The notes under the pieces are model-generated. The model ran no database searches. It had not been told where the DNA came from and was given only the letters and a program-made list of their open reading frames with translations. Positions 1-64,000 of a stretch of 64,000 bases of DNA are shown one piece after another. The stretch is taken from assembly GCA_050251055.1 (NCBI GenBank), contig JBFWNL010000013.1, positions 1 to 64,000 of the forward strand, in the 5' to 3' direction. The position numbers and the translations under genes were made by a program. Source of the stretch: Bacteriovoracia bacterium. Its GTDB lineage: Bacteria > Bdellovibrionota > UBA1018 > JBFWNL01. Each line of letters opens with the position of its first letter. The stretch's first letter is position 1.

Positions 1-27
1 GGTGACAGACCGCCAGAAACAAATCAC

Positions 28-780
28 TCATGAGGGCGGCTTGACCTTAGCACCGAGAGGGGATGATTGACATATTTTCCAGGGCAAAACGCCTAGGCGC
101 GGTTGCCAGGCCTCAATTCCCGGCGACTCAATGCGTAGTTCTCGTGCGGTGCGGGGGTGGGGTAAGCGCAGCTCGTAGGCCTTGAGTAACAATCCTGACA
201 GGCCAATCTCTTGGCGAAAAAATCGATTATGCTTACCGTCGCCGTGCACGGTGTCGCCGATCAATGGATGGCCGGTTCCTGCCAAGTGGCGCCGGATCTG
301 ATGAAATCGGCCCGTGAGGGGTTCGACCTCAAGAAATGAATAACGGGTGCTCGCGTGCCGGCCTACGGCGTGGGGGAGCTCGAGCTGGGCCAGGGTGCGG
401 TAGGTGGTTCGGGCTTCCGCGAGGGTATCGGAGGAGTCCCGCTTGAGTGGCCGGTCGATGATGCCCACGGCACCGCTGGCGGCTTCCGGTAGATAGCCGC
501 GCACCACCGCCCAATATTTTTTGGTGACGGCGCGCGCGGAAAACGCCTGGGCGAGTGAGGAGGCGGCCTCGGTGCTCAGCGCATATACCAGCACGCCCGA
601 AGTGGCGCGGTCCAGGCGATGCACGGGATAGAGCCATTTTCCTGATTGTTCGCGCAGACGGCGCAGGCAGTTCTCCTCGCGCGGGATGGTGATGGCGCGA
701 TTTTCCGGCGGATGGACGTAAAAGCCCGCCGGTTTATCAATTGCGATCAAATCATCGTCTTGATAAAGGATTTTGAACAC
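28..780 (-). CDS. truC: tRNA pseudouridine synthase C (RluA family)
   Basis: Motifs DKPAG, HRLDRATSG (catalytic Asp), GRFHQIRRHL, HPLIGD..HGDGKHNR typical of TruC; GTG start. Confidence 0.85.
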   Translation of the reverse strand: MFKILYQDDDLIAIDKPAGFYVHPPENRAITIPREENCLRRLREQSGKWLYPVHRLDRATSGVLVYALSTEAASSLAQAFSARAVTKKYWAVVRGYLPEAASGAVGIIDRPLKRDSSDTLAEARTTYRTLAQLELPHAVGRHASTRYSFLEVEPLTGRFHQIRRHLAGTGHPLIGDTVHGDGKHNRFFRQEIGLSGLLLKAYELRLPHPRTARELRIESPGIEAWQPRLGVLPWKICQSSPLGAKVKPPS

Positions 781-797
781 AAGGACATTCTTAGAAC

Positions 798-1913
798 ATG
801 GCGTCCGTTCGCGAAATCGTAAAAAACTTGGAAAAACTGGCGCCCGCGGGCACCGCCGAAATGTGGGATAATGTTGGGCTTTTAGTGGGAAAACCCGACG
901 CTAAAGTAGCTTCTGCCGTGATTTGCATCGACCTGAATGCGCGCGCCATCGCGGAAGCGAAAAAGAAGAAGTGCCAGCTGATCGTGAACCACCATCCTTG
1001 CATCTTCCCCCGCGAAGCCGGGCTTTCGCGCGTGACCAGCGAGGGAAAGGGCATGGGAGCCCTCGTGCATGAGTGCATCGAAAACGGAATTGCCGTGATC
1101 TCGTGTCATACGAATTTCGATCAATGCGCGCTCGAGGTCCCCCAGGAAGTTTGCCGCGGGTTGGGCTTGGAGCCGATGGGACGTTTGCTCGATGATTCCG
1201 AGGTGGTCAAGCTGTCGGTTTTTGTTCCGCGCACGCATCTCACGAAAGTGCGCGACGCGATCTGCGAAGCAGGCGCCGGTAAAATCGGCAACTACGACTT
1301 CTGCACTTTTAACGTCGAGGGGCAGGGGAGCTTTCGCGGGCTAACGGGCTCCGACCCTTTCCTGGGAAAGCCGGGGAGGCTGGAGCTTGCCGAGGAGGCG
1401 CGCCTAGAGACCGTGTTCCCAAAGGGTCTTCAGACGGAGGTGCTGCGGGCACTGAGGGAGGCACACCCCTACGAGGAAGTCGCGTATGACCTTTATCCGG
1501 TGCTTCAGCGGCCTCCGAGCGTGGGGTTGACCAAAGGACTTGGCTATGGGGTCGTCGGTAAATACAAAAAGCCTCGCGCCTTCGCGACGGTCGCCCAGGA
1601 GATCAAAAAGCTTTTTCGCGTGGACCATTTTTGGGTTTCGGAGAATCCGCCCAAAACCGTGGCCAAGGTGGGGTTTGTGGCGGGTAAGGGGGCTGGTTTT
1701 GTAGAAGCCGCGCTGGCCGAAGGGTGCGACCTCTTCGTGACGGGGGAAGCCGGTTACCACAAAGTAATCAAAGCGGCCGCGCACGGGATGGCGATCATCG
1801 AGTTGGGCCATCGTGAAAGCGAATTGTTTTTTCCGGTGGTCATGAAGAAATGGCTTTCAAACATGGGCGTGGAGGGTGTAGTTCTAGAAACCCCCGTCCA
1901 AACCATATTTTGA
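798..1913 (+). CDS. Nif3-like dinuclear metal-centre protein with PII-like insertion (YqfO type)
   Basis: WDNVGLLVG, HHP, HTNFD, GAGKIGNYDFC, AHPYEEVAYD, GEAGYH, GHRESE motifs. Confidence 0.9.
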   Translation: MASVREIVKNLEKLAPAGTAEMWDNVGLLVGKPDAKVASAVICIDLNARAIAEAKKKKCQLIVNHHPCIFPREAGLSRVTSEGKGMGALVHECIENGIAVISCHTNFDQCALEVPQEVCRGLGLEPMGRLLDDSEVVKLSVFVPRTHLTKVRDAICEAGAGKIGNYDFCTFNVEGQGSFRGLTGSDPFLGKPGRLELAEEARLETVFPKGLQTEVLRALREAHPYEEVAYDLYPVLQRPPSVGLTKGLGYGVVGKYKKPRAFATVAQEIKKLFRVDHFWVSENPPKTVAKVGFVAGKGAGFVEAALAEGCDLFVTGEAGYHKVIKAAAHGMAIIELGHRESELFFPVVMKKWLSNMGVEGVVLETPVQTIF

Positions 1914-1944
1914 AACGGGACGGGTTAATGACGCAGGAGGTTTC

Positions 1945-2667
1945 GTGACCCAGTCGCTTCCTTTGAAGGAACAGCTTAAAGCCCTCGAACAACTCCAGGA
2001 AATCGACCTTAAGATCGACCAGCTCCAGGCCAAGAAAACGTCCCTCCCGGCTCAGCTCAAGGTTCTCGAAAATACCTTAGCGCTCTCGAAAAAGACCCTC
2101 GAAAAGAAAACTTTTGATCTCCGCGAAGTGGAGAAACAGTTGAAGCAAACGCGCGCGGCGATGCAGCTGAATCAAGAGCGGATGGACCGCGCGGGCTCCC
2201 GTATTGCCGACGTAAATAACACCAAGGAATTCGGCGCCGCGAACAAGGAAGTGGATCAGCTGACGAAGCTGAACGCCGAACTCGATACCCAGCGCCAAAA
2301 AATCGAAGCGGATCTTGCGACCGCCCAAAAGGGCGTGGACGACGCGACGGCGAGCCATGACGAGCTTCAAAAGAAGTGGGAAGCCGAATCCGCCACCGTG
2401 ACCGGCCAAGTGTCTGGCCTGGATGGAGACATCGGCAAGCTCATGGGCGATCGCAAGCAATTCACGCCCGGTATTCGTTCGGATATCCTCTCGCGCTACG
2501 ACCGCGTACGGAAGGCCAAGAACGGCATGGGCATCGCCCCGGCGATCGCGGGGCGCTGCAAGGGTTGCAACATGATGATCAACCCGCAGATGTACAACGA
2601 GATGCACAAGGGCCTGGAGGTCCACGCCTGCCACACCTGCCATCGCATCTTGTACCTGGCGGGTTAA
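1945..2667 (+). CDS. Coiled-coil protein with C4 zinc ribbon (DUF164/CT398-like)
   Basis: LQEIDLKID start, long coiled coil, C-terminal CKGC..CHTCHRIL; classic neighbour of Nif3; RBS GGAGG. Confidence 0.85.
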   Translation: MTQSLPLKEQLKALEQLQEIDLKIDQLQAKKTSLPAQLKVLENTLALSKKTLEKKTFDLREVEKQLKQTRAAMQLNQERMDRAGSRIADVNNTKEFGAANKEVDQLTKLNAELDTQRQKIEADLATAQKGVDDATASHDELQKKWEAESATVTGQVSGLDGDIGKLMGDRKQFTPGIRSDILSRYDRVRKAKNGMGIAPAIAGRCKGCNMMINPQMYNEMHKGLEVHACHTCHRILYLAG

Positions 2668-2683
2668 TCCGCGTTATCTAGGG

Positions 2684-3028
2684 TTATTTTACCGTTCGCA
2701 CGCAACCGGCGAGGCACTCTTGAAGCTCTCGCTCAATTTCCTTTTTTCGATCGCATTCGGAGTCGGCTACCGCGGGTAGCGTCAGCCCCGCCGTGCAAAT
2801 AATGGCGAATAGGCCGACTAAGCCGGTGGCATCCTCCAAGGAGCGGATTTTGCGACCGTAATCCTCGAAGCAGCCATTCGCGCATTCCAGGTCACTGTAT
2901 TGGTAGCGGCCTGGCTGTTTGATGGAAAGTGCGCGGGCTGGCTGGATCGCGACGCTATTTAAAAAAACCGTAACGGCAAATGCGATAGTACCCACGCGAA
3001 GCGTAGACTTCTGGTCCCAGATTTTCAT
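2684..3028 (-). CDS. Small secreted Cys-rich hypothetical protein
   Basis: Signal-like N-terminus ending ARA, CxxxC pairs flanking a hydrophobic segment. Confidence 0.5.
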   Translation of the reverse strand: MKIWDQKSTLRVGTIAFAVTVFLNSVAIQPARALSIKQPGRYQYSDLECANGCFEDYGRKIRSLEDATGLVGLFAIICTAGLTLPAVADSECDRKKEIERELQECLAGCVRTVK

Positions 3029-3195
3029 ATACCTGCCCCCAATGTAGATAGTTCTGAACCGAACTTGATTAGCTTATGTGACGCAGCGAGTACTGAAAAT
3101 GTGTCAAATAAAACATAGAGTTGAGAGTTTGATTCGTTATTTTTTATTAACAATTGAAGCGCGACGAGGCGCGCGCTCGGTGTTATCAGAAGATG

Positions 3196-3701
3196 GACAC
3201 GCAAGACGGGTGATCGCCGGTGAAAACAGGTTGCGAGTACAGTGACGCCTTCGGGCGCCACCCAGGCGCGGAACACTGATTCACGGGAGGAAAGTCCGGG
3301 CTCCATAAAGCAAGGTACTGGTTAACGGCCAGGCGTTCTCGGAGGCGGCGCGAGCTGCCCGAGGGGGCGACGGATAGTGCAACAGAGAACAGACCGCCCC
3401 ATCGGTAGCGATACCGACGGGGTAAGGGTGAAACGGTGGGGTAAGAGCCCACCGCTTGAGTGGCGACACTTAAGGCATGGCAAACCCTACCTGGAGCAAG
3501 ACCAAATAGGGAAGCGCGTGGCGAGGTGGTGGTGAGCGAAAGTTTGCCTCCATGCCACAAGGATCGGCTCGATCCTCGCTTTCGGGTAAGGTCGCTTGAG
3601 CCGCCCGGTAACGGTCGGCCTAGAGGAATGATCGCCTCCGATGAGGGCATGATGCATCAGCCCTGATCGAAGACAGAACCCGGCTTACAGTCTTGCGTGT
3701 C
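3196..3701 (+). ncRNA. rnpB: RNase P RNA, bacterial type A
   Basis: GAGGAAAGTCCGGGCTCC, AGTGCAACAGA, GGTAAGAG, GGAGCAAG, ACAGAACCCGGCTTA; P1 helix 3196-3207 pairs with 3690-3701; followed by a T run. Confidence 0.97.
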
Positions 3702-3749
3702 ACTTTTTTTTGCATCCCCCATGGGTCTTTGTTAAGGTCCGCTGATCAA

Positions 3750-5768
3750 ATGAAAACCTGGGGTGTCAGCGAATCGCTGAAGCTTTACAACATCGAAAAC
3801 TGGGGCGGCCAGTACTTCGGCATCAACCCCGCCGGTAACATCTCCGTTCATCCCCGTCAGGGCCACGGCCCGACCATCGACATCACGCACGTGATCGATG
3901 ATATCCGCAAACAGGGTCTGAAGACCCCCGTCGTGATTCGGTTTCAAGATATTATCCGCCACCGGGTGGTCGAGCTGAATGAAGCGTTCCGCCGTTCGAT
4001 CGTCGAAGCGGGGTATAAAGGCAAGTACCAGGGTGTCTATCCGGTGAAGGTGAACCAGATGCGCGAAGTGGTCGAGGAGATCCTCGACGCTGGCGTGTCC
4101 TACGACTTCGGACTGGAAGCCGGTTCGAAGGCCGAGCTCGCTGCCGTGATTGCCATGGAAACTACGCCGGGTTCCCTCATCATCTGTAACGGCTATAAAG
4201 ATTATAATTTCGTGAAGACCGCGCTCATGGGCCTTAAGCTCGGCAAGCGCGTGCTGATCGTGGTCGAGAAGCTCTCCGAACTCTACCAGGTGATCGGCGT
4301 GTCCAAGGAATTGGGCGTAAAACCTTTGATCGGTATCCGCTCGAAGCTCTACACCAAGGGCTCGGGGCGGTGGGAAACGAGCGGCGGCGAAACCGCCAAA
4401 TTCGGCCTCACTACGCCGGAACTCTTGCACGCCGTGAACGTGCTCAAGCAGGCCGGCCTGGAAGACAGCTTCAAGCTTCTGCACTTTCATATCGGCTCCC
4501 AGATCACGAACATCACCACGATTAAGGACGCGGTCAAGGAAGCGAGCCGCATCTACGCGAAGCTGATCAAGATGGGCCTTAAGCTCGAGTACATCGATGT
4601 AGGCGGAGGTTTGGGCGTCGATTACGATGGGTCCCGCACCAATTTCGCGAGCTCGATCAACTATACGCTCTCCGAATATGTCGAAGGCGTGGTCTATACG
4701 ATCCAGGAAGTCTGCCAGGCCGAGGAAGTTCCGGAGCCGAACATCGTTTCCGAAAGCGGCCGCGCGCTCGTCGCGCACCATTCGGTTCTGGTCGTGGATG
4801 TGTTCGGCAGCATCGAGGTCGGCGCGACCCCCGTTGCGATTGAGTTCGCCGAAAGCGAGAGCGAAGTCGTCGAAGCCATGCGCGAGATTTACAAAACGGT
4901 CTCGCATAAGAATTTAGCGCAAGCTTATCACGACGCGATCGAAAAGAAGGACGAGGCGCTGAGCATGTTCAAGCTCGGTATCCTTCCGCTCGAGGACCGC
5001 GCCAAGGTGGAGCACCTTTTTTGGCTCACCTGCCAACAGATCTTCAAACTCTCCAAAGACCTCAAATACGTGCCGGACGAAATCCAGGACCTGAACAAGC
5101 CGCTGGCGGATCAGTTCCTGTGCAATTTCTCCGTGTTTCAATCGATGCTCGATCATTGGGCCATCGACCATCTCTTCCCGATCATGCCGCTGCATCGCCT
5201 GGCCGAGCAGCCGGCGCACGATGCGACGCTGGTGGACATCACCTGCGACTCCGATGGCAAGATCTCCAAGTTCGTAGATCTACGCGATATCAGCGACACG
5301 ATTCGCGTGCACAACCTGAAGGAAGGCGAGCCTTACTATCTCGGCTTCTTCCTGATGGGCGCGTACCAGGACATCATGGGCGATCTGCATAATCTTTTCG
5401 GCCGCGTGAACGAAGTACATGTGTTTCTCGATGAGACGGAACCAGGCGGTTACTACGTCGAAGAGATCATCCCGGGTAACAACATCGCCGAAGTGCTTTC
5501 GATGACCCAGTACAGCGCCGAGTACCTCAAGAAGCGCGTGAAGATCCAGATCGACGCTAAGGTGCGCGAAGGCGAGATCAAGCCGCGCGAAGGCGTGGAG
5601 CTACAGAACTTTTACGAAGGCGTGCTCCATGGCTACACTTACGCGCAGATGGAAAAGGGCCACACCAACGGGTCGGCCCTGACCGTCGAAAATGGCTCCG
5701 TGAACGGCGCGAGCGGCATGGCGACGGGAACGGTGAGCGCGGATGCCGCCTCCACGGCCCGCACATGA
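3750..5768 (+). CDS. speA: Biosynthetic arginine decarboxylase
   Basis: YPVKVNQ (PLP Lys), GLEAGSKAEL, HFHIGSQI, DVGGGLGVDYDG, ITCDSDG, GAYQDIMGDLHNLFG; start moved to ATG 3750. Confidence 0.95.
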   Translation: MKTWGVSESLKLYNIENWGGQYFGINPAGNISVHPRQGHGPTIDITHVIDDIRKQGLKTPVVIRFQDIIRHRVVELNEAFRRSIVEAGYKGKYQGVYPVKVNQMREVVEEILDAGVSYDFGLEAGSKAELAAVIAMETTPGSLIICNGYKDYNFVKTALMGLKLGKRVLIVVEKLSELYQVIGVSKELGVKPLIGIRSKLYTKGSGRWETSGGETAKFGLTTPELLHAVNVLKQAGLEDSFKLLHFHIGSQITNITTIKDAVKEASRIYAKLIKMGLKLEYIDVGGGLGVDYDGSRTNFASSINYTLSEYVEGVVYTIQEVCQAEEVPEPNIVSESGRALVAHHSVLVVDVFGSIEVGATPVAIEFAESESEVVEAMREIYKTVSHKNLAQAYHDAIEKKDEALSMFKLGILPLEDRAKVEHLFWLTCQQIFKLSKDLKYVPDEIQDLNKPLADQFLCNFSVFQSMLDHWAIDHLFPIMPLHRLAEQPAHDATLVDITCDSDGKISKFVDLRDISDTIRVHNLKEGEPYYLGFFLMGAYQDIMGDLHNLFGRVNEVHVFLDETEPGGYYVEEIIPGNNIAEVLSMTQYSAEYLKKRVKIQIDAKVREGEIKPREGVELQNFYEGVLHGYTYAQMEKGHTNGSALTVENGSVNGASGMATGTVSADAASTART

Positions 5769-6862
5769 AAATCCAGAACCAAGGCTTTGATCATGTTGAG
5801 TTCGTCGTATCCGACCTGACTCGGCACGAGGACATGTACCGTCGCATGGGTTTCGAGAAGATTGGTGAACGCTTTTCTAAAGTGAAAGGTTCGCACACCG
5901 TCGCTTACGCCCAAGGGTTTATCCGCATCCTGCTCACCTGCCCGGACGGTACGCCGGGCGCGCGCGCAACTTTCGATAAAACGGAAGAAGGTAAGTTTCT
6001 AGCCGCTCACGGTGACGGTATCTGCGTGCTCGCGGTCGAAGTGGACGATGCCCGAAAGGCGTACGAGTTAACTACGGGGCGTGGGGCCCGGAGCGCGATG
6101 GCGCCGAAGGTATTCGAAGGTACGGGCGGGAGCCTCGTGCGTTCCGAGATCTGGACGCCGGCCGATCTGCGTTACGCGTTCATTCAGCGTAAGTCGCCCA
6201 ATGGATTGAAGTCGCCGGCGCTTTTAGATGGCGAGCTTCCGGTTTCGCGCCTAGAGAGTCCGTCGCCGCGCAATTTACGCGTGATCGACCACCTCACCAA
6301 TAACGTCTCCATCGGCGAGATGAAGAAGTGGGTCGAGTGGTACAAGCAGACTTTTGAGTTCATCGTTTCGCGCCACTTTCACATCAAGACGGGCCGCACC
6401 GGGTTGATTTCCGACGTGGTGCAGTCGACGGATCACAAGATCAAGGTGCCGATTAACGAGGCCACCGAACCCGAAAGTCAGGTCCAGGAATTCGTGGATC
6501 GTTTCAAGGGCCCGGGCGTCCAGCACTTGGCTTTGCTCACGACCGACATCATGGATACTTTGCCCGGCTTACGCCGCGAGGGATTCAAGTTTCTCACCGT
6601 GCCTCATTCGTATTACGAGGTCGTGCCGACGCGCGTGCCGAACGTGACCGAGGATTTAGTGAAGTTAGAAGAGCAGGGTATCCTGCTCGACGGCGAGAAA
6701 GAAGGCTACTTGCTGCAGATCTTCGGTGAAGAAGCGGTCGGTCCGTTTTTCTTCGAGTACATCCAACGCAAGGGCAACCAAGGTTTCGGAGAAGGCAACT
6801 TCAAGGCGTTGTTCGAAGCCATCGAGCGCGATCAGATTCAGCGGGGCGTGCTGAAGGCTTAA
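5765..6862 (+). CDS. hppD: 4-hydroxyphenylpyruvate dioxygenase
   Basis: IDHLTNNV, PINE, GVQHLAL, LLQIF, FFEYIQRKGNQGFGEGNFKALFEAIERDQ; ATGA overlap with speA. Confidence 0.93.
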   Translation: MKIQNQGFDHVEFVVSDLTRHEDMYRRMGFEKIGERFSKVKGSHTVAYAQGFIRILLTCPDGTPGARATFDKTEEGKFLAAHGDGICVLAVEVDDARKAYELTTGRGARSAMAPKVFEGTGGSLVRSEIWTPADLRYAFIQRKSPNGLKSPALLDGELPVSRLESPSPRNLRVIDHLTNNVSIGEMKKWVEWYKQTFEFIVSRHFHIKTGRTGLISDVVQSTDHKIKVPINEATEPESQVQEFVDRFKGPGVQHLALLTTDIMDTLPGLRREGFKFLTVPHSYYEVVPTRVPNVTEDLVKLEEQGILLDGEKEGYLLQIFGEEAVGPFFFEYIQRKGNQGFGEGNFKALFEAIERDQIQRGVLKA

Positions 6863-6892
6863 GCTTTCGCGGCTGGGCGGGGAAAGCCTGCA

Positions 6893-7990
6893 TTAATGGT
6901 GTAGCGCTAGACCTAGCCTCACTATTTTCAAAGCCTTGGCTCCCGAGCTCCCCAGGGTAGTGATTTCCGGGACGGTACCCAAAACGCCGCTCGTCGCATC
7001 GATCGGATAGGAATAAAAGCTCGATCCGGAAACATAATAGAAAAACTTGCCGCCGGGATCTAGATCCGCGGTTCGCAAAGAATTAGTTGCGGCCCCGGTG
7101 GGATACGCATGGGTGGCGATGCGGGTCATGGCGCCGGTTTCTAGATTCACGCTTATCACGGCGATCGACGTCGAACCCAGTACGTAGACAATCGGCAGCG
7201 TGGGGTGCATCAAGGCGGAGGCCGCATCGGCTGGAATACCGTTGGCCTGCAGTAAGGTAGCATGCGCCGTTAGAGCGCCATCGCTCCCGTCGAACGAGAT
7301 CGACTGCAATTTGCCCGAGATTTGATTTACGACGAATAGCCAGTCAGTTCCGGATCGACTCGCATAGAAACACGCGAGACAAGTAATGGCTCCGGAGACC
7401 TGGGTGGCCGAGGTCAGGGAAGTTCCGTCTTTAAACACGTATAAAACCGGTCCACCGGTGGAATCACTAATGAAGACGAAACGGCGATCCGCATCGGTGC
7501 CGACATCGGGATTTACGCCGCCCGCGTTCAGGATTTTCTTGTCCGAAAGGCTTCCGTCCGTCCCGGCCGCGAAGCTCGCCACCTTTCCGGCCGTTAAGCT
7601 CGCCGAGAGGAGTCGCCCTGACTCGGACGCAAATGCGATCGGAGCGGTCCCCGCATGAGTCGCGCTGCCCGCTAAGTAGGAGCTGCCGTTTGCGGAGTTA
7701 ATCTGGAATACCAGTATTTTTCCGGCCGTGTAATCGGATACGTAGAGGAGCGGGTACTGGGGGTGCTTGAGGATGTCATTGGCCGATTGAAAGGTGTTCA
7801 GGGTGCGGGAAATGAAGGTGGCTCGGCCTGTATCGTCGATCACGTAGGTTTCTAGCGCGCTCGCGGTAACGACATAGGCGAGGGTTTGCTGTTCGACCGG
7901 ATTGAGGAAGCGCGTTCCGCAGCCGAAGCTGGCGAGCATGCACAGGCCGATGGCGATTCTGCGATTGAGAGTGGACGAAAATTTTCCCAT
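6893..7990 (-). CDS. Lactonase-family beta-propeller lipoprotein
   Basis: Lipobox-like FGC; repeated HP..P.LYV / DPGGKFFY blades and 'IDATSGVL' turns. Confidence 0.7.
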   Translation of the reverse strand: MGKFSSTLNRRIAIGLCMLASFGCGTRFLNPVEQQTLAYVVTASALETYVIDDTGRATFISRTLNTFQSANDILKHPQYPLLYVSDYTAGKILVFQINSANGSSYLAGSATHAGTAPIAFASESGRLLSASLTAGKVASFAAGTDGSLSDKKILNAGGVNPDVGTDADRRFVFISDSTGGPVLYVFKDGTSLTSATQVSGAITCLACFYASRSGTDWLFVVNQISGKLQSISFDGSDGALTAHATLLQANGIPADAASALMHPTLPIVYVLGSTSIAVISVNLETGAMTRIATHAYPTGAATNSLRTADLDPGGKFFYYVSGSSFYSYPIDATSGVLGTVPEITTLGSSGAKALKIVRLGLALHH

Positions 7991-7999
7991 GGGGTTGCT

Positions 8000-8707
8000 T
8001 CAGGGATCGATGCGTTCTCGGTCGTCTTCGATGTGCATGCGGTCGAGCGAAATCCCCGCACGTAAGGCCGTGTCCAAGGCGGAAGCGGTCTTGATTCGAG
8101 GGAAGCGCGTTTCGGCTTTCAGGAAAATCGGGATGTCGAGCGCGTTTCCGGCAACCACTTCGAACTCACCCGCGGCGACGATGACGTGGGAGCGCGCCGA
8201 TTCGACGACGATTCCCGTCGCGGAGCGGTTCCGGGCCGACAGGCGTTCTAAAGAAGGGCATTGGTCCGAAGGCGACACCTCGAATTTTAAATCCCGGTAT
8301 TTTCCGGGTCGTAATCCCAGGGCGACCCAGGTTCGTTCGGTGGTTTTCGTTGAAACTTTGTTTTGCTGGGGGACGAAGTCCAAGAATGCATCTTGCGTAT
8401 CGGGTTCTCCGTCCGAGTCAAAGGACCGATCGTCCACCGTGCCAGTGATGCGCGTGATGCAGGTTTGCAGCGTCCATTCGCCATAGTCGGGGGTCCGTCC
8501 ATCGGATTCACCTAAGAGCTCTAGGCGTAACGTGACGGGAATCCATGGATTGAGTAACGTGGTGCCACTGCGCGATTCGGTGGTTTTTGGCGCACAGGCG
8601 CCCGCGCCCGCGAGGGTCAGAAAAAGGAAGAAGATGCCTCGATGGAAATGCAATTGGCCCCCGTTCTTGATTCTTAGTTTACAGTATTTGAGTGTTTTAA
8701 TCAACAT
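8000..8707 (-). CDS. Hypothetical lipoprotein
   Basis: Hydrophobic stretch then AGAC lipobox; start uncertain. Confidence 0.5.
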   Translation of the reverse strand: MLIKTLKYCKLRIKNGGQLHFHRGIFFLFLTLAGAGACAPKTTESRSGTTLLNPWIPVTLRLELLGESDGRTPDYGEWTLQTCITRITGTVDDRSFDSDGEPDTQDAFLDFVPQQNKVSTKTTERTWVALGLRPGKYRDLKFEVSPSDQCPSLERLSARNRSATGIVVESARSHVIVAAGEFEVVAGNALDIPIFLKAETRFPRIKTASALDTALRAGISLDRMHIEDDRERIDP

Positions 8708-8743
8708 TGTGAGTTTTCCTTGCCTCTATTTAATATATTGTTT

Positions 8744-9598
8744 TTATTGTCTTTTTCTCTTTGTTACCTTCCGCTTGGGGGTAAGGTGGGCGAGCGGAAA
8801 TGCCATGAGCCCAACGTGGATCACCCGCTCCGGGGATTCTCCGGAGGAATCCTCCTGCCCGATGGCGACCGCCTCCCCGAGCGACTTTTCTAGGATGGCG
8901 ACGATTCTGCGGTAACCGCTTTCCGAAATGCCGATCGTATGGCTCAGGGTGTGGCGTTCGTTGGATTCATTTTCTAGGATGGAGCGCGCGCCGAGCGCCC
9001 ATGTCTTCTCGTAGTACTCCGCCATGGATATTCGGTACGCGGGGCCACCCCGGACGATGTGCTCTTGGCTGCTGGTGTAGCCTCCGCCCTCCCGCGGGAC
9101 GATCAGACCATGCTCGACCAGGAAGTTCAGCGCGGACTGGATTTCATTCAGGCCTACCTTGTGTTGTAGGCGCGCGCAGATCCAGTGTGGATCCAGCGAA
9201 AATCCAGGCAAATTCGCCATTTCTCGGATGACCGGATAATACCAGCGCGAGAGATAACGGAAGGTTCTCTCGTCGTCCCCGTGGTTTTTACGAAAACCCC
9301 AGAGATTTTGCATCGCTTGAAAAGCCTCGCGCTTTCGGAGCTGGTCCTTTGAATCCGCGTATTCCCGAAGTTGGAGCAGGTAGGCGGTTTCGCGCTCGTC
9401 CAAGCCCAGGCGCCGCGCGATGCGGGCGAGCTGCTCGGCGTTGATTTTGCGGGTGCCACCCAGGATGCGAGACAGATAGGAGTGGGAAACGTCGGCGGCG
9501 GCGGCCAACGTGTTGAGGGCGAGTGCCTGCGGCGACTTCAAGTAGTCTTGGAGGAAATCGCGGTGGCTCCAATAGTCGTAAACCGTAGGCGCGGCCAT
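8744..9598 (-). CDS. TIGR02147-family protein (XRE HTH + DUF4423)
   Basis: VYDY..HRDFL, HTH SYLSRILGGTRK, WYYPVIREM, ERHTLSHTIGIS, GLMAFPL C-terminus. Confidence 0.8.
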   Translation of the reverse strand: MAAPTVYDYWSHRDFLQDYLKSPQALALNTLAAAADVSHSYLSRILGGTRKINAEQLARIARRLGLDERETAYLLQLREYADSKDQLRKREAFQAMQNLWGFRKNHGDDERTFRYLSRWYYPVIREMANLPGFSLDPHWICARLQHKVGLNEIQSALNFLVEHGLIVPREGGGYTSSQEHIVRGGPAYRISMAEYYEKTWALGARSILENESNERHTLSHTIGISESGYRRIVAILEKSLGEAVAIGQEDSSGESPERVIHVGLMAFPLAHLTPKRKVTKRKRQ

Positions 9599-9720
9599 GT
9601 TTTCATTTTAGCAAAAATCAGAATATTTGTTCCTTTTTTTATTTTATAAAATGTTTATTTTAAAAATAATACAATAATAATAAATATTTATAATAAATTA
9701 TTTACCTATAAATATTTATT

Positions 9721-9752
9721 AATTTGACTTATTGCGTCAAATTCGCTAATCT
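9721..9752 (+). promoter_or_regulatory. sigma70-type promoter with palindromic operator over the -35
   Basis: TTGACT-N17-TAATCT; perfect palindrome AATTTGAC-N7-GTCAAATT at 9721-9743. Confidence 0.65.
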
Positions 9753-9775
9753 GATTTGGAAACGGGGGAAGTGCG

Positions 9776-10798
9776 ATGGGAACGAATCAGCCTACGGGCC
9801 GTGGCGCGTCGCCGGGTTTTTCGATGGTTTCGGCGCTCGCGGCGCTCGGAGTTTCCGGTATCTTGGTGGCCGCGCTCACCAGCTCGCTCGATCTTTTTGG
9901 GCGGGTGAGCGCCAACGCCGGTGCCCACGTGAGCTTTGCTTCCCTGCGCACAACCTTGGATATGATTTTCCGGGATCCCCAGCTCTGTCGGGCCGGCCTG
10001 CGAACGTCCGACGGGGGATCTCGCCCGCATTTTCAGCCGGATCAGCCCGGCGATCAAGAAGTGGCGTCGGTTTATTTCGGTTCGACCCCGATCGCGTACC
10101 CCGGTATGCCCCTAGGGACAGCGCGTTTGATTGAAGTAGGGTTCGAACCGATGCCGGACGTAGCCCCGAGGCGCGAGGATGGAAGAATCACCTATTCGGT
10201 GCGCTTGCGTCTTCGCGCCAACAAAGGGATGGGGGCCGTGGGGATGCGCGAAATCTCCGCGGCCACCTCTCCTATCGTGCTCAATATCGTCACGGATGAG
10301 TCGACGCATGAAATCGAGAGCTGCCAGTCCACCGAGACTGCCCGTGGTTTATGCCGTTCGTTGGGATCGCAGTTTGACTGGCGTTGGGATACCCAGGCCG
10401 GGGCGTACGCGTGCCAGTTCGCTGGGGCTCCCTCAGCGGGAAGCGCGCTCCCGGGCCAATATTGTTACGCTCTCTACGCTCAACGCTGGAGCGCGACCTC
10501 TTGCGAAAGTGGCTACTATTTAAAGGGCTTGGTCAAAGCCACCGACAACGATTGGGACGGTTACGGCGGAATCTGCTGCTACGCCGGAACGGGCGCCGAT
10601 CCGCGGATGACTCCGGACGTCCAGGCCGCCATGTATGCTCGGCGCTACTACACGAGCGGTGATTCCTACGGGATAGTCAGCGGGACGCTCGGACAATCTT
10701 ACCGTGAACTGGTCACGCTTTGCCGCAGCCTGGGTCCCCGCAATAATCCGTTCGGATCCAAGCTTGTCACCTGTCCCGTTTTGGATTTGCTAGAGTGA
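9776..10798 (+). CDS. Prepilin-like protein with Cys-rich C-terminal domain
   Basis: G|FSMVSALAALGV class III-like signal (Ser rather than Glu at +5); DPQLC...EIESC module shared with paralogues. Confidence 0.7.
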   Translation: MGTNQPTGRGASPGFSMVSALAALGVSGILVAALTSSLDLFGRVSANAGAHVSFASLRTTLDMIFRDPQLCRAGLRTSDGGSRPHFQPDQPGDQEVASVYFGSTPIAYPGMPLGTARLIEVGFEPMPDVAPRREDGRITYSVRLRLRANKGMGAVGMREISAATSPIVLNIVTDESTHEIESCQSTETARGLCRSLGSQFDWRWDTQAGAYACQFAGAPSAGSALPGQYCYALYAQRWSATSCESGYYLKGLVKATDNDWDGYGGICCYAGTGADPRMTPDVQAAMYARRYYTSGDSYGIVSGTLGQSYRELVTLCRSLGPRNNPFGSKLVTCPVLDLLE

Positions 10799-10824
10799 GC
10801 CCCCGCGCCACGGAAGGCGCATCT

Positions 10825-11283
10825 TTACCTCCCGTGCTTCATCAGGCGGTCGAATTCTTTGGTTTCGCGCACCTTTTCAGCTTCGAGTACCTTTTGGTAG
10901 AGCAGACCCATATCGAACGGTTTCAGTAAAATCGCATCGGGGCCGGCTTGGGCCGCGAGGAGCAACTGTTCTTTTGAGGCCGCCCCTGAAATCAGGAGCA
11001 CGGGAATAGATTGAAAAGGACCGGTACGGATCTCCCGAAGAAGTTCCATCCCGTCCCCGTCCGGCATCTTCCAGTCCGCCACGATCGAACGAATGCGGGG
11101 GTTGCCGTCTAGCCTGCCTCGTTCTTCAATCAGTTTATAGGCCGCGTTACCAGATTCCGCCCGTAGGCACGGGCTGCCTTTGGTGGCGAGGTAGTCGCTT
11201 ATGATTTCGCGCAGGTCTTTTTCGTCGTCGACGACGAGGAATGCGTTCTGAGTTTCGTCGGTGATTGGCTTATCGGATGTCAT
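10825..11283 (-). CDS. Single-domain response regulator
   Basis: VVDDE, DWKMPDGDG, ISG, KPF. Confidence 0.9.
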   Translation of the reverse strand: MTSDKPITDETQNAFLVVDDEKDLREIISDYLATKGSPCLRAESGNAAYKLIEERGRLDGNPRIRSIVADWKMPDGDGMELLREIRTGPFQSIPVLLISGAASKEQLLLAAQAGPDAILLKPFDMGLLYQKVLEAEKVRETKEFDRLMKHGR

Positions 11284-11309
11284 GGGCAGACCAATATCCG
11301 CCCGACGCC

Positions 11310-12734
11310 TTACTTTCTCAAGAAAACTTTACGGAAGGCCTCGATCACGGGAAACGAAAAACCGTCAAAAATGTTCTGTTCCATCTCCTGGAACGGATTG
11401 ATACGGGGGTTCTTCAGGTGCCGGTGGATCTGGTGCATGAATTCGTCGCTGATTCCGATTACTTCTGAAACAAGGTTGATCGATCCGGCGCCTACGGCCA
11501 GGGGGAAGCCTTTCCCGTTCCGCCGTTCGTGATGTTGTTCGATTGCCTGGAGAATGGCGGGATTGAGCTTATTCGACTTCCGCAAGAGGGCGGCACTCTC
11601 GAATGGGTGCCGCTTGAGCGCGAGCCCCTTACCAGGAGGGATCCGGCGGATGTCCTCGTGCGAGAGTTTCAAGCCTTCTTGATCGAGCGCGATGTCATGA
11701 AAAAGGCCCGCCAAGCCGACGATGATCGCGAAGCGACTGGAAGTTACCATCGGAGGCCGTACCAAGATGCTTGCGATCATCGTGGTGGCGACTCCGTGTT
11801 CGTAGCGAGCGATGTCCCGGGTGAAGGCCTTGATTTCGGGCACGGACTCCAAGCTCAGTTGACTCATGAGCGTTTCCATATTTTCGACGAAGTGCTCGGC
11901 CGTGCGCACAGCCGCCGGCTCGACGCCCTGGTTGCGCAGAAAGGAAAGCACCTGCTCCCCGGCGTGTACGGTTTGCTGGATGCGAATCTCAGGCGTGACC
12001 CCGCGGGTCGCCTGCAGCTTTTGCATCAAAACGTCGCAGTAAGCGAGGTAGGCGCGCTGAGCTTCCCGACGAATGTACAGATGCTCGACCCCTTTGCGCA
12101 CGTAGCTAGCTAGCCGTTCGGGCGTGAAAGTGTCGTCGGCGGCGAGGATCTTAAGATAGCGCCCCGAGGCAAGCCGCACGTATACGTCAAATGCGCTGCG
12201 ATGACCGGAGATGTAGGCGGCCGCGCGAACGGGTGCGAACTCCTCGTCGCCCGCTTGAACTTCTTCGTTCGCCGGCTCGTCCCTGCGGGCGGCGCCTAAG
12301 GCCAGTCTTAAGTCGAATCCGCTGAGTAGAGGTACGACCAGGGCGGCGATGGTTTCGTACGTGACGGGTTTGGCCAGTACGCGATGGATACCGAGTTTCG
12401 CGATTTGGTCGGCATCGAGGGGGTGGGAACTCGGCTGGGTGTCTTCCAGCAGAAAAAGGGGAATTCCCGCGCGATGCGTGACCGCCGTTTTAAAAAGCGT
12501 GAGTCCTCCTGGCGGCGCGAGCTTGGGATTAATGAAGATGCCCGAATATACGACCTTCGGGTCCGCGAGTAGCTTGAGCGCTTGATCGAGCGTGGTGGCG
12601 GTTTGAGCGATCGCCTGGGTTTTGCGCCGGCCGAGGAGCTGCGCCTGTTCGGTACGGATCTGGGCCGCGAACTGCGGATCGGGATCGGCGACCAGCACCG
12701 TGGAAGGGGTTGTGAAGTCGACGTTAGTGAGCAT
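11310..12734 (-). CDS. HD-GYP family protein with degenerate N-terminal receiver domain
   Basis: FHDI, HP..SA, HHERRNGKGFP (GFP variant); N-terminal VLVAD...KPV. Confidence 0.8.
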   Translation of the reverse strand: MLTNVDFTTPSTVLVADPDPQFAAQIRTEQAQLLGRRKTQAIAQTATTLDQALKLLADPKVVYSGIFINPKLAPPGGLTLFKTAVTHRAGIPLFLLEDTQPSSHPLDADQIAKLGIHRVLAKPVTYETIAALVVPLLSGFDLRLALGAARRDEPANEEVQAGDEEFAPVRAAAYISGHRSAFDVYVRLASGRYLKILAADDTFTPERLASYVRKGVEHLYIRREAQRAYLAYCDVLMQKLQATRGVTPEIRIQQTVHAGEQVLSFLRNQGVEPAAVRTAEHFVENMETLMSQLSLESVPEIKAFTRDIARYEHGVATTMIASILVRPPMVTSSRFAIIVGLAGLFHDIALDQEGLKLSHEDIRRIPPGKGLALKRHPFESAALLRKSNKLNPAILQAIEQHHERRNGKGFPLAVGAGSINLVSEVIGISDEFMHQIHRHLKNPRINPFQEMEQNIFDGFSFPVIEAFRKVFLRK

Positions 12735-12736
12735 GC

Positions 12737-12844
12737 TCAAACGCCCAGGCTCGCGTTTGCCAATAGCGCGAAGGCGAGAAAGATCGCCGCGTTTAAGATG
12801 GCGTTGATGAGTGTTTCCAGTGTTCCCCAGCGATACTTGGGCAT
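12737..12844 (-). CDS. Putative 35-aa membrane peptide
   Basis: AGGAG RBS before ATG 12844; single hydrophobic helix; stop 2 nt before the HD-GYP ATG. Confidence 0.4.
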   Translation of the reverse strand: MPKYRWGTLETLINAILNAAIFLAFALLANASLGV

Positions 12845-13016
12845 GGGCGGGCCCTCCTGGGATTTAAATAGAGCAAGCATAGGACCACGTGGGGCCCCGA
12901 ATCCACGCGCGTCTTTTCGCGGGGTTGTCGGCCGGGAGGAGATCCTTGGGGATTTGGACGCCACGGTCGCCTCGGACCGGGTGTGTCGCGCAAGCGGCAA
13001 CGAGGGCGGGGCGTGG

Positions 13017-13898
13017 CTAGGCGTTCTTTCGTTTTATCTCGGTTCGCAGGATATCGATGAAGACTTGGAGCGCGGGAAACTCCGGTGAATTCTTGCGCCG
13101 AATGAACGCGAAATGGTGGGTGCCAAAGGACGCCGGCACTCCACTGGGCATCGGCGCGCGCCGGAGATGGCCTTGCCGCACTTCGGGATCGGCTACCCGC
13201 TCGGGCAGGACTCCGATTCCTAATCCTGCCAAGGTCATTGCTTTCGCGATTTCGAAAGACGGTACCTCCAAGACGCGCGCGCGTAAATTTGCAAACGTAC
13301 GGAGGTGCCCACTGACGGTTTTGCCGTTCTGGTCGGAGGCATCGGGGACCGTGATGATCTCATCCGTGTGTTGGCTGCCTGGACGAAGATAAAAGCCGAA
13401 TCGATCGGAAAAAAGCGGCACGGCCTCCAAGCGAGTATGTCTTCCCATGACCATGCACAAGCCGCAGTCCAAGGTGCCCGCTTCAATCTGTTTTACGACC
13501 GAGGCGCTACGATCGCAGGTGAGCGCTAGTTTGAGGTGTGGCAGGCGGCGTTGGGCTTCGGCGATCACGTTCGGCATCAGGTAGATCGCCACGCTGTCAT
13601 AGGTACCGATTTTCAGCTCGGTCTCGCGCGCCTGTCCGCGATAGAGCTGGGCCTCGACCTGCTTGGATTGCGCGATGACTTGTTGGCCGAATTGATAGAG
13701 CCGACGTCCGGGGGCGGTAAGGCGAATTCCGGAGCGCGAGCGATGGAAGAGGGGAAGTCCCAGTTGTTTCTCCAGGGCGGTAATGCGTTGACTCACGCCT
13801 GGCTGAGAGAGGCGGTGACTCACTGCGTAGCTACGGATAGAGCCCGCATCGGCCACGCCGATGAACGCTACGAGCTTTTCGAGGTGATCTTCTAGCAT
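13017..13898 (-). CDS. LysR-family transcriptional regulator
   Basis: HTH LSQPGVSQRITALEKQLGLPLFHR..LTAPG; substrate domain GLGIGVLP. Confidence 0.92.
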   Translation of the reverse strand: MLEDHLEKLVAFIGVADAGSIRSYAVSHRLSQPGVSQRITALEKQLGLPLFHRSRSGIRLTAPGRRLYQFGQQVIAQSKQVEAQLYRGQARETELKIGTYDSVAIYLMPNVIAEAQRRLPHLKLALTCDRSASVVKQIEAGTLDCGLCMVMGRHTRLEAVPLFSDRFGFYLRPGSQHTDEIITVPDASDQNGKTVSGHLRTFANLRARVLEVPSFEIAKAMTLAGLGIGVLPERVADPEVRQGHLRRAPMPSGVPASFGTHHFAFIRRKNSPEFPALQVFIDILRTEIKRKNA

Positions 13899-14020
13899 AT
13901 AACAAAAACCAATATACCCATTCAAACTACCTGGCTAGGCAAAAGGGGGTAGGGGGTGGATAGACTAGTTAAGCGCCACCCGGGGAATGGGAGGTCGCAA
14001 AACTTGCGTAAGGAGCAAAA

Positions 14021-14770
14021 ATGAAAACATTTAAAGTATTACAAATGGGTGCGGTGGTCGTTCAGTCGGCTTTCGTAAGCCTATCCGCGACGGCCGCCAC
14101 GACGTATCAGCTGACGGTTACCAACGGGTCGGCGATGCCGATTTCGCCCGCGGTGGTCTACGTGAAAGATGGAGCCGTGGCGGGCGCTCAGATCGGCGCG
14201 ACGCCTACCCGTGGGCTCGTACAACTCTGCCAAACTGGCAATCCGGCTACCCGCGCGGAAGAGCTCGGAGCGGAAAAGAGCGTGAAATCGGTGGTTCGGA
14301 CGGACGGACCGATCTTGCCGGGGCAAAGCCGCACCGTGGAAGTCATGTTGGCCGCGCCCGAGCGGGAAAGCGTTCGATTCGAGGCCATGTATGGCAAGAC
14401 CAAGGACGTTTGCGCCACCTTCAATGTGAGTGGCCATGCCTTGCAGGCGCTGAAGCTTCACGTGACCTCGGAGCTTTCCGGTCGTGACGAAGCGATTCAA
14501 ACCGGCGCTTTCCTAAGCCCGATGTTGCCTAAGGAGGGTTACGGCGAGGCTGAAGGGGGCAACGAAGCTTGCGCCAAGGCCGCGGACGCCGTGGGTTGCC
14601 TGCGCGAGCTCGCGATGGCTTTCGGTGGCGCGGCGAAGGTGAACTACTTCTCGGGGTACTTGCCCAGCGTGGTGAGTTTCCTGGAAGGGAAGTACGGCGC
14701 CGCGGCTGCCCAGGAACTGGTCTTTTCGACCGCTGGGGCCGTTCAGTACCAAGTGAAGCTGAAGCACTAA
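14021..14770 (+). CDS. Secreted spondin_N-like domain protein
   Basis: Signal peptide; YQLTVTN..PISP, GL..L...G, GPILPGQS, AMYGKTKD resemble bacterial spondin_N; RBS AAGGAG. Confidence 0.65.
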   Translation: MKTFKVLQMGAVVVQSAFVSLSATAATTYQLTVTNGSAMPISPAVVYVKDGAVAGAQIGATPTRGLVQLCQTGNPATRAEELGAEKSVKSVVRTDGPILPGQSRTVEVMLAAPERESVRFEAMYGKTKDVCATFNVSGHALQALKLHVTSELSGRDEAIQTGAFLSPMLPKEGYGEAEGGNEACAKAADAVGCLRELAMAFGGAAKVNYFSGYLPSVVSFLEGKYGAAAAQELVFSTAGAVQYQVKLKH

Positions 14771-14792
14771 TTCCAAGAGAGGAGCCTATTTT

Positions 14793-15293
14793 ATGAAACA
14801 CATTCGAAAGATATCTTTGTTCCCGTTCTTGATGGTGACGTTGAGCTTGGTGGGCACGGTTGGCCGGGCGGACGAAGTCCGAAACGCGAAAGAGTACAAT
14901 CTCAGTTCTGGGTTGGGGCTCAAAGGCTACGATCCGGTGGCCGTGTTTCCCGAGGGTGGCGGCCGATCGTTACCGGGTAAGGAAGACATTGCGCTCGAAT
15001 ACAAAGGAGTCGTGTACCGTTTTGCCAACCTGGGTAACGCCGATCTCTTCAAGTCGGACCCGGATAAATATGAGCCGACCTACGGCGGCTGGTGCGCATA
15101 CGCGATGGCTTCCGGAAGCAAGGTGGACATTCAACCCGACCTCTTCACCGTGCACGGAAAGCGCGCGCACTACTTCGTAGCGGCGCGGGCGAAAGCGAAT
15201 TTCGATCGTGATGTGGCTGGCCACGAAGATCGGGCAGATGCTCACTGGATGCGCATCTCCGGCGAATCCCCCCGGAACGCCGAAGGCTACTAA
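14793..15293 (+). CDS. Secreted YHS-domain protein
   Basis: GYDPVAVF, YKGVVYRFA, F..DP.KYEPTYGGWCAYAM. Confidence 0.85.
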   Translation: MKHIRKISLFPFLMVTLSLVGTVGRADEVRNAKEYNLSSGLGLKGYDPVAVFPEGGGRSLPGKEDIALEYKGVVYRFANLGNADLFKSDPDKYEPTYGGWCAYAMASGSKVDIQPDLFTVHGKRAHYFVAARAKANFDRDVAGHEDRADAHWMRISGESPRNAEGY

Positions 15294-15336
15294 GCGAGTT
15301 GGGTCAGGGCGCTAAAGGCTGAAATCGGAGAAAAAC

Positions 15337-16014
15337 ATGAAGTATAGTAAATTAATTTTGATTCTGATCTTGGCTTTTGGCGCCCCGTCCTGCGCCCCGG
15401 GCTCGCCGCCGTCTGGCGGAGCAAGCCCGGCGATGGAGCTCCCCCCGCAGCGTTTCGAATCGATTGACTTTGCCGTGGTGAAGGCAAGGGTATTCGAGTC
15501 GGACTGCGTGAGCTGCCACCGTCAGTATGGAAGTTACGAGAGCGTAAAATTCGAGCTAGGGAATATCCTCTCAGCCGTGGAAGCGGGTCGCATGCCTCGG
15601 GGAGGCGGTCCCCTGTCCGCCGAGAAGCAAGACTTGCTGAGGGCTTGGCGTGATGCCGGAGCCCCGGAAGTGGCGGGCCAGGAAGCTCCCGCGCCGAGCC
15701 CGGAAATCGAGCCCACCTGGCGTTCGGTCTACACGCGAGTGCTCGCGCCGAAATGCACGGCCTGCCACCGGCCCGGCGGTCAAGCTCGCTTTCTGGATCT
15801 CAGTACGTCGGAAGCATTTCAGGCCGCGCGTGATCGGGTCTTTGGCGATGGCATCAAGCTTGTAAATTCCGAGCGCCCCGACGAAAGCTACCTCCTGCAA
15901 GTCATTTTGGATCCAGAGGAGCCCATGCCGCCGAAGTGGTCGAAGATTAGTCCTTTGAACGAGCGAGAAGTCGCGGGAGTGCGCGCCTGGATCGCCGCCG
16001 GAGCCAAACCGTAG
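15337..16014 (+). CDS. Di-haem c-type cytochrome lipoprotein
   Basis: Two CxxCH motifs (CVSCH, CTACH), each with a distal MP; W..AGA domain ends; lipobox-like PSC. Confidence 0.85.
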   Translation: MKYSKLILILILAFGAPSCAPGSPPSGGASPAMELPPQRFESIDFAVVKARVFESDCVSCHRQYGSYESVKFELGNILSAVEAGRMPRGGGPLSAEKQDLLRAWRDAGAPEVAGQEAPAPSPEIEPTWRSVYTRVLAPKCTACHRPGGQARFLDLSTSEAFQAARDRVFGDGIKLVNSERPDESYLLQVILDPEEPMPPKWSKISPLNEREVAGVRAWIAAGAKP

Positions 16015-16036
16015 AATCGTCGACCTTACACGCTTT

Positions 16037-16990
16037 CTAAAGCCGAGTGAGTCCGCCCAGGTCGCGTGGGTACGGCGAGAAGAAGGTTTGCTCTAGCAAA
16101 TACTCCACCTGGAATTTTTTGATCAAGTGGTAGGCGACGGTAAGGGGAGCCAGGAAAGGCAACTTTCCCGCCTGGAATTCCTGAATGGACTCCGCCAGCT
16201 GTTTCCGGTCTAGGTCATCGGCTTGATCTCGCAAGAAACCCATCGCGTGTTCGAGCACGTTCACGCGGGTACCCCGGCGAGGAGGATTGCGGAGGGCGAT
16301 CGCAAACCCGTGTCGGTAATTCTCTTTTACCTTTACGGGGGACAGGTTCTCCGAGTTGGCGACGATTCGCCCCAATTCTTGATACTGCGTAGGCCCATGC
16401 TCCAAAAGCAAGAACTTGTGCCGTCGGTGTAAGCGTTGAAGCGCCGCAATTTCCGGTGGGGTGTTTCGCAGCTGGTGATGGGCGAAAACCTGGGTTAAAA
16501 AATGCTCTTTTTGCTCGAGGTCGCTCAGGCGACCTTCTTCCAGCATAGGCAGGTCGGGATAGCGTTTTTTTAGCTCCGCCGCGAATAAACCAACCCCCTC
16601 TGGAAAGGGAATTCCGGTTTCCTTAGTATAGATTTTTACCCGTTCTAGACCGCAGGTAGGGGAGTCGCGTTTTAATAGAAAAGCATCTATATCTTCGCGG
16701 TTTTCCGCGAGTTGGGCATAGGTAGTTTGCGCGTCGGCCGTTAAGTCCTGGCCCGAGTTCGTTTCGACCAACTCCACCGCCGCCGATGGGGCACGACTTC
16801 TTTGAAGGCGTAACGCCGGTCGCGGCGTTCCCAGGCCCATGGCGACTTCCGGACATACGGGCACGAAGTCCACGTGTTTGGCTAAAGCGTCGGTAATCCA
16901 GTCGTGGCGTTTGTGGCCGCCGTTGTAGCGCACCGGCTGGCCGAGCAGGCAGGCGCTAATGCCGATTCGTGGGCGGGACTGGGTGTTCAT
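16037..16990 (-). CDS. DUF523-DUF1722 fusion (YbgA / thiouracil desulfidase family)
   Basis: GISACLLG..VRYNGGHK, VCPEV..GLGTPR, DSPTCG, EEGRL, YLLEQTFFSPYP. Confidence 0.9.
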   Translation of the reverse strand: MNTQSRPRIGISACLLGQPVRYNGGHKRHDWITDALAKHVDFVPVCPEVAMGLGTPRPALRLQRSRAPSAAVELVETNSGQDLTADAQTTYAQLAENREDIDAFLLKRDSPTCGLERVKIYTKETGIPFPEGVGLFAAELKKRYPDLPMLEEGRLSDLEQKEHFLTQVFAHHQLRNTPPEIAALQRLHRRHKFLLLEHGPTQYQELGRIVANSENLSPVKVKENYRHGFAIALRNPPRRGTRVNVLEHAMGFLRDQADDLDRKQLAESIQEFQAGKLPFLAPLTVAYHLIKKFQVEYLLEQTFFSPYPRDLGGLTRL

Positions 16991-17445
16991 AAAGGCGGAA
17001 ATAGCTCGGTAATTTTAGAACGTCGAAACTCAAATATCTGCTCAATATTGCGCCGAACCCAGGCTTGGCCAAGCCAGCGCCCCGGCAAACCGCCAGGGAG
17101 CTGATAGCGTACGTGATCACGCATTAGCGTGCCGCCGGGTGCATCGGCAAACGTATGGGTGTGATGCCATTTGGAATAAGGCCCCCGCAATTGAGTGTCC
17201 ACGAAACGTTCCTCTGGACACCACTCTTCGATCAGGGTGCGCCAGCGCATGGGGAGGCCGTGTAGGCGGATTCGGTAATCAATCAGCGTGCCCTGCCGAA
17301 TTTCTGAATTCGACTGTGACAGGATCTGAAAACCGAGCCAGGGCGGAGTGATCACGCCGAGATTTTCAGCCCGACTAAAAAATCGGAAGACTTCCGCACG
17401 TGGCCGAGGCAGGTACTGCTCGGCATCGAACTCTAGGTCATCCAT
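16987..17445 (-). CDS. SRPBCC-family protein
   Basis: VFRFFS..ENL..ITPPW, FVDTQLRGPY..WHHTH.F, GTLMRD.V.Y, IF.FR. Confidence 0.88.
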   Translation of the reverse strand: MDDLEFDAEQYLPRPRAEVFRFFSRAENLGVITPPWLGFQILSQSNSEIRQGTLIDYRIRLHGLPMRWRTLIEEWCPEERFVDTQLRGPYSKWHHTHTFADAPGGTLMRDHVRYQLPGGLPGRWLGQAWVRRNIEQIFEFRRSKITELFPPL

Positions 17446-17451
17446 ACGTAG

Positions 17452-17748
17452 TTATGTCTTCTTTTTGAACAGCGCTTCGGCCGCTGCGCGGGCCGCGTCG
17501 CGGGAAGCGTTGCCGCCGGCGCGCGACGAGGGTGTGAAGTAGTCGCAGAAATTGCCGCGTTCTTTTTCCACCACGCGCTCGGCTTGGGTCTCGCGGCATT
17601 CGTTGTTGTAAGCTTTGTCGTAAAATTCGCAGTTCTTGCAAACGCGCGTGTCGCGTCCGCATTTGCGGCAAGTATCCTGACGGCCGTAATCGAGCGCGGT
17701 AAGGGACTGACTGCAGTTCCAGCAGATGCCAGGTTTTTCCGCGCTCAC
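17452..17748 (-). CDS. Small zinc-finger hypothetical protein
   Basis: CxxC x3, CRE, NFCDYF, AEALFKK; GTG start after GAGG. Confidence 0.75.
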   Translation of the reverse strand: MSAEKPGICWNCSQSLTALDYGRQDTCRKCGRDTRVCKNCEFYDKAYNNECRETQAERVVEKERGNFCDYFTPSSRAGGNASRDAARAAAEALFKKKT

Positions 17749-17758
17749 CGCCGCCTCG

Positions 17759-20980
<3,222 letters not shown>

Positions 20981-21042
20981 CCTCGGTTACCCATAATTCT
21001 TTACGGCAAATGTTTGTTCAATAGCCAGGGAAATCTCGGCTA

Positions 21043-21167
21043 GGCCGGCACTTTTAGGAAACGATCGTCCAGACTGGGGGCATCCGCGGGCCAGGAGGGC
21101 GCTGAGCGGTTGAGCGCATGGAAGCGCGTCCCCCAGTCTGGACGATCGTTTCCTAAAAGTGCCGGCC
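21043..21167. repeat. Perfect 38-bp inverted repeat with 49-bp spacer
   Basis: 21043-21080 GGCCGGCACTTTTAGGAAACGATCGTCCAGACTGGGGG is the exact reverse complement of 21130-21167. Confidence 0.95.
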
Positions 21168-21187
21168 GAACCCAGATTGGCCGGGCT

Positions 21188-21826
21188 TTAGAAGAACATT
21201 TCGGTACTGAATTGGAGTTGGATAGAGTCGTTGGGACGCGCGGAGTTGTAGTTTTGCACGGCCTGCGTCAGGTGGTTCTCGTTCGAGCGCAGGATCGTGA
21301 AGCGGTAGATCAGGCTGCCCGAGGTCATGGCGAGCCCGGACAGGACGGAGATGTTTCTCACGACAACCGCAGTATCTCCGCTGAGTTGGCGGCCGAGGAT
21401 CAGGCCGACGAGCGCCACGCCGATGCCAATGGTTCCGACGTAGTTGGCCGTGGTGGCCGCCCGACGGTTGCGTTGGTAGGCGTTGAGTTGGGCCACCGCG
21501 GAGGGGACTTCTTGGATGACGGGGCGTAAGCGCTCACCGTCTTGTTTGTGGAACGAATCGATAGGGTAGGTTTTTTCCTGGTGAACGAACTCCCGCTTAC
21601 ATCCGAAGGCGGCAACTTTTACTTCTTTACCAATCTGGCCCGGCTTCATCGTCTCCTGGGGGACTTCTTTAATGGGGAGTTTTCGCTCTTCTGCGGCGGC
21701 CTGCATGGTCTTGATGGCGTCGCAATCGGGCGAATCGTCGGCCTGCACCGAGGTGGGAGCCGGCATCGCTAGCGCGAAGCAGAGCAGCAGGGAGAAGGAT
21801 GGGCCGAAGTTGGGTGTACGCTTCAT
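21188..21826 (-). CDS. Hypothetical exported/membrane protein
   Basis: Signal peptide, two C-terminal hydrophobic helices; start moved to ATG 21826. Confidence 0.6.
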   Translation of the reverse strand: MKRTPNFGPSFSLLLCFALAMPAPTSVQADDSPDCDAIKTMQAAAEERKLPIKEVPQETMKPGQIGKEVKVAAFGCKREFVHQEKTYPIDSFHKQDGERLRPVIQEVPSAVAQLNAYQRNRRAATTANYVGTIGIGVALVGLILGRQLSGDTAVVVRNISVLSGLAMTSGSLIYRFTILRSNENHLTQAVQNYNSARPNDSIQLQFSTEMFF

Positions 21827-21957
21827 GAGTTTTCCAGTCGGAACCCACCTATTGAAGCCCGAACCCCCCGGATCGAGCAAGTAAAAGGTCGACCCAAAGA
21901 TATAGCGCATTGCATCAAATCTGGGAGATGGAAAGGCATTCCCGCATCGGTTAGGGT

Positions 21958-22815
21958 GTGGGGGTGGTTCCGCTCAATCGCTTTTTGAACGAAGTTCACC
22001 AGAAATATCACCACGCCGACTTCCTTGACTCGGACCCCTTGGAATTCGTGCATCGGTATGCTGACCCGGCGGATCAAGAGGTGGTGGCACTGATCGCGAG
22101 CGTTTTAGCCTACGGGAACGTGAAGCAGATCCGAAATTCCGTGACCGATCTATTGTCCCGCATGGGCTCCGTCGCTGCGGGACCGGCTGATTTCGTGCGC
22201 CGTTTGGAACACGACTATTTCAGAAGCGACGCCCGGGCGAAGCTGCGGGGGTTCGTCCATCGGTTTAACCGCGGACCGGATCTTTTCGCGCTCCTGCTCC
22301 TGATTCATCGCAGCTGGCGCGAGTACGGCTCGGTGGGCGGCCACTTCGTTCGCGGGTTAGGCGAAGAGGATCGCAACATCGCTCCCGCCTTGAATCGTTT
22401 GATCGATGATTGGTGGAAGTGGGTGGGGCCCCGCCCCCCGGCTTCTTTTGGATATCTGCTTACGCGCCCGGCGGATGGCAGCACTTGTAAGCGTTGGAAC
22501 ATGTTTTTGCGCTGGATGGGGCGCAAGGACGAGCTCGATCCGGGGCTTTGGACGGCTTCCGGGCCGTGGGCCTCCGATTGGAAAGGCCGACATGTGCGCT
22601 CGCGCCAGCTCGTGATGCCGCTGGATACGCACACGGGTCGTATCAGCCAGGGGCTGGGACTCACGAAACGCAAGAGCCTCAACTGGCTCGCGGCCGAAGA
22701 GGTGACCGATTCGTTGCGCCAGTTCGATCCCGAAGATCCCGTGCGTTTTGATTTTTCGCTCTGCCGCATTGGTATGAAAGAGGGCGCCAAGGGAGAAGTG
22801 CTTTGGCAGGTTTAG
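21958..22815 (+). CDS. TIGR02757 family protein (DUF2400)
   Basis: DPLEFVHRY, DQEVVAL..LAYG, CKRWNMFLRWM.R.D..DPGLW, PLDTH, DPVRFDFSL. Confidence 0.9.
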   Translation: MGVVPLNRFLNEVHQKYHHADFLDSDPLEFVHRYADPADQEVVALIASVLAYGNVKQIRNSVTDLLSRMGSVAAGPADFVRRLEHDYFRSDARAKLRGFVHRFNRGPDLFALLLLIHRSWREYGSVGGHFVRGLGEEDRNIAPALNRLIDDWWKWVGPRPPASFGYLLTRPADGSTCKRWNMFLRWMGRKDELDPGLWTASGPWASDWKGRHVRSRQLVMPLDTHTGRISQGLGLTKRKSLNWLAAEEVTDSLRQFDPEDPVRFDFSLCRIGMKEGAKGEVLWQV

Positions 22816-24086
22816 GTAAGCGCTGGTTCTATTGGGCGTTTGTGATCTACGCGGTTTCGACCTTCGTCTCCATGGCGGCGATGAGCATTGGCGTGGCGAT
22901 TTTGCTCGTGGTGCTGGTCACCGAGCTGGGGGGACCGCGGGAGTTCGCCCGTGCCGTGCGGGGAGAGATGTTTCGCCCCCGTGCGCGGTGGTTGTTCTAC
23001 GCGGCTTCTGCGCTCGCGGTCTTTTGCGTGCTGAGCTTGCTTGCGGGATTGATTTGGCCGGCGACGTATGGCGGACGTTCGGCGAGCATTCATTTTTTTC
23101 GGGATGCGCTCAAGGTTTGGTATTTGTTCCTGCCATTCGCGGTAGCGGCCGGGCTGCGGAGTTTAAATCAACGGGATCGCACCGCGGTGTTTCGCGCTTG
23201 GCTCGTCGCCTTCGTGATTTTTTCCTGCTTCGGGGTACTCCAATATTTCTGGGGCTGGCCGCGGCCGCGGACGATCCCGGGCCACGAACCTTTCCACCAT
23301 GTACAGCTGGGGCTAGGTCACCACCTCTCTTACGCTAGCGTCTTCATTTTTCCGTTTTTCTTTTGGCTGGAATGCCTTCAGAGCCGGCTCGCGGGGTGGC
23401 GCATTCGCCGCAGCTGGCTGATCGGAGGGGCTTGGATCGGATTCATGGCGCTCATGGGGACGTTCTCCCGCACGCTTTGGCTTGCGCTTCCGGTGGGCGT
23501 CTTGGTCTGGCTGATTTGGAGCCTGCCCAAGCGTTTTCGGGCGCCGCTTACGATCGGCTCCGTGTTGTTAGCCGTGGGGATTTATAGCTTGCCGGTGGTG
23601 CAAAACCGCTTACACACGAGCTTGGGCGTGCTTCCCCGCGAGCGATTGTGGCAGGCGAATTGGCAGATGTTTATCGACCGGCCCGTGCTCGGGGTGGGCT
23701 TTCGTAAAAACGAGCAACTCAGCGGGTACTATCTGATCGATCAGCAGAAATCCGCCGATGTCTTCGCCGGCCATGCCCATAATAATTTCCTCGATATCTT
23801 GTCGGGCGTGGGCGCCCTGGGGGCCGCCGCTTGGCTCTTTTGGTGCGGCGTGGTTTTTTGGTTGATTTGGCAAGCACGGCAAAGTGGGAGTATCTTCTCT
23901 CAACCCTACCTGTTCCGGAGGCCATTGCTTTGCGCCTGGCTGGTTTTCCAGGTAAATGGGTTGACGCAGGTAAATTTCTGGGAAGGGAAAGTGATGCATC
24001 AGATGATGTGGTCGGTCGCGTGGTTGCTGCTAGCCACGGCCGCTTCCGTCCCGCCCCCTTCGGAGAAACGTCATGGCAAAACCTAA
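22803..24086 (+). CDS. O-antigen ligase / Wzy_C-family membrane protein
   Basis: Many TM helices, TFSRTLW, R..LW......DRPVLGVG, HAHNNFLD..G..G; start uncertain. Confidence 0.85.
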   Translation: MAGLGKRWFYWAFVIYAVSTFVSMAAMSIGVAILLVVLVTELGGPREFARAVRGEMFRPRARWLFYAASALAVFCVLSLLAGLIWPATYGGRSASIHFFRDALKVWYLFLPFAVAAGLRSLNQRDRTAVFRAWLVAFVIFSCFGVLQYFWGWPRPRTIPGHEPFHHVQLGLGHHLSYASVFIFPFFFWLECLQSRLAGWRIRRSWLIGGAWIGFMALMGTFSRTLWLALPVGVLVWLIWSLPKRFRAPLTIGSVLLAVGIYSLPVVQNRLHTSLGVLPRERLWQANWQMFIDRPVLGVGFRKNEQLSGYYLIDQQKSADVFAGHAHNNFLDILSGVGALGAAAWLFWCGVVFWLIWQARQSGSIFSQPYLFRRPLLCAWLVFQVNGLTQVNFWEGKVMHQMMWSVAWLLLATAASVPPPSEKRHGKT

Positions 24087-25197
24087 AATAGTTATCGATG
24101 CGCGCATGATCACGCGGGAGGGGCATGGGATTTCGCTTTACGTGCAGGACTTAATCCACGGGCTCGCCCGCATGCGCGACGCTTCGCCACTCGCGTACGA
24201 GCCGGTGTTTTTGATCGACGCGAGCATGGGGCCGGGTACACCGGGGTCCGCGGTCTGGCGCGGATTCGCCACCGAAACCGTGGGCGTTCCCTTCCTCAAC
24301 CCTCGTGAGCTCGTGGCTTTACCGGGCGTGATTCGTCGGCTGCGCCCTGCCCTTTATCACTCCCCGAGTTTCTCGAGTCTTTGGTGGTGCCCTGTCCCTT
24401 GGCTGGTAACGGTCCATGACTTGAACCATCTGATCTACGGCAATTGGGCTCATCGTGCATACTATCGGGCGATCCTGCGTCCATTCATGCGGGGCGCGCG
24501 CAAGCTTCTCACGGTGTCCCAGTTTTCCCGCTCGGAGATCGCGAAGTGGCTGGGGATGGACCCCCTCACGATCGAAGTGGTCGAAAACGCCATCGACTTC
24601 CACGAGGAAAAATCAGACGACGCGATCCTGGAGCGCTTCGGGCTGCGGCCCGGGAAGTACTTTTTCTGCGCCTCGCATAATAAGCCGCATAAGAATTTGC
24701 CGATCTTGGCGCGCGCCTACGACGAGCTGGGTACGAACGCGGATTGGCCGTTAGTGCTGACCACTCACGGCGTGTCCTCGCAAAACGTGAAGCTGATCCA
24801 AACCGGAAATCTTTCGCGTCCCGAGTTTTATGCCTTGCTGAAACACGCAGGGACCCTGGTGTTCCCGTCGGTTTACGAGGGTTTCGGTCGCCCCCCTCTG
24901 GAAGGCTTGTTGGCCGGGGTACCCGTGATCGTGTCGGACATTCCGCCGCATCGGGAAGCGCTGGCCGAGGTGCAAGCGACGGAAGCGCGCTTTGTCATCC
25001 CGCTCGACGTGGCGGGTATCGCGGAGGCCTTGCGCGCGGCTATGCGCGGGGAGTTAAAAAAGCCCTCGGCAGCCACCCAGGCGGCGATTCAGCGCCGTTT
25101 CAGCGTCGAGAGCTTGGCCGCCAAGATGGACCGTATTTACCGGATTATGCTAGAAACGACGGCGACCCGTGCTCTGGAGCACGACAAGGAACTCTAA
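24073..25197 (+). CDS. GT4 glycosyltransferase
   Basis: IDAR, TVHDL, TVSQFSR, PHKN, FPSVYEGFGRPPLE. Confidence 0.92.
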   Translation: MAKPKIVIDARMITREGHGISLYVQDLIHGLARMRDASPLAYEPVFLIDASMGPGTPGSAVWRGFATETVGVPFLNPRELVALPGVIRRLRPALYHSPSFSSLWWCPVPWLVTVHDLNHLIYGNWAHRAYYRAILRPFMRGARKLLTVSQFSRSEIAKWLGMDPLTIEVVENAIDFHEEKSDDAILERFGLRPGKYFFCASHNKPHKNLPILARAYDELGTNADWPLVLTTHGVSSQNVKLIQTGNLSRPEFYALLKHAGTLVFPSVYEGFGRPPLEGLLAGVPVIVSDIPPHREALAEVQATEARFVIPLDVAGIAEALRAAMRGELKKPSAATQAAIQRRFSVESLAAKMDRIYRIMLETTATRALEHDKEL

Positions 25198-26198
25198 TGA
25201 AAAAACACGTCCTCATCACCGGCGGCGCCGGATTCATCGGCTCCCACCTTTGCGATCAGCTACTGGCGCGCGGTTACGCGGTCACCGCTCTCGATAACCT
25301 CGTCACCGGGCGGATGTCGAATATCGCCGAAGCCCAGAAGAACGACGCGTTCGACTTCGTGAAGTGGGACATCTCCCAGCCCGTGCGCGACGAGCAGATT
25401 CCGTTTATCCAAGACTTTGGCCTGCATGGCGTGTTTCACTTCGCTTGTCCGGCGAGTCCCGTGGACTTCGATCGTATCCCTTTCGAGATTTTGAAAGTCG
25501 ATTCCCTGGGCACCATCCATACCGTGGATCTGGCGCTCAAGCACGGCGCCCGCTACCTGGTCGCGTCGACGTCCGAAATATACGGTGATCCACTCGAGCA
25601 CCCTCAGAAGGAAACTTATTGGGGTAACGTGAACACCATCGGTCCGCGCGCCTGTTACGATGAAACCAAGCGCTTCGCCGAGGCTTACGTGAGCGTCGCC
25701 ATCCGCGGCGTGGGCAAGTATGAGAAAATGCACTACGAGCCGCTGAACGGCGCCATGGTTCGCATCTTTAATACCTATGGCCCTCGGATGCGACCTGATG
25801 ATGGTCGCGTCGTGCCCGAGCTTTGCATGCAGGCGATCCAAGGCCAGCCGCTGACCATTCATGGGGACGGCAAGCAGACGCGTAGCTTTTGTTACGTGTC
25901 GGACCTGGTGGCCGGGATTATCGCGCTTTTCGAAAGCGACCTCAAACAGCCGATGAACTGCGGAAACCCCGTCGAGCGTACGATTTTGGAGTTCGCCGAG
26001 GCGGTTCGGCAAATCCACGCAAAGACCACCGGCAAGCCCGCCTCCGCCATCCGTCATCTGCCGGGACGTACGGACGACCCCAAGCGCCGTTGCCCCGATA
26101 TCTCGCTCGCGAAGGAGAAACTGGGCTGGCAGCCGAAAGTTGACCTGATGGAAGGCCTGGCGGAAACTTACCGCTACTTCGTGCAGAATCCGAAATGA
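25197..26198 (+). CDS. UDP-glucuronate decarboxylase-like SDR
   Basis: TGGAGFIGSHL, ACPASP, ASTSEIYGDP..HPQ.E.YWGNVN.IGPRACYDE.KR, RIFNTYGPRM, DDPKRRCPDI; true start ATG 25197. Confidence 0.92.
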   Translation: MKKHVLITGGAGFIGSHLCDQLLARGYAVTALDNLVTGRMSNIAEAQKNDAFDFVKWDISQPVRDEQIPFIQDFGLHGVFHFACPASPVDFDRIPFEILKVDSLGTIHTVDLALKHGARYLVASTSEIYGDPLEHPQKETYWGNVNTIGPRACYDETKRFAEAYVSVAIRGVGKYEKMHYEPLNGAMVRIFNTYGPRMRPDDGRVVPELCMQAIQGQPLTIHGDGKQTRSFCYVSDLVAGIIALFESDLKQPMNCGNPVERTILEFAEAVRQIHAKTTGKPASAIRHLPGRTDDPKRRCPDISLAKEKLGWQPKVDLMEGLAETYRYFVQNPK

Positions 26199-27343
26199 CC
26201 CTATCGGCGGCCCAACCTCGCGTAGCGCTCGTGCATGACTGGCTCACCGGTATGCGCGGGGGCGAGCTCGTGCTTGACGCGATCGCGGAGCTCTTTCCCC
26301 AGGCCGAACTCTTCACCCTGCTTTACGTGCCGGGGAAGCTCAGCCCGAACATTGTCGCGCTCAAGCGTCATACGAGCCTTCTGCAAAGAATGCCGATGGC
26401 GGAGCGAAAGTACCGTCACTATCTGCCGCTCATGCCGAAGTTTGCCGAGGGTTTGGATGTACGCGATTTTGACCTCATCGTCTCCTCGTCCCACTGCGTG
26501 GCCAAGGGTGTGCGCAAGCGCCCAGATGCCGTGCACGTTAGCTACGTGCATGCGCCCATGCGCTACATGTGGGATCGCTTCGATGATTATTTCGGCCCAG
26601 GCCGCGCGTCGCTGCCGGTACGCCTGGCCGCGCGTGCGTTGCGCCCTTACCTACAGGGGTGGGATCGGCGCACGAGTCAGGACGACAACGTCGATGTGCT
26701 GGTCGCCAATAGTCAGTTCATCGCCGGGCAGATCCGCGCTGCTTACGGGCGCGAAGCCTCGGTCATTTATCCTTTCGTCGATTACGCGCGCTTCGCGAAT
26801 CAGCCGCGTGCTCCGGGAAAAAGCTACTTAATGGTAGGCGCGTTTGCGCCGAATAAACGGGTGGATGTCGCGATCGAAGCCTTCAATCGCTTGAAACTCC
26901 CGCTCTTGATCGTCGGCGGTGGTCAAGAAGAGCGGCGCTTGAGGAAAATGGCGGGGCCCACGATCGATTTCCTGGGCCAGCTTTCCAATTCCGCCATCGC
27001 GGATTTATATGCCAAGTGTCGTGCGTTCATTTTCCCCGGTCTCGAAGACTTCGGCATCACTCCGCTCGAAGCCATGGCCGCCGGTGCGCCCGTGATCGCC
27101 TACGGGGCCGGGGGAGCCACGGAAACGGTGACCTCCGAAACCGGCATTCTCTTTAAACCCCAAACCCCCGAAGCCTTGATGGACGCCGTTTCGCGCATGG
27201 AGAGCGGGGGAGCGCCTATTTCGCCAGAAGCCTGCCGCGCGCGCGCCGCTCAGTTCTCGCGCGAGCGTTTTCAGCGAGAATTTCAGGCCGTAGTTCAGGC
27301 GGCGGTGACCGCCAAAACCGCGAAAAACTGGGTGGATTCGTGA
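26195..27343 (+). CDS. GT4 glycosyltransferase (WbaZ-like mannosyltransferase)
   Basis: VHDWL..MRGGE, SSSHCVAKG, HAPMRY.WD, ANS, EDFGITPLEAMAAG. Confidence 0.92.
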   Translation: MTLSAAQPRVALVHDWLTGMRGGELVLDAIAELFPQAELFTLLYVPGKLSPNIVALKRHTSLLQRMPMAERKYRHYLPLMPKFAEGLDVRDFDLIVSSSHCVAKGVRKRPDAVHVSYVHAPMRYMWDRFDDYFGPGRASLPVRLAARALRPYLQGWDRRTSQDDNVDVLVANSQFIAGQIRAAYGREASVIYPFVDYARFANQPRAPGKSYLMVGAFAPNKRVDVAIEAFNRLKLPLLIVGGGQEERRLRKMAGPTIDFLGQLSNSAIADLYAKCRAFIFPGLEDFGITPLEAMAAGAPVIAYGAGGATETVTSETGILFKPQTPEALMDAVSRMESGGAPISPEACRARAAQFSRERFQREFQAVVQAAVTAKTAKNWVDS

Positions 27344-27357
27344 AGTTTTCCCGAATC

Positions 27358-27876
27358 TCAGGCCGCTCGATAGAGCTCGGCCAGCTCCGCCGCATTGAAG
27401 TGTCGACGCAAGGCCGCGGCCGCAGGATGGGTGTTTATAAATGCGCGTAATTCTGGATAGCGCTGCTCGAGCTCCTCGATGAAGCGGGACTGTTGGGCGT
27501 AAGCTCGCCGTTCGGCTTCAAGAATCCCCTTTTCGCAACGCACGCCCCGCTTCGCCATTTTCCAAAGCTCCGCGTCCAGTGCGTGAACGATCTCGTGAAA
27601 TAGGAATATGGCCAGGACTACCGTTTCGTTCGCGTAGTCGACGTAGATCTGCCCCGTAACTCCGTCGGTGACGAAGACGGCGCCATGATTTTCTCCGGGC
27701 ACTCTCAGCGCGCGTAAGCGTTCCGAGAGCTCCGTCGGAAATGGCAGGACATCTACCCGCCGCTGGCCGGAGTGGCGCAAGAATTCCTCGAGGAATCTGC
27801 GTCCGGTAGGGCATTTGGCAATCCACGCGAACGCGGCGTTGATGTCGGGCGACTTCTGGCGGAAATCGATGGTCAC
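27358..27876 (-). CDS. Hypothetical protein with HExxH zincin motif
   Basis: FHEIVHALD followed by E..A (AERRAY). Confidence 0.6.
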   Translation of the reverse strand: MTIDFRQKSPDINAAFAWIAKCPTGRRFLEEFLRHSGQRRVDVLPFPTELSERLRALRVPGENHGAVFVTDGVTGQIYVDYANETVVLAIFLFHEIVHALDAELWKMAKRGVRCEKGILEAERRAYAQQSRFIEELEQRYPELRAFINTHPAAAALRRHFNAAELAELYRAA

Positions 27877-27883
27877 GTGACGC

Positions 27884-27911
27884 TATTCGGCCGGTGGCGT
27901 CACGAGCTTTA
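27884..27911 (-). promoter_or_regulatory. Possible sigma28 (FliA)-type promoter
   Basis: TAAA-N16-GCCGAATA directly upstream of the 27876 start. Confidence 0.4.
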
Positions 27912-27948
27912 ATTCGTGCTCCTGAACGACGCGTGAATTAGGTGCGTT

Positions 27949-28890
27949 TTAGGCGAGCTGAACCATTTTGAGCAGCGATTCGCGACGAGCGTCGATTTCT
28001 TGGCGCTCCAGGCGCATCAGGCGATGCAGGCTGAAGTCTTCGACGGTGAAGCTCGCGGTCACGCAGCCCACGACCATGGCCTGGCGCATATGCTTGTCCC
28101 ACGCCTTGGCGTCCTTCCCGCTCAGGGTGCGGTCGATATTGTTGGCGGCGAGATAGCCCATGAAGGCGCCCGCGAAGCTATCGCCCGCGCCGGTCGGGTC
28201 CACCACTTCGTTCACCGGGTAGGCGGGGCACATGTAGGTGCCGTTCGGAGTGAAGAGCCAGGCGCCGTATTCGCCGCGCTTAATGACAAGCGTGCTCGGG
28301 CCCATGTCGCGGATCATGCCCGCCGCGCGCACCAGGTTCTTGTGGCCGGAAAGCTGATAGGCTTCGCCTTCGTTGATGGAGAGGATGTCGATGCGCTTGA
28401 GCGTCGCCTTCAGGTCGCTCAGCTTGCTGGAAATCCAGTAGTTCATGGTATCGCAAGCAACGAGCTTCGGGGCGCGCACCTGGTCGAGCACGCTCTGCTG
28501 GAGCACGGGATCGATGTTGGCCAGGAAGACGTGCGTGGATTGCTTCTGGGCTTCGTTGAGCTTGGGGTTGAAGTCAGCGAACACGTTGAGGTCGGTCTGG
28601 AGCGTCTTTGCCTCGTTGAGGTTTTTGTCGTACTGGCCTTTCCAGTGAAAGGTCTTGCCGGGAACGAATTGGATGCCGCTTACGTCGATGCCGCGGCCCT
28701 TGAGCCATTCCACGTGCGATTTTGGAAAGTCCTCGCCGACCACGCCCACGACTTGCACGGGAGAGAAGAAGGAGGACGCCACGGAGAAGTAGTTGCCGGA
28801 TCCGCCAAGCACGCCGTCCGCCTTGCCGGCGGGGGTTTCGATGGAGTCAAAGGCGAGCGAACCTACGGTTAGAATCGAGTTTTTTTCCAT
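27949..28890 (-). CDS. PfkB-family carbohydrate/nucleoside kinase
   Basis: VGSLAFDSI.TP, GGSG, DTMNYWI, NEGEA, DPTGAGDSFAG; start moved to ATG 28890. Confidence 0.92.
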   Translation of the reverse strand: MEKNSILTVGSLAFDSIETPAGKADGVLGGSGNYFSVASSFFSPVQVVGVVGEDFPKSHVEWLKGRGIDVSGIQFVPGKTFHWKGQYDKNLNEAKTLQTDLNVFADFNPKLNEAQKQSTHVFLANIDPVLQQSVLDQVRAPKLVACDTMNYWISSKLSDLKATLKRIDILSINEGEAYQLSGHKNLVRAAGMIRDMGPSTLVIKRGEYGAWLFTPNGTYMCPAYPVNEVVDPTGAGDSFAGAFMGYLAANNIDRTLSGKDAKAWDKHMRQAMVVGCVTASFTVEDFSLHRLMRLERQEIDARRESLLKMVQLA

Positions 28891-28921
28891 GCGGGGAGTT
28901 AATCGGGCCCAGGATCCTATG

Positions 28922-29503
28922 TCAATATCGAATTTCCCGGGCATCCCCGGTTTGTCCCGGTTTTTTCTCGCTTTTTTCGACTTTTGGCGGGGCCGGGTTC
29001 CGTTTGAGGAACTCGATGGCTTCCGGCATCGCGTCCCAACCGGGGCCTAGCGGTGCCCATTCTCCGGCCTTGGCTTTCGGGTTCTCCTCCCGCGAGAAGA
29101 AAAATGCGGTAGGTTCGGCGGCGACGAAAATCGCGATAACCGGAATTCCGCCCGGGGCCTGCACCCACGCCTGTCCGGGAGCTTCCATTTGAATAGGGAG
29201 CGTGCGGGCCAGTCGCGCGCGGCGATCTAGACTTTCTACCGCCGAGAGCCCGTATCCGCGCATCACTCCTTTCCAGGCGTCGAGCGGGGGCGGGTTTTCA
29301 GCGTGCCATGCCGCCAGGGCCTGGTGTTCAGAGTAGCGCTGGGCGAGTTGGCCGCCGACCAGCGCGGCGGTGAGGTAACCTGCGAGGGGAAGGTGGTTTA
29401 AAAGGGGTCGGAGTGATGGCGCAGCTCCTTGCGATAGGCTTCGTAATGACCGGAAAAAATCTTTACCCCGCTGAGCAAGGTAATCAAGATCAAAGCGACC
29501 CAT
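28922..29503 (-). CDS. Hypothetical protein
   Basis: Fills the gap in a same-strand operon; one hydrophobic segment; start uncertain. Confidence 0.35.
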   Translation of the reverse strand: MGRFDLDYLAQRGKDFFRSLRSLSQGAAPSLRPLLNHLPLAGYLTAALVGGQLAQRYSEHQALAAWHAENPPPLDAWKGVMRGYGLSAVESLDRRARLARTLPIQMEAPGQAWVQAPGGIPVIAIFVAAEPTAFFFSREENPKAKAGEWAPLGPGWDAMPEAIEFLKRNPAPPKVEKSEKKPGQTGDAREIRY

Positions 29504-29580
29504 AGAATGGCCTCCGCCAGGATTTGACCAGATTGCGATTTTCGTTCAAGGGCGTATCCACTTGGCTTTCCATTTCTCAT
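29398..29580 (-). CDS. Small TadE-like pseudopilin
   Basis: SG|QILAEAILWVALIL prepilin motif (Glu at +5). Confidence 0.55.
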   Translation of the reverse strand: MRNGKPSGYALERKSQSGQILAEAILWVALILITLLSGVKIFSGHYEAYRKELRHHSDPF

Positions 29581-30124
29581 CGACATCGGTGGTTGCTCCT
29601 TCGCGCCAGGTTTCCGCGGCGGCTCGCCGGTGTTTTCCCTCCGCCCGGATTCGCAGCGAATGATGGGCCGCGGTCCAGACGAGCGGTCGGGGACCCAGTC
29701 CGTCGGGAGGCGGTCGCGTATATGGAACGTTGGGTAAGGGAACGGGTAAGTGCCGATATCCTTCGCAAGCTCCTGGAAAAAACCATTGGGCTTGTTTGAA
29801 CTTCCAGCGCCCGAGCAAGAAGGTCTGGGCACCGACCGCGACCAGGAGTGCTTGCCGGAGGGGGACGGCCACCGCCGGTTGCAAAGTCGCCGCCGCGATC
29901 GCCACTCGTAGCCGTTCCACTTCGCGATTCAGGCTTTCCGTTTGGTTCAAGGTTCGCTTGAGCTCGAGCGCTGCCTTGCCCGTGCAGCGATCTAGCGCAA
30001 TCTGCTCGCGCGTGAGACGTCGCCAATCCTGCATGAGCTTCAACATACCGAGCGTGGCGATCGCCGTTAGGGCGAGCGTCACCGCTAGAACGAGCGACAG
30101 GAATCCCCTTCGATCCATCCTCAA
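29546..30124 (-). CDS. Pilin-like (TadG-like) protein
   Basis: RRG|FLSLVLAVTLAL N-terminus, LDRC motif; overlaps neighbours. Confidence 0.55.
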   Translation of the reverse strand: MRMDRRGFLSLVLAVTLALTAIATLGMLKLMQDWRRLTREQIALDRCTGKAALELKRTLNQTESLNREVERLRVAIAAATLQPAVAVPLRQALLVAVGAQTFLLGRWKFKQAQWFFPGACEGYRHLPVPLPNVPYTRPPPDGLGPRPLVWTAAHHSLRIRAEGKHRRAAAETWREGATTDVDEKWKAKWIRP

Positions 30125-30378
30125 GTTCCTCCGTCGAATTCTTCAAGGGGCTTGAGCTCCACGAATTCGCGGGTGTTGCGGGCGCCACAAGCGCGCTCTA
30201 CCCGCACCCGTTCGCGTGGATTTTCGAGCAGGCGCGCATGGGCCGATTGAAACGCCTTCACCAAGCAGTCGAATCGCCCGCCGACCGTTAGAACCAAACG
30301 GCTACTGCCTGCGACGAGCAGGGTGATCAAACTCGCGCAAAGCAGGAACTCCGCGAGGGCTTGGCCACGTGAATCCAT
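30121..30378 (-). CDS. TadE-like pseudopilin
   Basis: SRG|QALAEFLLCASLITLL. Confidence 0.7.
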   Translation of the reverse strand: MDSRGQALAEFLLCASLITLLVAGSSRLVLTVGGRFDCLVKAFQSAHARLLENPRERVRVERACGARNTREFVELKPLEEFDGGT

Positions 30379-30406
30379 CCCAGCTAAATCATCTTGCATC
30401 CGACTT

Positions 30407-30580
30407 TCAGTCATCGTGGGCGCTGATTTGATTGATCTGGTTTCGGGCTTCCTTGAGTTTGACTTTGACCTGGGTGCCGATGCTCTTCACCATGCCGATC
30501 GATACGATCGCAATCAGGATGAGGAGGATCGTGTATTCCGTAAGGCCTTGGCCGTCTTCGTTGGCGAGAAGTTTTTTCAT
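30407..30580 (-). CDS. flp: Flp-family type IVc pilin
   Basis: NEDG|QGLTEYTILLILIAIV Flp motif, 57 aa, RBS AAGGA. Confidence 0.9.
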   Translation of the reverse strand: MKKLLANEDGQGLTEYTILLILIAIVSIGMVKSIGTQVKVKLKEARNQINQISAHDD

Positions 30581-30741
30581 GTGGTTTGAGTCCTTTCTTT
30601 GCGATCGCCTTTGAAAGAGTTGGGCCAACCCCGGGGGGAGCGTCAGACGCCTGACTCTTGGGCAGTGGCAGAGGATTTGGGACCGACCCCCCGAGTAAAT
30701 GCCGCTTGTCGGAGGCCGGGCTTCCCGGTATCAATATAAGT

Positions 30742-31440
30742 ATGGAAAAGAAGCACCGCTTCTTAGTGTACGATCCTCGTGAGATGGTCGTGCTCGTGAC
30801 GCTGGCCGTTATGATCACCGTTTTGGGGTTTACGCTGGGGGTCCATCTTGGGAAGCAGATTCCTTCGGGGCAGGCCCATAAGGGCGAGGGGGACTTTTCC
30901 TCCGTCGAAACCGTGCGGGATCAAACCCCCAGTCAGTTAGATCTGTCCGAGCAAGGCAAGGGTGCTGATTCGGCGGCCGACAATGTCCTCAATAGCGCCG
31001 TTCAAGGCGAAGTCGCGCGGACGGGGTTGAAGCTCGATACGCCTCGCCAGGTGGAGCTACCGGATAAGACCGTCAGCCAGCAGGGGGGGGCCACGCAGCC
31101 GCCCCAGGCGCACGTCGCTGGAAAACCGGCGGAAAAAACTCACGGGGCAACGGTCGTCAAGGGCGCCGATTCACTCCCGGCGCTGGCTCGGCCCGCGCCG
31201 AGCGGAAAATTTACGATTCAGGTGGGGTCGTTTCCGTCGCTCGACGATGCTCGTCCCAACGCCGAAGTGCTCGAAACGCGCGGTTTGAAGCCATTCATCC
31301 GCTCCGCGGAAGTGTCGGGTAAGAAGTGGTACCGCGTTTATCTCGGGGGATATCCGACGAAAAAGGCCGCGGAAGAAGCCGGTACGAAGTGGGTGCACGC
31401 CCACGCCTTCGAATCCTTCATTGTCTCTAAAATGCCCTAG
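30742..31440 (+). CDS. SPOR-domain protein (FtsN/DedD-like)
   Basis: N-terminal TM helix, low-complexity linker, FTIQVGSF...WYRVYLGGY. Confidence 0.88.
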   Translation: MEKKHRFLVYDPREMVVLVTLAVMITVLGFTLGVHLGKQIPSGQAHKGEGDFSSVETVRDQTPSQLDLSEQGKGADSAADNVLNSAVQGEVARTGLKLDTPRQVELPDKTVSQQGGATQPPQAHVAGKPAEKTHGATVVKGADSLPALARPAPSGKFTIQVGSFPSLDDARPNAEVLETRGLKPFIRSAEVSGKKWYRVYLGGYPTKKAAEEAGTKWVHAHAFESFIVSKMP

Positions 31441-31455
31441 TGGTAGATCCTTTCC

Positions 31456-31824
31456 ATGGGCAAAAAGCTGATTCAACGCGTGGAAAAGCCATGGGGCTAT
31501 GAACTGATCTGGGCACAGACGCAAGACTACGTCGGTAAGATCCTGCACATCAATAAAGGCCACAAGCTTTCGCTGCAGTACCATAAGGTCAAAGAAGAGA
31601 CGATTATGGTCTACAGCGGCAAGATGGCGTTCGTGTTTGAAAGTCCGAGCGGTGAAATGACCGAGATTGTTTTGAACCCCGGCGAAGCCCACCACATTCC
31701 GCCCGGAAAAAAACACCGCATGATCGCGCTCGAAGACTGTGACGTATTTGAAGTTTCCACTCCTCAGCTCGACGACGTGGTTCGCTTAGAGGATGGTTAT
31801 GGCCGAAACGTCGCCCAAAAATAA
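31456..31824 (+). CDS. Cupin (type II mannose-6-phosphate isomerase-like)
   Basis: VEKPWGYE, LSLQYH..KEET, HR, EVSTP.LDDVVRLED.YGR. Confidence 0.85.
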   Translation: MGKKLIQRVEKPWGYELIWAQTQDYVGKILHINKGHKLSLQYHKVKEETIMVYSGKMAFVFESPSGEMTEIVLNPGEAHHIPPGKKHRMIALEDCDVFEVSTPQLDDVVRLEDGYGRNVAQK

Positions 31825-32881
31825 TATCTATCTCGTAGTCATGGCCGGTGGCAGCGGCACGCGCTTCTGGCCAAAGAGCACCTCCAAGCGCCCCAAGCAG
31901 CTGATCCCGTTCCAAGACAAGGCCGAGCACACGCGCCGTCCGCGCAGCCTGCTCGTGCAGACTTTGGATCGCTTCGAAGAGTGGGTGCCGTCGAACCACA
32001 TGATGATCGTGACGACCGAATCGCTCGCGCCTGCGGTAGAAGACCAGATCGCGCGCGACGTGCGCGTGCTCGCCGAACCCCAGGGCCGCAACACGGCGCC
32101 TTGCGTGTACTGGGCCGCGCGGGAAATCGAACATCTCAATCCAAACGGCATCATGCTCGTGATGCCTTCCGATCACTTCATCACGCACATGGACGCGTTC
32201 ACGAAGACCGTGCAGATGGCCGCCGAACGCGCGGCGAAGCATGGCGAACTCGTGACTTTGGGCGTGAAGCCTACGCGACCCGAAACCGGATACGGTTATT
32301 TGAAAGTCGGTGACCCGATTGAAGGTGAATGCCGTAAGGTCGAAGCGTTCGTCGAGAAGCCTGACGCGAAGAAAGCCGAAAAATTCGTGTCGAGCGGTGA
32401 CTACCTGTGGAACGGCGGCATGTTCGTCTGGAGCGTGAAGAGTATCTTGGCCGCATTTGACGAATACCTGCCGGAATACCGCACGGCTTGGGACAAGGTT
32501 TCGGGCCACGTCGGTCGTGCCTATCCGGAACTCGCCGCCACTTCGATCGATTACGCGATCATGGAGCGCGCGAAGAACGTCGTGACCTATCCGCTGGATT
32601 GTGGCTGGGACGACCTGGGGAGCTGGGTTTCGTTCGATAACCGCGTGGGCGATCTCTGCGAGCGCACCGACGCGGGCATTGCGCTCTCGGGTAAGGTGAT
32701 CGGCATTGATTCTTCCGGTACCGTAGTGGACGCGCCTAATAAACTCGTCGCGCTCTTAGGCGTAAACGACTTGATCGTGGTTGAATGTAATGGCGCGATC
32801 CTCGTGGCGCACAAGGACCGCGCCCAAGACATTCGGCAAGTAGTCGATCGTGTGAAGAAGGCCCGGCCGGATTTAGCTTAG
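31799..32881 (+). CDS. manC: Mannose-1-phosphate guanylyltransferase
   Basis: MAGGSGTRFWPKS...PKQ, EPQGRNTAP, PSDH, PETGYGY, FVEKP, WNGGMF, SIDYAIME, GWDDLGSW. Confidence 0.93.
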   Translation: MAETSPKNNIYLVVMAGGSGTRFWPKSTSKRPKQLIPFQDKAEHTRRPRSLLVQTLDRFEEWVPSNHMMIVTTESLAPAVEDQIARDVRVLAEPQGRNTAPCVYWAAREIEHLNPNGIMLVMPSDHFITHMDAFTKTVQMAAERAAKHGELVTLGVKPTRPETGYGYLKVGDPIEGECRKVEAFVEKPDAKKAEKFVSSGDYLWNGGMFVWSVKSILAAFDEYLPEYRTAWDKVSGHVGRAYPELAATSIDYAIMERAKNVVTYPLDCGWDDLGSWVSFDNRVGDLCERTDAGIALSGKVIGIDSSGTVVDAPNKLVALLGVNDLIVVECNGAILVAHKDRAQDIRQVVDRVKKARPDLA

Positions 32882-33012
32882 CCCACCAAACACGTGTTCT
32901 ATCCGCGCCGACTGTGTCGGTGGTGACCCGTTAGTAAACGGGGGCGAACAACAAAACGGTGCATGTCTGCCCGCAGATAGAGTTTAAGCGCAGATTTCCC
33001 TATCCTGGTGAC

Positions 33013-34293
33013 ATGGGGAAATTATGGAAAAATATTTCATTTAAGACGGGCGGTTTTTCGCTCCTAGAAACGATAGTCACGATGGGCATCGCGACGTCCG
33101 TGGCCTATGCCATGATGAGCGCCCAAACGTATTTCCAACAAGGAATCGGCCATCAGGTGGATCGCTCAGAGTACTATTTGTTGCGCGCGGTGCTCAATAC
33201 GATGGTGGCAGGGTCGGGGGCGGAATGCGGAGCGATGTTCTATTCCCCGGCGGTAGGGAACCTGCCGATGGCGCCGGTACGGATTTCCGCCACGGGTTCG
33301 GCGAATTTTCCGCTCGAGATGGTGCGCGGCCCTTCGGGTTCGGTGAATGATGTCCTCGTGCGCCGGAGTCAAAGTCTTTCCAATTCCATGCGGATTAGCC
33401 AGCTTTCTCTCCAGCGTATCCAGACGATCAGCCCTAGCCGGGTCCGTCTCCGTCTGATCATGGACGGTGAACGCCAATTGCCCAACGGTGCGCGCGCCCT
33501 GGCAAGTTCGCGGGCGCCGATCGACTTCTACGCGCAACTGCGGCCGACGGGTGAAATCGACAGCTGCCAAGGCACGATCTCGGCGGGCGATTATATGTAC
33601 GCGTTTCACAGCCAAACAGCCACCGCTCCGGATTGCCCTTCTGGCTGGCAGGAGATGTGGAGCGGCTTTAGTTTTGCGGGTGGGATGGGCGGTAACGGCA
33701 GCCGCATGTCCCAGCAGCTTGACGATCCGGGTTCCTGTCTATCCGAGTTTCGAGGAATGCCCTTTGTGGAGTGTTCTATCTCGGGCGGGGGCCCGAACCG
33801 CGGGTATTGTGACTTAGAGACGAGTAACGACTTCAGTATGTGGCTCTCCACGGTACCGGATATCGATCAAGGCCCGATTATTGGTCCGGCCTCGACCGCC
33901 CTGATCCAGTCTCGCGTTAGCCGCTGTAAAGTTTGTGCGGGTCCGTCTCCGATTATCGCCATTCATAGCCAAACGACGACGGTCCCGGCTTGCCCGGCGG
34001 GATGGGCCGAGGTGCGGGCGCCGGGAGTAGGGGGGTACAGTTTGCTTGCCATGACGGGAGGAGATGGCGGGTCTAACCAAAATCTCAGCCGAATGGGCTC
34101 TTGCGTGGGAGAGTTTCGCTCTTTGCCTTTTATTGAGTGTCACGGCGATAACGGTCAAAACGCTCGATGCGACTACATGACGGGCAACGACTGGTCTTAT
34201 TACCTGTCTGCCCGAGACGGAAATACCGGGGCCCTGTTCGGCCCAAATGCACCTTCCATTGTTTCTAGGTGCAACGTCTGCGTTCGCCAGTAG
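33013..34293 (+). CDS. Type IV prepilin-like protein fused to a tandem collagen IV NC1 (C4) domain
   Basis: GG|FSLLETIV class III signal; C-terminal ~33592-34290 has two repeats of HSQT..P.CP.GW...G[FY]S...Q.L...GSC..EFR..PF.EC...C....ND.S..LS...VSRC.VC (6 Cys each). Confidence 0.88.
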   Translation: MGKLWKNISFKTGGFSLLETIVTMGIATSVAYAMMSAQTYFQQGIGHQVDRSEYYLLRAVLNTMVAGSGAECGAMFYSPAVGNLPMAPVRISATGSANFPLEMVRGPSGSVNDVLVRRSQSLSNSMRISQLSLQRIQTISPSRVRLRLIMDGERQLPNGARALASSRAPIDFYAQLRPTGEIDSCQGTISAGDYMYAFHSQTATAPDCPSGWQEMWSGFSFAGGMGGNGSRMSQQLDDPGSCLSEFRGMPFVECSISGGGPNRGYCDLETSNDFSMWLSTVPDIDQGPIIGPASTALIQSRVSRCKVCAGPSPIIAIHSQTTTVPACPAGWAEVRAPGVGGYSLLAMTGGDGGSNQNLSRMGSCVGEFRSLPFIECHGDNGQNARCDYMTGNDWSYYLSARDGNTGALFGPNAPSIVSRCNVCVRQ

Positions 34294-34308
34294 GTAACCC
34301 AAGGCCGA

Positions 34309-35490
34309 TTATTTGGTATGGCCCGCGCCTTTTTGCTCGTTGGCGGCGGCGATGGCCTTGGTAACGCGAAGGAGTTTGAAGGTCTGGACGAACTCGTCAC
34401 CCTTGACGGTCGTCACTACGTCGTCCGCACCTTTCATGCCCGGGGCGGAGGCGAGTCTCTGGGTCACGAGTTCGTTGAATTCCTCCAGACGGAACTGTTC
34501 TTTTCCGTTGGCGCCCAGCTCTTTTTTCCGGATTTCTCCGATATTGATCGTGACCACGCCGGTGGCCGCGTCTTTTGGATAGTTATTGATGTGTTTGACC
34601 ATCAAACCCATGATGAGAAACGCTTTGATGGAAACGTCCATGCGCTTGGAAGGTTCGACGAGATTTTGCTCGTTGGTGAAGGAGATGAACTGCTCGAGCA
34701 TTTCGAAGTCCTTCAGGTAGATTTTGTTCTCGCCGTTGGTGTCGGTCATCGCGAGGACGCCGACTTGAGCCAGCACGTCGAGCATGCTCGTGACCTTGGC
34801 CACCGGGACCTGCATGATTTGGTTGGCGTAGCGTTGCAGGAGTCCAACCCGAACCTCGGTTCCCGCGGCGGACTTTTCGCCGTAGCGCGCGGCCACGAGT
34901 AGAATCGCGCTGCAAGTTTTCAACACGTCCGACGTCCCTAAATAAATATAGTGAGCGCTGCGCTTACCGTCTTTCCCAACATCATATGACGTACTGGCGG
35001 TTTCAAGCTGGCGAATGCGCGTGCTTGCCGTGCGCATGCGGCCGACGACCGTCTTGAGCAAGAGCTTCAGCCAGTCGGGGATCTTCGTCATGGTGTCGGC
35101 AAACGTCTGCGACGAAACTTCCATGAGCTCGCAATTGGTTAGCGCTTCGGCCGAAGCGGAGCGAGGCTGGCCGTCAAGGAACGCGAGCTCGCCCAGGATT
35201 TGCCCGTTTCGGATGGTGTCGATCTCAATCTGGGCGTCCCCCTTCTTTTTGAAGATGCGGATCATGCCCGTGCGAAGGAGGTACATGGCGCGCGAGTTCT
35301 CGCCTTCGGCGAAAAGCAGCTCACCCTTATTGAGCTTGCGGATCTGATTGGGAGAGGCGGGCGCGGCGACGCCCATGGGCTTGGCCCCGGAGGAGGCCGG
35401 TGCCGTCGGGGCCGAAGCAGGCGCAGTGGTCGGGGTAGCGGTGGCCGCCGGCGCTGCTCCTGGTTTCGGTTGTGGCGCGTTCGCTCCCAT
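34309..35490 (-). CDS. Cyclic-nucleotide-binding (Crp-like) protein
   Basis: LFAEGE, MYLL..G, GELAFLDGQPRSASA; Pro/Ala-rich N-terminus. Confidence 0.85.
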   Translation of the reverse strand: MGANAPQPKPGAAPAATATPTTAPASAPTAPASSGAKPMGVAAPASPNQIRKLNKGELLFAEGENSRAMYLLRTGMIRIFKKKGDAQIEIDTIRNGQILGELAFLDGQPRSASAEALTNCELMEVSSQTFADTMTKIPDWLKLLLKTVVGRMRTASTRIRQLETASTSYDVGKDGKRSAHYIYLGTSDVLKTCSAILLVAARYGEKSAAGTEVRVGLLQRYANQIMQVPVAKVTSMLDVLAQVGVLAMTDTNGENKIYLKDFEMLEQFISFTNEQNLVEPSKRMDVSIKAFLIMGLMVKHINNYPKDAATGVVTINIGEIRKKELGANGKEQFRLEEFNELVTQRLASAPGMKGADDVVTTVKGDEFVQTFKLLRVTKAIAAANEQKGAGHTK

Positions 35491-35491
35491 G

Positions 35492-37846
35492 TTACTTGCT
35501 CGTCATCTTCCAGCTGCCGTCCCAGTCTGCTTCGGGCGGCTCTTGTTTAAATCCCTCACAACGCTCGATGTACATCGCGCAGGGGCCATCGGCTTCTTCC
35601 CTCACCCGGCGCAGTAAGTGATCGGCTTCTTGAAACTTGGCGATCGCGGCGTCCCAATCGCGTTGGCGATAAAGCGCGCGCGCCTCTTCGAACACTTTCA
35701 TGCCGGCCTCCGGCGCGTCGAAATCCATGAGCTGGATGAGCTCCACGGCGTCGTTCTTGCCTTTCACCTTCACGAAGTCCAAGGTTCGGTATTGGGGTGG
35801 TTTTTCGCCGCTGGCTTCGATCTGATCGATCGTGTTACGCGTCACTAAAATCGATGCGCCGTAGTACTTGGTCAGGCCCTCGAGGCGGGAAGCCAGGTTC
35901 ACGTGATCGCCGATGACCGTGTAGTTGAAGTTCGTCTTGGAACCCATGTTTCCGACGTTCACCATGCCGGTGTTGATGCCGACGCCGACCTGTACGTCGA
36001 TGCCGTATTCCTTCAGGTACTTCTCGTGATCGCGAATCAGGGTTTTTTGCATCTCGACGGCTGCCCGGGCCGCGTTCGCGGCGTGGGTTTTCTGATCGAG
36101 CGGCGCGCCCCAAAAAGCCATGACGGCGTCCCCGATAAATTTGTCGAGCGTGCCGTTCGTCTTGAAAACGATGTTCGTCATCGATCCCAGGTAGTCGTTT
36201 AGGAAGGTGGCCAGGTGCTTGGCGTCCATTTTCTCGGACATTGTGGTGAAACTGCGGATATCGGAGAACATGATGGACAGCTCTTTTTTATCTCCGCCCA
36301 GGGAAAGCTTGCTCGGATCCTTCGCGATGGTTTCCACCAGCGCCGGGGAAACGTACTTGCCGAACGCGCTTTTGATGAACTTCTTATCTTTCTCTTCCAT
36401 CACGTACTTAACGGCCAGCGTCAGCAGGAAGATGGCGAAATATTCGGTATAAAGAAGACTCGTATTCCAGTTGATGTTCTGGTTCGCGAAAAGCAGTTTG
36501 AAATCGATAAAGCCAAAGCCGCCGATGAAGGCGATGAAAAGCACGAGCGCGGGGACGGCTTCTAGTTTTTGGGTGTAGTAGGCGAACACCAGCGCGCCTA
36601 CGATCATCAAGGCGAAGATGAGAATGAAGGCGTTACCGACGGTCGTGTTGACCATGGCGTCGTCGCTTAGCAGGTTGTCCACGATGTTGGCGTGACCCTC
36701 TACCCCGGCAACGTTCGAATCAAAGGGAAAGGCGCGCATATCGTAGATGCCCAGAGCCGTGGGACCGACCAGCACCACGGCGTCCTTTAAAATGTCGGCA
36801 ACCGAAGCCCCCGCGGTAGCCGGGGTGGAGGCGAGCGCCCGGGCTTCGGGATTGTCCCGGCTTTCGAGCTCACGAAGCATATCGACGATGGAAACGTAGG
36901 GAAAGGTGCGACGGGGACCGCGGAAATTCACTTCCATCACCCCTTGGGGCGTGACGGGAAGGTGTCGACCGGACTTCTTGAAGGAGATCGCGCTCACTAA
37001 CATCTGATCGTTCATCTCGACTTGAATTTCTTCGTCCATGGCGACGCGAGCCGCTTCGAGGGCAAGCGTTGGAAAGGGTTTTCCATGGATCAAACGAAGC
37101 AAGGAGATGCGGCGCACGTACCCATCTGGATCCGGGTCCACGTCGAATGTTCCCGCGTAACGTGATGGATCCTGGAATATGGGAATATTTCCAAGCAGGG
37201 AGTAGACGCTCTGCAGTGGGGTTTTCGTGGGATCGAAATGAGCCGGCGCTTTGAAGTCCTGAATGGCGTACTTTTCAAACCCTTCGGGCACGATCGTCTT
37301 GTCAGGCTGGTTGACGATTCGGCATTCTTCGCTCGCGTCGTACGCCGGTTGGCAGTGGCCGTTGGCGGCCCAGCCTAGGATCATGTGATCGCGGTATTTC
37401 AAGATGGTGTCCGCTAAAATGGGATCGGTTTCAAAGGCGTGGGCCGCTTCGCCCAGACCCTTTTCTCCCAGAAAATTCTTCACCTCGTCCGAGGTGCGAG
37501 GATCGGGTTCCGGGAACATGATATCGAGCGCGACGACCTTCGCGCCCATCTTAAAGGCTCCGTCGACCACCATGCCGATCACTTCGCGGTGCCACGGCCA
37601 GCGTCCCAGGATTTCCAGCGAGTTGTCGTCGATTTCGAGCACGACGACTTTGTGTTGGGGTTTTCGGGGGCCACGCACCTGGAATTTCAAGTTGGTGAGC
37701 ATCCCGGAATAGGTGCGCACCCAGGGAAAGAGTTTTTCCCGGAGAAAGCTGTTCTGAAGATTCCCCAACTCACCTTGTTGCACGACATAGAATCCAAAGG
37801 TGAAGAGCAAAATGATGGGGATTTGGTACAACCAAAGCTTCTTCAT
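35492..37846 (-). CDS. CHASE2-domain class III adenylate cyclase
   Basis: IDD.SL..LGRWPW, DPDGYVRR, GVEGHAN, 3 TM, FSDIRSFT, DKFIGDAVMAFWGAP, TVIGD.VNLASRLEG. Confidence 0.93.
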   Translation of the reverse strand: MKKLWLYQIPIILLFTFGFYVVQQGELGNLQNSFLREKLFPWVRTYSGMLTNLKFQVRGPRKPQHKVVVLEIDDNSLEILGRWPWHREVIGMVVDGAFKMGAKVVALDIMFPEPDPRTSDEVKNFLGEKGLGEAAHAFETDPILADTILKYRDHMILGWAANGHCQPAYDASEECRIVNQPDKTIVPEGFEKYAIQDFKAPAHFDPTKTPLQSVYSLLGNIPIFQDPSRYAGTFDVDPDPDGYVRRISLLRLIHGKPFPTLALEAARVAMDEEIQVEMNDQMLVSAISFKKSGRHLPVTPQGVMEVNFRGPRRTFPYVSIVDMLRELESRDNPEARALASTPATAGASVADILKDAVVLVGPTALGIYDMRAFPFDSNVAGVEGHANIVDNLLSDDAMVNTTVGNAFILIFALMIVGALVFAYYTQKLEAVPALVLFIAFIGGFGFIDFKLLFANQNINWNTSLLYTEYFAIFLLTLAVKYVMEEKDKKFIKSAFGKYVSPALVETIAKDPSKLSLGGDKKELSIMFSDIRSFTTMSEKMDAKHLATFLNDYLGSMTNIVFKTNGTLDKFIGDAVMAFWGAPLDQKTHAANAARAAVEMQKTLIRDHEKYLKEYGIDVQVGVGINTGMVNVGNMGSKTNFNYTVIGDHVNLASRLEGLTKYYGASILVTRNTIDQIEASGEKPPQYRTLDFVKVKGKNDAVELIQLMDFDAPEAGMKVFEEARALYRQRDWDAAIAKFQEADHLLRRVREEADGPCAMYIERCEGFKQEPPEADWDGSWKMTSK

Positions 37847-37918
37847 CTCTTGGCTTATCGGTCGGTATTGAAAGACGGATTAATCGCGACGCCAAAGCGT
37901 CAGCCGATTGACTGGCGC

Positions 37919-39601
37919 TTAGTGCCAAAAGCAGCGGAGGGCGGTATCGCGGTATTCTTTCTCGAACTCGCCCAGCGCACGGATCACCACGTGGGGTTCC
38001 TGATCGACGATCAGAAGATATTGAGTTTCGCGGCCATACCCGAGCGTGAGCCAACGCATCTGCTTGGAAGGGTTGACGAAGAACATGCCTCCCACGTCGA
38101 CGTAATATACGGCTTGGGACACGTCGCCGATTCGCTTCAAGATGGGCTGGTAGGTTCCGGGTTCGGCTTCTTCGAGCGGCGAACCATTGGCCCGGAGGGT
38201 AACTTGGAGGGTGTCGTAAGTCTTCGCGTTGAGCGGTTGATGGCGTAGACGGTCTATTCTGACGCCGATTTTCAATTCCAATATTCCATCCCGCGCTTTT
38301 TTTGCATCGAAGTGACAGCCAATTTCGTAATATTTTTCCGGCGCCTCGTTACGGAAGCCGAGCACGGAGTCGAGGACCGGGTTCAGCAGGTCCGCACCGA
38401 TGGGTATTGGATCAAAACGCGTGATTTTTTGGCGCTCGGCCAGGCGATCACGGGTGCGGACGGCATCGAGCTCCGCATAGATTGGCACCGCGTTTTCCAT
38501 TTTTTCGGTCTGTAGCCAAAACCCGATCGTCGGTTGGCTCTCCCAAAGCATTCCGGGCGGTGGGAGCGTAACCGGTTTTCCGGCGCGCAGATCGTCGCCC
38601 CCGTCGGCTTTGGTCCCACCTCCCCCGTCGGCCTTGGTGCCTCCGCCCGAGGGTGGGCGCGTGGGGATGATTTCCTCGCAGCCGTTCTTTACTTGGATAT
38701 AGGTGACGCCGTTTTTTACGCGCCAAAGGGATTCGTCAAGATTGCCGCCATCCGGATGCGTGAGCGCGAATTCGACCACGTTTTGGATGGTGTAGTTGGC
38801 GGAGAAATAGGAACGATCGAAATAGCGGTGGTACGCGCGGGTGAGGCCGACGACCGCGAAACCATAGCGGTGGAGCATCGGGACGTCCCGTTTGGCGAGC
38901 ACGGGCGACCCGCTCATCCCGGGCACGATGCGTGAGTCGGATTCCCAGCCGAGGAAATCGTCCGTCTGGAATCCGTTGCCGTGGCGCGCGTTTTCTCCCG
39001 GGCCCATGTGGGACCCAGAACCAATGAAGGTCTGCCGCGTGGTAAAAGGAAATGGTTTTTGCTTCACCCACGAAGCGACCGGCACGTAAACCTGGTGATT
39101 CAGCCTTAGCCATCCTTTGTCGAGGGCAACTTCGCCCTCCTGGGCTTCGCTCATAAGCCGATCCGGAATCATGCGATCAAGCTTTCGCCAGAGACCGGAA
39201 TCCACGATCGTGAAGTATCCTGGATAAACTTGGGGGAAATCATTCCCGGACCAGACGGCGAACACGGGGATTTTCGCATCCGCCGCGATTTCGATGAGCT
39301 CCACGTCATTCATGCGGTCGGCCCAGCGCCGGTGGGCTAGGGGCTGAAGGGTTTTGCGGCCGGACGTCATTTTCAGTTCTTTTCCCTGCGAAACGTGGGC
39401 TGCGGTCAGGACTCCGAGGCGATTGAGTTCCTTCCCCCACTTCACGACGATACCGGTGCCTTGAATCGTAAAAGGCAGGCCGGTCTCGTCTTGCTCATAG
39501 GTGGACTCCACGCGCACCAAGCCGTCCGGATCACCCGCCCAGGCGGCGAGCGGAACGCCGCCGAGAGCAACCAGGAGTCCGAGGCAAGCCACGCGGATCA
39601 A
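37919..39601 (-). CDS. Secreted trypsin-like serine protease
   Basis: Signal peptide from TTG 39601 (overlaps upstream stop); triad LTAAHV / NDVELI / PGMSGSPV. Confidence 0.75.
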   Translation of the reverse strand: MIRVACLGLLVALGGVPLAAWAGDPDGLVRVESTYEQDETGLPFTIQGTGIVVKWGKELNRLGVLTAAHVSQGKELKMTSGRKTLQPLAHRRWADRMNDVELIEIAADAKIPVFAVWSGNDFPQVYPGYFTIVDSGLWRKLDRMIPDRLMSEAQEGEVALDKGWLRLNHQVYVPVASWVKQKPFPFTTRQTFIGSGSHMGPGENARHGNGFQTDDFLGWESDSRIVPGMSGSPVLAKRDVPMLHRYGFAVVGLTRAYHRYFDRSYFSANYTIQNVVEFALTHPDGGNLDESLWRVKNGVTYIQVKNGCEEIIPTRPPSGGGTKADGGGGTKADGGDDLRAGKPVTLPPPGMLWESQPTIGFWLQTEKMENAVPIYAELDAVRTRDRLAERQKITRFDPIPIGADLLNPVLDSVLGFRNEAPEKYYEIGCHFDAKKARDGILELKIGVRIDRLRHQPLNAKTYDTLQVTLRANGSPLEEAEPGTYQPILKRIGDVSQAVYYVDVGGMFFVNPSKQMRWLTLGYGRETQYLLIVDQEPHVVIRALGEFEKEYRDTALRCFWH

Positions 39602-40809
39602 GAGGTTTGCCTCTCCGCCGTCGGCATGTACTCCGAAAGCGAATATCGTCCTTGCCGAAACTGGATCAGCTCGGGATGACGCCGTTTCAGGCGGCTCAGC
39701 AGGACCTTGAAGCGGTTCTCGGCGGAAGCGTAGTCGATGCGGGTTCCGTAAAGCATCGCGATGAGCTCGTCTTTCGCGCGCGGGCCTTGGCCCAGTGCTT
39801 CGATCAGCTGCTGCTCGAGCGGGCGAAGGGGTTCGGTGACGGCGACGGGTTCGATTTGGCGGCGCCACTGCTCGACGCGCTGGCGCCAGGTGGGCTCCAA
39901 GTAAGCTTCGAGCTCCAGCGTGCGGCCCTGAAACGAAGCCTGCGTGAGCTGGCGGAGGAACTCGACGGCGGCCTGGACTTCCTTTAGCGGACTATGCGCG
40001 GTCTCTTGCAGGAGAATTTCGGCGGAGCGGGTTTGCCGAGTTTCTAGAAGCAGGTGGCACTTATGCGTAATGGCGAGGTAATGCTGGCTCGATCCGTTTT
40101 CCACGCGCAGTCCCGCGATGGCGAGATCGGCGTGTTTCAGCGCCAGGTCCATCGCGCGGATGAGTTGGTATTCTCGCGAAAGATTGAGATGCGCTACCCC
40201 CTCCACGGCGTGATTTCCGGCGCGCCGGGCTTTGTCGACCACGAATTGGTACTCGAGGATTAAGCGCGCGTCCATACGAACCCGGCTTTGGCTCACGACG
40301 ACATTTAGCCAGGCCTTGGCGCCCTTCTTGAGAGCTCCGCCCCGTTCGAAGTGATAGGAAGCTTGCCGGAAGGGCTGGAGAGCTTCGGCGGGTTCGAAAG
40401 CCGCCAGCGCGCGAAGCCCCTGCACGAAGTAGGCTTCCCCGATCCAGAGGTCGCGATCCGTTTTCGCGAGGGCACGGGGTGGGATTTTTTTTAAGGTGGC
40501 CACGATCTGGGAGGCGGTTTCGTGCCAGGCTTTGTTCGCCAGATCGACCGGAGATTCCTGGCGCAAAGCCAGGCGTAAACGCCCAAGTTCTCGCACGTAC
40601 GAGGAGAGCGGGCGATCGGCATAGTCTTCCAGGAAATGCGCGAGCTCGGCCGTTTCACCACGCAAGTAGAGAAGCAGCACGCCCGCATAGAACGGCAGGT
40701 CTCCGTCGTGCTCGAAAACGCGTTGAAGCTCAAGCAGCTCAAAGACGGAGGATTCCAGGGTTTGCGCGAGCAAATTCATAGCCGAATTCATAAATCGATC
40801 CGTGGCCAC
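39598..40809 (-). CDS. TPR-like protein with C-terminal winged-helix DNA-binding domain
   Basis: Helical repeats; C-terminus KDELI..LYG...NRFKVLLSRLK...I.F..GRY resembles an OmpR-type wHTH. Confidence 0.65.
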   Translation of the reverse strand: MATDRFMNSAMNLLAQTLESSVFELLELQRVFEHDGDLPFYAGVLLLYLRGETAELAHFLEDYADRPLSSYVRELGRLRLALRQESPVDLANKAWHETASQIVATLKKIPPRALAKTDRDLWIGEAYFVQGLRALAAFEPAEALQPFRQASYHFERGGALKKGAKAWLNVVVSQSRVRMDARLILEYQFVVDKARRAGNHAVEGVAHLNLSREYQLIRAMDLALKHADLAIAGLRVENGSSQHYLAITHKCHLLLETRQTRSAEILLQETAHSPLKEVQAAVEFLRQLTQASFQGRTLELEAYLEPTWRQRVEQWRRQIEPVAVTEPLRPLEQQLIEALGQGPRAKDELIAMLYGTRIDYASAENRFKVLLSRLKRRHPELIQFRQGRYSLSEYMPTAERQTS

Positions 40810-40920
40810 TAGAGCAGAATCCGTACCAGTTTTAAGTGCCGGAGGTGCGAATAGGCCCTAGGCTTCCAGATAGTTTAGGTGGGTACATCTCGGGTGGGGT
40901 GTCTACGTTCATGACAGGTG

Positions 40921-42036
40921 TCAGGGGGAGAGCAGCCTTCTAAGGAGGCAACGAAGGCGGTTAAGCTGAGTGCCGTCGAGCTTGCGATACGAGACCACGA
41001 CGGGATGTGGTTTCGAGCTGCGGACCAACCCTTGGTGAAAAGTTTTTTCCCCAGTGGCCGTGATTTCGTAGGCGGTCAGCTGACCACTGTCCATGCCTAC
41101 CGAGATTGCCGTGTCCAAGTGCACTACTTGTCCGGCGTGAGTTCGGCGAATTTGCCGACTCTCGGTGACCCGGTGGCCCACCGCGATTTCTTTCGCGCCG
41201 TTGGAGCGAAGAATTTCCCTCAGTTTAGCGTCGATTTCGGGCGTGCTGCCGCCGCGGTCGGTGAGGCGTGTGTCTTCCAAGGGACCATCTACTCCCAGGC
41301 CCCAATACGTTTCCGTGGGTGCGGGGAGAATCTTCTGGGCGCGAATTTCACGCGTGGTGTGGTCCTGGTACTCGGAAAAATTCTTCCGAATGCGCGCGTT
41401 CACTTCCCCGATCATGTTCGCCGGCGTCGCGCTTTCTTCCGCCCAGTCGCCGATGCCGGCATGGGCGAAGATCGTGTCGCCGATTTGGATGACAGCGTTG
41501 CGTCCGCGAGCTTCGCGAGCAATTTCGGATTGCTCGACATCGTTCATGGCGAGTAGAAAGGATTGCCGTGCTTCCGGCGCGGGATGGACCGTCGCGAAAC
41601 CCTTGAAGTCGTCGGCATGGGTGTAAAACGTGTCGCCCGTTGCGAGCATAAACTCATGGTTTCCCAGCAGCCGGTGCACATGGCCTCCCGCCGCCTCGGC
41701 CTGGCGGCTGAGTCCGATGAGATACTGGAGGATGATGCGCGAGTCGGGGCCGCGATCGACGAGATCGCCCGTTAAAACCAAGTGCGCGTCGCCGCCGATC
41801 CAGTTCCCCGCTTTGTCGATGAGCTTCGTCTGCGTGAGGATGTCGAGCAGGGCGTTGGCGTCGCCGTGGAGATCGCCAATCGCGACCACGCGGGAGTTGC
41901 GAGCAAACTTCCAAGCCACGCCGTCGGGCGCGGTGGTGGGACCGGGTGGGTTCGCGCGCGCGCTAAAAAAAACGCCTGGGAGCGCAATCAAGCACGCAAG
42001 TACCCCCCCGCAAAGGATTGGCGAGAAAAACCTCAT
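40921..42036 (-). CDS. Secreted metallophosphoesterase (Shewanella-like phosphatase)
   Basis: GDLHG, GDLVDRG, GNHE, HAG, VGH, LDTAIS; signal peptide from ATG 42036. Confidence 0.88.
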   Translation of the reverse strand: MRFFSPILCGGVLACLIALPGVFFSARANPPGPTTAPDGVAWKFARNSRVVAIGDLHGDANALLDILTQTKLIDKAGNWIGGDAHLVLTGDLVDRGPDSRIILQYLIGLSRQAEAAGGHVHRLLGNHEFMLATGDTFYTHADDFKGFATVHPAPEARQSFLLAMNDVEQSEIAREARGRNAVIQIGDTIFAHAGIGDWAEESATPANMIGEVNARIRKNFSEYQDHTTREIRAQKILPAPTETYWGLGVDGPLEDTRLTDRGGSTPEIDAKLREILRSNGAKEIAVGHRVTESRQIRRTHAGQVVHLDTAISVGMDSGQLTAYEITATGEKTFHQGLVRSSKPHPVVVSYRKLDGTQLNRLRCLLRRLLSP

Positions 42037-42381
42037 CTGATTCTCTTCGGTTGAACTCTCCCAAAAGACGCGGCTAGACATGGGATTCGGGATTTTGAGT
42101 TTTATGATGCGATGAGTTATTCGCTGCGATGCGTTTTGTTTTTGTAATTGAATGGAAATTTGGCTCAAAAAAATGATTCACTCCGTTAAAAAAATTTTGA
42201 CATCTGCGTTGGCGCGGCCTATTTACCCGGCGCATCTAGTTATCTTGTGGGGTGTAAGAACAAGGTAGCTGGGGGGAATTTTCAGCCAAATTTTAGCTTC
42301 GTGACCCGGGTCCTTGGGGGGCTTGGGTGCACGTGAACTCAATGGGGAGTTCATCGGCTGGGGATTACAAATTAGGGGGTA

Positions 42382-45051
42382 GTGATGCTCTTGTGGGGGG
42401 GGACCCGCCAGGGTCTCGTGGTCCGTTGGATCGCGTTTCTTTTTGTCATTGGGTACTTAGCCTTTTTCGCACCGTTCGCGGGCGCCGGTCCTGCCGATTT
42501 AGCCAGGCTGCTGCGTTCTAGCGTTGGCCGCTTTCTGATCGCAGAAACCGAGGTCGGCTCCCAGATCACCACCCGCTTGTTAGGTCGCGGTCTCCAGGCC
42601 GGCGAAGACGCCGGCCTCCTGCTGCGTCGCCTGGAGCTTCCCGAGTACCAAAATGTAGCGAGTCGGCTTGAGCGTAAACTCGTGACGCTGCAGCGTCGCT
42701 TTTTACAGACTTTCCCTGCGGAAGCCGAGGCCTTTGGCGCCGGAGCGGGCGCCGCGCGCGCGCTTTCGGCCGAGCAGCGGGCGTTGCTGGGTCGGCTCGT
42801 TTCCGAAGAGCTGCAAGCTGATTTCTTGTTTTTCAATTCAACCGCCCGCGGAACTTACGGGGCCACCCGCCGTACGATCGAGCGCATGGTCGAAGCAGGC
42901 GATAACACCGCGGCGGGCGCCGCGCGCGCGCCGATGCGGCGTTATCCGTTGGGCGTCGATCCCGTTAAGCAAGCCGACTGGGCGTTGCGCTTTGGATTTG
43001 AATCCGAATACGCCGTTTCCGAGTCCGGCAAGCTCTTAAGCGTTTACGGTCCCGCGCCGGAGTTTGGCATTTCGGCCGAACAGTGGCTCACGGTGTTCAC
43101 CGAGGAGCAGCGGCTGAACTGGGTGCGCGAAAATCTGACCCGGCTTTTTCCCACCACGCGTGAACCGGGTAAGCTCGTCAAGCTCACGACCGACGCCCAG
43201 TGGGGCTTCTTGCCGGATCAGCTGATCAAGGACGCCACGGGCAACCTGGAAATCGTGCTTCGGCCCTTCAATACACTCGAAGACTGGCAGGCGGCGGTGA
43301 CCCGCATCAATGAAAGCTTCGGCGCCGGATCCATGCAGGCGACGATTGGTTGCCCGAGTAACGCTTTCTTCGGTCGCGTCGCCGGTCAAACGATGGAAGC
43401 CGCTTATCAGGAAAATATTGGTTTTTTCAGCCTGATGAATGATCTCGACAGTCTCGAGAAGCTCGAGCTGGGCGCCGAGCGTTTCGCGGCGGATGCATCG
43501 AAAGAAGCCGCGCGTAGCTTTAATCACCCGTTCCTGGGGCCCATGACCCGATTGAAGCAAGAAAAGCTGATGCGCTACCTGCAAGAGAACGCCGCCGATC
43601 GCATGTTCGACGCGGGATCGCTCGGGCACGTGCGCGGTAACGACGCTTCGTTCAAGTATGTCGGTGGAACCGTGTACCGGCCCGATTTGGACGCGCCTTT
43701 TCAGATCGTTTTCGAGGTGCGCGATGCGCACACGAACATGCCGGCCCTGGTGGATCGATTGCTACGCGTGACGTTCTATCTACAGCATGGCCGTGCGCCA
43801 TTTGCGGGCGCGGCTCACTTACGGGCGTTTGACTCTATCGCTGACTTCGCCCTGTTCAGCCCTCGGGTGCAGGAGCTGCTGCGAACCACGTTCCCGGCGA
43901 AGCTACAGGCCGGAGCCACCTACACCGCCGAGGAGACGCTGGCCGTGGAAGTGTTCCGTAATTTCGCTTTTCCCATGAAGAACTGGGGAGCGGAGCTTGA
44001 GTTCATCGGTGCGGCGGGCTTACGCGAGCAGGTCGTGGCTGCCCAGCAGGCATACGTGGCTAAGTTAGAAGCCGTGGCGGCGGAAGTCGCCGCGGGCACG
44101 ATGACCCGTGCCCAGGCTTCGCTCAAGATTCAAGGCAGCGTGGCGGAGTTTGCCGCGGAAAGCGGTTTGCCTTCGGCCATGCGCCGCTGGCAGGGCCGCA
44201 ACTTGCTCTCCGATCCGACTTGGCGGAAGTACATGAACCTGGCCGTCCAAGAGCTGGGACCCCTGCGGGAAGCCTTTCCGAAGACGGTTTGGGAAGGTGC
44301 TTTGGAAACGCGCTTGTCCCGGTTTGTCGCTAAGTGGCCGGAGCACGCTCAGCTCGTGGACGATGTCCGCTTCAGCTTCCAGGCGGCCCCGGGCGCGGAA
44401 ACCATCACCTCTAGCCGAAAGGTGCTGGTGATTTCCACGGCCGGTCTGACTCCGGAGCAGGCGGCGCAGATTGGAAAAGAATACGCCGAGTGCATGGCGC
44501 GCGGGACGGTGTCGTTTCCGCTGGGCGAGGCCGGTGGGCATCTCTATACGCGTCTAGGCACCAACGTTTACGCTTCGTACGGCTCTTTCACGGAAAGCGC
44601 CTACGCGATGGGTGGCCGGCGGCTGGAAGCCGTGGTGGCGCTCAATCCGCAAGAAGAGATCAAGCTGCGCTACTACGTCGAGAACGCGAAGAAGAACCGC
44701 GATGCCGTGGTGGGAAGCACCGACTACTACGGAACGGGCGCGGCCGTCGGCAACGTTGAAGGCAAGCTGACGAGCAATCGCGTGGTGGGGCAAGGCGGGC
44801 ACAACTGCACGAGCTGGATGTGCACGGCACCCATCGGCCAGAACGGACAGAAGCTGTTGGAGCTCGCGGGCGCGGGCATTCCGATGGAAGTGCATACGAA
44901 TCCCGGCTGGTGGTCGTATTACCTGACGGGCGCGGCGAAGGCCGAGCGCTTGCCGGTGGTTTCGTTCTGGACCGAGCAATCGCTGGCGGACGCGCAGACG
45001 ATGGTGCGGTCGGGACAGGCGTTCCCGAACTGGAACTTCGGGTTGCACTGA
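42382..45051 (+). CDS. Large exported protein; amidoligase-like centre plus papain-like C-terminus
   Basis: Signal-like segment; FGFESEY, D.TGNLEIV..P, FEVR; C-terminal HLY...HNCTSW; start uncertain. Confidence 0.55.
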   Translation: MMLLWGGTRQGLVVRWIAFLFVIGYLAFFAPFAGAGPADLARLLRSSVGRFLIAETEVGSQITTRLLGRGLQAGEDAGLLLRRLELPEYQNVASRLERKLVTLQRRFLQTFPAEAEAFGAGAGAARALSAEQRALLGRLVSEELQADFLFFNSTARGTYGATRRTIERMVEAGDNTAAGAARAPMRRYPLGVDPVKQADWALRFGFESEYAVSESGKLLSVYGPAPEFGISAEQWLTVFTEEQRLNWVRENLTRLFPTTREPGKLVKLTTDAQWGFLPDQLIKDATGNLEIVLRPFNTLEDWQAAVTRINESFGAGSMQATIGCPSNAFFGRVAGQTMEAAYQENIGFFSLMNDLDSLEKLELGAERFAADASKEAARSFNHPFLGPMTRLKQEKLMRYLQENAADRMFDAGSLGHVRGNDASFKYVGGTVYRPDLDAPFQIVFEVRDAHTNMPALVDRLLRVTFYLQHGRAPFAGAAHLRAFDSIADFALFSPRVQELLRTTFPAKLQAGATYTAEETLAVEVFRNFAFPMKNWGAELEFIGAAGLREQVVAAQQAYVAKLEAVAAEVAAGTMTRAQASLKIQGSVAEFAAESGLPSAMRRWQGRNLLSDPTWRKYMNLAVQELGPLREAFPKTVWEGALETRLSRFVAKWPEHAQLVDDVRFSFQAAPGAETITSSRKVLVISTAGLTPEQAAQIGKEYAECMARGTVSFPLGEAGGHLYTRLGTNVYASYGSFTESAYAMGGRRLEAVVALNPQEEIKLRYYVENAKKNRDAVVGSTDYYGTGAAVGNVEGKLTSNRVVGQGGHNCTSWMCTAPIGQNGQKLLELAGAGIPMEVHTNPGWWSYYLTGAAKAERLPVVSFWTEQSLADAQTMVRSGQAFPNWNFGLH

Positions 45052-45064
45052 GGTCGAGGGAATC

Positions 45065-46747
45065 ATGCGAAAAGCGTTTTGGAGCATCGTTCCCTTTGTG
45101 GTTTTCCTGGTGGGTGGCGGCGTAGGAGCGGCCTACTACTCCCAGGAGCCTGGCTACGATCGGGTGATTTCGCGAGTGAAGCTCTGGACGGCGGGCGCGG
45201 ATTCCCTGGGAGCGAACGCCCCCGACGCGGTTGCTATCCGCGACGGGAGAGTCGCACGCCTGGGCCGGAGCGCTGAGCTCGAAGCGCTTTGCGTGAATCC
45301 CTGCGTGGTGGAGGCGCGTCCCGGCGAATTCTTGATGCCGGGATTGCACGATGCGCACGCGCATCCCATGTCCGGCGGCGCAGGTTTCTTTCGGGCGCAG
45401 GTTTCGGGCTCGGATGTGGAGCAGATCGTGCGCGCCATCCGCGAGTACGCGGTTCGAAACCCGGGGCTTGCTTGGATTCGCGGCCGCGGCTGGTCAGCGG
45501 CCGGATTTGGCGACCGCCTGCCGACGCGCCAAGATTTGGATCGCGCGGAGGTGCGCCGGCCGATCGTGCTCTCCGATAGTGATGGCCATTCGACCTGGGT
45601 GAACACGGCGGCTTTAACCGCCGCGGGCGTGACTCGTGAAACGAAAGACCCCGAAGGCGGCAAGATCGTGCGTGACGGGCGGGGGGAGCCGACCGGCGTG
45701 TTTTTAGAGAACGCCTCGGCCCTGATTTACGACAAGATACCGCCCGCGACCGATGAAATGTTGCGCACCTATATTTTGAAAGGCCAAGAAGTAGGCGTGG
45801 CCGCCGGCTACACGGCGTTTCAAGGGGGGCCGGTATCGCTCGACGCGGCTCGGGTCTACCGCGAGCTGGATCGCGAGGGAAAGCTCTTGCAGCGAGCCTT
45901 TCTTTGGGCCGATCTGGAAGCATCGGACGAGGATTTCGAGAAATGGCTGGCTTTTGCGCGCGAGCTTCCTGCCGAGGGGCGCGTCCAACTGACGGCCTTC
46001 AAGGGCTTTGTCGACGGCGTGGTGACCACTTACACGGCGGCGCTCGTGGACCCTTACGCCGACAAGGCGGATACGCGCGGAGAACCCGCATTGCGGGCGG
46101 ATCGCCTGCACGAGCTAGTGCTGCGCGCGAACCGCGCCGGATATCCGGCGGCCTTGCACGCGATTGGCGACCAGGGTGTACGCATGTCGCTCGATGCGTT
46201 CGCCGCCGCCCGGCGGATACTGGGAGAAAATCACGCGCTGCGGGGCATGAATCGCGTGGAACACATCGAGGTCGTACATCCCGCCGATATTCCGCGGTTC
46301 GGTGAGTTGAATGTGGTTGCCTCCATGCAGCCCACGCATATGCATTTTGGATCAATGGGAAGTTTCTATTATCGCCCCCGGCTGGGCGAGGCACGGCTTC
46401 CCTATGTTTTCGCCTGGAACCAGCTCGTGAAAGGCGGCGCGCTATTGAACTTCGGAACCGACTATCCCGTCGTGGATCAAGATCCCATCGAAGGGATTTA
46501 CTGCGCGATCCAGCGGCGGTTCGGCAATGGCAATGAGTTCGAGCCGCGGAACAAGGTCGATCCTGAAACGGCCCTGCGCGCCTACACGCAGTTTCCGGCC
46601 GAATCGATCGGCTGGGGCGGCCGCTTGGGTGAAATCAAGGTCGGGCAATGGGCGGATCTTGTCGCCTTCGCCCGCGACCCTCGGACGGGCAGTCAATCCC
46701 TTTCCGACAACCCCCCGCTTCGGCGTTGGGTGGGTTGGATCAAATAG
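45065..46747 (+). CDS. Amidohydrolase 3 (YtcJ-like), exported
   Basis: PGLHDAHAH, GHSTWVNT.AL, PTGVFLE, K.FVDG, HAIGD, RVEH, MQPTH, GTDYPV, G..ADLV. Confidence 0.92.
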   Translation: MRKAFWSIVPFVVFLVGGGVGAAYYSQEPGYDRVISRVKLWTAGADSLGANAPDAVAIRDGRVARLGRSAELEALCVNPCVVEARPGEFLMPGLHDAHAHPMSGGAGFFRAQVSGSDVEQIVRAIREYAVRNPGLAWIRGRGWSAAGFGDRLPTRQDLDRAEVRRPIVLSDSDGHSTWVNTAALTAAGVTRETKDPEGGKIVRDGRGEPTGVFLENASALIYDKIPPATDEMLRTYILKGQEVGVAAGYTAFQGGPVSLDAARVYRELDREGKLLQRAFLWADLEASDEDFEKWLAFARELPAEGRVQLTAFKGFVDGVVTTYTAALVDPYADKADTRGEPALRADRLHELVLRANRAGYPAALHAIGDQGVRMSLDAFAAARRILGENHALRGMNRVEHIEVVHPADIPRFGELNVVASMQPTHMHFGSMGSFYYRPRLGEARLPYVFAWNQLVKGGALLNFGTDYPVVDQDPIEGIYCAIQRRFGNGNEFEPRNKVDPETALRAYTQFPAESIGWGGRLGEIKVGQWADLVAFARDPRTGSQSLSDNPPLRRWVGWIK

Positions 46748-46758
46748 ACGGAGTGGTA

Positions 46759-47760
46759 ATGATGAAGAAATGGATCGGTAGTTTCGGGATTGGGTTGGCG
46801 CTGTTAGCTTCCGCGGACGATCGGATCGTGCCGATCAATGAAATCTTCGAACCGCCGCCTCCGATCGACATCAATTATGCCAAGGTCGCGGTTTTGCAGT
46901 GGGCCGGAGCTCCCACCCCGGTGGAGGTTACCCCGGAGGTAGCCGAAGCCTTCAAGCAAAGCAATCGCGACGCGATTGCCCGCTACGTACGAGAAGCCGC
47001 AGGTAAGGGGGCGGAATGGGTGGTGACCCCGGAGTTTTCGATCGTGGGATACCCAGATATCCCCGACGTGCCGCCGGAAGAAGATGAATTCCGCAATCGC
47101 GAGGACATCCGGCCCTACGTCGAGACGGTGCCGGGACCTTCGACGGACTTTTTTGGCGCGCTAGCCCGGGAGCTAAAGGTAGTCATTCATATCGGGCTAG
47201 CGGAAGTAGATCCCGTCACCGACCAGTATTTCAATACGGTGGTCGCTTTGGGGAAAGACGGCGCGATCCTCGCGAAGTACCGGAAAATCAATCTTTATCA
47301 GGGGGAAACGAAATTTCTCTCGCGCGGAACTGAGATCGCCACCTACGACGGCGAATTCGGTAAGGTGGCGATCATTATATGCGCGGACGTATATTCATTG
47401 GACCCGATGTCCAAGTATCGTGCCTTGGGTGCGAAGATTTACGCGCTCAGCACCTCTTGGGCGCAGATGAACACGGGGATGGGGCACTTTACCCGGGCGG
47501 CCCGATCCGCGAGCGCTTACCTGCTCGCCGCGAACCAGATTTATTTTCCCGATTCGGGCGTGATCAATCCGGACGGCAGCACGCAGTCGCATATTCGGCA
47601 GAGCTCAGGATTGGCATATGGGTATTTACCGCGGGTAAAGCCCGTGGAACCATCGCCGGTACCCCCGGTAGGTCCGCCGGCCCCTCCGGTGGATCCGACA
47701 CCAAAACCGACTCCAGACGGGGCTGAAATTCCAAAGAACGCCGGACCTAAGAAAGATTAA
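46759..47760 (+). CDS. Exported carbon-nitrogen hydrolase (nitrilase superfamily)
   Basis: E-K-C triad TPEF / YRKINL / ICAD; signal peptide; Pro-rich tail. Confidence 0.88.
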   Translation: MMKKWIGSFGIGLALLASADDRIVPINEIFEPPPPIDINYAKVAVLQWAGAPTPVEVTPEVAEAFKQSNRDAIARYVREAAGKGAEWVVTPEFSIVGYPDIPDVPPEEDEFRNREDIRPYVETVPGPSTDFFGALARELKVVIHIGLAEVDPVTDQYFNTVVALGKDGAILAKYRKINLYQGETKFLSRGTEIATYDGEFGKVAIIICADVYSLDPMSKYRALGAKIYALSTSWAQMNTGMGHFTRAARSASAYLLAANQIYFPDSGVINPDGSTQSHIRQSSGLAYGYLPRVKPVEPSPVPPVGPPAPPVDPTPKPTPDGAEIPKNAGPKKD

Positions 47761-47857
47761 GTGCGGATTTAAGTGGCCTCACTTATTTTTTGGAGTCAGT
47801 TCGCCGTTTTTCTAATTTTAATTCGTTCCTGAGTTGGGTGAATGGTACGGTGCGACG

Positions 47858-49078
47858 ATGAAAAGTCGCACGCAGATTTTATCGGGGTTTTTGTTCGTGG
47901 CGGTACTCGGGGTTGCGCAAGTCGGCTGCAACACCCGAGACAAAGAGATCTTTTATGAGTTCAACGGCGTCTTCGATTCGAAGCTCAATTTCGAAGCGGG
48001 GCCGTTCGGGTTTGCTTGCCCGCTTCAAGATACTTCAGGGTATGCGCTTTACAAAGCCCCGGTGCAAGCCGACGGTAGCCCGGATTTTCGGAAGGCCACC
48101 GCGCTGCTCGAGCAGACCGGCACCGTGGTCGCGCCGAACACCCCGGACTTCTCGGTCGAGTTGGGAAATCCGGAGCTGATTTCGGAAAAACTCCGTTACC
48201 TCAAAACTTCGATGAAATTCACCTATACACAGGTGGGCGCGAATTTCAATCGGTTCCGCGTCGGGTCCGTGGCGTTCGAATGCGAATTGAAAGGTGGCCT
48301 GCCGATGACCGCCACCGTGACTTGCGTGCTACCGATGCACAACGCGCCGATGGTCACGGCCGCAGAAATCGACGCCACCCTGCCCGCAGGCAAGAAACTG
48401 CCGGCGATCACTTACACGGATGCCGGAGGGAAGCGGGTAGCGGGCAAGCTGGTGAATGGCTGTTACTTCGAGATGAATTCTGAAACCATGGGCATGGGCG
48501 GTTCCGGTTTCAGCTACGAGGCTAAAGGTTTCCTGAAGCTCGCGGCGAACTACGATCCGCCCGCTTCGGAAGATCCGACGCCGCCCGCACCGCCGGCTCC
48601 TCCGGCACCACCTACGCCACCGGCACCACCTACGCCACCGGCACCACCTACGCCACCGGTACCACCGGTGGAAGACAAGCGGACCATCGCGGAAGTCTGC
48701 GCTGCGGCTTTTCGGTTGGACGAGCGGCAGAGGAAGACTTGCGAGAAGTCGGCCCTCAGCCCGGGCAACGTACAAGCTTGCGTGAGCGCATTTTCATTCG
48801 ACGACGACCAACGCTTGGCCTGCATCCAAAAGCGGATGCCGGACGAAAAAGTGACAGCCTGCGCTAGCGCGTTCAGCTTCGACGGGAAACAGAAACTGAG
48901 TTGCCTGGATCAGGCCAAGTCGGTGGATATCTTGAATGGTTGCGTGAAGCTTTTCTACATCGACATGGATTATCGCCTGCGGTGCGCGGCTACCGCCAAG
49001 TCGCTAGAGGCGATCGTGCGTTGCCAGCAACTGTTTCCGATGCAGGACGAACAAACACTGAAGTGCGTGAAACAGTAA
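47858..49078 (+). CDS. Lipoprotein with Pro-rich linker and Cys-paired helical repeats
   Basis: Lipobox QVGC; PPAPPTP linker; five C...F..D...L.C repeats. Confidence 0.7.
   Translation: MKSRTQILSGFLFVAVLGVAQVGCNTRDKEIFYEFNGVFDSKLNFEAGPFGFACPLQDTSGYALYKAPVQADGSPDFRKATALLEQTGTVVAPNTPDFSVELGNPELISEKLRYLKTSMKFTYTQVGANFNRFRVGSVAFECELKGGLPMTATVTCVLPMHNAPMVTAAEIDATLPAGKKLPAITYTDAGGKRVAGKLVNGCYFEMNSETMGMGGSGFSYEAKGFLKLAANYDPPASEDPTPPAPPAPPAPPTPPAPPTPPAPPTPPVPPVEDKRTIAEVCAAAFRLDERQRKTCEKSALSPGNVQACVSAFSFDDDQRLACIQKRMPDEKVTACASAFSFDGKQKLSCLDQAKSVDILNGCVKLFYIDMDYRLRCAATAKSLEAIVRCQQLFPMQDEQTLKCVKQ
48602..48655 (+). repeat. 18-bp coding tandem repeat x3 (PAPPTP)
   Basis: CCGGCACCACCTACGCCA at 48602, 48620, 48638. 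Confidence 0.9.
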
Positions 49079-49087
49079 TTCACGCAT

Positions 49088-49132
49088 CCTTAAATTCTAT
49101 CGTTTTAAAATCTATCGCCTTAAACTTTATCG
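49088..49132. repeat. Imperfect 15-bp tandem repeat x3
   Basis: CCTTAAATTCTATCG / TTTTAAAATCTATCG / CCTTAAACTTTATCG; last copy overlaps the dnaE2 stop. Confidence 0.75.
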
Positions 49133-52100
49133 ATAGAGACCTTCCGTCCGTTCGCAGACATAGTTTTCCATGCCGGGAAATACGCCTACGCGCGTGACGA
49201 GTAGTCCGATGGAATTCCCATCGCGCTGCACGCGGCCCGTGATGACCAAGAAGCAATGATCCAGGATGAATTCCTTGTATTTTTCGAAAGGCTTTTTGTA
49301 GACGGTGAGATCCAGAAACCCGTGCTCGTCTTCTAAAGTCGCGAAGACAGTTCCCTTCGCGGTGGGCGGACGCTGCATGTGGATGGAGATGCCGGGAACC
49401 GAAATGAGCGTGCCGTGTTTTTGTCGACGTACGTCGGCCGTGGTGACTTTCGGTAAGCGGGGAAATTTCTTACGTAGGGCCTGCATGGGGTGCCCCAGGG
49501 TCGAGAGACGATAAGAATCGTAATCGGCGCAAAGTTCTCCGTAATCGTCCAGCTTGGCGAGTCGTGCTTCGGCGGTGGGATCGCGTGCAAAGCTTAAATT
49601 TTGAAAGAGGGTAAGCTGCTCACCGGCTTCCGCGCTCGTTCCGCCCCCGTAAATGGGCTGCTCTTCTAAAATGGCCCAGAGCGCGTTGCGGCGGTCGAAT
49701 CCGAATGGCTCGAATGCGTTACCGAGGGCGAGGCGATGCAAGATCGGCGGCCGAATATGCGCGCGTTTCACGAAGTCGCTCAGGCTTCGGAATCGCCCTC
49801 CGCGTTCGCGCTCGGCCACGAGCGCCTGAGCCTCGGCTTTGCGCATGCCTTGGACATAGCGAAGCCCCACGCGCAGGGCGCGCGAATTCTCCGGGGTGAT
49901 GTCCTCGAGCGCACAGTCCCACTCGGAAATATTGGGATCAATGGGCAGCACCCGCACGCCGTGGCGTTTGGCGTCGTCGATGAGCGTATGAGCCTGGTAA
50001 AACCCCATGGGCTGGGAGTTGAGCAGCGCGCAGGTAAATTCGGCGGGATGGTGACGTTTTAGATAAGCTGACACGTATGCGAGATGCGCGAAGGAGGCGG
50101 CGTGGCTTTCCGGAAATCCATATTCGGCGAAACCCTGCACCTGGGAAAAAATTAGGTCGGCGAATGATTGGGGCAGGCCGCTAGCCAGTAATCCATCCAT
50201 GAGGCGTCGCCCCATAATGTCGATAGACCCGCTTGAACGCCAGGCTCCGATCGCGCGTCGGAGCTGGTCGGCCTCACCGGGCGTGAAGCCCGCGAGGCTG
50301 ATCGCCATCTGCATCACTTGCTCCTGGAAAAGGGGGACGCCTAGCGTACGTCCCAAGATGGGCTCGAGCCTAGGATCAGGCAGGGCCACCGGTTCTTCCC
50401 CACGCCGCCGCTTTAGATAGGGATGGACCATGTTTCCGGTGATGGGGCCGGGACGAACGAGCGCGACTTCGATCACTAGGTCGTAAAACGTGCGGGGGAG
50501 TAGGCGCGGAAGCATGCTCATCTGGGCGCGCGATTCTATTTGAAAAGTTCCCACGGTGTCGGCTTCGCAAATCATGTCGTAAGTCGCTTTATCATCCTGA
50601 GGAATACTGGCGAGGGTGACGTCGGGTCCCACGGCGCGCATCGCTTTTTTGAGCGCCGAAAGCATGCCGAGCGATAGGACATCCACTTTGAGTAGCCCCA
50701 GCGCGTCGAGATCGTACTTATCCCACTGCACGATCGTGCGGCCTTCCATGCGGGCGGGTTCCACGGGCACGGTTTCGACGATGGGATCGGCCGATAGTGT
50801 GAATCCGCCGGAGTGAATGGAAAGATGGCGGGGAAATCCAGAAAGTTCGTCGATGAGGCCCGTAATTTGTTCGTCCCGCGCAGTTTCTTCCGGAGACGGC
50901 CTCAATTCTCCGTTCGCGATTTTATCCCCGCGCTTTTGATATTCGCGCAGATCCATTTCCATGCCGAAAACCTTGGTGACTTCGCGGATCTTCGAGCGCT
51001 TTTTATAGGTGATGACGGCCGCGACCATGGCGGCGCGATCGCGTCCGTACTTTTCATAGATATATTGAATGACTTCCTCGCGCCGTTCGTGCTCGAAGTC
51101 GACGTCAATGTCGGGAGGCTCCCCGCGTTCGGCGGAAATAAACCGTTCAAAGAGTAGATCTATTTTGGTGGGATCCAGCGCGGTGATTTCTAGGCAATAG
51201 CAAACGACGGAGTTGGCGGCCGATCCCCGGCCTTGGCAGAGGATATCGCGCGAGCGCGCATACTTCACGATATCCCAGATGGTGAGGAAGTAATCGGGGA
51301 AATTCAGCTCGCCGATGAGTTTTAACTCGTGCAAGATCGTCGCCTGCACCGACGCGGGCACGCCCGCCGGGTAGCGCGTTCGTGCGCCCTCCCAGGTGAG
51401 TTCCGTTAGAAAGCTCTGGGCCGTGTGCGTGGCCGGAATCCATTCCGAAGGGTAGCGGTAGCGCAGCTCCGCCGGGGAGAAGGTGCAGCTTTCGGCAAGA
51501 TCCACCGTTCTGGTTAACGCCTGGGGGAGATCGGGAAAGAGCCGTGACATATCGGCGGCTGACTTGAGATGCCGCTCGCCGTTGGCGAATAAGCGGTAGC
51601 CGGCCTCATTTAACGTCACGCCTTCACGGATACAGGTCATTGTATCCTGCAGCATTCGGCGCGAAGGAACGTGCGCATGCGCGTTACCCACGGCCACGAT
51701 GGGGATTTCGTAGCGACGGGAAACGCCCAGCGCTCGGGCGGTGTTCTCGCGGTCGCGCGCTTCCAAGCCACGAGAGAGGGGCACGGAAAGTCGATCCCCA
51801 AAGAGTGACTGCAACACGCCCCAGTCCCAGTCCTCCCCGGCGTGTAGCTCGGGCGCGAGCTCAGGCAGTGCGATCAGCCCCGCGCTGCCGGGGTGGGTGA
51901 GTCCGCGTAAAAGCTCATCCCAGTTAAGCGCGGCCTCGCCCTTGGGCTTATCCGCGTGCGCGGTGGTGATCAGTCGACAAAGGCAGCCGTAGGCCGCACG
52001 GTCGCGCGCAAGTAAAGTTAGCGCGGGCAAATCCCGCATCGTGATTTCCGCGCCGACGATCAGTCGCGTACCGGCGGCTCCGGTGGGACGGTCTTTGATG

Positions 52101-52258
52101 GCGAGATAGGCTTTGGGGATTCCGTAGACGCCGTTTTTATCGGTAACGGCCAGGGAATGGAGGCCGAGCTGAGAGGCCTGCCGCATCATCTCCTCGGGGG
52201 AAGAGGCTCCGCGTAGGAATGAATAATGCGTGTAGGACTTCAGCTCGGCGTACGACAT
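49127..52258 (-). CDS. dnaE2: Error-prone DNA polymerase DnaE2 (ImuC)
   Basis: YAEL...HYSFLRGASSPEE, QGRGSAANS, EPPDIDVDFEHERREE, FPRHLSIHSGGF, YGFPESHAASFA, QRPPTAKG. Confidence 0.96.
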   Translation of the reverse strand: MSYAELKSYTHYSFLRGASSPEEMMRQASQLGLHSLAVTDKNGVYGIPKAYLAIKDRPTGAAGTRLIVGAEITMRDLPALTLLARDRAAYGCLCRLITTAHADKPKGEAALNWDELLRGLTHPGSAGLIALPELAPELHAGEDWDWGVLQSLFGDRLSVPLSRGLEARDRENTARALGVSRRYEIPIVAVGNAHAHVPSRRMLQDTMTCIREGVTLNEAGYRLFANGERHLKSAADMSRLFPDLPQALTRTVDLAESCTFSPAELRYRYPSEWIPATHTAQSFLTELTWEGARTRYPAGVPASVQATILHELKLIGELNFPDYFLTIWDIVKYARSRDILCQGRGSAANSVVCYCLEITALDPTKIDLLFERFISAERGEPPDIDVDFEHERREEVIQYIYEKYGRDRAAMVAAVITYKKRSKIREVTKVFGMEMDLREYQKRGDKIANGELRPSPEETARDEQITGLIDELSGFPRHLSIHSGGFTLSADPIVETVPVEPARMEGRTIVQWDKYDLDALGLLKVDVLSLGMLSALKKAMRAVGPDVTLASIPQDDKATYDMICEADTVGTFQIESRAQMSMLPRLLPRTFYDLVIEVALVRPGPITGNMVHPYLKRRRGEEPVALPDPRLEPILGRTLGVPLFQEQVMQMAISLAGFTPGEADQLRRAIGAWRSSGSIDIMGRRLMDGLLASGLPQSFADLIFSQVQGFAEYGFPESHAASFAHLAYVSAYLKRHHPAEFTCALLNSQPMGFYQAHTLIDDAKRHGVRVLPIDPNISEWDCALEDITPENSRALRVGLRYVQGMRKAEAQALVAERERGGRFRSLSDFVKRAHIRPPILHRLALGNAFEPFGFDRRNALWAILEEQPIYGGGTSAEAGEQLTLFQNLSFARDPTAEARLAKLDDYGELCADYDSYRLSTLGHPMQALRKKFPRLPKVTTADVRRQKHGTLISVPGISIHMQRPPTAKGTVFATLEDEHGFLDLTVYKKPFEKYKEFILDHCFLVITGRVQRDGNSIGLLVTRVGVFPGMENYVCERTEGLYR

Positions 52259-52299
52259 GGCAAACTCGGGGCATTTAGACTCAATTGGATTTTAAAGTT

Positions 52300-53853
52300 T
52301 TAATCAAAAAATCCCTGGAGGAAGAGCGGGGCGAACACGCCGGCCGCAACCGATGCGGCGGCCCCCGTCGAGCCAGCCGATTTTGAGATCCGGTCCGCAT
52401 AAAGCCAAAGTTTTTCTCCCGTGGTGGTCAGGACTTGGAAATAGTCGCGATCGAAGGCGTGCTTCGGATTCCACCATTCGCCGTTCAAGCGCTCGGGGCC
52501 TTGGATGGATTGGATTTCCCAGTCTCCGATGCGATTGCCGATGCGTTTCACTGGAATAGGTTCGCGCAAGAGACGCGAAGGACGCCCGAAGCGACGACGC
52601 AGTGGCGCGGGCGGTGGCGGATTGGCAAGCGCGCCGGTTCCCCCGCCGCCTTCGCTATCGGCGGTGGGTTTCAGACGGCGCCAAGCGGCTTCGGGCCGGT
52701 AGCTCTCGATCGTGGACGCGATGAAAACCCGCTCCGGGCTGGGTTCAGCGCGGGTGGCGCCGACGGGCGATGCTTTCCGAGCATCGGCTGGGGAGGCGTC
52801 TTGAACCGCCTCCCGCGCGATGTCGTGCATGAGCCGCTCGAGCAGCGCGGCCTGGTCTTCGGCTACGCGTTCGCGGGCGTTGAAGAAGTCGCGTTGCGCG
52901 CCCATGCCCGGCGCCGTTTGCGTGACCCAGATCCCAACTTTTTGCACGGGCGCCGCCAGAGGATTCCGCTGGAGATCTGCGCCCAGCAAGTCGCGCAAAA
53001 TGGGAATCACTCCCGCCGCCGATCCCTGCGGGATCGAAAACGGCAGATCCCACTGACGTTTCTGGCTCGCGCGTCGGCCCCACTTCGCGAGCTCGAGCCG
53101 CACTTCCACGCGTGCCATGCGAAGGGCGCTCGTGCGGAGTCGCGCCCCCAGGCGATCGGTCAGCGTTTTCAGCAGGAAGAGCATCGGTTCCAGGCTATAG
53201 GCATCGCCGCCCACGCCGTTGCCTTCCAGGATGTCGGAGAGATCCATTTCCTCGGCAAAGACGGGTGGGGGTGTGTACCCGATCCATGGGTGGTCCACGG
53301 GCTGAGCGGAGGGATTGCCTTCGGCGACCGATAATAGTTGGCGCATCCGTAGCGCAAGTTCCCCGAAACGAGACGAGAGCGAGCGTTCGGGCAGGCGCAG
53401 GAACCCCCCCAAGTCGGCGATTCCCAGCATTTTCATTTTCGTGATAATCCCGCGCGCCTCTTTCTTTTGGTCGAGCTGTAATTCCAGCGGCGAGGTCATC
53501 TCCACCAGATAATCGATGGGGATGCGTACGAGCTGGGTGGACTTCGCGCGCGCGGTTAGCCACGCGAGCGCCACTGACGAATGAAAAGAAACGCTCCCGC
53601 GGTAACCAAAACGGCGCGCCGTCGCGAGCAGGCGCGCCTGCAGGCTCGCTTCCGTATAAAGCGTCGAGCAACGGCTGATCTCGAGGAAGATCGCGCCGTA
53701 GGGGCTGACGGCAACCTGCGGGCTAAAGCGCCCGCAGGCTTGGGCGACGCTGTCAATCGACGATGCGGTCGTAGATGCAGATTGGCCGCGAAGAACGAGG
53801 CAGGCAATACGAGACGGGCGAGACGAGCGGGGCGAATGGTTTAGGCGGGCCAT
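52300..53853 (-). CDS. imuB: ImuB, inactive Y-family polymerase-like protein
   Basis: RFSPQVA, L..RFG, YRPEAAW, RP.RLL..P, GPERLNGEWW...RDYF; lies between imuA and dnaE2. Confidence 0.85.
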   Translation of the reverse strand: MARLNHSPRSSRPSRIACLVLRGQSASTTASSIDSVAQACGRFSPQVAVSPYGAIFLEISRCSTLYTEASLQARLLATARRFGYRGSVSFHSSVALAWLTARAKSTQLVRIPIDYLVEMTSPLELQLDQKKEARGIITKMKMLGIADLGGFLRLPERSLSSRFGELALRMRQLLSVAEGNPSAQPVDHPWIGYTPPPVFAEEMDLSDILEGNGVGGDAYSLEPMLFLLKTLTDRLGARLRTSALRMARVEVRLELAKWGRRASQKRQWDLPFSIPQGSAAGVIPILRDLLGADLQRNPLAAPVQKVGIWVTQTAPGMGAQRDFFNARERVAEDQAALLERLMHDIAREAVQDASPADARKASPVGATRAEPSPERVFIASTIESYRPEAAWRRLKPTADSEGGGGTGALANPPPPAPLRRRFGRPSRLLREPIPVKRIGNRIGDWEIQSIQGPERLNGEWWNPKHAFDRDYFQVLTTTGEKLWLYADRISKSAGSTGAAASVAAGVFAPLFLQGFFD

Positions 53854-54425
53854 GCGATTTCTCCTTTGGATGGGGGTTGGGTGGTGGACGGTTGCTTGAG
53901 ATTGAAAACTTCGGGCGCTCCCGTGCGCGGATTCCGCGAGACGCGAATCCGGCGCGAGATGGCCCAGTGGTTGGGGGACGGTGTGGTTTGGAGCAGGAAA
54001 AGGATAGTCTTGGATTTGAGCGCCGCGAGTTGCAGCTTGCGCAACGAGAGCTCGTCGAGCGCGCGGATTTCGTCGCCCAATCCGGCTGCCCCCAGCACGA
54101 CCGCGGGGTAGACCTGGCTACGCACGATCGTGAGCACGGTCGCAAGTACGCGCGCGGGCGTGGGTTGTACGAAGAGCACGCGCGAAAGCGCGATGCGGGA
54201 TTCTTCGAGCGTGCAGGGGTAGAGGGTGAAATCGCTCTCCACCCAAGCGGCCGTCAGATCGCGGTTTTCGCGCAGAAAGCTCAGAACCCACTCGGTCTTG
54301 CCGCCGCCCAGGGGGCCGCTGACTTCGGTCAGTGCACCGCAGGGGATGGTGTCCCGAAACTCGCTCTGAGGGGCGATTTTCAGGATGTTCGGCAGGTTCT
54401 TAAGTTGGGTCAGGGTGGGTTTCAT
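53841..54425 (-). CDS. imuA: ImuA (RecA/SulA-like)
   Basis: P.GALTEVSGPLGGGKT, AWVE...YP, RKLQLAA; first gene of the cassette. Confidence 0.85.
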   Translation of the reverse strand: MKPTLTQLKNLPNILKIAPQSEFRDTIPCGALTEVSGPLGGGKTEWVLSFLRENRDLTAAWVESDFTLYPCTLEESRIALSRVLFVQPTPARVLATVLTIVRSQVYPAVVLGAAGLGDEIRALDELSLRKLQLAALKSKTILFLLQTTPSPNHWAISRRIRVSRNPRTGAPEVFNLKQPSTTQPPSKGEIAWPA

Positions 54426-54467
54426 ATACGTTGGTTCAATTTGCGTTTTGGCTACTTTTCAAGTATA

Positions 54468-54485
54468 ACCATACAAACGTATGGT
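54468..54485. promoter_or_regulatory. Candidate LexA operator
   Basis: Perfect palindrome ACCATAC-AAAC-GTATGGT overlapping TATAAC (-10-like, 54464-54469) and the lexA ATG. Confidence 0.55.
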
Positions 54486-55119
54486 ACACAAAAAATCTTA
54501 CTCTAACGACCCCGTCAACGCTCCGTCACTCACGGAAAAACAGGCTAAGGTCCTTGCTTTCATTGAAAATGAAATTACCCGAGCGGGCCGTCCCCCTACA
54601 TTGCGCGACATAGCAAAACATCTCGGGCTGCGGGCCGTCGGCACGGTGCAAGACCACGTGGCGGCGCTTTTGCGGAAGGGTTTTTTGCAGAAAGAAGAGG
54701 GCACGGTTTGCGGATTACGCCCGAGCTATCACTCGGAAGCGCGCGCGATTCCCATTCTAGGCATGGTGCCCGCGGGCAATCCTATTGAGGCCATCCCCGA
54801 CGCGTTGGGATCACTCACCGTGCCCGCGCACAAGTTGCGGGGTGAGCTCTTCGCCCTTAAAGTAAAAGGCGACAGCATGATCGACGCGGGGATTTTAGAA
54901 GGCGATCTCGTCGTCGTTAAGAAACAGTCGCAGGCGGATCACGGGCAAATTGTCGTGGCCATGCTTGATGGCGAGGCGACCGTGAAGCGGCTCGATAAGG
55001 CGAAGGGGCGGTTGCGCTTGCTGCCGGAAAACTCCCGCTATGCGCCCATTGAACTCGATCCCACCCGCGACAACGTCATCCAAGGCGTGGTTGTTTCGGT
55101 GCAGCGTTTTTTGGCGTAG
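54481..55119 (+). CDS. lexA: LexA repressor
   Basis: LTEKQ, PPTLRDI wHTH, VPAG cleavage site, GDSM (Ser), ATVKR (Lys). Confidence 0.95.
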   Translation: MVHKKSYSNDPVNAPSLTEKQAKVLAFIENEITRAGRPPTLRDIAKHLGLRAVGTVQDHVAALLRKGFLQKEEGTVCGLRPSYHSEARAIPILGMVPAGNPIEAIPDALGSLTVPAHKLRGELFALKVKGDSMIDAGILEGDLVVVKKQSQADHGQIVVAMLDGEATVKRLDKAKGRLRLLPENSRYAPIELDPTRDNVIQGVVVSVQRFLA

Positions 55120-55131
55120 CCGTCTTTTGAG

Positions 55132-55875
55132 TTATGGATTTACTTTGATCTCAACCGGCGGCGGAGCCTTCTCCTTGCCCGCGATGAAGCTGAGCCCCAT
55201 TGGGTTTGCGTAGGTCTCTTTCTTGTATACGTCCTTGCCTGACCAGAAACGGGTTTTGACCCAAACGTCCTTGGTGTAAGTCTGGTTTTTAATTTCGTAT
55301 TCGCAATCGGCCTTGCCTGCAAATCCAGTGAGTCGCCACTTCGGGTACCAGCTCCAATCGTCGGCATCGGCGCTCGGGTTTGCGTCGTTCGTTCCATTGA
55401 AATCGATATAGAAGGTTTCTTCTTCGCCTTTGAAAAGCGCGCGCGCCTGCGTGAAGTCGAGACTGAAGTCCTCGAAGTAGCGTCGGCCGTCGTAAATCAC
55501 TTTCCAGTGCGTGCATTCGCCTTTTTGATTCCGTTGTTCACAGTCCCCGCGGGTGAACCGCGGATAGATTAACCGAAACGTCACGAGCTTGGGGGTGTCG
55601 AACGTTCGCTTAACGAGAATGGGGCCAATGTGCGCGGAAGCGTAGTTGTTCTTTCGAACGGAGTCCCGAAACTCGCTAGAGTCGTGGGTGTATTGGATTA
55701 GGCCCTCGTTCAGCGCGATCGGCACGACCACTGGCACGGCCGGTGGCGCGGCTGCCGCCGGGGGCGGCACGACGGCGGCATCTGGCGCGCCAGGCCCTTC
55801 ATCGCTGAATCCGTGGATAGGTAAAGTCAGTAGCAGGGCCGCCCAAACGATGTGCATTCGCATGGAAATGTTCAC
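55132..55875 (-). CDS. Secreted hypothetical protein
   Basis: Signal peptide, Pro/Ala linker, beta-rich domain. Confidence 0.6.
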   Translation of the reverse strand: MNISMRMHIVWAALLLTLPIHGFSDEGPGAPDAAVVPPPAAAAPPAVPVVVPIALNEGLIQYTHDSSEFRDSVRKNNYASAHIGPILVKRTFDTPKLVTFRLIYPRFTRGDCEQRNQKGECTHWKVIYDGRRYFEDFSLDFTQARALFKGEEETFYIDFNGTNDANPSADADDWSWYPKWRLTGFAGKADCEYEIKNQTYTKDVWVKTRFWSGKDVYKKETYANPMGLSFIAGKEKAPPPVEIKVNP

Positions 55876-55955
55876 TCCTAATGCGGTGCATTACGTCTGC
55901 GGTGGTTTTCCCGCTACATAAAACGGCTTAAAACTACGGAAACACGGGTGACCGC

Positions 55956-56255
55956 CTAACGGCGGCCTTCTCTTGGACAGTCATCCCAAGACAAGCCGGT
56001 GGCGTTTGGGTGGTAGCAATCCACCGACTCGCATTCGATTTTTTCCGAAGTGTCTTCATTCGTTTGGTAACAAACGTAGACGTTATGATCGCACTTCGTG
56101 GCGGGCCAATTATGCGTGGCTGGATCGTAAGTTTGATAGCTACGCTGGAAAAAACATTCGACCTTTTTGCGAGGTGCGAGCGAAATAGCTGACGCACTGG
56201 TGGCCTGGAACAACATTAAGCAAATCGCGGACAATACGAGATAACGCTGGTTCAT
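55956..56255 (-). CDS. Small secreted Cys-rich protein
   Basis: Signal peptide ending ASA; six Cys in the mature part; purine-rich RBS. Confidence 0.65.
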   Translation of the reverse strand: MNQRYLVLSAICLMLFQATSASAISLAPRKKVECFFQRSYQTYDPATHNWPATKCDHNVYVCYQTNEDTSEKIECESVDCYHPNATGLSWDDCPREGRR

Positions 56256-56288
56256 GATGGAACCCCCCTTTTTTTGAAATTTAAGTCT

Positions 56289-58373
56289 CTAGCGGCAAAT
56301 CGGGCCCATCCAGTTGTGGCCACCTTGATCGCCCGGCGGATGGTAGGTGGTGATGCCCACCATGACCTTCCCGGCCGGACAGCTGAACTCCTGATGCCCA
56401 TCTTGGTTGATGTACAAACACGCGCCCGCCACCGACGTTGCCGGATTGGCGCAGCCGCGGGTGGTGGTGCCCGAACCCGGCGTCTCGCGCCATTCGACGC
56501 GACCGTTGTCGTTGGAGGCGACCAGCATCTTTCCCGCCGCTGGCATGCGGCTGGGATTGGCGGCGATGTGGGAAGCGTCCACGATGAAAACTTCCGAGTT
56601 GTTGTCCGCCGAGTTGCTGCGAATGACCATGCGTCCGGCTTCCTTGTTGGCGCCCGTGCGCGTGAGCGTGAACGATCCGTAGGATCCAACCGGATCGTTC
56701 CAGGCGTGCATCGAGATCTGACCGATGTTTTCCTTGTCGGCGAGCTTCACCGATCGCGTCTGCAGAGCCATGGTGTTCCCGCCGTCCGGGCTGCCCGGAA
56801 CCATGATGCCGCGGTTCCATAGCGTGACCAAGCTAACGTTCGGATTGTGCGAACCCAGCTCGATGTCGTTGCCGTGGCCTGCCAGGTAGCCTTGAAAATT
56901 ACCCAGGCTTGGCCCCTGGGTATAGATCGCGGTTTGGTTGCTGAAGCGCACTTCGCCGTCGACGTCCAAGTTAAAGCGGACGCTCGCCCCATTATTCAGG
57001 CGCGCGGTGCCGGCGACGGCGAGGTTTCGTCCCACGCTGAAATCGCGGCGCATATTGATGTCGCCGGTGGAGTGGATTTCCATGTTCACCCCGTAGTTCG
57101 CCGAATCCGGGCCGTCATAGGTTTCAAAATACAGCTTCGACGGCGTGGAGTTCGAGCTCCAGTTGCCGGTGGAGCGCGCGACCATGCGGAATGCGCTATC
57201 GGATCCACCCGGCGTGTTCATGGCTTTCGCCGTGTGGTCATCGCTGTAGTTAACGTTGCGGCCCGCGAAAGTGAGCATGCCCAGGATATCGCCCGCGCGG
57301 GTGAACTGCGTGCGGGTAGCGCCGCCGGAGCGCGGCCGACCCGCTGGAGTTTGATTGGTGTCCAGCGAAGGATCGGTTCGAGCCGCCGGATTTCCCGCAA
57401 GGGTACGGCCGAAGTCACCCAACGGAATGGGGTTGACCTCTGCCCGGAAATTCATGCGCGGGAAGAAAAAAGTCGAGTCACCCGTGGCTTTCAGATCCAA
57501 GGCGTGGAATGGAACAGTTTCCCGACCGATGTCCTTAGTGAGCCCGATCCCACCGGCCACGCTGAGCCAGCCGGCCGGATCCCCGGCGCGGGAGGCGTAG
57601 GCGTTTTGCACTTCCTGCACCGTCGAGGCGACGGCGAGACGAGTGAGCGAGCAACGTACCTGCGAGCTCGCGGCGTTGTAAGTCCCGCCGAAATCGCGGC
57701 AGATGTCGGCGGCCACGCTGCCTTGCGCGCCCGAGTTAGCGTTGGCGTAACAGCGGCCGATCGCCACCTGCTGGTTCACGTTTCCGGTTGCGGGCGTTTG
57801 CAAGGTGACGACAAAGTCTTGCTCATGATCACGCGGTCCCATGGCACGTGTGCTGTCGGGAGAGCGATCCTGCCAGCGCACCACGAGGCGGGCGAGTGCT
57901 TGCCGGTGCGCCACGCTCGTACCGCCGACGTCGATGTTGACGTTCGGCAACGCCGGCGCGCCGGCCATCGCGTTCAGTGACATGCCAGTGATGACGTATC
58001 CGTTTCCGGTCGGTTGAGAGACCGCCAAAGCCTGGGTACCCGCGAGGATCCGGTCCACGAAACCCGCCTGGGGGCTTGCGCCCGAGGTGCCGAAGTTGTA
58101 GGTAGCGGCGCCGTTACCCAAGCGCATGGCTTGACCGCAAAGATTTTCGTTCGATAGCACGTGCTGGATCTGCGACGAAACGATGTTGCGCTCGCTGACG
58201 TTGCTCGATTGCTTGAGCGCCTTTTGCGTGTTCGTCGACATGGTCGCGCTATAAAGCGCTAAACCCGCCATCAGGCTCGCGGCGACCATGAGCTCGATCA
58301 GCCCAAAGCCGTCGTCGTGATTTAAAGAAATGGAAAAAGGAGAACGCCCCTGCGAATGCCCCCGAAAACCCAT
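56289..58373 (-). CDS. Prepilin-anchored fibre/adhesin-like protein, paralogue A
   Basis: DG|FGLIELMVAA; pilin module; tail-fibre-like GDILGMLTFAG and short beta repeats; Cys-rich tip. Confidence 0.8.
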   Translation of the reverse strand: MGFRGHSQGRSPFSISLNHDDGFGLIELMVAASLMAGLALYSATMSTNTQKALKQSSNVSERNIVSSQIQHVLSNENLCGQAMRLGNGAATYNFGTSGASPQAGFVDRILAGTQALAVSQPTGNGYVITGMSLNAMAGAPALPNVNIDVGGTSVAHRQALARLVVRWQDRSPDSTRAMGPRDHEQDFVVTLQTPATGNVNQQVAIGRCYANANSGAQGSVAADICRDFGGTYNAASSQVRCSLTRLAVASTVQEVQNAYASRAGDPAGWLSVAGGIGLTKDIGRETVPFHALDLKATGDSTFFFPRMNFRAEVNPIPLGDFGRTLAGNPAARTDPSLDTNQTPAGRPRSGGATRTQFTRAGDILGMLTFAGRNVNYSDDHTAKAMNTPGGSDSAFRMVARSTGNWSSNSTPSKLYFETYDGPDSANYGVNMEIHSTGDINMRRDFSVGRNLAVAGTARLNNGASVRFNLDVDGEVRFSNQTAIYTQGPSLGNFQGYLAGHGNDIELGSHNPNVSLVTLWNRGIMVPGSPDGGNTMALQTRSVKLADKENIGQISMHAWNDPVGSYGSFTLTRTGANKEAGRMVIRSNSADNNSEVFIVDASHIAANPSRMPAAGKMLVASNDNGRVEWRETPGSGTTTRGCANPATSVAGACLYINQDGHQEFSCPAGKVMVGITTYHPPGDQGGHNWMGPICR

Positions 58374-58407
58374 ATACCATTACCCCCGAAGCCGAATCCC
58401 CAACCCT

Positions 58408-58439
58408 AGGATACGGAATATGACTCTTTGCGTCAAATT
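58408..58439 (-). promoter_or_regulatory. sigma70-type promoter with TTGAC-N7-GTCA operator
   Basis: TTGACG-N17-TATCCT; AATTTGAC-GCAAAGA-GTCA. Confidence 0.65.
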
Positions 58440-58538
58440 TTTCACGCAGAGGGGAGGTCACGGTGGACACGGGGATGGATTTCTAAAGCTCGCGTATTTT
58501 GGCCTAAATTCGCGAGTTTTTAGGCACTTTGAGTTTTC

Positions 58539-60545
58539 TCACCGGCAGATCGGGCCCATGAAGTTATGTCCACCCTGGTCGCCGGGCGGGTGGTAACTTT
58601 GGAACCCAATCATGATTTTGCCCGCCGGACAGGTCACTTCCTGCATTCCGTCGTTGTTAATATACACGCAGGCGCCCGCGACGCTCACGGCCGGATTCGC
58701 GCAGCCGCGACTGGTGGGGCCGCTGCCGGGCATATCCCGCCACTCGGCCAAGCCTTGGGAGTTAGCGGCGGTGAGCACGCGGCCGGATTGGGGTTGGCGA
58801 TCCGGGTCCTCCGACATGTGTTGAGCGTCGAAGGTGAGCATTCGCGAGTTCGTCTGAGTCGAATCGGCGCGAATGACTAAGCGACCGGCGCGCGAGCCGT
58901 TCGAAGCCGGCCCCAGATACATGTAGCCGGGGGCGTTGTTTGGATCGGCCGGGTGAAACAAGGCGACGCTTGCGTCGGAGTTTTGGCCTTTTACCGTTAT
59001 GTTGCGAGTGCGAAGCGACAGGTTTTCATTCGTCGCGCGATTCCAGAGCGAGACGAGGCTTAGGTTTGGATTGTCCGATCCCAATTCGATATCGCCCCCG
59101 TGACCGCGCACGTAACCTCGGTGCGCGCCGCCGCCGTTGGGATTGGCGACGTTGTGGCTGAAGCGAATTTCTCCGTCGGTCTGCAGCTCACCCGAAGTGG
59201 TGGCAGGGTTACTGGTGGGCGTGCCGCGGACCTGGAGCGTGGGCGCAAAAACCGGGTTGGCGCCCGTGCCGATGGCCAGGCGTCGGCGTATGGTCGCGTC
59301 CCCGTTTGAGTCCACCGTGAAGTTAGTTTGCGCGGCGGCGCCCGAGCCGCCGCTATGCGACTCAAAAGACATGCGTGAGCCAGTTTGGTTGGCGGTCCAG
59401 TTGTTGATCGCATCGACGTTGATTGCAAACGCGCGGTCCGAGCTTCCCGGCGTATTCATCGCCAAGGCCGGCGCGGGCGTCGTCTGGTTTCGGCCCGAGA
59501 ATGCGATCATACCCAAGCGATCGCCAGCCCGGGTCAGCGGGTTGCTATTGGTGCGCTCATTGCGCAGATTGAGGCGCGGATAAAACGTCGCCGCCGTACC
59601 CGTGGCCTTCAAGTCCAAAGCGTTATAAGAGTTCGGCACGGCTGGGTTATTTCCCATATCCTTGTGAAGCTTCATCTCCCCGCCCAAGGTCATGTCGCCC
59701 ATCACTGACATGCTGTTTTGAATGCCCAGCCAACCCGTGTCTCCCGGTAGATGGGCGCTGTGTAGGTTTTGGATCTGGGCCTGCGTGCCCGCGATCGCGA
59801 GCTTTGTCATGCGGCACTTCACGGGCGTCGCCGCGGCATCGTAAACTCCCCCGAAGTCCTGGCAAACCTGCGCGGCCGTCGTGCCGGTATCGTCCGGGCT
59901 GAGGCTTGCGTAGCAGCGCGTGATCGAGGCTTGGGAGTTGATGTTGCCCGCCGCGGGCGCCTGCACGGTCAGGTAAAATTCCTGCTGGTGGTCCCGGGCC
60001 CCAGCCACGCGCGTACCGGCGGGCGAGCGGTCTTGCCAGCTCACGGTCATGTGAACCATGGCCTGGCGGTGCGTGACGATCACGCCCGGGCTCGTTTCGA
60101 TGTCGATGTCGGGCAGGGTGACTCCCGGTTGAGCCACGAAGGCGATGGAAGTGGCGGTGAAGGCGTTGGCGTTGGGTTGCACGGTTAGCAGCGGCGAGCT
60201 GCCCACGCGAATTTGGTCGACGAACCCGGCGCGCGGGCTGGGACCGCCGGAGCCGAAGTTGAACGTCGCGCTGCCGTTGGCATAGCGTAAAGATCCGCCA
60301 CAGAGATCCGGCTTCGAGAGAACGTGCTGGATTTGCGAGGAAACGATGTTTTTCTCGCTGACCTGGCTGGATGCTTTCATCGCCCGGTGCGTGTTCGTCG
60401 TCATGGTCGCCGAATAAAGCGCCAAGCCTGCCATCAGGCCAGCCGCGACCAGGACCTCGATCAGCCCGAATCCGCCATTTTTTTGTAGAAAAACTTGCCG
60501 TGGAAATAAAGGCGAGAGCGTCCGCCCCCGAATGCCCCAAACCAT
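58539..60545 (-). CDS. Prepilin-anchored fibre/adhesin-like protein, paralogue B
   Basis: GG|FGLIEVLVAA; collinear with paralogue A; near-identical tip HPPGDQGGHN.MGPICR. Confidence 0.8.
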   Translation of the reverse strand: MVWGIRGRTLSPLFPRQVFLQKNGGFGLIEVLVAAGLMAGLALYSATMTTNTHRAMKASSQVSEKNIVSSQIQHVLSKPDLCGGSLRYANGSATFNFGSGGPSPRAGFVDQIRVGSSPLLTVQPNANAFTATSIAFVAQPGVTLPDIDIETSPGVIVTHRQAMVHMTVSWQDRSPAGTRVAGARDHQQEFYLTVQAPAAGNINSQASITRCYASLSPDDTGTTAAQVCQDFGGVYDAAATPVKCRMTKLAIAGTQAQIQNLHSAHLPGDTGWLGIQNSMSVMGDMTLGGEMKLHKDMGNNPAVPNSYNALDLKATGTAATFYPRLNLRNERTNSNPLTRAGDRLGMIAFSGRNQTTPAPALAMNTPGSSDRAFAINVDAINNWTANQTGSRMSFESHSGGSGAAAQTNFTVDSNGDATIRRRLAIGTGANPVFAPTLQVRGTPTSNPATTSGELQTDGEIRFSHNVANPNGGGAHRGYVRGHGGDIELGSDNPNLSLVSLWNRATNENLSLRTRNITVKGQNSDASVALFHPADPNNAPGYMYLGPASNGSRAGRLVIRADSTQTNSRMLTFDAQHMSEDPDRQPQSGRVLTAANSQGLAEWRDMPGSGPTSRGCANPAVSVAGACVYINNDGMQEVTCPAGKIMIGFQSYHPPGDQGGHNFMGPICR

Positions 60546-60577
60546 ACCAACCCCTTAATCCACTATCCCGTGCGCTT

Positions 60578-60609
60578 AGAATAGTCGCATTGACTTGGTG
60601 AGTCAAATT
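60578..60609 (-). promoter_or_regulatory. sigma70-type promoter with TTGAC-N7-GTCAA operator
   Basis: TTGACT-N17-TATTCT; AATTTGAC-TCACCAA-GTCAA. Confidence 0.65.
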
Positions 60610-60687
60610 TTATTCTGCGGGGGCAGGGTGAGAACCGACACAGGCGGAAGTTATCTGAAGGGCGAAACTCAGCTGAAATAGGCGAGA

Positions 60688-62595
60688 TTAGCGTCGCTCC
60701 AAGAGCGTATGCATCGTGCGCTCTTGTTCCGGCAGGCAAGCGCGTTCGGTCCACGGCCGGTCAATGAGATCAGCGAAACGTTGGCCACGGAAAGTCTCGT
60801 TACCGCATTGGCGAACCAAATCTTCTTTGTTGCGAACGGTGCTTCGGCCTCGATCGTCGTCCGGGAAAAGTCCCAATGCGTAACCACAGAGGCGACGCGC
60901 CCGCAGGTCCGAACCGCGTCGCAACTCTTGCGCGTCGGCACCGCTCCAGTTCACGAAACGGTTGCGTTGGTGCTTCACCAGATCCGCCAGGTTGAAATCC
61001 TTGAGCTGGTCCAACGATGAGCTGAAGGCTTCGACGGCGGAGATGTTGATTTCCACGGCGTCGGCGAGCTGGAGCTCCGCTCCGCTTTGGATCGCGGCGC
61101 CGGCTGGATTCGCCTGTCCGAGGATTTCCGTGAGCACGGCTTCATCCAGATTTTGATTCAACATTAAAGCCGAGGCCGCCTGGAAGCTCGCCATTTTAGC
61201 TTCCAGAAGCTGCTGGGCTTGGTCGTCTTGGCCGCGTACGGCTTCGTTCTCCGCGGCGAGCTTCGTGCGGATCGCGTCGGTGTAAAAACCGCTCACTTCT
61301 TGAAGCACGCTATCGAGGCGGCGATCGACCTGCCCCTTGCCGTTATCCGCCGCCTTAAAGCCGACATACTCGGACTGGATGGTGGCCACCATTTCTTGCC
61401 AGGCTTCGGCCGTAGCTCCCGCGGCCGCGTACTTGTCCATCGCTGACTTCAGCGCCGCTACCCGCTGGCGAGCCATGCTCACGGTACCGCGCCGAAGGTT
61501 TTGCTTGAATGAGCCTAGGCCCGCCTGGGCATCGATCTCCGTGCTGGCGGATTCGACGTAGTTCGAAAGGCGTTCGAGTCCATCGTACATTCGTTCCAGC
61601 TGGGTTTCGTTCGGTGGTGCGGTCACGATCGGGGCGATCTGGTCGCGTCCGACGGCCGTGGAAGTACCCGCCACCTGCGCGAGCTGCCCCATGAGGGGGC
61701 GGAAGTTCTTGGCCATCCAGACGTACTCACGTAACTCCGTGTTTTCGGCGGCGCATACCCCCGACTGCTGCAGGCTGCGAACTTGGTCACGCATCGCCTT
61801 GGCCCGACAATAACTACCCGTCAAGGTTTCCACCGCACAGCCCAAGGCCATTGGAGCGCGGGCGGCCCCGACTTTCTTGTAAACTTCCTTGAAGTCCATC
61901 TTGCGCATGGTGATCCCGACGGCTTGGATCAGTTGCGCGACGGCGGCCAGGGTCGCGCCGCTCGCGGCGATCATAGGATTGAACTGCGAGGCCATGATGA
62001 GGCCGGTCGTGGTGAGGGTCGTAATCACCTCGGGATTGTCCGCTCGGCAGCTGGCGAGCGCGCCCGTGTCGGAAGAGAGGGAGTTCATCACCCCGATTAG
62101 CCGGCCCGCGGCGGCCTGGCGAAACGCCGCCTCCTCGCGATCCACCTGCATGTCGGACATGATGAGCTGGCGACGGCGGTACTCGATTTCACTTTCGAGC
62201 TGACCTCGCAGGGGATCGTTCGCGGGAAGCGAGTTGATCGATGCGCGCAGCTCGCGAATCTGCAGGTTCAAGTCGGATACGGACTGACGAGAGTTTTGAA
62301 ACGCGGCGGAATCCTTCATGGCGGAATCGAGCTGCGTGGACATGCGCTGGAGTGAGTCGCGGCAAGCGCCGGTAACCTTGTCGACGAAGTTTTCCACCTT
62401 GCGCAGGTTCTGCAGGGCTTCTTGCACTTGGGAGGATTTCGTTAGTGAGCAGCCTTCGCCAAACTGATCCATCATGGCCCGGTTTTCCGGAGAATTTGGA
62501 TCGCAATCTCCCGCCGCGAGCAGGGTGACCCCCACTACGGCACCCAGGGTTTTCAGCACGGACCGGAGAAGCTGGCGAACGTTTTTCGAGTTCAC
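60688..62595 (-). CDS. Large alpha-helical exported protein / lipoprotein
   Basis: GTG 62595 overlaps the upstream stop; signal ending AGDC; coiled coils, paired Cys, central hydrophobic segment. Confidence 0.65.
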   Translation of the reverse strand: MNSKNVRQLLRSVLKTLGAVVGVTLLAAGDCDPNSPENRAMMDQFGEGCSLTKSSQVQEALQNLRKVENFVDKVTGACRDSLQRMSTQLDSAMKDSAAFQNSRQSVSDLNLQIRELRASINSLPANDPLRGQLESEIEYRRRQLIMSDMQVDREEAAFRQAAAGRLIGVMNSLSSDTGALASCRADNPEVITTLTTTGLIMASQFNPMIAASGATLAAVAQLIQAVGITMRKMDFKEVYKKVGAARAPMALGCAVETLTGSYCRAKAMRDQVRSLQQSGVCAAENTELREYVWMAKNFRPLMGQLAQVAGTSTAVGRDQIAPIVTAPPNETQLERMYDGLERLSNYVESASTEIDAQAGLGSFKQNLRRGTVSMARQRVAALKSAMDKYAAAGATAEAWQEMVATIQSEYVGFKAADNGKGQVDRRLDSVLQEVSGFYTDAIRTKLAAENEAVRGQDDQAQQLLEAKMASFQAASALMLNQNLDEAVLTEILGQANPAGAAIQSGAELQLADAVEINISAVEAFSSSLDQLKDFNLADLVKHQRNRFVNWSGADAQELRRGSDLRARRLCGYALGLFPDDDRGRSTVRNKEDLVRQCGNETFRGQRFADLIDRPWTERACLPEQERTMHTLLERR

Positions 62596-63107
62596 GTTTC
62601 CCCCGCTTCCGCCGGTAGGCCCTTCAGACGGAATTCGCCCAGAAGCTTCTTTGCGTGCTCGGCCGAGATGGGGCTTGAGGCCCGAATCAAAATCAGGTCG
62701 TCCTTGCCGTTCCACACCAGCTTTTCCGCGGTCCACGTCGGATGTTTCCCCGCGTGCTCGGCTTGGCGTTCGCACGTGTAGGCCGCGGCCTTGCCCAGGC
62801 GCCGGCATTGACTGCCCGTGGCTTTGCCGCCGGTCGCGCGGCTACTGGATTCGTATTCGTTCCAGTATCTCTTTACGCTCGTTTCGTTTGCGATCAGCGC
62901 GGGTTTGTCGTGACGGATAAAAACTTGTAAATCATCGTGCCGGGTCGTCTTGAGCAAGGCTCCGTTGACGGAAGGCAAGCGTGCCATCACCCAAGCAGTG
63001 TCGGAGTGGCTTGGCCATTCCACGCGAAGTTTAGGGCGCAGTTCGAGCTCACCGGCTCCGGCGAAAATTGAAAACAGCGAAAGCATCAAAATGATATAAG
63101 CAGCCAC
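62592..63107 (-). CDS. Secreted hypothetical protein
   Basis: Hydrophobic N-terminus; coupled to the downstream gene. Confidence 0.55.
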   Translation of the reverse strand: MAAYIILMLSLFSIFAGAGELELRPKLRVEWPSHSDTAWVMARLPSVNGALLKTTRHDDLQVFIRHDKPALIANETSVKRYWNEYESSSRATGGKATGSQCRRLGKAAAYTCERQAEHAGKHPTWTAEKLVWNGKDDLILIRASSPISAEHAKKLLGEFRLKGLPAEAGET

Positions 63108-63318
63108 CGATGCGGATCCTCTCTAGAATCTCATCGGCTTGGCGGGTTTTAGGGATGAGTTGAGTTTGATCGCCGACGCCCCGAAGGAGCGTCAAACGTC
63201 CGTCGCTTTTTCCGACGGAGGTGGGTCATTGCCGACTGGGGCAAAATGGAAAAATAGCGACTAGCGTCAGTCCGTCGCGTACCGAGGGTTGTTACTGGAA
63301 AGAATTGGGGGGCCATTC

Positions 63319-63678
63319 ATGAAATCCATTTTCAGTATCTTATTTGCCTTGTCGATCTTGCTCGGAACGAGTGGTTTCGCTCGTGCAGACGACGGCAATC
63401 CTTGGTTTCCGGGTAGCCACGTTGATCGCCTTCCGGAGCCCCAGGTGAACGATTCCGAAAACCCGCTGATGTTGTTGGTTTGCCTCTTTGAGGTGGCCGG
63501 CGCGCTGTCGGAAGCCTGTTCGGCGTTGGCGCCCAAGCCGACGCCGATGCCTCCTGATTGCCAATACGATCCGGCTACCGAGCAATGCACCGTATGCAAC
63601 GAAGGAGGCAACTTTTGCATCGATCGGCCTCTGTCGGAAGATCAATGCCGACAGCTCTGCACGGTCGCCGCGATGTAG
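63319..63678 (+). CDS. Small secreted Cys-rich protein
   Basis: Signal ending ARA; eight Cys in the mature part. Confidence 0.6.
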   Translation: MKSIFSILFALSILLGTSGFARADDGNPWFPGSHVDRLPEPQVNDSENPLMLLVCLFEVAGALSEACSALAPKPTPMPPDCQYDPATEQCTVCNEGGNFCIDRPLSEDQCRQLCTVAAM

Positions 63679-63679
63679 C

Positions 63680-64000
63680 TCAGTTTCCCTGAAAAAGTTC
63701 GATCAGATTTCCGGAAGGATCTTCGCATAGAATCTGCGAGCCACCGGGGCCTTGGACGATGTCGTTTCGGAACTTCACGTTTTGTTCGCGCATCCGCTCG
63801 ACGGTCGCCTGGAGATCCGTCACGGGAAACACGAAACGGTTCCAGCCGCCGGGTTCGGGCCGTCGTCCATCGGGCATGGGTTTCGCCGCCGAAGACGGGG
63901 GGCCGGCCAGCCAGAGCGTGAGGCCGTCGTGGGAGACGATCGCCATTGCCGGTCCAAACTGCTGCTCGAGTTGGAAGCCCAGCTGTTGCGTATAGAACTG
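63680..64000 (-). CDS. VOC/glyoxalase family protein (5' end outside the window)
   Basis: FYTQQLGF.., MPDGRRPEPGGWNR, GPGGSQILCEDPSGNLIELF; frame open to the window edge. Confidence 0.85.
   Translation of the reverse strand, partial: QFYTQQLGFQLEQQFGPAMAIVSHDGLTLWLAGPPSSAAKPMPDGRRPEPGGWNRFVFPVTDLQATVERMREQNVKFRNDIVQGPGGSQILCEDPSGNLIELFQGN

Follow-up and report, generated by a model that had tools for sequence, protein, structure and literature searches.

A pilin-like protein of the Bdellovibrionota that carries a two-repeat collagen IV NC1 domain

The window analysed here is a stretch of 64,000 nucleotides (positions 1 to 64,000 of the forward strand of contig JBFWNL010000013.1, assembly GCA_050251055.1) from a Bacteriovoracia bacterium of the phylum Bdellovibrionota. 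At 33013-34293 it holds an open reading frame of 426 codons plus stop, uninterrupted as a preliminary description of this DNA had stated, in which a pilin-like module is fused to an NC1 domain. The gene lies between those for a ManC-type nucleotidyl transferase (31793-32881) and, on the reverse strand, a cNMP-binding protein (34309-35490), the two bacterial neighbours already named in that description, and no pilus genes adjoin it. The parts of the locus are as follows.

33013-34293, forward strand: whole open reading frame, pilin-like module fused to NC1 (426 residues plus stop, uninterrupted).
32959-33012, forward strand: in-frame upstream extension of 18 residues from an alternative GTG start.
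33013-33054, forward strand: predicted leader peptide, residues 1-14, ending in GG, a class III (prepilin-type) signal with putative cleavage, from the sequence and the aligned leaders of 15 relatives.
33055-33210, forward strand: residues 15-66, with Phe+1, Glu+5, a hydrophobic segment and a long N-terminal alpha-helix (residues 17-66) in AF2 models.
33211-33588, forward strand: residues 67-192, the beta-rich part of the pilin-like module, in which the Cys pair C72 and C185 is conserved (strands 126-187 in AF2).
33589-33942, forward strand: NC1 repeat 1 (C4, residues ~193-310), with HSQ at 199 and Cys 208, 242, 254, 266, 305 and 308.
33943-34290, forward strand: NC1 repeat 2 (C4, residues ~311-426), with HSQ at 318 and Cys 327, 364, 376, 386, 420 and 423.

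The GTG at 32959 also opens the frame and would give a 32-residue leader, longer than that of any aligned relative; the ATG at 33013 gives one of 14 residues, resembling the leaders of the relatives, and the upstream extension is, by this comparison of leaders, probably not translated. The same protein is already present in protein collections, as P0002 with an internal start and as a letter-for-letter identical sequence in the ESM Atlas. Residues 13-19 read GGFSLLE and residues 180-185, at the end of the pilin-like module, GEIDSC; the HSQ motifs begin at nucleotides 33607 and 33964, and the last cysteine lies three residues before the protein end, all in agreement with the preliminary description. 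Its count of 12 cysteines holds for the NC1 part; the whole protein has 14, with C72 and C185 in the N-terminal module.

We then examined the C-terminal region, for which a collagen IV NC1/C4 signature had been proposed. Indeed, the Pfam C4 family (PF01413) matched the protein in two stretches at E 3.1e-56 and 188.8 bits, against a cut-off of 27, and a six-frame search of the genome scored the repeats separately at 104.4 bits (33595-33939) and 90.5 bits (33952-34284). A phmmer search against PDB chains returned single collagen IV NC1 chains at E values of 1e-32 to 1e-51 (best 2.5e-51), and identity to animal NC1 over this part of the protein is 34-40%. Each repeat contains six cysteines and an HSQ motif, and the cysteine columns are invariant or nearly so among 28 rows. 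The NC1 fold was likewise recovered by structure prediction: the AF2 model of residues 190-426 has block pLDDT values mostly above 80 (range 67-97), and Foldseek superposed it on solved NC1 structures at TMt 0.85-0.87, with an rmsd of 2.4-2.8 Å, 36% identity and E about 1e-23. Among the matches listed, all those up to rank 42 were collagen IV NC1, and rank 43 had an E value of 0.015. The two halves of the domain are 43.6% identical to each other here, against 30.6-42.9% in 26 eukaryotic rows. As had been noted, no Gly-X-Y helix is present; the longest such run is 3, and the Pfam Collagen model gave no match. Sequence and predicted fold agree that the last 235 residues form a genuine NC1 domain of two repeats, in which none of the 12 cysteines is missing.

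The columns of the animal Arg of 'ASRND', of the Met-rich loop and of the Lys of 'TLKAG', which we take to be Arg76, Met93 and Lys211 of animal NC1, hold Ser, Ile and Phe in this protein. They have no conserved residue across 12 bacterial rows, and the sole Lys in the NC1 of the present protein is K306. In the available part of PMC5395295, Met-93 and Lys-211 are described as the sulfilimine pair of animal NC1, and ctenophores are reported to lack the sulfilimine and chloride-switch residues as well; since ctenophores do without them too, these residues do not define NC1.

The preliminary description also took the domain to be trimerising, a claim that stands as a prediction. For the NC1 homotrimer the prediction gave ipSAE values of 0.90, 0.90 and 0.89, against 0.01 for the best of three controls. 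The mark used was calibrated with two copies, not three; of 30 proteins solved as one-chain pairs 20 reached it, as did 1 of 23 whose structures are of single chains. The runs agreed in at least 82% of contacts, with partner pLDDT of at least 81, and the predicted interface pairs N-subdomain residues 226-269 with C-subdomain residues 345-417. The NC1 module may accordingly be modelled as a head-to-tail homotrimer, with a score that perhaps reflects the model's memory of solved NC1 trimers. The protein resembles collagen IV NC1 (PF01413; PDB 1li1, 1m3d, 5nay, 5nb0) in its two C4 repeats, its 12 cysteines with HSQ in each repeat, its predicted fold, its end a few residues past the last cysteine and its predicted head-to-tail trimer. 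It differs from collagen IV in that a pilin-like module, instead of a Gly-X-Y helix, precedes NC1, and in having Ile, Phe and Ser at the columns of the sulfilimine Met and Lys and the chloride-switch Arg.

For the N-terminal region a class III signal, GG|FSLLE, had been claimed, and this was upheld for the motif, not for a profile match of this copy. The sequence has a 14-residue leader, G|FSLLE and a hydrophobic stretch, all kept in relatives, but Pfam N_methyl (PF07963) remained below its cut-off (13.1 bits against 21.2, E 0.075), the profile search gave no TIGR02532 match, and GspI matched weakly, at E 0.17, far below the family cut-off. Among 25 relatives, N_methyl matched ten and TIGR02532 seven at E of at most 0.01, and the minor-pilin models ComGE, GspI, PilV and GspJ matched five, three, two and one, respectively. 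The leader alignment showed that Phe+1, Glu+5 and Gly-1 are preserved across distant relatives; a short leader, the pattern G|F/V/L-S/T-L-hydrophobic-E and a hydrophobic helix were found in all genome copies examined except three, all from one genome (G261). C72 is conserved in at least 90%, and C185 in all, of 25 aligned rows. In AF2 models the module is a helix-plus-sheet unit of ~175 residues (block pLDDT 79-96 for residues 15-66, and 80 for strands 126-187). A Foldseek search with this model against the PDB gave no match at E of 0.001 or below and no pilin, the best matches being SnoaL-like rolls. The AF2 models contain two separately confident parts, this module and NC1, which as a Pfam domain is familiar from collagen IV, and the protein has the composition by which modular pilins are defined in the available part of PMC8179133, namely an N-terminal pilin module joined to an independently folding module whose kind is not peculiar to pilus biology.

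We also searched the genome for related modules and for filament machinery. It encodes two Peptidase_A24 prepilin peptidases (C10:126798-127121 and C3:234349-234651), eight T2SSE ATPases over cut-off and four secretins, and so several machineries for type IV filaments; one secretin gene adjoins that of a GspE-type ATPase on contig C2, which has small pilin-like open reading frames at 313353-315286. When ten NC1 loci with 134 open reading frames were compared by blastp at 1e-5, the NC1 genes were the only cross-locus matches. The HMM built for the N-terminal module is 370 positions long, of which only the first ~184 are the pilin module, so matches were counted by coverage: 49 of 19,944 frames matched at E<0.01, and 22 cover the module to position 160 or beyond. 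About 22 open reading frames with differing C-terminal regions thus have the module in common, up to about position 184. Of ten such paralogs scanned, six matched N_methyl at E of 0.01 or below. The genome has a single frame with Peptidase_S74, a domain that acts as trimer chaperone in fibres, and this frame is one of the paralogs scanned.

The suggestion of a bacterial reservoir of NC1 was confirmed, with PF01413 present in 8 of 401 sampled genomes of the phylum and in many metagenomic clusters; within the order it was found in 5 of 116 genomes, and in none of 14 control genomes. Seven further genomes have the pilin-NC1 fusion, 20-32% identical, as do dozens of metagenomic clusters, which share only 20-30% identity with one another. 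Other bacterial NC1 domains sit behind plain signal peptides or membrane anchors, according to N-terminal classes (pilin, TM/secreted, collagen, unknown) that were assigned by regular expressions with some errors; P0040/G261c and P0072, for instance, are plain membrane anchors that had been flagged as pilin. Since three NC1 genes of G261 and many metagenomic ones show no pilin motif, the domain evidently functions in bacteria without such a carrier. A scan of genome contigs with two short peptide patterns confirmed only a 357-bp contig in an unrelated Glycocaulis assembly, which looks like contamination, and is uninformative on taxonomic range because it missed known relatives too. A viral vector found no support, as none of 36 pattern matches in a viral-contig scan was confirmed and Foldseek against BFVD gave no match at E of 0.001 or below.

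In the NC1 tree, the collagen-bearing (animal) sequences form one cluster and the bacterial ones lie outside it. In a tree of half-domains the bacterial N and C halves intermix, unlike the animal N/C split, and a tree keeping all N halves together was rejected (ΔlnL 323, p-AU 1.1e-9), a comparison made after the free tree had been seen. Rooting by the internal duplication failed, the bacterial halves being intermixed. Both trees come from 'quick' IQ-TREE searches and have many open forks and long bacterial branches; they leave aside the NC1 protein MvCN of Ministeria vibrans, and for the half-domain tree 18 long-branch or near-duplicate rows were removed and 26 of 69 collagen-bearing or unclassified rows were used. 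These trees suggest that bacterial NC1 is an ancient and varied family, and they make recent acquisition from an animal unlikely. The eukaryote-to-bacterium transfer considered in the preliminary description thus loses its recent form, and an ancient transfer is compatible with the data in either direction.

The 34-40% identity to animal NC1, and a contig such as that of Glycocaulis, could raise the suspicion of animal contamination, a chimeric assembly of a pilin with collagen IV, or a very recent transfer from an animal. However, the GC content of the gene is 0.58, within the 0.55-0.60 of the contig, and is 0.581 and 0.579 on the two sides of the pilin-NC1 junction. Positions 32800-34500, which include this junction, are covered without difference by single, separately assembled contigs of 13,259 and 27,526 nucleotides from two runs, which belong to one study, possibly the source itself. 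Furthermore, a paralog with the same architecture is found on another contig (C6) of the same genome. As to taxonomy, 10 of the 12 organism-named RecA matches (83-87% identical) name Bdellovibrionota lineages. Chimera and contamination were thus ruled out by GC content, spanning contigs, the paralog and the occurrence of the fusion in relatives' genomes. The position of bacterial NC1 outside the collagen-bearing cluster, and bacterial half-domains that do not obey the animal split (AU p 1e-9), likewise speak against such an origin, to which we assign next to no probability; to the extent that sequence data can settle the matter they refute it, and on these data the gene is native to a bacterial genome.

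The gene probably encodes a modular minor-pilin-like protein of the Bdellovibrionota, whose NC1 trimer would cap or initiate a type IV filament and be displayed at its tip. After Sec insertion, prepilin peptidase would cut after Gly14, and the NC1 modules would fold and oxidise in the periplasm to form a head-to-tail homotrimer as in collagen IV. By analogy with CofB, this trimer would set three pilin modules in register and cap or initiate the filament, presenting NC1 at the tip as a binding or bridging surface, whose likely target, given the predatory phylum, would be another cell or a surface. Any tip-to-tip pairing would have to use a different mechanism, since the animal cross-linking and chloride-switch residues are absent. 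A point against this reading is that an NC1 trimer, ~7 nm wide, would be a tight fit for a secretin channel.

The protein could instead be a membrane-anchored trimer, periplasmic or on the cell surface, that never enters a pilus, its helix acting only as a signal-anchor or contributing to a stalk of three helices that the NC1 trimer keeps in register. Such an arrangement would account for an NC1 gene unlinked to pilus genes and without conserved synteny, for a module that Foldseek does not see as a pilin, for the relatives in which NC1 follows ordinary membrane anchors or signal peptides, and for some 22 module proteins in one genome, far above the usual minor-pilin sets. We nevertheless consider it rather unlikely, because Phe+1, Glu+5 and Gly-1 are kept in distant relatives, which match N_methyl, TIGR02532 and minor-pilin models, and because the genome has prepilin peptidases and filament machineries. 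Less likely still, the protein would belong to a type II secretion-like system, as a pseudopilin-type component or as its cargo, and NC1 would stay periplasmic at a pseudopilus tip or be cleaved free. The C2 secretin, its GspE-type ATPase and the small pilin-like frames of that contig are consistent with such a system, as are the GspI match of this protein and the GspI and GspJ matches of relatives (3 and 1 of 25), but these matches are all far under the family cut-offs, the NC1 gene lies on another contig than the C2 cluster, and its size and architecture are unlike those of GspH-K.

The preferred reading, a tip-displayed minor pilin, has several counterparts among known systems. More than 1,200 modular pilins in 264 architectures are described in PMC8179133, which expects their modules to be exposed at the tip; as in Streptococcus sanguinis PilB with its vWA module, a small class III pilin module is followed by a bulky functional module, and a pilin with an S74-type peptidase, such as the one in this genome, is listed in the part of that paper available. 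The graft here is instead NC1, not named in its main text so far as available (its Dataset S1 may list it), and the present gene is an orphan outside pilus operons. CofB and TcpB (PMC6048534; PMC5207764), in the parts of these reports available, also join a pilin module to C-terminal beta-rich domains and form a trimer at the tip with a binding site at the interface; in a type IVb pilus, assembly starts from the CofB homotrimer, which also caps the filament (PMC6048534). Their C-terminal fold, an H-type lectin, is unrelated to NC1; moreover, CofB is encoded in its pilus operon, and its trimer is experimental, whereas that of the NC1 protein is predicted.

Within the same phylum, the MAT fibres of Bdellovibrio bacteriovorus, as presented in the available text of PMC10769870, offer an analogy: they make up a large family of paralogs in which the N-terminal carrier is conserved and the trimeric C-terminal tips can be exchanged. 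These fibres have a trimeric beta-helix and a variable tip, some of them have S74 chaperones, and they serve prey recognition. Their carrier is a signal peptide with a ~130-residue beta-rich domain, in a text where 'pilin' does not occur, whereas the carrier here has a prepilin motif; the two carriers are likened by description. The present data point to numerous pilin-module proteins with swappable C-termini in the Bdellovibrionota, a large family that may serve as a second, pilin-borne recognition repertoire beside the MAT fibres.

Our literature search found no description of a bacterial pilin-NC1 fusion, although its novelty may be affected by supplementary material, namely Dataset S1 (PMC8179133) and the supplementary figures accompanying the 2021 bioRxiv report. 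In the literature found, as far as its available text goes, NC1 is treated as an innovation of animals and one filasterean. The latter, Ministeria vibrans, has in MvCN a non-animal NC1 with the HSQ motif; according to the part of the report available (bioRxiv 10.1101/2021.10.08.463732), BLAST searches by its authors matched the N-terminal non-collagen domain with bacterial proteins only, three of which are named there. Unlike the present protein, MvCN is eukaryotic and has 81 Gly-X-Y repeats. We tentatively entertain, as possible rather than probable, that NC1 originated among bacterial predators like the Bdellovibrionota, as a tip or cap that trimerises by itself and is carried by proteins of the pilin-like, membrane-anchored or secreted kind, and that it later passed to a unicellular ancestor of animals, in which it was joined to Gly-X-Y repeats. 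The data allow this because bacterial NC1 is more diverse in sequence and architecture and lies outside the collagen-bearing cluster, because its half-domains are undifferentiated into the animal N and C types, and because MvCN, the sole non-animal eukaryotic NC1 in print as far as the available sources go, has a bacterial-like N-terminal domain. The evidence also permits an ancient eukaryote-to-bacterium transfer, after which the bacterial copies would have diverged fast, with gene conversion between their halves.

In animals, NC1 determines which three chains come together, starts the triple helix of collagen IV and links protomers into the networks of basement membranes. In the bacterium it represents a new cargo among modular pilins, and as the bacterial NC1 proteins are small and free of collagen, NC1 assembly could be studied on them. 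The existence of a diverse prokaryotic family makes the origin of NC1 testable, including the direction in which it moved between bacteria and eukaryotes, and raises the further questions of its ancestral, collagen-free function and of trimerisation, hexamerisation and chloride dependence before animals. If the bacterial origin were true, animals would owe to bacteria the module that nucleates collagen IV and basement membranes.

The NC1 gene is an uninterrupted open reading frame of 426 codons:

33013-34293, plus strand, NC1 gene (pilin-like module followed by NC1)

Its product has a polar leader of 14 residues, the last two being Gly-Gly, and then FSLLE and a hydrophobic stretch of about 20 residues, as in the class III signal GG|FSLLE of the preliminary description, which had also correctly placed the two tandem HSQ repeats (residues 199 and 318, nt 33607 and 33964) and the end of the protein three residues after the last cysteine. 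The total of 12 cysteines given there holds for NC1, and the whole protein has 14, including C72 and C185. The proposed identity with the collagen IV NC1 domain was confirmed by the Pfam C4 model (PF01413), which matched two stretches with E 3.1e-56 (188.8 bits, cut-off 27), and by a phmmer search of PDB sequences, which returned collagen IV NC1 chains only (single chains, E 2.5e-51 to 2.5e-32). The Gly-X-Y helix is absent as described, the longest Gly-X-Y run in the whole protein being 3. We also modelled the whole protein with AlphaFold2 from a 28-row alignment (mean pLDDT 71.6). The model has a helix at 17-66 and three long strands at 126-175, with a region of low confidence between them (67-125), and in most blocks of its NC1 part (190-426) pLDDT exceeds 80. 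Foldseek of this model against the PDB yielded 42 matches at E<=0.001 (rank 43, E 0.015), and the rows shown through rank 42 are all collagen IV NC1 entries, the best with E 1e-23, TMt 0.85-0.87, rmsd 2.4-2.8 Å and 36% identity. The identification of the domain as NC1 is secure.

We then considered whether the gene is native to the genome or an artefact of assembly. The flanking genes are bacterial, as reported earlier for manC and the cNMP-binding protein gene. A SPOR protein, a cupin and ManC are encoded on one side; on the other are genes for the cNMP-binding protein and for an adenylate cyclase with CHASE2. The latter two lie immediately downstream of the NC1 gene and convergent to it, and may form a cyclic-nucleotide signalling pair:

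34309-37846, minus strand, near-abutting genes for a cNMP-binding protein (393 aa) and a CHASE2 adenylate/guanylate cyclase (784 aa)

On the other side, the 131 nt that separate the start of the NC1 gene from the stop of manC contain a short inverted repeat, CCGAC-TGT-GTCGG, at 32905-32925, with no T run after it. The contig (C13) belongs to a 3.77-Mb genome of 21 contigs (93.5% complete, 0.7% contamination), and the GC content of the gene (0.58; pilin part 0.581, NC1 part 0.579) falls within that of the contigs (0.55-0.60). A chimeric pilin–NC1 junction had been raised as a possible objection; in two public DNA runs, both labelled landfill metagenome, from one study and possibly the source of the assembly itself, 32800-34500 is covered without difference by one contig per run (13,259 and 27,526 nt), and the junction is therefore spanned. 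Furthermore, contig C6 of the same genome encodes a 440-aa paralog of like architecture, with a leader, G|FSFLE, a body and two C4 repeats. The best named relatives of the genome's RecA share 83-87% identity with it, 10 of the 12 organism-named matches listed being Oligoflexia, Bdellovibrio, Bdellovibrionales or Bdellovibrionota, and an ESM Atlas lead is consistent with this placement. We regard the gene as securely native. A separate NC1-like fragment (38% identity to the query), the only content of the 357-bp contig VJOU01000350.1 in the alphaproteobacterial assembly of Glycocaulis profundi, is probably contaminating eukaryotic DNA.

A six-frame search of whole genomes for PF01413, with the window's own genome included in all counts, gave positives in 4 of 61 relatives, 5 of 116 genomes of the order, 8 of 401 genomes of an even phylum sample (8 of 336 high-quality ones), and none of 14 control genomes. 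When the ORFs of all positive genomes were examined, pilin-type NC1 genes were found in G037, G042, G067 (two, convergent), G357, G414 and G024, other genomes of the phylum. Their products share a short leader, Gly, then F/V/L-S/T-L-hydrophobic-E/S/Q and a hydrophobic helix, followed by a body that varies between proteins (150-330 residues), and each ends in two C4 repeats. Tandem arrays occur at three loci:

G024 contig C77, 5986-12784 (L052), four divergent pilin-NC1 genes
G024 contig C7, 5982-11168 (L053), three divergent pilin-NC1 genes
G261 contig C20, 7984-13043 (L054), three NC1 genes adjoining two divergently oriented pilin-like genes

The G024 array proteins (520-620 aa) include some with Pro/Thr-rich linkers and extensions C-terminal to the last Cys. 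G261 is an exception to the pilin pattern, as two of its genes encode only a signal peptide and NC1 (about 270-285 aa), and the third a membrane anchor, a body and NC1 (496 aa). The NC1 proteins of positive genomes share no more than 20-32% identity with the window's copy, and no conserved gene neighbourhood was found among 10 NC1 loci compared. A bacterial NC1 profile built from 16 members and scored against 1.84 billion cluster representatives matched 4,284 at E<=1e-3, 716 at <=1e-10 and 210 at <=1e-30, the weak tail probably being driven by the pilin N-terminus; 10 metagenomic NC1 clusters checked were all singletons or doubletons. The fusion of pilin and C4 suggested for a prokaryotic search recurs in both genomes and cluster representatives, and membership of the gene in a bacterial family is secure.

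The N-terminal 196 residues, folded alone with 24 relatives, gave pLDDT 80, with a helix at 17-66 and strands to residue 187; in the module alignment C72 is kept in at least 90% of rows and C185 in all. Foldseek against the PDB found no significant match for this module, pilins included, the top matches being SnoaL-like alpha+beta rolls (E about 0.05). In most solved pilins the N-terminal half of the helix is missing, and this may partly account for the lack of a match. Pfam N_methyl scored 13.1 bits on the NC1-gene product, below the threshold of 21.2, and matched 10 of 25 NC1-family members (best E 1.8e-7); TIGR02532 matched 7, and minor-pilin models also did so (ComGE 5, GspI 3, PilV 2, GspJ 1). 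At the family level there is good support for a prepilin N-terminus, and the genome encodes filament machinery, with two A24 prepilin peptidases, eight T2SSE-family ATPases and four secretins. A module HMM found 49 of the genome's 19,944 open frames at E<0.01; in 22 of these, 250-950 aa long, the match extended as far as about position 184, the point at which NC1 starts in the window's copy. Three further module-bearing ORFs fall inside the window:

9776-10795, plus strand
56292-58373, minus strand
58542-60545, minus strand

These proteins (340-694 aa, module HMM E 1e-10 to 3e-8) carry G|F-S/G-M/L-V/I-E/S, and their C-terminal regions have no Pfam match. N_methyl was found at E<=0.01 in 6 of 10 module paralogs scanned, and one paralog is the sole S74 ORF of the genome:

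contig C2, 443744-446113 (L059), plus strand, 790 aa, module with Peptidase_S74

N_methyl scores 21.2 bits on its prepilin-type N-terminus, and its C-terminus carries a Peptidase_S74 domain (E 4.6e-20), the 'chaperone of endosialidase', an intramolecular chaperone typical of trimeric fibres. The protein resembles a pilin-based version of the trimeric fibre proteins of phages or of the MAT type. Since many ORFs share the module, NC1 is one of many C-terminal cargoes in this organism. We infer that it may be displayed at the pilus tip, in an adhesive or bridging role.

A trimer of residues 190-426 was modelled as a ring, in which the N-subdomain (226-269) of each copy contacts its neighbour's C-subdomain (345-417), with ipSAE of 0.90, 0.90 and 0.89 (best control 0.01), at least 82% of contacts agreeing between runs, and partner pLDDT of at least 81. 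Among proteins of solved structure, 20 of 30 that are pairs of one chain attained the same mark, and 1 of 23 that are single chains did so. Because NC1 trimers have already been solved, this result may stem from the model's memory of them; the score shows likeness to those trimers rather than binding, and trimerisation of the product is predicted only. In the 28-row alignment, the columns of the animal 'ASRND' Arg, Met-rich loop and 'TLKAG' Lys hold Ser, Ile and Phe in the window's copy and no conserved residue across 12 bacterial rows, the last two columns being taken as Met-93 and Lys-211; the sole NC1 Lys of the window's copy is K306. According to Fidler et al. 2017 (PMC5395295), the sulfilimine pair Met-93/Lys-211 is missing in ctenophores.

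The preliminary description had offered eukaryote-to-bacterium transfer or a bacterial reservoir as the origin of the domain. From the top 150 matches, earlier matches and genome copies we collected complete NC1 domains, 132 in number and none identical to another, which a heuristic divided by N-terminus into 56 with Gly-X-Y runs of at least 5, 36 prepilin-like, 27 with another hydrophobic segment and 13 unclassified. In a quick, unrooted maximum-likelihood tree, 55 of the 56 collagen-bearing rows fell in one 64-row group (SH-aLRT 90), and the non-collagen rows lay outside it, on long branches scattered over an unresolved backbone; P0043, another of the NC1 rows, was closest to the window's NC1 (47% identity). 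When the N and C halves of 48 bacterial and 26 eukaryotic NC1s were placed in one tree, 22 of 26 eukaryotic N halves formed one group and 22 of 26 C halves a separate one, while bacterial halves were intermixed, and in several bacterial proteins the two halves were sisters. A tree with all N halves together, a grouping chosen after the free tree was seen, was rejected by the AU test (ΔlnL 323, p-AU 1.1e-9). N-to-C half identity was 30.6-42.9% in eukaryotes, 43.6% in the window's copy, and 43.8% at the bacterial median, reaching 94-95% in two proteins; the C4 halves of the metagenomic non-collagen proteins P0071, P0072, P0003 and P0092 are 73-95% identical, indicating recent internal duplication or gene conversion. 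As judged from sequence, the trees, the AU test and the half identities argue against recent import from a crown animal, and show a long independent bacterial history, in which internal duplication or gene conversion occurred repeatedly. A bacterial reservoir of NC1 does exist, and recent animal import is disfavoured; as the trees are unrooted, an ancient transfer between bacteria and eukaryotes may have gone in either direction.

In agreement with the preliminary description, which knew of no such system, full-text searches of the literature gave no description of a bacterial NC1 domain or pilin-NC1 fusion, although Dataset S1 of a modular-pilin survey (PMC8179133) might list it. Passages of a 2021 preprint (10.1101/2021.10.08.463732), Fidler et al. 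2017 and the 2025 version of a preprint on COL4A origins confine NC1 to animals and Ministeria vibrans, and a 2025 collagen IV biosynthesis review leaves bacterial NC1 unmentioned. A precedent for trimer-forming C-terminal domains on a pilin is CofB, described as having homotrimerising C-terminal domains and as starting and capping its pilus (PMC6048534), and the MAT fibres of B. bacteriovorus, described as having trimeric tips that can be exchanged on a carrier which is conserved (PMC10769870), provide one for such tips within the same phylum. We file the NC1 gene product as a variant among the modular pilins, with a cargo domain so far treated as animal-specific. The finding of a pilin-like NC1 protein in a bacterium is real and unusual, and its value lies in the questions that it raises about how collagen IV arose.
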